From Bdellovibrionales bacterium (GTDB lineage: Bacteria; Bdellovibrionota; Bdellovibrionia; Bdellovibrionales; UBA1609), in the NCBI GenBank assembly GCA_965247685.1, contig OZ252021.1, positions 30,001-62,000 on the forward strand: a stretch of DNA of 32,000 nt. Reading direction: 5' to 3'. Every line of letters begins with the position of its first letter. Position 1 is the first letter of the stretch. Of this stretch, positions 1 to 32,000 are shown one piece after another. Made by a program: the position numbers and the translations under genes. The notes under the pieces were generated by a model. That model did no database searches. It saw only the letters and a program-made list of their open reading frames with translations, and had not been told where the DNA came from.

Positions 1-348
1 ATTCTCATAAATATCAAAAGCCACTTCTCGATTCACTTGAAATAAATAAAATCCTTTTAATTCCAATCCATGTTTTTCTAAAAAATAAAACCCAACACTT
101 CCCCCCAAACCCAATTTGAAGAAAAACTCACTGCTGAAAAATATAGATACAGAAGGAGAGATTTCAAATCGACCTGTCTTTTGTAAAAAACGTCTTTGAA
201 TCACGACAATATCTTCAAAAGCAGATAGACGATTGAGATTATCAGAAAGTTGCATCGGTATATCATCATTGATTGTAAAAGCGTAACTCGAATTCACAAA
301 TAGTAAACTCAAACCTATAATCCATAAGTATTTTTTCACAAATTTCAT
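1..348 (-). CDS. outer-membrane beta-barrel protein, N-terminal part (3' end runs off the window start)
   Basis: Not in the ORF track because it is truncated. Hand translation from the ATG at 348..346 gives MKFVKKYLWIIGLSLLFVNSSYA/FTINDD..., a Sec signal peptide, followed by ...VVIQRRFLQKTGRFEISPSVSIFF.... The frame stays open for 116 codons to position 1. From memory, the N-terminal motif resembles the myxobacterial/Bdellovibrio 'OMP_myx_plus' beta-barrel family (TIGR04565). This was not checked by HMM. Confidence 0.55.
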   Translation of the reverse strand, partial: MKFVKKYLWIIGLSLLFVNSSYAFTINDDIPMQLSDNLNRLSAFEDIVVIQRRFLQKTGRFEISPSVSIFFSSEFFFKLGLGGSVGFYFLEKHGLELKGFYLFQVNREVAFDIYEN

Positions 349-433
349 AAACTTAAAAAACCCCTTTTTATTTCATACTGCTGCAAACTCATCTAAAACT
401 ATCCTTCACTCAAATTATTCGAATATAAAAAGT

Positions 434-1267
434 TTAAAATAACAAAGCTCCAAATCCAGCTCCTACTAAGTTTCTAAAAACAAAAGATTTTTCAAATTGA
501 TCATAATTTTTAGTTTGTGAACGGTATAAAGAACAAGAACGAGAATCCACTTTATCAACTGGAAGACTGACAGCTCCTATTCTACACCAAACTGGATTCG
601 GTCCATAATAGAAAAAAAATCTCAACCAACCATGAATATAGAATCTTTTCCCAATAAAAATCTTTTGATTGATCCCAGTTATAAGGATAGGCGCAAAATA
701 CAATTGTGATAAATCATAAGATTCGTAAGGACCAGGGTTTCGATCCTGAACCAGAGCAACCGTACCTCCTCCTAAATGAAGAGAAATATTATAGTTCATC
801 ACAACATTTTTAAGCAAAGACAACTTTCCGTAAAAGGGTATCCAATTATAGTTCAACAAAAAAGCATATCTAGGATGAGGAACTTCCGTTGCGTGAAAAG
901 AAATATTTTGTAACTCTGTATTGGGTTTGGAGAAGAACTCTCCTATAGAAGAAACCCCTTGAAAAAAGTACATACCTAAGAGGCTTAGACCATGAGCTTC
1001 ACTAAGAAAAAACCCTACATCTCCAGTAAAAGCCAGTCGAGAGTAAAAAGGATCATCAGCTCTATAATCTATAGAACTCATCATACTCATCTTATATTTT
1101 AACTTCACATTGCGATTCATGGTTACTTTGTTATTATCTGGAAAAATAGGGAGAACAGATTCTGCAGCAAGCTCTTCTTCTGGAAAACGAATTTCACGAG
1201 CCTCCACCCATAAAGAACAAAATAGAAAAAAACAAGCTATTTTGAGACATAAGAACCCAAATGGCAC
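434..1267 (-). CDS. outer-membrane beta-barrel protein (paralogous family to the upstream partial gene)
   Basis: The ORF track gives 434..1363, but its first codon is TTG with no SD. An in-frame GTG at 1267..1265 sits 9 nt after AAGGAG (1282..1277) and yields the signal peptide MPFGFLCLKIACFFLFCSLWVEA/REI. The body has alternating beta-strand-like segments, a ...IPFYGKLSLLKNVVMNYNISLHLGGG... motif and a C-terminal ...GAGFGALLF ending in Phe, which is typical of OMPs. Confidence 0.6.
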   Translation of the reverse strand: MPFGFLCLKIACFFLFCSLWVEAREIRFPEEELAAESVLPIFPDNNKVTMNRNVKLKYKMSMMSSIDYRADDPFYSRLAFTGDVGFFLSEAHGLSLLGMYFFQGVSSIGEFFSKPNTELQNISFHATEVPHPRYAFLLNYNWIPFYGKLSLLKNVVMNYNISLHLGGGTVALVQDRNPGPYESYDLSQLYFAPILITGINQKIFIGKRFYIHGWLRFFFYYGPNPVWCRIGAVSLPVDKVDSRSCSLYRSQTKNYDQFEKSFVFRNLVGAGFGALLF

Positions 1268-1482
1268 GATAAAATACTCCTTAAAACCAAAGGTTAACTG
1301 TTTATATTTTAAATGACTATTTAATAAATGTGTAGTGACATTAGTAAAGAGGTCGAGTTCCAAGAAGACTCTTATAGATCACTTTATGACAGGAGCAAAA
1401 TCCAGACTTCATGCTCTGATAAACCTATGGGTGAGTGTATAAAATATAGACACTATAGTGGCTTATTTATTAATGAAAAAAG

Positions 1483-2847
1483 TTAGATACGGATAGAAAT
1501 ATCCATAAAAGCTAAATGATCGATTTTGTTCTCATCTGAGGCAGAGATTTCTTTACCTCGCATTGTATATTTAAGCCCCAATGCAACACCATCGCTTAAG
1601 AAATACTTTAGAGCTAAGCGATGCCCTGAATATCCTGTGCCACCAATATCATAATCCACATAGTTGCTGAAGGCGACATCTGTGGGCAATCTAAAGTAAT
1701 GATAACTGGCATTGAATTGCTGGTTTTGTTGATGTCCAAAAACTCCACCAACAACAAATCCTAAAGTTTCTAAGGATGCGCTATTGATATAACCCGATCC
1801 AAAATTTTGAATCAAATTCAAAGATAAAGAAAGAGGAGTGCTTAATTCCACACCTTTGAATCTAAGATTCTTAATGTCCATTCTTACAAGCAGATCCAAT
1901 ACAGAATAATTATATTTGTAACTTTGTTGTTTTGTTTTTGCAGATTCCAATACACTGTTGGTTGTATATGTACTCGAAACAAACATATCTTTTGTAGGCA
2001 TACTATAGTAAACAGCGTTGAAACCAAAATCGTAATCTGTATTCTGCATCAACAAATTTGTAGATAAAGACCACATAAACCTGTTAGACGAATTAATAAG
2101 CTTCTGAGAAGACTCAGAAAGATACTTCTTAGAATCCACTCGCTCAAAACTAGGTAATAAAGCTGCACCATAACCTGTAATCAAAGGACTAATAGCATCT
2201 ACAAAAAATCCAGATAGCTTTACATCTAGATTGTAACGATTTAAAAATTCTCTTTGATAGTGGCCATAAATACCTTCTGGAGAGATATGCTCATCCCATA
2301 GGATACTGTAGTTTTTTTTATCGTACAAAGGAGAAGTTGAAAACTTCCCGACATTCAACATAAATCTGTCGTTAAAGGCATAAGATGCAGATACCCCTTG
2401 GAGCCATATTGGTTTGCCATTAACTCCCCCAATGAAGCTTTTCGGATCACTGAAAGAAATACTGCCATATTCTGCAGAATACCAGCCCCCAGAAGCTAAT
2501 TCAACATTCATACTCAGTTTAGAATTCACATGGTAAGATCCTCCTGCTACAAACTTCACTTGAAAAAGAGGAGAGAAGAATTCATCACCATAAATTTGAA
2601 TATAACGAAAGTTCAGATCACTAAAAAACCCTGAAGAGTCACTGTCTAATGAGGAATAAAGATGTTTAGAGGAGGCTAATTCTCTGGATTGTTGGGGTTG
2701 ATAAGCCGTAAGCAAATGAGAATTGAATTTTTTAGAGCCTGAATCTGAATAAGCCAACAACAGATTGGAATCTAAAATTGCTGATCCGTTTTTGGCAGAA
2801 GCCCAAACAGATCCCAATAAAAACAAAATAGATACGAACAATTTCAT
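1483..2847 (-). CDS. putative porin / outer-membrane beta-barrel protein
   Basis: 454-aa ORF with an ATG start and a GAGGA SD about 10 nt upstream. The signal peptide is MKLFVSILFLLGSVWASA. The protein is rich in Y/F/S/G/N with an alternating amphipathic pattern throughout. I recognise no specific family. Confidence 0.55.
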   Translation of the reverse strand: MKLFVSILFLLGSVWASAKNGSAILDSNLLLAYSDSGSKKFNSHLLTAYQPQQSRELASSKHLYSSLDSDSSGFFSDLNFRYIQIYGDEFFSPLFQVKFVAGGSYHVNSKLSMNVELASGGWYSAEYGSISFSDPKSFIGGVNGKPIWLQGVSASYAFNDRFMLNVGKFSTSPLYDKKNYSILWDEHISPEGIYGHYQREFLNRYNLDVKLSGFFVDAISPLITGYGAALLPSFERVDSKKYLSESSQKLINSSNRFMWSLSTNLLMQNTDYDFGFNAVYYSMPTKDMFVSSTYTTNSVLESAKTKQQSYKYNYSVLDLLVRMDIKNLRFKGVELSTPLSLSLNLIQNFGSGYINSASLETLGFVVGGVFGHQQNQQFNASYHYFRLPTDVAFSNYVDYDIGGTGYSGHRLALKYFLSDGVALGLKYTMRGKEISASDENKIDHLAFMDISIRI

Positions 2848-2876
2848 AATAACTTTTCCTCAAAGTTTGTTTAAAA

Positions 2877-2906
2877 ACCCAAGTCTTACATACCCAAGTC
2901 TTACAT
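2877..2906. repeat. perfect tandem direct repeat, 15 bp x 2 (acccaagtcttacat)
   Basis: Read directly from the sequence: 2877..2891 and 2892..2906 are identical. The repeat lies 30-60 nt upstream of the porin-like gene start (2847, minus strand). Confidence 0.9.
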
Positions 2907-3170
2907 AAAGACAAACGGTAAATACCTTGAATAGCTAAGAAAAATATAGCATTGTAGTGTTAAGATTCAGTTAAGAACGCATTAAGTTTCTGTTAAACCC
3001 CTCAAAACCACGCAAAAAGTCTTCTGTCTAGAATGGAGTGTATAAAGAATTGATGTATTATATACAACGCATTATAAGTAAATACAACGAGCTTCTTATT
3101 TACAAAGAGCCTCTTATTTATTAATACAGTCTCTGATTAAAATTATCTGGTTTGAAGGAGAAACAGAAAA

Positions 3171-5273
3171 ATGACCAAAAAAAATATCGAAAATATTAGG
3201 AATATTGGAATTTCAGCGCATATTGATTCTGGAAAAACTACCCTGACAGAACGTATCTTATTTTATACTGGTCGTATTCATGCCATTCATGATGTGAAAG
3301 GTAAAGATGGAGTCGGTGCAAAGATGGATTCCATGGAATTAGAAAGAGAAAGAGGCATCACCATTAAATCTGCAGCAACTTCTGTGAAATGGAAAGAGGG
3401 TGATATCAACATTATCGACACTCCCGGACATGTGGACTTTACTATCGAAGTTGAAAGAGCTCTTCGAGTGCTGGATGGCGCCATACTAGTGCTTTGTGGT
3501 GTTGCGGGTGTGCAATCTCAATCGATCACTGTAGATCGTCAGATGAAACGTTATAAAGTTCCCCGTATTGCTTTCATTAATAAATTAGACCGTGCAGGCG
3601 CTAATCCATTTCGTGTCACAGATATGCTGAGAGATAAACTTCGGCACAATGCTATAATGATGCAAATTCCTATCGGAATAGAAGATCAACTAGAAGGAGT
3701 TGTCGATCTCATTCAACAAAAGGCTATTTACTTCAAAGGAGACCAAGGAGAAAAAGTGGAATATGCAAATATTCCAGAAAATCTTAAGGAAGATAGCTTG
3801 AAATACAGAAATGAAATGATCGAAAAGCTTGCAGATTTTGACGATGAACTCGCAGAAAAATTTCTTAACGAAGAAGAAATTTCTGAAGAATTAATTCATA
3901 AGGTGATCCGTCAAGCTTGTTTGGATCTTAAAATTACACCTGTGTTTATGGGTTCAGCTTTTAAAAATAAAGGAGTGCAAACCTGCTTGGATGCCGTTTT
4001 CCGCTACCTCCCTAATCCTACTGAAGTAGAAAATGAATCCTTAGATATGAATGACAACGAAAAAATCGTTCCTATCGCCGTCGATCCAGAAAAACCGTTT
4101 ATTGGTTTGGCTTTTAAATTGGAAGATGGACGATTTGGTCAACTGACTTACATGAGGATTTACCAAGGTAAAGTTCAAAAAGGAGAATTTATTACTAACA
4201 GCAGAACACAAAAAAAAGTGAAAGTGCCTCGTTTGGTTTATATGCATGCTGATGATATGGAAGACATTGAAGAAGCATTTGCGGGTGATATTGTTGCTTT
4301 CTTTGGAGTCGACTGTGCTTCTGGAGATACATTCTGCGACGGCACTATTCGCCATACTATGACTTCCATGTTTGTTCCAGAACCTGTGATGTCCTTAGCT
4401 GTTTCTCCTAAAGAAAGATCCCACGGTGGTAAATTTAGTAAAGCTCTACAAAAATTTAGAAAAGAAGACCCTACATTTTTTATTCATCGAGATGAGGAGT
4501 CTGCGGAAACCATTATCTCTGGTATGGGGGAACTGCACTTGAATATCTATATTGAAAGAATGAAAAGAGAATTTTCCTGTGATGTGATCACAGGCCAACC
4601 TCAAGTAGCCTATAGAGAAACGATTTCTAAATCAGTGGACTTTGATTATACTCACAAAAAACAAACAGGTGGCGCCGGACAATTTGCAAAAGTGGTTGGA
4701 CAACTTGAACCTTTAGATCAAGACGACTCTACACAATATGATTTTGTGAATAAAATTACAGGAGGTCGTATTCCTAAGGAGTACATTCCTGCGGTGAATA
4801 AAGGTTTTCAAGAGCAAATGAAAAAAGGGCCTCTTGTGGGATTTCCTATCGTAGGAGTTAAGGCGACATTGTCCGATGGATCTTACCATGATGTCGACTC
4901 CTCAGAACTGGCTTTTAAAATCTGTGCGATGGCTGCTTTTAGAGAAGCTTATTTGAGAGCAAAGCCCACGGCACTAGAACCTATTATGAAGTTGGAGGTT
5001 TCTTGTCCTGAAGAATTTCAGGGAAATGTGATTGGTAATATCAATCAAAGACGAGGTGTCATCAAAGGGACTCACTCTACAGAATCTTTTACGACTATCG
5101 AGGCGGAAGCCCCCCTTTCCGAAATGTTTAACTACTCCACAGAACTTCGATCTTCGACTCAAGGTAAAGGTGAATTTACAATGGAGTTTTCACATTACAG
5201 TCAAATGCCTCAAAACCTGCAAGAACAACTTTCAAAAGAGTATCAAGAAAGTAAAAAAGAAAAGGAATCATGA
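3171..5273 (+). CDS. fusA: translation elongation factor G (mitochondrial EF-G1-like / 'spd' type)
   Basis: 700 aa. GAAGGAG at 3154..3160 precedes the ATG. G-domain motifs are present: [18 protein letters not shown]. The N-terminus [58 protein letters not shown] closely matches the mtEF-G1-type signature. Confidence 0.95.
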
Positions 5274-5812
5274 TTTTATCTGATCGATCCATTCAGTCTC
5301 TGCTCACAGCAAAGAAGTTAGAAATTACTCCTTTGTATGCCGGTGCTATTCAATCCGCCTCTATCGATTTGCGTTTAGGATCGGAGTTTGCTATTTTGAA
5401 ATACTGGTCAAAGATGGAAATTTTAAGTTTTCAATCTGAACCGGAGTACTTTAAAGTTCCTGCAGAAGAGTTTGTCATTCCCCCTCATTCATTTATTTTA
5501 GGGACAACAGTAGAAACTATTAAACTACCCAAAAATATTACAGCTTTTATAGAAGGTCGCAGTTCTGTGGGTCGTATGGGACTTTTTATTCAAAATGCAG
5601 GATGGGTCGCTCCCGGATTTGAAGGGCAAATCACATTAGAGCTTTTTAACGCTAATACCATGCCTATTCGAGTAAAAGCGAACCACAGAATTTGTCAAAT
5701 TGTGCTTTGTGAAATGGATCAAGCGCCCTTAAAGGCCTATCAAGGCAAATATCAAAATCAAAAAGGGGTTGAAGGAAGCAAAATTCACCAAGATGTGGAA
5801 AACCAAAAATAA
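5270..5812 (+). CDS. dcd: dCTP deaminase
   Basis: 180 aa. MILSDRSIQ...IDLRLG...[10 protein letters not shown]...[13 protein letters not shown] matches Dcd/dUTPase-superfamily motifs. Its ATG overlaps the fusA TGA (ATGA at 5270..5273). Confidence 0.9.
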
Positions 5813-5903
5813 ATGACTAGTCGAAAGCTTATTTTATTGCTAGAATGAGGTCTGTTATGTCTGAAGATTCATCGATAATCTTAGCGGAGTTGCACAGAAA
5901 CGG

Positions 5904-6962
5904 ATGACCGCTCTGCTCTTTTATTTCATTTTTTGTGTGACTATTTCTTTCTTTTGCTCTCTTCTTGAAGCCTGCTTTTTATCTATCACAGGAGTTTATG
6001 TTCAAACTCATTGTAAGAAAGGTAAAAACTTTGCCTTTATAATGAGGCAATTCAAAGCCAATATGCATCGCCCGCTCAGTGCTATACTTGCGATCAACAC
6101 CATTGCAAATACAGTAGGAGCCGCAGGTGTAGGAGCTCAAGTTCATGTACTTTATGGAAGCGCTTATGTGGCTGTCGCTTCCGGAATTCTCACCTTTATT
6201 ATTTTGATTTTTTCAGAAATTATTCCTAAAAATTTAGGTGCAGCCCATTGGAGAAGTCTCGCTCCTTTTTGTACTTATGCTATTAAAGTCTTAATCTACA
6301 TCACATCTCCTTTTGTTTGGATGTCTGAAAAAATTAGTCGAATTCTTTCTAAAAAAGTTACGGCATCTCTTACAAAAGAAGAAATGCTGGCCACTGTTGA
6401 GATGGCGGCCTCTACAGGTGTTATCACCCAAAAAGAGAGTTATATTATGACTAATCTTCTTTCACTCAGCACTATTAAAGTTTCTGAGATTATGACTCCT
6501 CGATCGGTCATCTTTACCTTAGATCGTAATATGACTATCGATGAAGTTCTTCGAAAACATAAAAATATTAATTTCTCTCGTATTCCTGTTTTTAATAACA
6601 ACATGGATTCTATAGAAGGTATTGTTCATCGATATAAAATTTTTGAAGCTCAATCTCTTGGACTTTCGAGTATGAGACTGTCCGAATATCAAGTTCCTAT
6701 TCATGTGATTCCTGAGCATATTTCTGTAGCAGCCACTATGGATCAATTGATTAAAAGAAAGGAGCATATCTTTTTAGTTGTGGATGAATATGGCATGGCT
6801 GTCGGTTTGGTGACTTTAGAAGATGCTGTAGAAACTATTTTAGGTGTTGAAATTGTAGATGAATTAGACTCTGTGGAAGATCTCAGAAAGCTTGCTATAG
6901 AAAAATGGCAGAAAAGAAAACAAATTCTCGATGAAAAAGCTGAAAAATCCAACTCCAAATAA
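5904..6962 (+). CDS. DUF21 (CNNM) transmembrane domain plus CBS-pair protein (CorB/TlyC-like putative Mg2+/Co2+ efflux family), lacking the CorC_HlyC C-terminal domain
   Basis: 352 aa. It has N-terminal TM helices, the motifs ...LAINTIANTVGAAGVG... and ...SEIIPKNLG..., and then CBS-like ...VSEIMTPR...IPV... and ...FLVVDEYGMAVGLVTLEDAVE. Confidence 0.85.
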   Translation: MTALLFYFIFCVTISFFCSLLEACFLSITGVYVQTHCKKGKNFAFIMRQFKANMHRPLSAILAINTIANTVGAAGVGAQVHVLYGSAYVAVASGILTFIILIFSEIIPKNLGAAHWRSLAPFCTYAIKVLIYITSPFVWMSEKISRILSKKVTASLTKEEMLATVEMAASTGVITQKESYIMTNLLSLSTIKVSEIMTPRSVIFTLDRNMTIDEVLRKHKNINFSRIPVFNNNMDSIEGIVHRYKIFEAQSLGLSSMRLSEYQVPIHVIPEHISVAATMDQLIKRKEHIFLVVDEYGMAVGLVTLEDAVETILGVEIVDELDSVEDLRKLAIEKWQKRKQILDEKAEKSNSK

Positions 6963-6968
6963 AAAAGA

Positions 6969-8963
6969 TTAATCACGATAAGAAAGATCCAGCAACTCGT
7001 ACCTTTTCACTTGATCTCTTAAGCGGACAGCCTCTTCAAAATCTAGGCGATCAGATGCTTCCTTCATTTTTTTCTTTAAAATTTCAATCTCCTTTAAAAG
7101 ATTTTTATCCTTGATGGTTTTATAAATGTTTTTCTCCGAATCCTTCTTGTTTTTATGGAAACCATAAATCTCCATAAGTTCTCTAGGAATCGACTTAGTC
7201 ACACTTCGAGGTTTTATTTTATGCTTTTTATTATATTCTTTTTGAATTTCTCTTCTCCTTTGAGTTTCTGAAATTGCTTTATTCATAGAAGCTGTGACTT
7301 GATTAGCATAAAGTATCACAAACCCTTCAACATTTCGGGCTGCACGCCCCATGGTTTGAATTAAGGAACGAGTGGATCTTAAAAATCCCTCTTTGTCTGC
7401 ATCCATAATAGCAACTAGGCCTACTTCCGGTAAATCCAAACCTTCTCGGAGCAAATTAATACCAACTAAAACTTTAAATACCCCTAAGCGTAAATCTTTC
7501 AAAATGGATGTTCGTTCGATCGTTTTTATTTCACTATGCAAGTAACGTGACTCAACACCTAACTTTTGTAGATAAGAAGATAAATCTTCAGCCATTTTTT
7601 TTGTCAAAGTTGTCACCAAAACTCGATAACCCTTTTGAATCTGCCTTTGAACTTCGGCTAAGAGATCATCAACTTGATGAGTCGCAGGCCGCACTTCAAT
7701 TTCAGGATCGAGTAAACCTGTTGGACGAATAATTTGCTCCACAATAGCGTCGCTCCCCTTTTTTAACTCGTATTCTCCCGAAGTTGCAGAAACATAGATC
7801 ACTTTATTTAAAAAATTTTCAAATTCTTGAAAATTCAATGGACGGTTATCTAAAGCAGAAGGAAGTCTAAAACCATGTTCTACTAAAGTAGTTTTTCTTC
7901 TTCGATCTCCAAGGTACATCCCTCCCACCTGTGGAACGGTAATATGACTTTCATCAATGACCATTAAAAAATCTTTTGGAAAATACTCTAATAAAGTGGG
8001 AGGAGCCTCTCCAGGATTTTTCCCTGAGAAGTGTCTGGAATAATTTTCAATTCCAGGGCAAGTTCCCATTTCACGAATCATCTCTAAATCATAAAGGGTT
8101 CTTTTCTTCAATCGATCCATTTCCATTATTTTTTTCTCCGTGCGTAAAATTCTCAAATGAATCTTCAGCTCTTCTTGAATAGTGGATATAGCTATTTGAT
8201 TTTTTCGAGCTGAGGTGGCGTAATGAGACACAGGATAAAAAGAAATTTTAGAACAATCATGTAGAGTGACTCCTGTAATCGGATCAATAGCTGTTATGCG
8301 ATCGATATAATCCCCAAAAAATTCGATGCGATAAGATTTTTGATCTTCATATGGCGGAAAAACATCCACAACATCTCCTCGAACACGAAATACACCACGG
8401 TGGAAGTCCTCATCATTTCTTGTAAATTGAATGGCAATGAGATTTCTTAAAAAATCATCACGATTCAGCTCTTGATTCACAAACAAATGAATGGATAATT
8501 CCTCATAATCATCTGGACTTCCTAAACCATAAATGCAGGAAACACTGCTAACGATAATCACATCTTTACGATTCATAAGAGAGTGAGTGGCAGAATGTCT
8601 CATACGATCGATCTGATCATTAATGGAGGAGTCTTTTTCAATGTAGGTATTGGTTGCAGGTAAATAAGCTTCAGGCTGGTAGTAGTCATAGTAACTCACA
8701 AAATATTCCACAGCATTATTAGGAAAAAGTTCTTTAAATTCAGAAAAAAGCTGAGCCGCTAAAGTTTTATTGGGAGCTAGTACGAGTGTGGGGACACCTA
8801 GTTTTTGAATCATGTGAGCAATAGTGAAAGTTTTTCCGGAACCTGTAACACCTAAAAGGACTTGTTGATTTTTATTCTTCTTAAAGTTTTTACATAAAGA
8901 ATCGACAGCTGGACCTTGAGATCCTGAAAGAGAAAAAGAAGTTTTGATTTTAAACTTTTCCAA
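6969..8963 (-). CDS. uvrB: excinuclease ABC subunit B
   Basis: 664 aa. It contains Walker A GVTGSGKT, a DESH box (VIDESHITVPQ), helicase motifs, and a C-terminal UVR motif (...FEEAVRLRDQVKRYE). The start codon is TTG at 8963, preceded 8 nt upstream by GAGGAAGAGG. Confidence 0.97.
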   Translation of the reverse strand: MEKFKIKTSFSLSGSQGPAVDSLCKNFKKNKNQQVLLGVTGSGKTFTIAHMIQKLGVPTLVLAPNKTLAAQLFSEFKELFPNNAVEYFVSYYDYYQPEAYLPATNTYIEKDSSINDQIDRMRHSATHSLMNRKDVIIVSSVSCIYGLGSPDDYEELSIHLFVNQELNRDDFLRNLIAIQFTRNDEDFHRGVFRVRGDVVDVFPPYEDQKSYRIEFFGDYIDRITAIDPITGVTLHDCSKISFYPVSHYATSARKNQIAISTIQEELKIHLRILRTEKKIMEMDRLKKRTLYDLEMIREMGTCPGIENYSRHFSGKNPGEAPPTLLEYFPKDFLMVIDESHITVPQVGGMYLGDRRRKTTLVEHGFRLPSALDNRPLNFQEFENFLNKVIYVSATSGEYELKKGSDAIVEQIIRPTGLLDPEIEVRPATHQVDDLLAEVQRQIQKGYRVLVTTLTKKMAEDLSSYLQKLGVESRYLHSEIKTIERTSILKDLRLGVFKVLVGINLLREGLDLPEVGLVAIMDADKEGFLRSTRSLIQTMGRAARNVEGFVILYANQVTASMNKAISETQRRREIQKEYNKKHKIKPRSVTKSIPRELMEIYGFHKNKKDSEKNIYKTIKDKNLLKEIEILKKKMKEASDRLDFEEAVRLRDQVKRYELLDLSYRD

Positions 8964-9002
8964 TGTTGAAACCTCTTCCTCAATTATTATATTTTAAAAA
9001 AT

Positions 9003-10454
9003 TTACAACTCAAGCAACTGATTCACTCGACTTATCAGCTCTTTTCTTTGAATCAATGAGATTATTTGATTCAATTCAAAACCTTGAGGCCTCCCTACCA
9101 TAGCCGTTCGCAAAGGCATAAACAAGAATTTTCCTTTCACTTTCAATTGATCTTGAATCGTTTTTTTAAACTGTTTAAAGTGATCAGCAGATATATATTC
9201 TCCGCTGGAGCTTTCCAAAAATTCTTTCCAACTCTTGAGAACTCGAGGAGTTGAATCCCATTCATTAATTTTTTTAACGTCTGAATGCAAATCAAAAACT
9301 GCAATGAGGCGAAAAGCTTCCACAGCTTCGTTCAAATTCGAAAAAGAACTTTTTAAAGACTCAAAAGCAAGACTTCTCCATGAATCATTTTCAGGAAGAT
9401 TAAATTCTTGAATCTGAGGTTTAAGTAAAGACCAAAATTGTTCAGCAGCAAGGCAGCGAAGATGTTGAGCATTAATCCATTTCAATTTTTCTTCATCAAA
9501 AACTGCTGCTGATGCATTTAATCTTTCGACAGAAAAGGCATCTATTAATTCTTCAAGAGTAAAAATCTCTTGAGTGTCTGCGGGATTCCACCCCATCAAT
9601 GCTAAAAAATTATTGAGAGCCTGTGGTAGAATTCCTCTTTTTCTATACTCTAAGCAGGATACTGCTCCAGATCGCTTGCTGAGCTTCTTTTTTTGATGAT
9701 CCAAAATGATAGAAAGATGCCCAAAAGCTGGAACAGAAAACTGAAAAGCTTCAAAAATCATAAGTTGTCTCAAAGTGTTGGGCAGGTGTTCTTCAGCTCG
9801 AAAAACATGAGTGATTTTCATTAAGGCATCATCAATCGCACAACAGAAGTTATACACGGGAGCGCCACTAGATCGCACCAATACAAAATCTCCTACCATA
9901 TTGGAAGGAAAAACAACTTCTCCTCTCACTAGATCTTGAATTTTATATTCTTTCACCTCTTGTGGCATTTTAAATCGAATTACAGCCTGCATCCCTTCTT
10001 TTTTTCTTTGAAGTGCTTTTTCCAAGCTCCAGTCTCGATAAGGACTCTGCACTTGAAAGGGCTGACCTTGTATTTTTTTTTGCTGAGCGATTTCTTCATC
10101 AGTTAAAAAGCAATAGTAAGCCCGTCCATCTTCTAAAAGTTTTTGAGCATACTCTTGATAGATAGCTTTTCTTTGGCTTTGCCGATAAGGCCTCAATTCT
10201 CCAGTCTCCGCAGAAAGAGAAAGGTTCACTCCTTCATCCCAATTCAAACCCAGCCAATCCAAAGATTGCAAAAGCTCTAAACAAAATCTTTCCTGATTTC
10301 TTTGCTCATCTGTATCTTCAATACGAAGAATAAATTTGCCATTATATTTTTTTGCAAACAGATAATTAAACAACGCCGTTCTCGCCCCTCCTACATGAAG
10401 AAATCCTGTAGGACTAGGAGCAAAACGCACCCTAACATTAGATATCGTGCTCAT
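9003..10454 (-). CDS. gltX: glutamate--tRNA ligase
   Basis: 483 aa. The class I motifs are present: HVGG (the HIGH equivalent, in RFAPSPTGFLHVGGARTA) and KLSKR (the KMSKS equivalent). Confidence 0.95.
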   Translation of the reverse strand: MSTISNVRVRFAPSPTGFLHVGGARTALFNYLFAKKYNGKFILRIEDTDEQRNQERFCLELLQSLDWLGLNWDEGVNLSLSAETGELRPYRQSQRKAIYQEYAQKLLEDGRAYYCFLTDEEIAQQKKIQGQPFQVQSPYRDWSLEKALQRKKEGMQAVIRFKMPQEVKEYKIQDLVRGEVVFPSNMVGDFVLVRSSGAPVYNFCCAIDDALMKITHVFRAEEHLPNTLRQLMIFEAFQFSVPAFGHLSIILDHQKKKLSKRSGAVSCLEYRKRGILPQALNNFLALMGWNPADTQEIFTLEELIDAFSVERLNASAAVFDEEKLKWINAQHLRCLAAEQFWSLLKPQIQEFNLPENDSWRSLAFESLKSSFSNLNEAVEAFRLIAVFDLHSDVKKINEWDSTPRVLKSWKEFLESSSGEYISADHFKQFKKTIQDQLKVKGKFLFMPLRTAMVGRPQGFELNQIISLIQRKELISRVNQLLEL

Positions 10455-10472
10455 AAAAGTATCATGAATATC

Positions 10473-10976
10473 TTACTGAGGAAAAACAATCTGTGAAGCA
10501 TCTTTCAGAAAAACTTTCCCGTCTTCACCTTCCATGACTAGAGTCACTTCTTTTGAAAGTAGATTCCAAGCCTGCTCCATAATTTGTTTTTCTCCAAAAC
10601 TAAGATTCTTTTTTTTCTGTAAAAGCGACAAATCTTTTAAAACATGAGCCACTTCAACAAGAGAGCCTGTCTTAAGTTTTTTAGAATACTCTTGAAGTTT
10701 CTTGTTCCAGTTTCTCAAGTTTTTGACAGTCATTTCAGTATCTTGTAAAACATTCATCACTTCATCAATTTTTTTACGATCTGCTAAAGGACGAAGACCA
10801 CCCTTTTCCCCTGTTCTATTTTTAGGCACTAAAATATCTGTTTCTAAATCTTGGATGCGAACAGAGTAGAAAACTTCCTTATTTCCAAAAATTTCTCTTG
10901 TTTCGATAGCTGTGACTACTCCCACACCATATCCACCATAAACCGCAGAATCACCTATTTTAAAAGCTAATGACAT
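10473..10976 (-). CDS. carD: CarD/CdnL-family RNA-polymerase-binding transcription factor
   Basis: The ORF track extends to 11069, but the ATG at 10976..10974 is preceded by AAGGAGG (10987..10981) with 4 nt spacing. That start gives MSLAFKIGDSAVYGGYGVGVV..., the canonical CarD_CdnL_TRCF N-terminus. The resulting length of 167 aa is CdnL-like. Confidence 0.85.
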   Translation of the reverse strand: MSLAFKIGDSAVYGGYGVGVVTAIETREIFGNKEVFYSVRIQDLETDILVPKNRTGEKGGLRPLADRKKIDEVMNVLQDTEMTVKNLRNWNKKLQEYSKKLKTGSLVEVAHVLKDLSLLQKKKNLSFGEKQIMEQAWNLLSKEVTLVMEGEDGKVFLKDASQIVFPQ

Positions 10977-11073
10977 AAGTCCTCCTTTTGATTTAGGATG
11001 TATACCAAACTTTCTGATTAAGTTCAAAAACAAAGATGAAAAAATTACAACCCTATAAAAAATATACACATAT

Positions 11074-13278
11074 TTACTTTTTTGTGTAGGAGTTAGCTAT
11101 TCGGGAGACATGAAATACATTTTTAAGCCTTTCAATAGCCTGAATAATACTACGAAGTTCTTGAATATCTTTGACTTCTAATGTAATAATAAAAGTAGCT
11201 TTGAAAAGTTCATCCACTTGGGCTTTAAGCTCTAGGGTGTTAATGTTTCTCTCTATCATTATATTCGTAATATCGTTAGCTGCCCCTAAGTAGTCTCTTG
11301 CGCTGATTCGTATAGAAACGCTGTGCTTAGAATCTTCTTTTGCGGATTTTCTCCAACTCACGTCCACATATCGATCGGAATCTAAATTTTGGAGCTGTTT
11401 ACATTCACGACGATGAACCACAATCCCTCTTTCAACACTAATATATCCTAAAATATCATCACCATGAACAGGATTGCAGCAATGAGCTAGGTGAACCATC
11501 ACATTCCCCATTCCTTCCACTTCAATAGGAGAATGAGTTTTCCCTCCTACACCTTTTTTCACTTTTGTAATAATCCTTTTAAAGATTGGTGTACTATTTA
11601 AAACTTTAGCAATGAATTTTTTAGCGACAATTTTTCCTTTTCCAATTTGAGTATAAATCTCTTCATTCGAATTGAGACCTAGTTGAGTCATGTGTTTTTT
11701 AAACTGAGGGTGAGTAAAAAATTTTTCAGTCGTTAAATCAGATTCCTTAAGCTCTTTTTCAAGGATCTTTATACCAATTTGCTGAGATGTCTTTTTTTCT
11801 TCCTCATTAATATACATACGAATACGAGAGCGAGCCTTTGAAGTCACACAATGATTCAGCCACTCACGAACAGGATGATTTTTTTCTGAAGTAATCACTT
11901 CCACCACATCTCCATTTTGAAGTTTATATTTAAGTGGAACAATACGACCTCCCACCAAAGCTCCTTTGAGTTTATTGCCTAAATCTGTATGAACGGCATA
12001 GGCAAAGTCTATAGGTGTGGAGCCAGAAGAGAATTCTTTCACTTCTCCTTTAGGAGTAAAAACATAAATATCTGATTCGAAGAGATCGTTTTTCACACTT
12101 TCTAAAAAATCATTAGAATGTTTGGCTTGACGATGAAGATCAATTAAATCTTGCAGCCAAGTAAATTTTTGAATGGTATTTTTTTGAATAGTAGAATGGG
12201 AAGAAAAATATTTTTCCTTGTACTGCCAATGAGCAGCCACCCCTTTTTCTGCCAACTGATGCATCACATAAGTGCGAATTTGAATTTCTACTTTTTTATT
12301 CTGAGGTCCAATCACAGTTGTATGTAAACTTTGATAGTTATTGGATTTAGGAAGAGCAACAAAATCTTTAAATCGACCAGGAATAGGCTTCCATAAAGAG
12401 TGTACCCATCCTAGAATTTCATAACATTCGTGCAGTTTTTCCACACAAATACGAAAGGCAATAATATCGTAGACATCCTCGTAACCAATACTTTGGCTTT
12501 GCATTTTTTTATAAATGGAATACATATTTTTAGTTCGACCGTTAATTTCAAACTTCACAGATGTTTTCTCAGATAAAGCTTTACTTAAAAACTGAGTCAC
12601 TCTTTGAATGTATTGTTCTCTTTCTGATTTTTCTTCTTCAAATTGTTGAAACAAAGAACTGTAAACTTCAGGATAAATGTACTTAAAAGAAAGATCTTCA
12701 AGCTCCGTTTTCATAAAATGAAGACCAAGCCTTCCCGCAAGTGGAGCGTAGATGTTTAAAGTTTCTTTAGAAATTCTCAGTTTTTTAGCTTCGGACAAAG
12801 GAGCTAAAGTTCTCATATTATGTAATCGATCGGCTAGTTTCACCAGAATAACTCGTACATCCTTACCCATAGAGATTAACATTTTCCTAATATTTTCACT
12901 TTCTTTCTCATAGGTATTTTTAAATTCTATTTGAGAAAGTTTGGTCACTCCATCCACTAGAAAAGCAACCTGATCACCAAATTCCTTTTGAACTTCTTTT
13001 AATGTCAGGTGTGTATCTTCTACCACATCATGAAGAAGACCGGTGAGAATGGTGGGGGCGTCCATTTTAATATCTGCTAAAATATGAGCTACAGCGAGAG
13101 GATGCTCGATAAAAAGCTCTCCCGTTTTCCTCAACTGATCCCCATGCGCCAGTTGAGCCATCTCATAGGCTTGTTCAATCAAACCACATTCTTTTTCAGA
13201 TATATATTTATTTAATTTTTGAACGAGAGACTTAACGTTTGAGGATTTCTTTGTTTTTTTAAGAGTAGAAGGCTTCAT
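11074..13278 (-). CDS. spoT: bifunctional (p)ppGpp synthetase/hydrolase (RelA/SpoT homolog)
   Basis: 734 aa. The HD hydrolase motifs are intact (HPLAVA...HDVVEDT). A RelA_SpoT synthetase region follows (...YQSLHTTV...VEIQIRT), then TGS- and ACT-like C-terminal parts. The conserved gmk-rpoZ-spoT gene order supports the call. Confidence 0.95.
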   Translation of the reverse strand: MKPSTLKKTKKSSNVKSLVQKLNKYISEKECGLIEQAYEMAQLAHGDQLRKTGELFIEHPLAVAHILADIKMDAPTILTGLLHDVVEDTHLTLKEVQKEFGDQVAFLVDGVTKLSQIEFKNTYEKESENIRKMLISMGKDVRVILVKLADRLHNMRTLAPLSEAKKLRISKETLNIYAPLAGRLGLHFMKTELEDLSFKYIYPEVYSSLFQQFEEEKSEREQYIQRVTQFLSKALSEKTSVKFEINGRTKNMYSIYKKMQSQSIGYEDVYDIIAFRICVEKLHECYEILGWVHSLWKPIPGRFKDFVALPKSNNYQSLHTTVIGPQNKKVEIQIRTYVMHQLAEKGVAAHWQYKEKYFSSHSTIQKNTIQKFTWLQDLIDLHRQAKHSNDFLESVKNDLFESDIYVFTPKGEVKEFSSGSTPIDFAYAVHTDLGNKLKGALVGGRIVPLKYKLQNGDVVEVITSEKNHPVREWLNHCVTSKARSRIRMYINEEEKKTSQQIGIKILEKELKESDLTTEKFFTHPQFKKHMTQLGLNSNEEIYTQIGKGKIVAKKFIAKVLNSTPIFKRIITKVKKGVGGKTHSPIEVEGMGNVMVHLAHCCNPVHGDDILGYISVERGIVVHRRECKQLQNLDSDRYVDVSWRKSAKEDSKHSVSIRISARDYLGAANDITNIMIERNINTLELKAQVDELFKATFIITLEVKDIQELRSIIQAIERLKNVFHVSRIANSYTKK

Positions 13279-13294
13279 CCTAACCTATTAGCGA

Positions 13295-13570
13295 TTACTC
13301 ATTCTCATTCAATTTTTGCGTATCTTCTTTAAGGTCTGCACTACTATTGAAAAAATTTTCCAACCGAATAGCCATTTCGTCTTTAGACAGATTACCAGTG
13401 AGATGCCCAGCCGCCACTTCTCTTAAAGCATTCACCACATGTTTATTATTAGCTTCCACCATCGGATGATCTCCATTGAGAAACTGTCGAACTCTTTTAG
13501 CCACTATAGCGACTAAAGAGAAACGGTTATCCACCTTTTTTAAACAATCTTCTACGGTCACTCTAGCCAT
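13295..13570 (-). CDS. rpoZ: DNA-directed RNA polymerase subunit omega
   Basis: 91 aa. [29 protein letters not shown] is the canonical RpoZ N-terminus. AAGGGGGA SD lies upstream. Confidence 0.9.
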
Positions 13571-13626
13571 GTCATCCCCCTTCAGGTTGTATCAAGGTAA
13601 TCAATAATACGGAATTATTCAACCCT

Positions 13627-14190
13627 TTATTGATACAGGTATTGTTTAATTTCATTTTTGAGTTTTTGGTAAGCCTTTTCAAGATGTTCATTGATAATTT
13701 GGACATGGGAGTATTTCTGCAGTTCACTGACTTCCTCTTTATAAGCTTTCAATCGAAGCTCTTTATTCTCATTAGGAGCAGCATCTCTTTGAGAAATTCG
13801 AGATTGAACCTCCTGTTGATCAGCAAAGATGCCTACAACAAGACTTTGAGGATAAAGCTTTCTGACTGATTTAACTCCTTTTAAATCCAAATCAGTAATA
13901 GGAACTTTGTTTTCTTTCCATATTTGTTTAATTTGTGTTTGAGCTGTTCCGTAATAATGCCCGTACACTTGAGTCCATTCGAGAAATTCGCCTTCTTTAA
14001 TTCTCTCTAAAAACTCTTCTCGAGAGAGGAAAAAATATTCTTTGCCAGGAGTTTCAAAAGGCCGCTTCTGACGAGTGGTGCAGGAGATGGAAAGCCTCAG
14101 AGAGTCCATATCTTTCATCAAACTTTGAATGAGCGTGGACTTACCAGCTCCGCTGGGGCCGCATAAAACAATAAAACCATTCTTGATCAT
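13627..14190 (-). CDS. gmk: guanylate kinase
   Basis: 187 aa. It has the P-loop GPSGAGKST, the motif ...SCTTRQKRPFE..GKEYFF..., and lies upstream of rpoZ. Confidence 0.95.
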   Translation of the reverse strand: MIKNGFIVLCGPSGAGKSTLIQSLMKDMDSLRLSISCTTRQKRPFETPGKEYFFLSREEFLERIKEGEFLEWTQVYGHYYGTAQTQIKQIWKENKVPITDLDLKGVKSVRKLYPQSLVVGIFADQQEVQSRISQRDAAPNENKELRLKAYKEEVSELQKYSHVQIINEHLEKAYQKLKNEIKQYLYQ

Positions 14191-14231
14191 ATTTTATGTA
14201 CTTTCGTTGAATTATGAGAGTCAAGCAAGGA

Positions 14232-15218
14232 TTAATCCCAGTAATCGCTCCAATTATTGAAATTTTTTAAATCATCGAATGTTGCAGTTTTTGCAGCTGC
14301 AATACAGAATGTAGATTCAGGTTGATCACGATAACCTTCTTTTAAAAGATAGTAGCCAACCCCCCTTTGCCTTCTTAAAGAAGTGCAAGAGACACTTAAT
14401 TGTTTAAAGTAAATCCAAGAGAGGCAGATTTTATAAGAACGATCTCTGGATTTATTTGTAACACTGGCATTACGACAAATATCTGAAACCATTTCATGAA
14501 AATGCTCTAAAAGAGGACTGTCTTTGTCTCCAATAAGCAACAAAGGAGAATATATAGGGATATCGACCATACCTTTTATAACACGTCTATCATTGTCTGC
14601 TAAACCTAGTCCAGGATCAGCTACAGGATCTTTCTCTTGAGAAAACAAGTTATAAAGAATATCTGTAGATCTTGAAAAGTCCGCAAGAGAAGTTCCTATA
14701 GATGAAGGGTTGCTAAAAGTCCAGATCAAAACCGCTTCAGCATCATTACTATCATATCCGTAAGGATTTCCATATTCATCCGTGGCATCATCATTATCAT
14801 CATCGTCATCTTCATTTGCTTGAGAAGCTAAATAGTCTCCTGTAATCACTCGATTCCAAGACCGCAAACCTACTTCTGCAAAAAGATCAAAATCTCGGCT
14901 GCTGATATCGCTCTCTAATTTTTTTGCTGTTGGATTTTTTAGAATATCAAAAGCATCCTCAATAAGGCCAATCTCCCCTAAAGAGAATTTGTAGCAAGTT
15001 CTTCTTTCATCGGTGTATTCCAGCATTCGATCACAAATATTTTCACAGCGAGAAGAATCCTCGCATACATTTTGACGGGAAGTTCTTCGAGAGCTCCGAT
15101 TCCGTCTTAGATCTTCCACTTCTCCTTGAGATCCTTGAATCGAAGCCAGATAACTATATTCAGCCGGCGTACAAGAGGCGATTCCAATCAAAAAAGCAAA
15201 TGATAATATTATTTTCAT
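14232..15218 (-). CDS. lipoprotein of unknown function (paralog 1), Cys-motif plus acidic tract
   Basis: The ORF track extends to 15317 and overlaps the upstream gene. The ATG at 15218 follows an AGAGGA SD and gives MKIILSFAFLIGIAS/C, a lipobox. The N-terminal half aligns with the adjacent gene through C-x5-C-x3-C-x12-CY and FDIL.NP motifs. An acidic run NEDDDDDNDDATDE is present. Confidence 0.6.
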   Translation of the reverse strand: MKIILSFAFLIGIASCTPAEYSYLASIQGSQGEVEDLRRNRSSRRTSRQNVCEDSSRCENICDRMLEYTDERRTCYKFSLGEIGLIEDAFDILKNPTAKKLESDISSRDFDLFAEVGLRSWNRVITGDYLASQANEDDDDDNDDATDEYGNPYGYDSNDAEAVLIWTFSNPSSIGTSLADFSRSTDILYNLFSQEKDPVADPGLGLADNDRRVIKGMVDIPIYSPLLLIGDKDSPLLEHFHEMVSDICRNASVTNKSRDRSYKICLSWIYFKQLSVSCTSLRRQRGVGYYLLKEGYRDQPESTFCIAAAKTATFDDLKNFNNWSDYWD

Positions 15219-15237
15219 ATCTAAAGTTCCTCTTTTA

Positions 15238-16236
15238 TTACGGACCCGGTGGTGGACTGCAATCAGCTCTTCTTGTGTAAGTGCGCCTACCATCACTAAT
15301 GGATTCTCGATCTTCAATATGTAATATCAAACAATAAAAATCCTCAATACATCCTGAAGAATTTTCACATTCATTATTAATAAATCTATCTATGATACCA
15401 TCACTCAAACTGTCATTATCTTGGGCTTTAGAGTAAGTGTATAAGGTCACACCATCAAAAGAGTTATTAGTGAGTCCTAAAACAATAGGTAAAAGATTAT
15501 CATGACAGTCCCTTACTGAACAGGATACAGGATCCTCACAATTAATTTCCGGCTTTGATAAAGATATAAAAAGAGCATTTGTAGCCGGCTTTACATTAGA
15601 GTCACACAGTTGATTTTTAAATTTTGAAGTGGTGCAATGCTGCTGCCCTAAAAGACAAATCAAATGTCTGAAAATTTCGTCGTCTTTATCTTTAGATTGA
15701 AGAGCTTTAGCAATTTTTTCTTCTTCAGCCATCCATTCCAACACCAACTGAGCCGTCCTCGAATCATAGGAATGAATATCTTCCCAATTATCATCCCTGC
15801 GATCTCCGTCTTCATCAATATGAATGGGATCCACCAGATCTAAAAACCCTCTGTATCCTAAATTTAAAAAATCACTAAAAAATTCATCTTCAATATCATT
15901 CAGTTCAGAAAGCCGTCGAGGGTTGATCAATATATCGAAAGTACCTGCAATTTCGTCCACTCGATTTTCTCTAGCATTGTAGCAGCGATCCAAATCGCTC
16001 GCCTTTAGATAAAGGCTATCGCAAACTTCTTTGCAGTCCTCACTTTCTCGACAATAATCCGAACTATTTCTTAAGGTTCTATCACGAATACTATCTCTCA
16101 GGCGACGGCGACCATCATCGGAATCTATATTTGTGTCTTTGATAGACGATAGATAATCGTATGTCCCTCCTTGCGTGCAGGATAAAAAAAACACAATAAT
16201 AAAAAAATTGATAAAAGATATCTCTAAACTTTTCAC
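15238..16236 (-). CDS. lipoprotein of unknown function (paralog 2)
   Basis: The ORF track start at 16251 is TTG. An in-frame GTG at 16236 lies 9 nt after GGAG and gives MKSLEISFINFFIIVFFLS/C, a lipobox. It shares the C-x5-C-x3-C-x12-CY, FDIL.NP and YDS..A..VL.W motifs with paralog 1. The choice of start codon is uncertain. Confidence 0.55.
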   Translation of the reverse strand: MKSLEISFINFFIIVFFLSCTQGGTYDYLSSIKDTNIDSDDGRRRLRDSIRDRTLRNSSDYCRESEDCKEVCDSLYLKASDLDRCYNARENRVDEIAGTFDILINPRRLSELNDIEDEFFSDFLNLGYRGFLDLVDPIHIDEDGDRRDDNWEDIHSYDSRTAQLVLEWMAEEEKIAKALQSKDKDDEIFRHLICLLGQQHCTTSKFKNQLCDSNVKPATNALFISLSKPEINCEDPVSCSVRDCHDNLLPIVLGLTNNSFDGVTLYTYSKAQDNDSLSDGIIDRFINNECENSSGCIEDFYCLILHIEDRESISDGRRTYTRRADCSPPPGP

Positions 16237-16614
16237 AAAATAACACTCCAATAAATAAACTACCCTATTTTCTTCATCGGATAACGAAAGGGTATGTATA
16301 AGAAGTTACCAGAATAAAAAGAGATAACCAGTCATTGGTCTTGCTTTAACATTCTATAGCTGTGAAATATTTTCATTGCTATTTTGCCAGAGAATAGATT
16401 TTTAAAAAATCTTTTCAAACTGTTTTACGATCTTTAAAAATTTAAAAAAATATGAAAGAAATAAAAAAAACATCACTATAAAAAAATATCCAACATTCTA
16501 AAAAAGATCTGTTGGAGATTAAAATTATTTTGAAATAACGTCATATCATAAAATCTGAAATTCATATAAAAAGTATCTGAATAATCTAAAGAAAAAAACA
16601 CTGGAATGAAGGTC

Positions 16615-18669
16615 TCATGAGTCGATCAGGTTTTCCAGCTTCAGTAAAAATGTGAACTGAACAACGAGCTGTTTGAGTCGTTTAAATCTACCTGTTGTTC
16701 CACTATGCCCAGAATCCATATCCATTAAAAGAAGGATAGGATTATCATTTTTTTGAAAATCTCTCAGTCGAGCTGTCCACTTCATAGGTTCCCAATATTG
16801 CACTTGAGAGTCGTGGTATCCAGAGGTCACTAAAATATGTGGAAATTTATTCTCTCTAATATTATCGTAAGGAGAATAAGACTTCATATAATTATAATAC
16901 ACAGGATCACTCGGATCTCCCCACTCATCATACTCTCCCGCAGTGAGGGGAATATCTTGATCTTGCATAGTGGTCAAAACATCCACAAAAGGAACTTGGG
17001 CAATCATTCCATTAAAAAGATCAGGCCTCATATTGAGTACACTTCCCATTAATAAACCTCCAGCACTTCCTCCTCCTGCATAAAGTTTTTTCGGATGAAC
17101 CCACTGCTCACTCACCAAATAATGAGCACAATCAATAAAATCTTTAAAAGTATTTTTCTTTTTTAAGAGCTTCCCTTCTTCGTACCACTTTTTACCCTTC
17201 TCCGCTCCACCACGAACATGAGCCATGGCAAAAACAAAACCTCGATCCAAAAGGGAGAAAATATGCGGACTAAAATCCGGTTCTAAACTCATTCCATAAG
17301 AACCATAACCATAAAGATATAAAGGATTTTTACCTTGTTGAAATAAATCTTTTTTATAAATGATAGAAAGAGGAATTTTTTCTCCGTCTTGAGCCGATAC
17401 AAAAAATCTTTCTTCGTGATACAAACTGGAATCAAAAGGGACTGCCAATTTCGTTTGTTTTATTAATTTTGCCGTCTTATCCTTAATAGAATAATCGTAG
17501 ATCATTTCCGGCTGAGTCATTGATTCATAAGAAACTCGAAGAAGATCCGTTTGGTAATTCGCATTACTGTCCATTTCCATCACATGGCAGTTAGTTTGTT
17601 CAGAAAAGACTTCCACAGGCCTCACAACATGAGATTTTTTGTCTATAATCAGCACTTTTGAACAACTTTTTTCTCTGCATTCCAAAGCAATAAAATCTGA
17701 AAACACTTCAAAATCCTCAATGTATATATCTGGATCATGCGGAAACACCGTTTTCCAATGGTTCATGTCTGGTTGATGAATCGAGGTGACATCTAAGCGA
17801 TAGTTTGTACAAACATGAGAATTGGTCAAAATATAGAAGACATCTTTTCCATCAGCTAGATAGTATTTATGCCCTTTTTTTCTCTCTAAAAAGACTTTTA
17901 AAGGCTCTTCCGGATTTTGAGCAGAAAGAATTCGATATTCTGTGGTCAGGGTGCTGGAAGATTGAACATAAATAAATTCTTCAGAAAGAGACTTATAAAT
18001 ACTTACATGAAAAGTATGATCCTTTTCTTCAAAAATACATTCTTCTTTTTGAGTCTTTATATTGTAGCGATAAACTTGATGTGATCGAAGTGTTTGCGGA
18101 TCTTGTTTCGTGTAGAAAATAGTTTCATCATCTTGAGCCCAAATAACTTCTCCCGTTGTTTGAGGAATATTTTGTGATAATATTTCTTGAGTTTTTAAAT
18201 CTTTAAAAAAAATTGTATAAAACCTTCTTCCTATAGAATCTACAGAAAAAGCGGCTAAGTTTTGAGAACTTGAAAGAGCTAAGCTCCCTACCGAATAGTA
18301 CGAATGCTCTTGAGCAAGTTCATTAACATCCAGTAAAATCTCCTCTGCACTCTCCTCACTATTCTTTTTTCTCCGACAATAGATTGGATATTCTTTTTTC
18401 TCTTCATAGCGGGTTTGATACATATAATTTTTGAAAGGATAAGGTGCACTCGAATCTTTAGGAGGAATACGGCTTTTAAGCTCTTGAAATAGCTTTTCTT
18501 GAAACAAAAGAGTTTTATTCATGTGTTCGTCAAAGTATTTCTGCTCTTCTTTCAGATGATCGAGGACCTTTTGACTATCTCTTTGTTTCATCCAGAAATA
18601 CGGATCTTCTCGAACATCATCGAAAGCTCTTAGTTTTTTAATAATTTGATCTGCTTGAGGTTTTTTCAT
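16615..18669 (-). CDS. ptrB: oligopeptidase B (S9A prolyl-oligopeptidase family serine protease)
   Basis: 684 aa. The N-terminus ...DDVREDPYFWMKQRD... matches the family, followed by a beta-propeller-length region. The catalytic Ser motif GGSAGGLLMG is present, along with downstream ...D..V... and GHSG motifs (catalytic His). Confidence 0.88.
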   Translation of the reverse strand: MKKPQADQIIKKLRAFDDVREDPYFWMKQRDSQKVLDHLKEEQKYFDEHMNKTLLFQEKLFQELKSRIPPKDSSAPYPFKNYMYQTRYEEKKEYPIYCRRKKNSEESAEEILLDVNELAQEHSYYSVGSLALSSSQNLAAFSVDSIGRRFYTIFFKDLKTQEILSQNIPQTTGEVIWAQDDETIFYTKQDPQTLRSHQVYRYNIKTQKEECIFEEKDHTFHVSIYKSLSEEFIYVQSSSTLTTEYRILSAQNPEEPLKVFLERKKGHKYYLADGKDVFYILTNSHVCTNYRLDVTSIHQPDMNHWKTVFPHDPDIYIEDFEVFSDFIALECREKSCSKVLIIDKKSHVVRPVEVFSEQTNCHVMEMDSNANYQTDLLRVSYESMTQPEMIYDYSIKDKTAKLIKQTKLAVPFDSSLYHEERFFVSAQDGEKIPLSIIYKKDLFQQGKNPLYLYGYGSYGMSLEPDFSPHIFSLLDRGFVFAMAHVRGGAEKGKKWYEEGKLLKKKNTFKDFIDCAHYLVSEQWVHPKKLYAGGGSAGGLLMGSVLNMRPDLFNGMIAQVPFVDVLTTMQDQDIPLTAGEYDEWGDPSDPVYYNYMKSYSPYDNIRENKFPHILVTSGYHDSQVQYWEPMKWTARLRDFQKNDNPILLLMDMDSGHSGTTGRFKRLKQLVVQFTFLLKLENLIDS

Positions 18670-18800
18670 AGCCCTAACTAAAGTTAAAATATAAGTAAAA
18701 GTTCTTTTTCAAAGATTTTAATGTATGTTGTTTATCAATATTTGTCCATACAATTTGAATACTCCCGCTCATGGCATTAGAATAAAGATATAAGAGGTCT

Positions 18801-19439
18801 ATGATGAAAAAAGATCATACTTTTATTGTGGGTGATGTGCATGGATGTTTTGATGAGCTCATGCTCTTGTTAAAGAAGGCACAATACCACCCCAGCCAAC
18901 ATCGTCTGATTCTTGTTGGAGATCTAGTAAATAAAGGAAAGAAGTCTTTTCAGACATTAAAATGGGCAAGAAAAAATCGTATAGAATCCGTATTAGGAAA
19001 TCATGAACTAAAATTTATTCACGGGGTTGAAAATAATCTTCCTCTCGCACCTGCCTTATCTAAGCTCAAACTAGACATGGGAGAACAACTCAGGGATTGG
19101 TTGAAGTATATTAAAGGATGGCCTCTTTTTATTGAAGAGGAGGATTTTATTGTAGTCCATGCGGGGCTTGTTCCTGGAGAACATCCAAGGGAGTCTCAGA
19201 GGGAGAGTTTAGTTAATATTCGACATTGGGATATTCAAAAACAGTCCTTATGTGATGAAGGTCGCCCTTGGCATGAATATTACACAGCTGATAAGTTAGT
19301 CGTTTACGGACACTGGGCACGACAAGGTGTTTTAAAAAAACACAATTCCATTGGACTAGACTCAGGTTGTGTTTACGGAAGAAGTCTTACAGGACTATTT
19401 TTGCCCAGTCGCACATTAATTTCAGTAGACTCTGTTTGA
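18801..19439 (+). CDS. ApaH-like metallophosphoesterase (symmetrical bis(5'-nucleosyl)-tetraphosphatase / PPP-family phosphatase)
   Basis: 212 aa. It contains GDVHGC..., ...GDLVNKG... and ...GNHE..., the PPP-family metal-binding motifs, and resembles the ApaH N-terminus. It is shorter than E. coli ApaH. AAGAGG SD lies upstream. Confidence 0.8.
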   Translation: MMKKDHTFIVGDVHGCFDELMLLLKKAQYHPSQHRLILVGDLVNKGKKSFQTLKWARKNRIESVLGNHELKFIHGVENNLPLAPALSKLKLDMGEQLRDWLKYIKGWPLFIEEEDFIVVHAGLVPGEHPRESQRESLVNIRHWDIQKQSLCDEGRPWHEYYTADKLVVYGHWARQGVLKKHNSIGLDSGCVYGRSLTGLFLPSRTLISVDSV

Positions 19440-19494
19440 GAAATTCATATTTTTAATTTTAGTTTGTGTTAGAATGTGTCGACAGGGGTGTGTT

Positions 19495-20610
19495 ATGTTT
19501 AGACTTTACGTAACTTGTTTTCTCATTTTTGTTGGTGTTTTTGCTTCATCTAAGCCTTCAGACACCATTATGCAGAAGATCACTAAAAGTATTCACGAAG
19601 AAGACCTTTCAGCTTTACAAACTCTTTTTTCTCAAACATCTGTTAATGTCAAAGATGAGCAAACATTAAAGACACCGCTCCATTACGCCGTCATTAGTGA
19701 AAAAATTAAGATTGTAGAGTGGCTTTTGAAAAATAAAGCAATTGTGGATGCTCAAACTCGAACTCAAAAAACGCCTCTTCATTTAGCCGCTTTTAAACTC
19801 AATTATGATATTGTAAAATTATTACTCGATTATAAAGCTCAAGTCGATATTGCAGATAATAGGAAGTTTACAGCTCTTCATTATGCTTCACAAAGAAACA
19901 TTCTTAATTCCAATACGAACCCTTTAGAAGTATTAAAAATTGCAAAATTACTCGTTCAAAAGAACAAAAAAATATTAACTAAGAAGAATAGATTAGATGA
20001 AACACCTTTGCACATTGCAAGTTTTAGTGGTTATGACCTCTTAGTCTCATTCTTTTTAAAAACAGACGCTTCTCTTATTAAAGAAAAAAATAAGAATGGC
20101 CACACAGCCCTGCACCAAGCTGTTTTTGGACGGATGCAGTTTCGAAAGATTAGAAATTTGAAGAAAAGTTATCAAAAGATCATCATTGATCTGGCTCAAC
20201 ATAAATCTATTTTAAATATTCGAGATAATGGCGGAAGAACTGCTTTGCACCATGTGGCTGAAAAGGGTTTTCTTAAAATAACTCAGTCTTTACTATCTGC
20301 TAAGGCCAATCCGAATGTGCAGGATAATGATGGATGGACTCCTTTGTTTTTTGCCAGCGCAAACGCTCATGTTCCTTTAATGCAGTTACTCGTTCAAAAT
20401 GGAGCAGATGTGAACATTAAGAATAAAAAAGATATGACGGCTCTTTATTTTGCTGTGGGCTCTGGTGAGAAAAAGGCTGTGGCGTTGTTGCTTCAATCAA
20501 AGTCAACAGTATTTTTAAAAGATGCTACAGGCCGTTCTTTTTTTGACGAAGATGCCAGTAGGAAATTAAAAGGTTTACTCAATCAATTTTACGAAAAAAA
20601 GTCCAAATAA
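19495..20610 (+). CDS. ankyrin-repeat protein with N-terminal signal peptide
   Basis: The ORF track start is 19474. The ATG at 19495 gives MFRLYVTCFLIFVGVFASS, a signal peptide. There are at least 7 ankyrin-type repeats (...TPLHYAV..., TPLHLAA..., TALHYAS..., TPLHIAS..., TALHQAV..., TALHHVA..., WTPLFFAS..., TALYFAV...), each with a G.D.N-type turn. Confidence 0.85.
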   Translation: MFRLYVTCFLIFVGVFASSKPSDTIMQKITKSIHEEDLSALQTLFSQTSVNVKDEQTLKTPLHYAVISEKIKIVEWLLKNKAIVDAQTRTQKTPLHLAAFKLNYDIVKLLLDYKAQVDIADNRKFTALHYASQRNILNSNTNPLEVLKIAKLLVQKNKKILTKKNRLDETPLHIASFSGYDLLVSFFLKTDASLIKEKNKNGHTALHQAVFGRMQFRKIRNLKKSYQKIIIDLAQHKSILNIRDNGGRTALHHVAEKGFLKITQSLLSAKANPNVQDNDGWTPLFFASANAHVPLMQLLVQNGADVNIKNKKDMTALYFAVGSGEKKAVALLLQSKSTVFLKDATGRSFFDEDASRKLKGLLNQFYEKKSK

Positions 20611-20693
20611 ATATTTTTACACTCTCTAGCGTGTCAAAGATAGAAAACTCAACCATATTAGAATGGAAGGGTGTAAAGCACCTACCATTCTGT

Positions 20694-20892
20694 ACATAAA
20701 TCTATTTTAAATATTCGAGAGAAGAACTGCCTTGCACTATAAGGGTTTTCTTAAAATAACTCAGTCTTTCTGCTAAGGTTAATGCGAATGTGCAGGATAA
20801 TATGATGGATGGACTCCTTCGTTTTTTGCCAGCGCAAACGCGCTCATATTCGCAGTTACTCGTTCAGAATGGAGCAGAGATGTGAACATCAA
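20694..20892 (+). pseudogene. decayed partial duplicate of the 3' part of the adjacent ankyrin gene (source segment about 20199..20418)
   Basis: By-eye alignment shows blocks of 17-38 nt that are identical or differ at 1-3 positions. For example, acataaatctattttaaatattcgaga is 27/27 identical and aagggttttcttaaaataactcagtcttt is 29/29 identical. The blocks are interrupted by about 8 short indels that destroy the reading frame. Confidence 0.75.
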
Positions 20893-20939
20893 AAGGCGCA
20901 CATGTTTTCTACACTGCTTTTCATCATATCCGTCTACGT

Positions 20940-23900
20940 CTACTGTTGCCTTTTGGTTTCGAAAGCTCTTTGGGCTTCACACCTTGTGTCTCCGTCATTA
21001 GGCGCACATGTTGTACACGTTCCGTTTACTGCCTTTTGATTCCAAGGACATTGACAAGTAGTTCTATTCAGTCTTCTTAGTCTTCCTCCTCTACAATTAT
21101 CTGCGCATTGCGCATGACCACTAGGATACGCTATGCTCTGGTTTGAAGGACATTCACACCTATTCCCGATCCTTTCTTGTCCTCCAGCACATCTAGCTAC
21201 ACAGTTACCATCGATCCTTTCTTGTCCTCCAGTACATCTAGCTACACACCTGTTATTCACTACTATCTGCCCTGAACCACATCTGCAAGTATAAGTACAA
21301 TTCCTGTTTTCAGCTTTCCATGTATCACATTCTTGTTGAAGAGTAGGACTAGCGTAAGGGCACTGAGCCTCTATGTTTGTACTTCTATAACGAACTCCAC
21401 ATACAGAATTGCTTGGTTCATTGCCAATCCGTCTACAGTTGACCCAACAAAACTGTGTATTTCTGGATGTACAAGAACCACAATTAAAGTCTGGATAATC
21501 ATCGTCGGGCTTTCTGCCGAAGATATTAGTACCAGGACATATGGTGCATTGTGATGGCTCTGTAGGAAGACCATCAAATATAAGACTTCCACCAGGAGTA
21601 ATAGTGCCTGGTGTTCGAACAATAGAGGTAGTCACTTCACAATTACTCGAATTACTAATGAAGTTCGTATAATTAACACTGGTACCAGGTACTTCGTCGT
21701 CATCACAAAGATCGTCGTCTCCAATATCTGGCAGATCAACAAAGACATTCTCTCTTAACGAATAAAGACTCGTAGAAATGAAAGAAGCTTTTTCATCCCA
21801 ATCCCATCGAGCATCATTTTCGGTTCTAGTCACTCCAATCTCACCTGTGACATGTAGATTTCCATTTCTGTATTTATACACTAGACTTGCTTTAGGATTG
21901 AGCTGCCCTATACTCCAACAGCGACTGTCTGAGGCACTATCAAAGCTGTACTGATATTTATCTGCTCCTGAGTCTACCGCCTGTCCACTGATAGGATCAT
22001 ACTCTTGGTTAAGTCTAATTGCGTTAACTGCATTAATACATTCTTGTTTAACAGTAGCCGCACCTTTGTTAATTAAAGTTTGAAGTGCAATTTTACGATC
22101 ATTTAAGTTTACTGCATCTTGAGACGCTCGTCTGACACTATCTGTGTGAGTAGAACAATGTTTATTTTCAAAAGCATCATGGGCTTTTAATTCGTTCACC
22201 TTATTAATAAACAGGTTTCTATTGGCTATTGCATCGTTAGTTTTTGTGAGAAGTTGTTGATAGTAATTAAAAGCTCCGCCACAAAGCTCCATATTCTTAT
22301 GGCAAATATTTCTATTTTTTCGAACCGCTTGAGTGATTTTTTTAGAATGTTTTATACCATTCAATATCAAAGCATTGCTATCAGTGGTGCTATTATAAGC
22401 TTTAACAATACACTGTCCTTTTGCACGACGCAGTTTTTCAGCTTTCCAAAGATCACAAAACTTACCTTCATTTTGTACATGATAAGATCCAGAATTATAA
22501 AACTTGAGTATGACATCAATGGAACGCATACCTTTTGCAAAACTACCCAAGTTGTATTCAGTCAACGTTTCTAAACTAGAAGTGTCCGCTTCTCCAACAT
22601 CAAAAGCGATATTATCTTTAAGTTTGTTCAACGTTTCACCACCATCCGTTTTAGAAGCAGAGCAACTGCTAGGCCAATCTTGTTCAGTTCCTCGAAGAAT
22701 TAAACTTTGATGAGTCCACAAATCTGTATTTTCTACGTTAGAAACACAAATTTTAGTCAATTTTTCATGAATGCTGTTATCACTTTTAAAAAGCGCTCTC
22801 ATCTCTTCAGCATCCATTATATGGCCAGCCTTATCTATAACACCGGATGCCGTTCCACCCGTTAAGAAAAGAGCACTAGAACTCACAGCATTCATTTGTT
22901 GATATCTGGATTGATGATTAGCCGCAAAGTTGAAAATAGAATCTGTGGCTCTCATATTTGTACCAAAAATACCCTGCCAATCTGGCACCCAATTCCAACT
23001 TTGATGATATTGCCTAGATGATGTATCGGGATTAGGCTTCAAACCAATCCATGCCGAAGCAGGAGTCTCAAGCAAACTGCCGTCAATTATAATGTGATAA
23101 TCTGAGTTTTGAGATATTGTAAAGTCAGATTGAGACGTATCTGCAAATTTGAAACTCAATTGATTTCTGGAATTATGGAATGGAACACCATCTACAAACT
23201 TAAAAGGGTTGGGGAACGAATATCGAGGCGCATTCGGAGCTACAGTTTGAAGAGCTGCCGCCCAAAGTTCTCTTGAATCTGGAGGAATGAAAAACCAATT
23301 AGATCCTAAGTTTCTACACGCTTGATGTCCAGGAGTCAGACTGGTTCCTTTAGTTTGAGATAACTTAAAAATATCTTTGATTTTGGTTGCACCCACTTTA
23401 CGGCAAAGGTAAGGAAAAGATCGAGATGTACTCGAACCAACTCCTCGAAGCCCTCTATATTGCAGATGATGAGTCAGTAAAAGAGCTTGCATGTTCGCAC
23501 TAGCCCCAGCAGTACTAATACCACTAGTTTCATCATTATTGTTGCCACCGGCATTGCGATCGGCATGAAAGTTCGAATCCGTTTTAATATAAATAGGACG
23601 AGCTGGTCTCATGCGGGATTGTATATCTCTTATTGTAACACCTGAAGGAAGTGATGCTGTAGACAAGTCAGTATATTTAATCCCTTCAAAAGGCTCTCTA
23701 TAGAAGAACGCCCAATCTCCACCTTTCATCATAGACGGCCAACCTTCGTGAAACATTCCAGAAGCATCCCTTTGAATATTCACCCAAACATGATTTTCAC
23801 TGGAAGACTCATCAAAAGAATCACCAAAGTTAGTCGCCATGTTCACACTATTTTTAAACTTGATCACTTCCACATTATTTTCCGTCTCAACAGTCAACCC

Positions 23901-25907
23901 TGCATCTTCAAGAGTTTTTCTTACAGAAGCATCCGTTGCATCAATGCTTTCTGGAGGCAGATTGTAAGCAATAGCTAAACTCGGCAACAACCCGTTTGTC
24001 CATACACCTTCCTGAGAAGGAGATCCTAATTTTTGAACTTCCGATAAAGGAGCTAAACAATTCAGTTGAGCATCCAAGCCAGAAGCTCCACCCGTTACAA
24101 TTTTAGATTTTCCATTCACAAAGCAAAGTGTTTTTTTACTTCCTGCTGTATATTCAAAATCTACACTCCTGTAGTCCGTTCCAACATCACTATTACCACA
24201 AAGAACAGGCTTAAATTCTGTAGGAGACATTCTCTTAACACATCTTCTGCTCTGGTAAATATAATAGCTACCAACCAAGGTAAAACTGTTTGTATTTTGC
24301 TCATAATCTTTATGTATAACACACTCTGGAACACTTCCATCTAAAGGTTCATCTGGAAGAGTCGCCACCTTACCAAAAGTTCCCACACCATAACGATGGC
24401 AGTTCTTCATATGACAAACTGTACATTGCATCTTCACATTATAAGGAGAGCTTCCAAAATTAATATTTTTAGAGCACTTTTTAGATCCTTTACTTGTAAT
24501 ATCATTGTATTCGACACTAATGGATGGAGAATAATAATTAGGCTGTTCACAAATGTTCTTGCATATATTTTGACTGCCATTTTTCACAGAAACATAAGAA
24601 GTCACCTCTGTTCCACCTGCTTGCAAATGCCAAAAATTGTGGTTTTTATCAAAAGTTTTTAGTCCTATTCTATCTCTTCCCACACGGCTACTCCCACTCC
24701 CATCACCATGCAAAGCTGCAACAGTCCAAGGGCCGATTCTAAAATCTAAACTATCGATATTGGTCGATTTCAAAAAGGTGTCAAGGTAAAGACCGTAAGT
24801 CATTCGAATAGAAGAATCAAAAAATTCATCATCATCAAATCGCTTCGAATCATTGGCACAACGGAAAACATTTAAGGAACAGCTCGCCGCCACATTTTGA
24901 ATTGTGTCACTTCCAAGAACCACATTCTTAGGATTTCCTGTGTTTTCTATTTGGCCTGCTTGCAAAATATTCTTACTCACATAATCCACAGATAAAGCAC
25001 TACAAATACCCGGCCCTTTAATATTTGAATGATAACAAATCTTTCCTTCCGAAGTTGAAGAACCTAAAGAACTCGTCGATAAACGAGCCAGCATATAATT
25101 TTGCGTAGATAAACTGCAGGCTCCAGGTCCACCATCACAAATATGACACTCTAAAACTTCTGAAGATAAAACAAGTTTTTCACTTTTAGAAACTGCGTAA
25201 GTGCTTTCTTGGCTGGAATCAGTTGTAATCTTGTTAGGCATAGAAATAACAGACTTCAGTTTATAAACCAAAAAACCCACTGGCACAGTGTCTGAGTTAG
25301 CTTGTTCGATTTCAGTAAAGGCAGGCATCTGTGTTGGAATCATTGTTAAACGAGCATATATATATCCCCCCGCTGATCGAGAAGCCTTCAAACATTTATT
25401 AAAATGATTTTCAGTAAAATCTCCAAAAAATCCATTCGAACCATTGGCACAATCACCTGAGCTTATCTGCCATTCTTTATTGCCAATGACTTTTAAAAAA
25501 TAGTTCCATCTTGTATCAGTAAAACCTAAAGAACTTCCGTCCAGAATTTTGCTTTTCTTTATCTCTATAGGGCAGGTAAACTCACCTTTAATATCATTAT
25601 AATTCAGTGCTGTTCCGACTAGACCGCATATTCCATACTTTTTAAAATCTTGAACCGTTCCCACACTTGAACTATCCACTTCCACTTGTATACCAATGAG
25701 CATCGATCTCATAGTCTCAAGCAGAGATTTGTGCTTGAACAAAACGTCGGATTGTTCACTATATTGAACTTGTGCCTGCTCAAAGTTACCCATATAGGTG
25801 GCAAGACCCACTGTAGATAAACCGAGTAAGGAAAATCCAAGAAGCGATCCCAATAAAGAAAAACCCTTATTCTTACTCAACATCTTAATTATTTTAGATC
25901 TAACCAT
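20940..25907 (-). CDS. giant (1655 aa) exported protein of unknown function: pseudopilin-like N-terminus, large unassigned body, Cys-rich repeat tail
   Basis: Uninterrupted 4.97-kb ORF. AGGAAG SD lies 5-6 nt before the ATG at 25907, which is 15 nt after the upstream gene's stop. The N-terminus is MVRSKIIKMLSKNKG/FSLLGSLLGFSLLGLSTVGLATYM. The last 203 aa contain 25 Cys. I recognise no catalytic motifs. Confidence 0.8.
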   Translation of the reverse strand: MVRSKIIKMLSKNKGFSLLGSLLGFSLLGLSTVGLATYMGNFEQAQVQYSEQSDVLFKHKSLLETMRSMLIGIQVEVDSSSVGTVQDFKKYGICGLVGTALNYNDIKGEFTCPIEIKKSKILDGSSLGFTDTRWNYFLKVIGNKEWQISSGDCANGSNGFFGDFTENHFNKCLKASRSAGGYIYARLTMIPTQMPAFTEIEQANSDTVPVGFLVYKLKSVISMPNKITTDSSQESTYAVSKSEKLVLSSEVLECHICDGGPGACSLSTQNYMLARLSTSSLGSSTSEGKICYHSNIKGPGICSALSVDYVSKNILQAGQIENTGNPKNVVLGSDTIQNVAASCSLNVFRCANDSKRFDDDEFFDSSIRMTYGLYLDTFLKSTNIDSLDFRIGPWTVAALHGDGSGSSRVGRDRIGLKTFDKNHNFWHLQAGGTEVTSYVSVKNGSQNICKNICEQPNYYSPSISVEYNDITSKGSKKCSKNINFGSSPYNVKMQCTVCHMKNCHRYGVGTFGKVATLPDEPLDGSVPECVIHKDYEQNTNSFTLVGSYYIYQSRRCVKRMSPTEFKPVLCGNSDVGTDYRSVDFEYTAGSKKTLCFVNGKSKIVTGGASGLDAQLNCLAPLSEVQKLGSPSQEGVWTNGLLPSLAIAYNLPPESIDATDASVRKTLEDAGLTVETENNVEVIKFKNSVNMATNFGDSFDESSSENHVWVNIQRDASGMFHEGWPSMMKGGDWAFFYREPFEGIKYTDLSTASLPSGVTIRDIQSRMRPARPIYIKTDSNFHADRNAGGNNNDETSGISTAGASANMQALLLTHHLQYRGLRGVGSSTSRSFPYLCRKVGATKIKDIFKLSQTKGTSLTPGHQACRNLGSNWFFIPPDSRELWAAALQTVAPNAPRYSFPNPFKFVDGVPFHNSRNQLSFKFADTSQSDFTISQNSDYHIIIDGSLLETPASAWIGLKPNPDTSSRQYHQSWNWVPDWQGIFGTNMRATDSIFNFAANHQSRYQQMNAVSSSALFLTGGTASGVIDKAGHIMDAEEMRALFKSDNSIHEKLTKICVSNVENTDLWTHQSLILRGTEQDWPSSCSASKTDGGETLNKLKDNIAFDVGEADTSSLETLTEYNLGSFAKGMRSIDVILKFYNSGSYHVQNEGKFCDLWKAEKLRRAKGQCIVKAYNSTTDSNALILNGIKHSKKITQAVRKNRNICHKNMELCGGAFNYYQQLLTKTNDAIANRNLFINKVNELKAHDAFENKHCSTHTDSVRRASQDAVNLNDRKIALQTLINKGAATVKQECINAVNAIRLNQEYDPISGQAVDSGADKYQYSFDSASDSRCWSIGQLNPKASLVYKYRNGNLHVTGEIGVTRTENDARWDWDEKASFISTSLYSLRENVFVDLPDIGDDDLCDDDEVPGTSVNYTNFISNSSNCEVTTSIVRTPGTITPGGSLIFDGLPTEPSQCTICPGTNIFGRKPDDDYPDFNCGSCTSRNTQFCWVNCRRIGNEPSNSVCGVRYRSTNIEAQCPYASPTLQQECDTWKAENRNCTYTCRCGSGQIVVNNRCVARCTGGQERIDGNCVARCAGGQERIGNRCECPSNQSIAYPSGHAQCADNCRGGRLRRLNRTTCQCPWNQKAVNGTCTTCAPNDGDTRCEAQRAFETKRQQ
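21168..21257. repeat. in-frame 45-bp tandem duplication inside the giant gene (encodes NNRCVARCTGGQERI / DGNCVARCAGGQERI)
   Basis: The first 36 nt of units 21168..21212 and 21213..21257 differ at a single position (c/t). The last 9 nt of each unit have diverged. Confidence 0.9.
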
Positions 25908-25922
25908 TGCATCTTCCTATTT

Positions 25923-28040
25923 TTAATGTGGTGGTACAACCACAGTAGTGGTGACAGTTTTAATTGTTTGAGAAAGCACATTCGTTTGACTCTCTATAGT
26001 CACTGGCTGCATTCTATCTTCCAATCTCAGTGGATCGATCCCAGCGTATTCACAATAGGTATCAAAACCTACATATCGAACAGCCTCACCTATTCTTGGA
26101 CCATTTTCTGCAGATGTAATATCCACATATTTTCCATTTTTCAAAGCTTTACAAAAGCATCTATTCTTCTTATCCAAATTACACTTCTTGTTGATAGGAG
26201 GACAGTAAGCTGAATATTGTCTCATGCGGACTTCTTTATTATTGACCTTCTTATGAGCAATACATACATAGTCTGGTCTATCTGCTCTTCCGATCGTGTA
26301 AACAGATTGGATGGAATCCGATCCATGCACATTAAATGTTCTTGGAAAAGCAAGATCCACCACTGGAGGATCACCCACTATTCCCGTATCGCAAGTCCCG
26401 TCTTGTTCTATAGCAGAACCATCCGGACAGCACGCACCACCTACAGGCATAGCATTTCCATCAGGACAACACACTCCAGAAGGCGCAGAACCATCTGTAC
26501 ATGTGACTGCAACCGAACAAATTCCACTTGCGGGTTTAGGTGAGTTGTTTGGACATTTGCATATATTTGTATTGCTGGAATTAGCCTGTGTTTGAGCAAA
26601 CTTGTAAGAACCATTATTACATGCACACATTCCTGAACCATCTTTTGTGGAACCTGTAGGACATTGAGGACAGGAAAATGTGGAATCGGAAACATGAGCC
26701 TGCTTCGTTGGTTCATATTTACATATACATTGATCCACATTAAGTTCTGCATCTGAAGGACACGGAGAACAGTTGATTGAGGAATCTCCAAAAGCTGCAA
26801 CTATGCTTGGGTTATCAATACATTGACATCCTTCAGCGCCTTTATTCCTCGTTCCAGACACAGGACATCCTTTACAACTTAAACTCTTTAACGCAGTCAC
26901 ACTCGTGATAGAAGCAGACGGACGGTTTTGAACACTGGGGTCTGTAGAATTTTCTCTATGAAAAACACAGGCACATTGACTAGAATTGATAGGCGCCACA
27001 TTGAAGAGCACTCGCCAATTTGCATGATCTCTTGTTACAAATCGTTCGTGATTGTCCATCCACCAATTAACATTAGAAGAGTTTGCAGATTCTTTTAAAG
27101 ATGCAGCAACAAAGCTTCTAAGACCATTGTCATCCAAACTCACATCACGATCAGGATAAGGAGTACAGCAACTTTGTCCCTTTAGATTTCCTGCCTGTTT
27201 GCCAGGAAAAGCATCGCAAAGACAACTACGTTCATTGCTATCATAACTGGATCCAAAAGGACACTGAGTACAAGATAAGGAACTTCCTAACGGAGCTTGT
27301 CTGGTTGGATCATTATCACACCTACATACAACAGAACTATCTGGATTTGTATGTCGAGTTGTCTCCGGAGAGCATGCTGTTGTACTACAATTATTAGGTA
27401 AATTCCCTCCTATTGGGAAAGTGATACTCGGATCACTCGTACAACCACAGAATAAATTTTCAATTTGCTCTAGTTGCTGTTGTGAGAATTGGTATGGATT
27501 ACCCCCAAAATTACCACTTTCAGCATCTGTTCGGAGTTCACTTCCTGCTGGACATCTACTACGACAAACCGAAGGCAAAGGTTGATTTGTTGGGAATGTA
27601 ACAGTATTTCTCAAAACACACCTGCAAACTGGCTCAATGTCTGCTCCTTCGAATACAATACTTCCTGCTGGACAAGTTCTTGTAGCAGGATCTGTAGCAG
27701 GATCGAGAGTGGGATCGAGAGTGGGATCGGGACAATTCTGAGGTATATTTTCTGCTCCGTAGAAACCTACATCACCCGGACATAAACATATTTCCTGCCA
27801 TGCATTAACACTTGGACTATTACCAAAACCACTAGTCGTGGCGCGATAGAAGTTTCCTCCCGCACACTTGCCCTGTAGATGCTGATGAGCACCAGCATTA
27901 GAATCAGTATGAGCACTTGTATAAAAACTGCCGAAACAGATTACAGCCAAAATAAACCAATATTTTTTTGTACAAAAAGGTGCAAAAAAATATTTATTAA
28001 AAGTTTTCATCCAATTTATGTTATCCATATTTTCGTTCAT
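25923..28040 (-). CDS. secreted cysteine-rich repeat protein (705 aa), unknown function
   Basis: The ATG at 28040 lies 2 nt after the upstream stop. A hydrophobic signal segment KKYWFILAVICFGSFYTSAHT is present; an alternative start exists at Met11. A hand count gives about 52 Cys. There are 11 CxC motifs and repeated CxxCP.GS / CPAGS modules between about aa 59 and 550. Confidence 0.8.
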   Translation of the reverse strand: MNENMDNINWMKTFNKYFFAPFCTKKYWFILAVICFGSFYTSAHTDSNAGAHQHLQGKCAGGNFYRATTSGFGNSPSVNAWQEICLCPGDVGFYGAENIPQNCPDPTLDPTLDPATDPATRTCPAGSIVFEGADIEPVCRCVLRNTVTFPTNQPLPSVCRSRCPAGSELRTDAESGNFGGNPYQFSQQQLEQIENLFCGCTSDPSITFPIGGNLPNNCSTTACSPETTRHTNPDSSVVCRCDNDPTRQAPLGSSLSCTQCPFGSSYDSNERSCLCDAFPGKQAGNLKGQSCCTPYPDRDVSLDDNGLRSFVAASLKESANSSNVNWWMDNHERFVTRDHANWRVLFNVAPINSSQCACVFHRENSTDPSVQNRPSASITSVTALKSLSCKGCPVSGTRNKGAEGCQCIDNPSIVAAFGDSSINCSPCPSDAELNVDQCICKYEPTKQAHVSDSTFSCPQCPTGSTKDGSGMCACNNGSYKFAQTQANSSNTNICKCPNNSPKPASGICSVAVTCTDGSAPSGVCCPDGNAMPVGGACCPDGSAIEQDGTCDTGIVGDPPVVDLAFPRTFNVHGSDSIQSVYTIGRADRPDYVCIAHKKVNNKEVRMRQYSAYCPPINKKCNLDKKNRCFCKALKNGKYVDITSAENGPRIGEAVRYVGFDTYCEYAGIDPLRLEDRMQPVTIESQTNVLSQTIKTVTTTVVVPPH
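27681..27728. repeat. two adjacent perfect 12-bp tandem duplications (tgtagcaggatc x2, gagagtgggatc x2), in frame, encoding DPTL-DPTL-DPAT-DPAT
   Basis: Read directly from the sequence: 27681..27692 = 27693..27704, and 27705..27716 = 27717..27728. Confidence 0.9.
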
Positions 28041-28042
28041 AC

Positions 28043-29758
28043 TTACCTACTTAATGGAAGAGTGGCTAAACTCCCAGCTCCAAAAACGTTAGAGAGAAAT
28101 CGCGGCGGAGTCGATCCTCCTCCCGGAAGAGGTCTTGTAGATGTCATACAACCTCCAAGAGAAATGGCACTTCCACTGCAACCCGGCCAATTGTTTCGTT
28201 GACACAAAGCTTGCACTGCAGTCAGCTGAGAATTTGCTAAAGCAGGGAGAGTTGCTGGTGCCGGACAAGAAAAAGGCTGCACCGACGTCCCACTGGCTCT
28301 CGCCACAACATGAGGCCCTTGAATCACACCATCACATGTTAATGTTCCACGACATACAGAACCATCTGGGCCCGTAACATCTGTTCCCAGAGTACCTATT
28401 CTTCTCTGCCTGCAAGTACAATTCATCCGCTTCACGTTCACTTCGTAATAGCTTGAATAATAACAAGGTATTAAATCTTGAATAACACGAGAACCTCCAG
28501 GACCAACAGGTCTAGGAGAACTTCCACTTGCAAACTCTCTCGCCCTTACAATATGTTGACCCAAACTAGATTTCGTATCCCTATCAAGATCTTCTCTTTT
28601 AAGAGCAATGTCAAAAAGCACTCCCGGTCCTTTATTTAATACTTTGAGTTCTTTTCGCAAAAGTTGAGTTCCCTTAGGATAATTGCCAAGAACCGCCGCA
28701 TTTTGTATCGTATTGTAGTCACTAAGACCCACACAACGAGGATATTCATTGTCGTAATGTTCGTTATAAGCCGACTCACACTTCATAGCACAAGATTCAG
28801 ACGCTATAGGTCTGATATGAAAGGTGGAAAAAGGACGGCGAACCGCCGCATTCATTACAATCTTCTGCTTCTTCACATCCTTAGATACTTGGTAAGGAAC
28901 CACCACGCTCACGAAGACCATGGAATCATCACTATCTTGCACAGGATAATAATCACAAACAGTATGAGCTCCATCTACTGTATATTGACCATTAGAATCT
29001 TTAATTTTACAAAGAACAGAAGGCATCCCCATATAACCAGCATAGTTAAGTCTCATATCCAAAGGATAATCATCATCTTCTTTTGTGGGAGGGGCGTAAG
29101 GACAAAGTCCGTCTACTTCTAATAGAGTTCTAGTGTCCCGGCAAATCACACCTTTATCCGCAATGGAAAGAGCAGCACGAACACTTGGATCATTCGCATT
29201 ACGAACAGCCCAAGTAATTTCTGCATTTTTAAAAAGTGTATGGTAATCATTTTTAAGGTCGGTATCGAGAGGATTAAAAACTAAATATGCTTTGCCTTCC
29301 ATTTGATTGTTGTAAGGGGAAGGTAAATTGACAGTTTTAAACCAAGAAGGCTTACCTGAAGGAGGTTGCCCTAATAACCCTAAACTATCATAGAAATCAT
29401 GGGCAATTTTATTGACCACTCCATTTGGATTAGAATTTCCGTCCAAATCTTCTCGAGGCAAAGGACCTATTTGATAGCATCCGCGGACCTGCTTTTTCCA
29501 TCCATCATTTTCATTTCCTATTTGAGCATTAGAGCAAATGACCACATTTTTTTGTACCATTAAAGTCGCTAAAGCAATCGATTTTTGGGCTAAGATAAAA
29601 GCCTGTTGTTGATTCAGCCCTTGTGCTGCACCACTGGCAAAGTTTTGAGCCACTTGATGAGTCGCCATAATGGTCGCAGCCACAACACCTGAAGCCATTA
29701 AAGAAAGGACTAAACTTCCTTTTTTTCCAAGCATTTTTTTTGTTCTTTTAAATATCAA
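28043..29758 (-). CDS. exported protein of unknown function (571 aa) with pseudopilin/PilX-like N-terminus; first gene of the operon
   Basis: The ORF track start at 29758 is TTG. An in-frame ATG at 29734 gives MLGKKG/SLVLSLMASGVVAATIMATHQ. About 23 Cys are scattered through the protein. The C-terminal third is rich in Gly, Pro and Cys. I see no recognisable family. The start codon is uncertain because neither candidate has a strong SD. Confidence 0.72.
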   Translation of the reverse strand: MIFKRTKKMLGKKGSLVLSLMASGVVAATIMATHQVAQNFASGAAQGLNQQQAFILAQKSIALATLMVQKNVVICSNAQIGNENDGWKKQVRGCYQIGPLPREDLDGNSNPNGVVNKIAHDFYDSLGLLGQPPSGKPSWFKTVNLPSPYNNQMEGKAYLVFNPLDTDLKNDYHTLFKNAEITWAVRNANDPSVRAALSIADKGVICRDTRTLLEVDGLCPYAPPTKEDDDYPLDMRLNYAGYMGMPSVLCKIKDSNGQYTVDGAHTVCDYYPVQDSDDSMVFVSVVVPYQVSKDVKKQKIVMNAAVRRPFSTFHIRPIASESCAMKCESAYNEHYDNEYPRCVGLSDYNTIQNAAVLGNYPKGTQLLRKELKVLNKGPGVLFDIALKREDLDRDTKSSLGQHIVRAREFASGSSPRPVGPGGSRVIQDLIPCYYSSYYEVNVKRMNCTCRQRRIGTLGTDVTGPDGSVCRGTLTCDGVIQGPHVVARASGTSVQPFSCPAPATLPALANSQLTAVQALCQRNNWPGCSGSAISLGGCMTSTRPLPGGGSTPPRFLSNVFGAGSLATLPLSR

Positions 29759-29769
29759 AATTTTCTGCC

Positions 29770-29880
29770 CTGCTTTTGTTTTCTCTTTTAGTTATTTTTT
29801 ATCGAAAAATTATCTTTATAAATTTACAAACAAAATTATTAATTTAAATTTCATAAACAACCAGTAAAAAAACAAAGCAG
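29770..29880. repeat. imperfect inverted repeat (ctgcttttgtttt ... aaaacaaagcag) bracketing the AT-rich region upstream of the operon
   Basis: Arm 29770..29782 is the reverse complement of arm 29869..29880 except for one extra T. The arms are separated by about 86 nt of AT-rich DNA. The arms themselves are partly low-complexity. Confidence 0.5.
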
Positions 29881-30047
29881 CAATCTATATTTGAAGACAC
29901 GGAGATCTGCACAGCAATACTTTGTCCCACCATTCTCCTGTAAGAGTTTTTGTATGTCAAATTGAGTGCCATTTTTTAAACTGAGGTGTGTCACATCAAT
30001 ACAATAGACTGGGATTCTTAAAAAAGTGTATCAATTCAATACAAAAT

Positions 30048-30956
30048 CTAAAATTTTATACCTTTAGAAAAAGTCCTATAAAAAATCTGTGGAAATTGGG
30101 TTTCCAAAACAAAGTTTCCCTTTTCAGGTCGAATTTGAGCTAAAGCTCCTAAAGGCAGAGGATCATTAATAGCACCATGACCACAAGGTAAATTCACAAA
30201 GACTGGAAACCTTTGAGACTTTGACCAAGGTTGAAGAACCTCTTTCACAATAGTACGATTATGCTGAGTCCACTTGCCAAAAATGACTGCTCGAACCTTT
30301 TGAAACACTTTTGCTTCCTTCATCTGCCATAAAGCACGATGCACCTCATAAGGCTTCGTATTTACATCTTCTAAAAACAGAATTTGATTCTTCCTAGAAA
30401 CAAAAACAGGAGTTTGAATAGAATTTTGAATGAGTGTGAGATTCCCACCCGTCAACAAAGCCTTCACCAATCCTGATTTTTGATTAATGATCTTTAAAGG
30501 GAAAAATTGGGCAGGTTTTTGAAATATATTTTTAAACTTTTTTAAAGAAGATGATGAAAGTGAAGAAAGAGAAGCCAAACAAGGAAAGTGCAAAGTCGGC
30601 CAGCGCAATTGATGGTGAATCCAATCATGGATCACAGTCACATCACTATGGCCAATAAATAATTTTCGAATAGGCGGTTTAGTTTTAAGCTTTTTGAGTC
30701 TTTTTATAATTCTTTGACTTCCATATCCCCCTCTCAAAGCCCAAATAATTGAAGAATCTTTAGACCACAAAGCTTTTTTGAAATTATTATAAGCCTCTTT
30801 TTCATTTTGAGCAAAAAATAAGGAATTTCTTTTCGACCCTGTTAGACGAAACTTCATGTTTTTAAAAATTAATTTTAAAACTAAAAATGCCTCTTGAATT
30901 TCTTTGGCACTGGCGGAAGAAGCTGGAGTCACAACATCCACAATAACGGGCTTCAT
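30048..30956 (-). CDS. ldcA: LD-carboxypeptidase (peptidase S66, LdcA/MccF family)
   Basis: 302 aa. It contains ...ALRGGYGS..., the nucleophile motif IGHSDVTVIH, ...FLEDVNTKPYEVHRALWQM... and ...PCGHG, which together supply the Ser/Glu/His elements of S66. Its ATG overlaps the purF TGA (ATGA at 30953..30956, minus strand). Confidence 0.85.
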   Translation of the reverse strand: MKPVIVDVVTPASSASAKEIQEAFLVLKLIFKNMKFRLTGSKRNSLFFAQNEKEAYNNFKKALWSKDSSIIWALRGGYGSQRIIKRLKKLKTKPPIRKLFIGHSDVTVIHDWIHHQLRWPTLHFPCLASLSSLSSSSLKKFKNIFQKPAQFFPLKIINQKSGLVKALLTGGNLTLIQNSIQTPVFVSRKNQILFLEDVNTKPYEVHRALWQMKEAKVFQKVRAVIFGKWTQHNRTIVKEVLQPWSKSQRFPVFVNLPCGHGAINDPLPLGALAQIRPEKGNFVLETQFPQIFYRTFSKGIKF

Positions 30957-32000
30957 AAAGACTCCACTCGTGTCGGGTAATTATGAGTGAAACAAGCATT
31001 ACAAAATCCATTTTGATTGGAATCCATAGTCGACATCAATTTTTCAACGGATAAAAAGCAAAGAGAGTCTGCTTCAAGATACTCTCTTATCTCTTCTAAA
31101 TTTTTTTGAGCTGCAATCAGCTGCGATTTTTGAGGTGTATCTACTCCATAGTGGCAAGGTCCAATCACAGGAGGAGAAGCGACACGAAAATGAACTTCTT
31201 TAGCCCCCGCCTGCAAAAGTATTTTTACTATCGCTTTAGAAGTCGTTCCCCGCACAATGGAATCATCAATCACAATCACTCGTTTTCCTTTAATGACACT
31301 GGTTTGTGGGTTGAGTTTTATTTTGACCTTAAAGTTTCTTACACTGGAACTTGGGTGAATGAATGTGCGGCCCACATAGTGATTACGAGTAATACCAAGT
31401 TCGAAAGGAATTTTGCTTTCTTCTGAATAGCCCAAGGCGGAAACCACTCCACTGTCCGGAACAGGAACCACTACATCTGCGTCCACAGGGCTTTCTTGTG
31501 CCAAAGCCTTCCCTAGTTTTTTTCTATTGAGATAAACATTGGAGCCAAAAACATAGCTGTCCGGCCTTGCAAAATAAATATGCTCAAAAACACAAGCCTT
31601 TCTTTTTTCTTTTTGATTCAAATAAGTAGAGGATAATTTATTTCCTTGAGAAATAGTAAGAACTTCTCCCTGTTCAATTTCCCGAATGTATTCTGCACTC
31701 AAGAGATCAAATGCACAAGTTTCAGAAGCCACCACATAAGACATTCCATTCTCTGATTTTTTTTTCCCCAACACGAGAGGACGAAAACCTCGAGGATCTC
31801 TGACTGCAATCAAGCTCTCAGGTGTGAGTAATACTAAACTGTAAGCTCCCTCCAATAAAGAAAGAGATTGAATTAAAGCTTCATGAAAAGATAAGGATTT
31901 TTTCATCCGTTGATGAATCAGATGGATTAAACATTCTGTGTCGCTGGAGCCTTGAAAAAAAAATCCATCTTGAATTAATTGTTCTTTAACACTTTTAAAA
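30953..32000 (-). CDS. purF: amidophosphoribosyltransferase, C-terminal about 350 codons (5' end beyond the window)
   Basis: The PRPP-binding motif VIVIDDSIVRGTT is present, as are the C-terminal Fe-S Cys residues ...GFCNACFTHNYP. The frame stays open upstream of the track's Met at 31906 through to 32000 (...FKSVKEQLIQDGFFFQGSSDTECLIHLIHQRM...), so the gene continues past the window edge. Confidence 0.9.
   Translation of the reverse strand, partial: FKSVKEQLIQDGFFFQGSSDTECLIHLIHQRMKKSLSFHEALIQSLSLLEGAYSLVLLTPESLIAVRDPRGFRPLVLGKKKSENGMSYVVASETCAFDLLSAEYIREIEQGEVLTISQGNKLSSTYLNQKEKRKACVFEHIYFARPDSYVFGSNVYLNRKKLGKALAQESPVDADVVVPVPDSGVVSALGYSEESKIPFELGITRNHYVGRTFIHPSSSVRNFKVKIKLNPQTSVIKGKRVIVIDDSIVRGTTSKAIVKILLQAGAKEVHFRVASPPVIGPCHYGVDTPQKSQLIAAQKNLEEIREYLEADSLCFLSVEKLMSTMDSNQNGFCNACFTHNYPTRVESL

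Follow-up and report, generated by a model that had tools for sequence, protein, structure and literature searches.

A giant pilin-like protein with a conserved partner: a putative type IV filament tip module in Bdellovibrionales

Described filament tips and how the locus compares

The T4aP tip comprises a PilX/PilK-type minor pilin together with a PilC/PilY1 adhesin, represented by MshP/MshQ in the MSHA pilus (PMC7541494, PMC13533445), and the Kil/Tad "Tip" complexes are KilL-KilM-KilN and TadE-TadF-TadG/CpaL (PMC12075869, PMC13533445). Modular type IV pilins include S. sanguinis PilB/PilC and ETEC CofB, and many such pilins bear modules still undefined in databases (PMC8179133). Tip complexes built from minor pilins, one of them modular and very large, are a known kind (PMC8179133, PMC12075869, PMC13533445); what is undescribed in the system announced in the earlier note is the family and not the concept.

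The window analyzed here (the whole 32,000-nucleotide stretch, from a Bdellovibrionales bacterium) contains three genes that we interpret, with moderate confidence, as a tip (priming and adhesion) or minor-pilin module of a type IV filament.

28043..29758, minus strand: ORF1, 571 aa from a TTG, a large PilK/GspK-style pilin-like protein lacking Glu5
25923..28040, minus strand: ORF2, 705 aa with 52 Cys, Sec-exported, a clade-specific insertion within the pair of ORF1 and the giant
20940..25907, minus strand: ORF3, a giant pilin-like protein of 1655 aa
25913..25918, minus strand: Shine-Dalgarno sequence AGGAAG for ORF3, 5 nt ahead of its ATG
29932..29960, minus strand: promoter-like TTGACA-17-GAGAAT, a consensus match only, within the 289 nt of the gap preceding ORF1

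Like the T4aP tip complex, the locus has a Glu5-less pilin-like gene with one for a very large exported protein directly after it, with a proposed role in fibre priming and adhesion. Unlike that complex, it has no PilY1 beta-propeller or vWA domain, its largest protein resembles pilins instead of being exported by Sec, small PilI/PilJ/FimU-type genes are absent from the window, both pilin-like proteins are Glu5-less, and ORF1 exceeds PilX 2-3-fold in size. With the Kil/Tad complexes, which occur in predatory lineages including Bdellovibrio, it shares a three-gene cluster unlinked from machinery, one large pilin with a distal domain that has no PDB homologue, many predicted disulfides, and variable distal parts that suggest target specificity. 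It differs from them in that its families have no TadE or Tad-N Pfam match, its remote homologues carry G/FTLxE signals of the T4a/T2SS rather than the Flp type (slashes denote putative processing sites), its proteins reach much greater sizes (up to 1684 aa), and one of the three genes is not pilin-like. As in modular pilins, an N-terminal pilin module would carry grafted bulky ligand-binding modules, expected to be tip-exposed, whereas no domain is identifiable in the ~1,350-1,600 residues grafted onto the giant, Glu5 has disappeared, and the defining IPR012902/N_methyl signature is failed.

Gene structure, products, and conservation

The ORF list reproduces exactly the arrangement given in the earlier note, namely, three co-directional ORFs of 571, 705, and 1655 aa on the minus strand, separated by 2 nt (TAA-GT-ATG) and 15 nt, with a good Shine-Dalgarno sequence before the third. 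With such tight coupling, the genes have the appearance of a single operon, in agreement with the one transcript envisaged there; promoter-like sites in the region are no more numerous than in shuffles. Homologues at 29-61% identity on independent contigs indicate that the three ORFs are real genes, not chance ORFs. The true start of ORF1 is most likely an internal ATG at 29734, giving 563 aa, the length of the database copy (P0018). Export and disulfide richness, as proposed for each of the three products, are supported: ORF1, ORF2, and ORF3 contain 18 (3.2%), 52 (7.4%), and 60 (3.6%) cysteines, respectively, and 27 of the 60 in ORF3 fall within its final 255 residues, consistent with the richness claimed for the middle protein and the tail of the giant. 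The flanking genes are unrelated housekeeping genes, as reported previously (LD-carboxypeptidase, PurF-like, S9 oligopeptidase, and metallophosphatase), plus one for an ankyrin protein; pilus or secretion machinery genes and canonical pilins were looked for in the window, and none was found.

In line with the lack of a recognizable family noted at the outset, none of the three proteins matched Pfam or NCBIfam at E ≤ 0.1, nor did the 17 giant homologues or the sets of 13 and 59 ORF1 relatives, and the three proteins matched neither PDB sequences nor PDB folds. The AF2 models are weak (pLDDT 52-58 overall, <50 on the N-terminal helices; mean 57.7 for ORF3 residues 9-1200). Foldseek comparison of the ORF3 model with the PDB returned nothing at E ≤ 1e-3, and matches to pilin, GspK, PilY1, and TadG were all absent.

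All homologues found belong to MAGs labelled "Bdellovibrionales bacterium", with contigs of 1.1–2.0 Mb. Among 5.8 billion protein clusters, the giant family numbers just 17; the ORF1 family has 77 relatives, 11 of them close. In every locus examined, an ORF1-like gene (390–634 aa; N-terminus with [KR]-G and ~20 hydrophobic residues) immediately precedes a giant-like gene (936–1684 aa), and this order is kept in 11 of 11 distinct related loci with differing neighbourhoods. Counterparts of ORF2 (870-1159 aa) are present in loci L002, L003, L005, L006, and L009. The gene is missing in L001, L011, L013, L014, and L015 and fragmented in L004; the deeply conserved unit is the pair rather than the triad of the earlier note, and ORF2 is an insertion specific to this clade. 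The domains of ORF2 and ORF3 are as follows.

26391..27866, minus strand: ORF2 variable Cys-rich repeats (residues ~59-550), alternating CxC/CxxC pairs, e.g. CPxGS...CxC
25926..26375, minus strand: ORF2 conserved C-terminal domain (residues 556-705, ~150 aa), SVYSIGRADRPDYICW...CPP...CxC...CEYA..DPxR
25926..25964, minus strand: ORF2 extreme C-terminal tail IKTVTTTVVVPPH, beta-branched-rich and β-strand-like, a candidate donor strand
21708..25787, minus strand: ORF3 conserved globular core (residues ~41-1400), from the conservation profile
24372..24425, minus strand: ORF3 invariant Cys motif CTVCHMKNCHRYGVGTFG (C495, C498, K501, C503)
23178..23291, minus strand: ORF3 most conserved core segment FIPPDSRELWAAALQTVAPNAPRYSFPNPFKFVDGVPF (residues 873-910), with invariant columns
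20943..21707, minus strand: ORF3 variable Cys-rich C-terminal tail (residues 1401-1655), 27 Cys

ORF2 opens with a Sec-like signal (KKYWFILAVICFGSFYTSA/H), which in its homologues is an ordinary signal peptide without conservation. The repeat region has no Pfam match, and beyond the C-terminal domain the homologues give only scattered short matches; the domain itself is recovered by BLASTP in the L002 (E = 1e-12) and L003 (E = 7e-18) counterparts. In a six-locus alignment of this domain (A5), the character of the tail is kept in 6 of 6 homologues, and by analogy with the last ~10 residues of PilC/PilY1/MshQ (PMC13533445), the tail may act as a donor strand. The ORF3 core is predicted to be mixed alpha/beta with Ig-like sandwiches, in a fold that matches none in the PDB. 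Its Cys motif survives in alignments of remote relatives as CTACYMKNC[KS]R[YF]G, identity is 0.65 over residues 851-900, and AF2 pLDDT peaks (74-88) around the most conserved segment. Past residue ~1450, occupancy of the family alignment is <0.25.

N-terminal segments and remote homologues

29642..29734, minus strand: ORF1 class III-like signal, MLGKKG leader followed by hydrophobic tract SLVLSLMASGVVAATIMATHQVAQN
25788..25907, minus strand: ORF3 class III-like signal, MVRSKIIKMLSKNKG leader followed by FSLLGSLLGFSLLGLSTVGLATYMG, in which position +5 is Gly

A class III signal consists of a brief hydrophilic leader with a terminal Gly and, after it, about 21 hydrophobic residues (PMC8179133), and the N-termini of both ORF1 (MLGKKG/SLVLSLMASGVVAATIMA) and ORF3 (MLSKNKG/FSLLGSLLGFSLLGLSTVGLATYMG) fit this definition, which favours a place at a filament tip. 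The ORF1 N-terminus is alternatively readable as a cleavable Sec signal (…TIMA/THQ). The two pseudopilin-like N-termini had been described as homologous; their homology to each other is undetectable (hhalign probability 0.6%). Both proteins fail the curated N_methyl, PilX_N, T2SSK, and TadE models: ORF1 has no score against N_methyl, ORF3 matches it weakly (11.4 bits vs the 21.2 cutoff, profile positions 2-26 of 27 covered), and the other three give zero scores among 59 ORF1 relatives and 17 giants. The pattern [KR]..G plus 20 hydrophobic residues occurs in 64 of 84 ORF1 relatives, with Glu at +5 in none (0/64), as in the PilX/GspK tip subunits, of which Glu5 loss is a hallmark (PMC7541494). 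Glu5 is absent from both pilin-like proteins of the window, 17/17 giants, the L013 and L014 giants, and all ORF1 relatives. Two Glu5-less subunits within one module are unusual, which speaks against a tip module.

The hydrophobic tract of ORF1 shows 84% mean identity in its family vs 42% elsewhere (rank 2 of 538 windows), and the N-terminal signal of ORF3 shows 89% vs 34% (rank 3 of 1630), whereas the Sec signal peptides of ORF2 homologues vary; the helices are thus probably functional parts of the mature proteins. In the weak AF2 models, the helix stops about 55 residues past the Gly (at about residue 61 in ORF1) and is followed by beta structure, which is the pilin layout. Both features support a tip module. 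Ordinary Sec-exported surface or outer-membrane adhesins, unlinked to type IV filaments, with K-G-hydrophobic N-termini serving as signal peptides or anchors and a superficial resemblance to pilins, would suit the missing pilin HMM and fold matches, the plausible A-x-A-like site in ORF1 (IMA/THQ), and the lack of pil genes in the window. Signal peptides are, however, not normally a protein's best-conserved segment, and given this conservation, together with the remote homologues and the pilins adjoining the module in L001, L011, and L015 described next, we regard this explanation as very unlikely.

The giant is homologous to proteins bearing canonical prepilin signals. Its profile aligns with the homologues in L011 (1234 aa; hhalign 99.8%, E 1.4e-28), L013 (1091 aa; 99.9%, E 2.9e-36), and L015 (936 aa; 99.8%, E 2.4e-30). 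Those of L011 and L015, the two most distant modules, are aligned from residue 1 and open with the Glu5 signals NNLG/ISLVE and SKKG/FTLAE, which align position for position with the ORF3 signal (NNLG/ISLVESMIAIGVL and SKKG/FTLAETAIGLAIMG); in both loci, a second Glu5 pilin-like gene follows. The L001 giant is succeeded after 5 nt by a canonical pilin (RRG/FSIIE), a further three pilins there reach or near the N_methyl model (19-36 bits), and the L013 pair has a PilT/PilB-type ATPase at a distance of 2 kb. As for gsp genes, none of the loci showed any. By this comparison with distant relatives, two of the three proteins appear to descend from type IV pilins, and the locus most likely encodes an unusually large tip-adhesin set of a pilus-like fibre. 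The pseudopilin-primed fibre complex of the earlier note is strengthened by the Glu5 signals of remote giants and the L001 pilin and weakened by the unpassed curated models and the missing Glu5.

A T2SS-type reading, in which ORF1 and ORF3 would cap a short periplasmic pseudopilus and push out ORF2 as a Sec-exported substrate, so that this Cys-rich protein would be secreted or deposited on the surface, draws on GspK-type subunits, which lack Glu5 and have proposed substrate contacts (PMC7541494). Like GspK of the GspI-J-K tip, the pilin-like proteins have a class III-type N-terminus without Glu5 and exceed ordinary pseudopilins in size, and the one Glu5-less and two Glu5 pilin-like genes of the remote modules mirror K and I/J; the L015 signals fit a T2SS or T4aP type over the Flp type, and ORF2, with its ordinary Sec signal peptide, is apparently co-transcribed between both pilin-like genes. 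Yet there is no T2SSK Pfam match, fold match, or gsp neighbour, the pair occurs without ORF2 across most of the superfamily, and the conserved C-terminal domain of ORF2 resembles a docking module more than cargo. The proteins are also much larger than GspK, and we know of no T2SS precedent for a pseudopilin of 936-1684 aa. On balance, we find this reading improbable.

Proposed assembly and biological role

In the tip module that we favour, the filament would be a type IVa pilus or T2SS-like fibre. ORF1 would be a PilK/GspK/PilX-type subunit whose class III-type N-terminus without Glu5 befits a fibre cap, and ORF3 a giant modular pilin with its N-terminal hydrophobic helix seated in the fibre core or tip bundle. 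The ~1,350-residue disulfide-stabilised body and variable Cys-rich tail of ORF3 would project outward as the ligand-binding end. ORF2, exported via Sec, may dock onto the pilin-like subunits by its C-terminal domain and beta-strand tail, much as PilC/PilY1/MshQ bind to PilK, and would add a long Cys-knotted stalk. Prepilin peptidase cleavage, fibre-tip incorporation, ORF2 docking, and adhesion are the inferred parts of this model. Further points in its favour are the invariant ORF1-giant order, the neighbouring pilin and ATPase genes of L001 and L013, and an ORF2 whose C-terminal domain and tail are conserved and whose body varies. Against this model stand the missing Glu5, the failed pilin models and fold searches, a window devoid of machinery and pilin genes, pilins adjacent in only 1 of 7 close loci, the second reading of the ORF1 N-terminus, and a ~320 kDa tip that may be too bulky for a secretin.

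Several of these points would also suit a complex that derives from pilins but has dropped out of fibre assembly, its ORF1 and ORF3 helices having become inner-membrane anchors after Glu5 loss, either uncleaved or cleaved but non-polymerising. With ORF2, such a complex would form a periplasm-spanning or envelope-embedded scaffold, e.g. a fixed attachment or junction structure; the pervasive absence of Glu5, the very large products, and the lack of machinery genes or pilins in the window agree with it, and specific packing of transmembrane helices could likewise account for how strongly the N-terminal helices are conserved. We nevertheless consider it rather unlikely, as remote homologues retain full prepilin signals amid pilin-like genes, the L001 pilin lies 5 nt downstream, and known Glu5-less pilins (PilX, GspK) are still processed and located at the fibre tip (PMC7541494).

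The Bdellovibrio-like predator suggested in the earlier note agrees with the Bdellovibrionales label, but genomes of 1.1-2.0 Mb, secreted ankyrin proteins, and a probable sponge-metagenome origin (a reading of the MAG name) would favour host association over classical predation. In these small-genome, ankyrin-encoding Bdellovibrionales, the tip module would likely serve attachment to the surface of host or prey cells.

Gene organization of the locus and its lack of assignable families

The three genes under study form a compact block on the minus strand, with coordinates and lengths identical in our ORF listing to those of the earlier note:

28043-29758, minus strand: ORF1, 571 aa, TTG start
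25923-28040, minus strand: ORF2 (middle gene), 705 aa
20940-25907, minus strand: ORF3 (the giant), 1655 aa

Re-reading of the junctions likewise reproduced the tight spacing and the good Shine-Dalgarno sequence reported there: ORF2 starts 2 nt after ORF1 (TAA-GT-ATG), and 15 nt separate ORF2 from ORF3, with AGGAAG 5 nt before the ATG of the giant. The 289-nt gap upstream of ORF1 contains a promoter-like site (TTGACA-17-GAGAAT). The database copy of ORF1 (P0018, 563 aa) begins at an internal ATG. The products contain 18 (3.2%), 52 (7.4%), and 60 (3.6%) Cys residues, respectively, 27 of those in the giant lying within its final 255 residues, in agreement with the initial description of Cys-rich proteins, richest in the middle protein and the tail of the giant. 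GC content is ~36%. The module spans 8.8 kb, or ~0.7% of the ~1.28 Mb genome, and the gene list of both flanks agrees with the unrelated housekeeping neighbors noted at first sight: EF-G, dCTP deaminase, UvrB, GltX, CarD, RelA/SpoT, Gmk, S9 oligopeptidase, metallophosphatase, an ankyrin protein, LdcA, and PurF. The purF gene (30953-32000, minus strand; listed as 317 aa) was considered as a truncated gene; its frame is open to the window edge, and it is cut by the window only.

The ankyrin-repeat protein (19474-20610, plus strand; 378 aa), with an N-terminal signal-like segment, is encoded next to the 3′ end of the giant. The gene is syntenic in L004, one of the related loci on other contigs, and further ankyrin proteins are encoded near the triad in L002; their presence beside the triad fits a host-associated lifestyle. 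Two adjacent minus-strand genes (14232-15317 and 15238-16251) encode look-alike acidic Cys-containing proteins with hydrophobic or lipoprotein-like N-termini and no Pfam family, and have equivalents in L004 (387 and 328 aa). Two further minus-strand ORFs of 309 and 454 aa (434-1363 and 1483-2847), with signal-like N-termini and no Pfam family, have a composition that to the eye appears typical of outer-membrane beta-barrels.

Pfam and NCBIfam scans yielded no significant model for ORF1, ORF2, or ORF3 and nothing consistent for 17/17 giants, 13 members of the ORF1 family, and 59 members of the ORF1 superfamily, and neither single queries nor profiles matched any PDB sequence. Models built with AF2 for ORF1 and for residues 9-1200 of the giant were mediocre (mean pLDDT of 52.5 and 57.7, respectively; confident blocks of 70-89), and Foldseek searches of the PDB with these models recovered generic Ig-like sandwiches only (best E of 0.11 for ORF1 and 6e-3 for the giant), with no match to a PilY1 propeller, vWA, toxin, GspK, or pilin. 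The initial impression of proteins with no recognizable family thus extends to the level of sequence models and folds. Signature domains of RHS/YD, RTX, HINT, vWA, and autotransporter proteins were not found by Pfam or NCBIfam in any family member, and toxin readings (RHS, RTX) were dropped for this reason.

A Cys motif, C-x2-C-x-M-K-x-C-x-R-[YF]-G-x-[GA]-T-F-G (24372-24425, minus strand), is retained from the window giant to its remotest homologues and may be a disulfide knot or metal site. The CTVCH string within it was rejected as a conserved heme-binding site because its His varies across the family. Giant residues ~860-960 (23028-23330, minus strand; ACRNLG..W.FIPPDSRELWAAAL…AWIGLKP…W.W.PDW) resemble C-type-lectin or DUF1566-like motifs, and remote homologues carry WVGLK or WVGWEK; Pfam and Foldseek provided no support for such a domain, which is a lead only.

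Distribution and architecture of the related loci

A search of 5.8 billion protein clusters identified 16 homologues of the giant (29-52% identity), and a renewed search with their profile added no new members. ORF1 yielded 10 close homologues and, in an exhaustive HMMER search with its profile, 77 relatives; a first scan of genome contigs with ORF1 as the query had produced no match. The genes beside four distant ORF1 relatives encode remote homologues of the giant, identified by hhalign in L013 (1091 aa; 99.9%, E 2.9e-36), L011 (1234 aa; 99.8%, E 1.4e-28), and L015 (936 aa; 99.8%, E 2.4e-30, aligned from residue 1), and assigned on N-terminal similarity alone in L014 (1085 and 1155 aa).

Gene sizes (aa) across loci, in the order ORF1-like / middle gene / giant
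Window: 571 / 705 / 1655
L002: 570 / 1159 / 1516
L003: 634 / 870 / 1684
L005: 619 / 944 / 1588
L006 (= L008): 569 / 1065 / 1597
L009: 615 / 1036 / 1528
L004: 547 / 81+63+266 / 1439; syntenic with the window, middle gene in fragments
L001: 573 / none / 1381; pilin after giant
L013: 493 / none / 1091
L014: 491 / none / 1085, then 589 / none / 1155; two tandem pairs
L011: 482 / none / 1234; then 361-aa pilin-like gene
L015: 390 / none / 936; then 388-aa pilin-like gene

The earlier note treated the three genes as one unit. The ancient unit is the pair of ORF1-like gene and giant, the middle gene being absent in L001, L011, L013, L014, and L015. Because the neighborhoods differ between loci, the module moves as one unit. 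The middle gene is an insertion limited to part of the close clade of the giant. Only the last ~150 residues of its product are conserved (SVYSIGRADRPDYICW…CPP…CxC…CEYA..DPxR; BLASTP E 1e-12 and 7e-18). They end in a tail with many beta-branched residues and PP (…TTTVVVPPH), the character of which is retained in six homologues; the body is made up of CxC and CxxC pairs in variable arrangement. Among seven giants compared, those next to an intact middle gene contain 46-60 Cys residues and the two in which it is absent or degraded contain 34-36, a difference that is only suggestive at n = 7.

In L004 (8621-9981), the middle gene is broken into ORFs of 81, 63, and 266 aa with the conserved C-terminal domain alone intact, which could be due to pseudogenization or to long-read frameshift errors; the Cys-rich tail is missing from the L004 giant as well. 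The pair in L014 (10001-20188) is present as a tandem duplicate with almost identical N-termini of both giants, suggesting a recent duplication and diversification of the putative tip module. Copies of DUF8196 (Hjc/UPF0102-like nuclease) lie immediately beside the triad in L002 (15277-15909), L003 (15445-19352), and L006 (1-1440 and 14841-19545), and may be copies of a mobile or selfish repeat that marks the region as variable.

All named sources of homologues are "Bdellovibrionales bacterium" MAGs, including one complete chromosome of 1.40 Mb, and the contigs with homologues measure 1.08-2.07 Mb. The carriers of the module are a reduced-genome lineage that also encodes secreted ankyrin proteins. 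The name of one MAG, RHO3_bin_17, suggests what we take to be a sponge metagenome.

Pilin-like N-termini of ORF1 and the giant

Class III signals begin with a short hydrophilic leader whose last residue is Gly or Ala; a stretch of ~21 mainly hydrophobic residues comes next (PMC8179133). Both the giant (MVRSKIIKMLSKNKG/FSLLGSLLGFSLLGLSTVGLATYMG; the slash denotes the predicted cleavage point) and ORF1 (MLGKKG/SLVLSLMASGVVAATIMA) open in this way, as do 16/17 giants (consensus [KR]-G/F-S-[LIV]-[LIV]-x-SLLGFSLLGLSTVGLATYMG) and 64/84 ORF1 relatives (consensus [KR]-G/S-L-V-L-S-L-M-A-S-G-x-V-A-A-T-I), and every N-terminally complete ORF1 relative has a Gly followed by a hydrophobic N-terminus. The glutamate at mature pilin position 5 (Glu5) is absent in 17/17 giants, where the position is Gly, Ser, or Ala, and in all 64 scorable ORF1 relatives, where it is Ser, Ile, Leu, or similar. 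Lack of Glu5 is the hallmark of PilX/GspK (PMC7541494), and the N-termini of ORF1 and its 64 scorable relatives match those of the PilK/GspK/PilX tip minor pilins in this respect. The earlier note had described the pseudopilin-like N-termini of ORF1 and the giant as homologous to each other; they are not detectably so (hhalign probability of 0.6%).

Could the three proteins be ordinary adhesins exported by Sec, with no connection to type IV filaments? The N_methyl model (PF07963, IPR012902) assigns 11.4 bits to the giant N-terminus, below its gathering cutoff of 21.2, and does not match ORF1, whereas pilins from L001, used as controls, score 19-36 bits. The model lacks sensitivity in this case, because the Glu5-bearing giant of L011 also reaches only 11.4. 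The N-terminal segments are among the best conserved parts of both proteins (ORF1, 84% identity versus 42% in the rest, 2nd of 538 windows; giant, 89% versus 34%, 3rd of 1630), unlike the Sec-type signal of ORF2, whose homologues have signal peptides with no common sequence. For this reason, and because the search that recovered 77 relatives led to giant homologues with prepilin signals, the N-termini of both proteins are not signal peptides alone, and the plain-adhesin explanation appears highly improbable.

Glu5 is found only in the remote giant homologues of L011 (G/ISLVE) and L015 (G/FTLAE), the two most distant modules, in which textbook prepilin signals open the giants (NNLG/ISLVESMIAIGVL and SKKG/FTLAETAIGLAIMG, respectively). 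In both loci, the ORF1-like gene is followed by two Glu5 pilin-like genes, one being the giant and the next starting LEAG/ISMMELVV in L011 and SKKG/VSLIELLAV in L015. In the close homologue locus L001, a canonical pilin (RRG/FSIIE) starts 5 nt after the giant, with three more pilins nearby, and in L013, a PilT/PilB-type ATPase is encoded 2 kb away. Since its remote homologues carry prepilin signals in a pilin-gene context, the giant is probably a pilin derivative, with an N-terminus positionally homologous to the class III signal. The 32-kb window itself encodes no small Glu5 pilin. A complex of pilin descent that has become a fixed envelope structure anchored in the membrane would account for both the pilin ancestry and this absence; given the pilin or pilin-like genes beside the giant in L001, L011, and L015, we regard it as unlikely.

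In L011 (16414-18216) and L015 (5704-7494), a PF03150 di-heme cytochrome c peroxidase-/MauG-family gene comes immediately after the three pilin-like genes, and another lies <10 kb from the module in L001 (23671-24146). In Myxococcus, a non-canonical cytochrome c is reported to act on PilY1 (PMC8833165); a functional link of the PF03150 gene to the module is possible.

Comparison with known filament tips and proposed model

The likeness to the nearest known systems, which include GspK and modular pilins (PMC8179133), is functional and architectural, and sequence-model membership fails for each. The module shares its logic and gene order with PilX/PilK and PilY1 of T4aP and with MshP/MshQ, but has no propeller or vWA domain, and its big protein is itself pilin-like. 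An assignment of the ORF1-type N-terminus to PilX_N, GspK, or TadG was confirmed by no HMM, the PilX_N and T2SSK Pfam models having no match at E<=1 in 59 ORF1-superfamily members, and the synteny with PilI/PilJ-type minor pilins seen for PilK/GspK/PilX does not occur in the window. PilC/PilY1 proteins are distinguished by a type I signal, a gene right after a PilK-type gene, and a C-terminal strand completing the PilK sheet; the C-terminal beta-propeller of PilY1 has no Pfam match in ORF2 or ORF3 and is not among the Foldseek matches of ORF3. The Kil/Tad Tip trimers (KilL/M/N and TadE/F/G/CpaL) are encoded in unlinked three-gene clusters, are disulfide-rich, include a large pilin with an unknown distal fold, and have candidates in Bdellovibrio (PMC12075869). 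The module resembles them descriptively in its three-gene layout, Cys content, and large pilin. TadE/Tad N-terminal domains (PF07811, PF13400) have no matches in giants or ORF1 relatives, and the signals of the remote giant modules (G/FTLAE, G/VSLIE) are of the T4a/T2SS type rather than Flp-type motifs. The initial hypothesis of a pseudopilin-primed, disulfide-rich adhesin complex on a filament or the cell surface is partly supported, being strengthened by the prepilin signals of the remote giant homologues and weakened by the failure of known pilin-family models.

On balance, we favor a model in which ORF1, ORF2, and the giant form a module at the tip of a type IV filament, with processing, incorporation into the fiber, docking, and adhesion as predicted steps. 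ORF1 would be a Glu5-less capping or priming subunit and the giant a modular pilin, the alpha-1N helix of which would enter the tip bundle, leaving its disulfide-locked body and variable tail as the binding end. PilC, PilY1, and MshQ use their final ~10 residues to add a beta-strand onto PilK-type pilins (PMC13533445), and by analogy ORF2 would be exported by Sec and then dock via its conserved C-terminal domain and tail. The module might instead be the tip of a T2SS-like pseudopilus whose cargo is ORF2, in keeping with the Sec-type signal of ORF2 and the GspK-like lack of Glu5; with ORF2 missing beside the pair in most of the superfamily, we give this explanation little credence. The tip-module model can be extended, tentatively and with considerable doubt, to an attachment organelle, not described before, of host-associated Bdellovibrionales with reduced genomes. 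Here, two giant pilin-derived subunits, both having lost Glu5, would form a self-contained tip or stub and, through addition of a C-terminal beta-strand, recruit a eukaryote-like stalk protein that is Cys-knotted and exported by Sec, with new globular folds and a Cys-rich giant tail that co-evolved with the stalk protein.

The modules constitute a superfamily of giant pilin-like, probable tip modules, unannotated so far. If correct, this assignment would extend the known size and composition range of type IV filament tips to a pilin-like subunit of up to 1,684 residues, built of folds without PDB match, whose partner lacks Glu5 throughout a deep superfamily that has no annotation at all and in one clade of which a stalk protein rich in Cys is added. 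It would also provide a test case for the handling of Glu5-less pilins and for whether the beta-strand-addition rule of tip assembly extends past PilY1, MshQ, and CpaL. The investment of ~0.7% of the genome in one module suggests its importance for the lifestyle of this uncultured, probably host-associated member of the Bdellovibrionales, and makes it, therefore, a concrete candidate for a host or prey recognition device.
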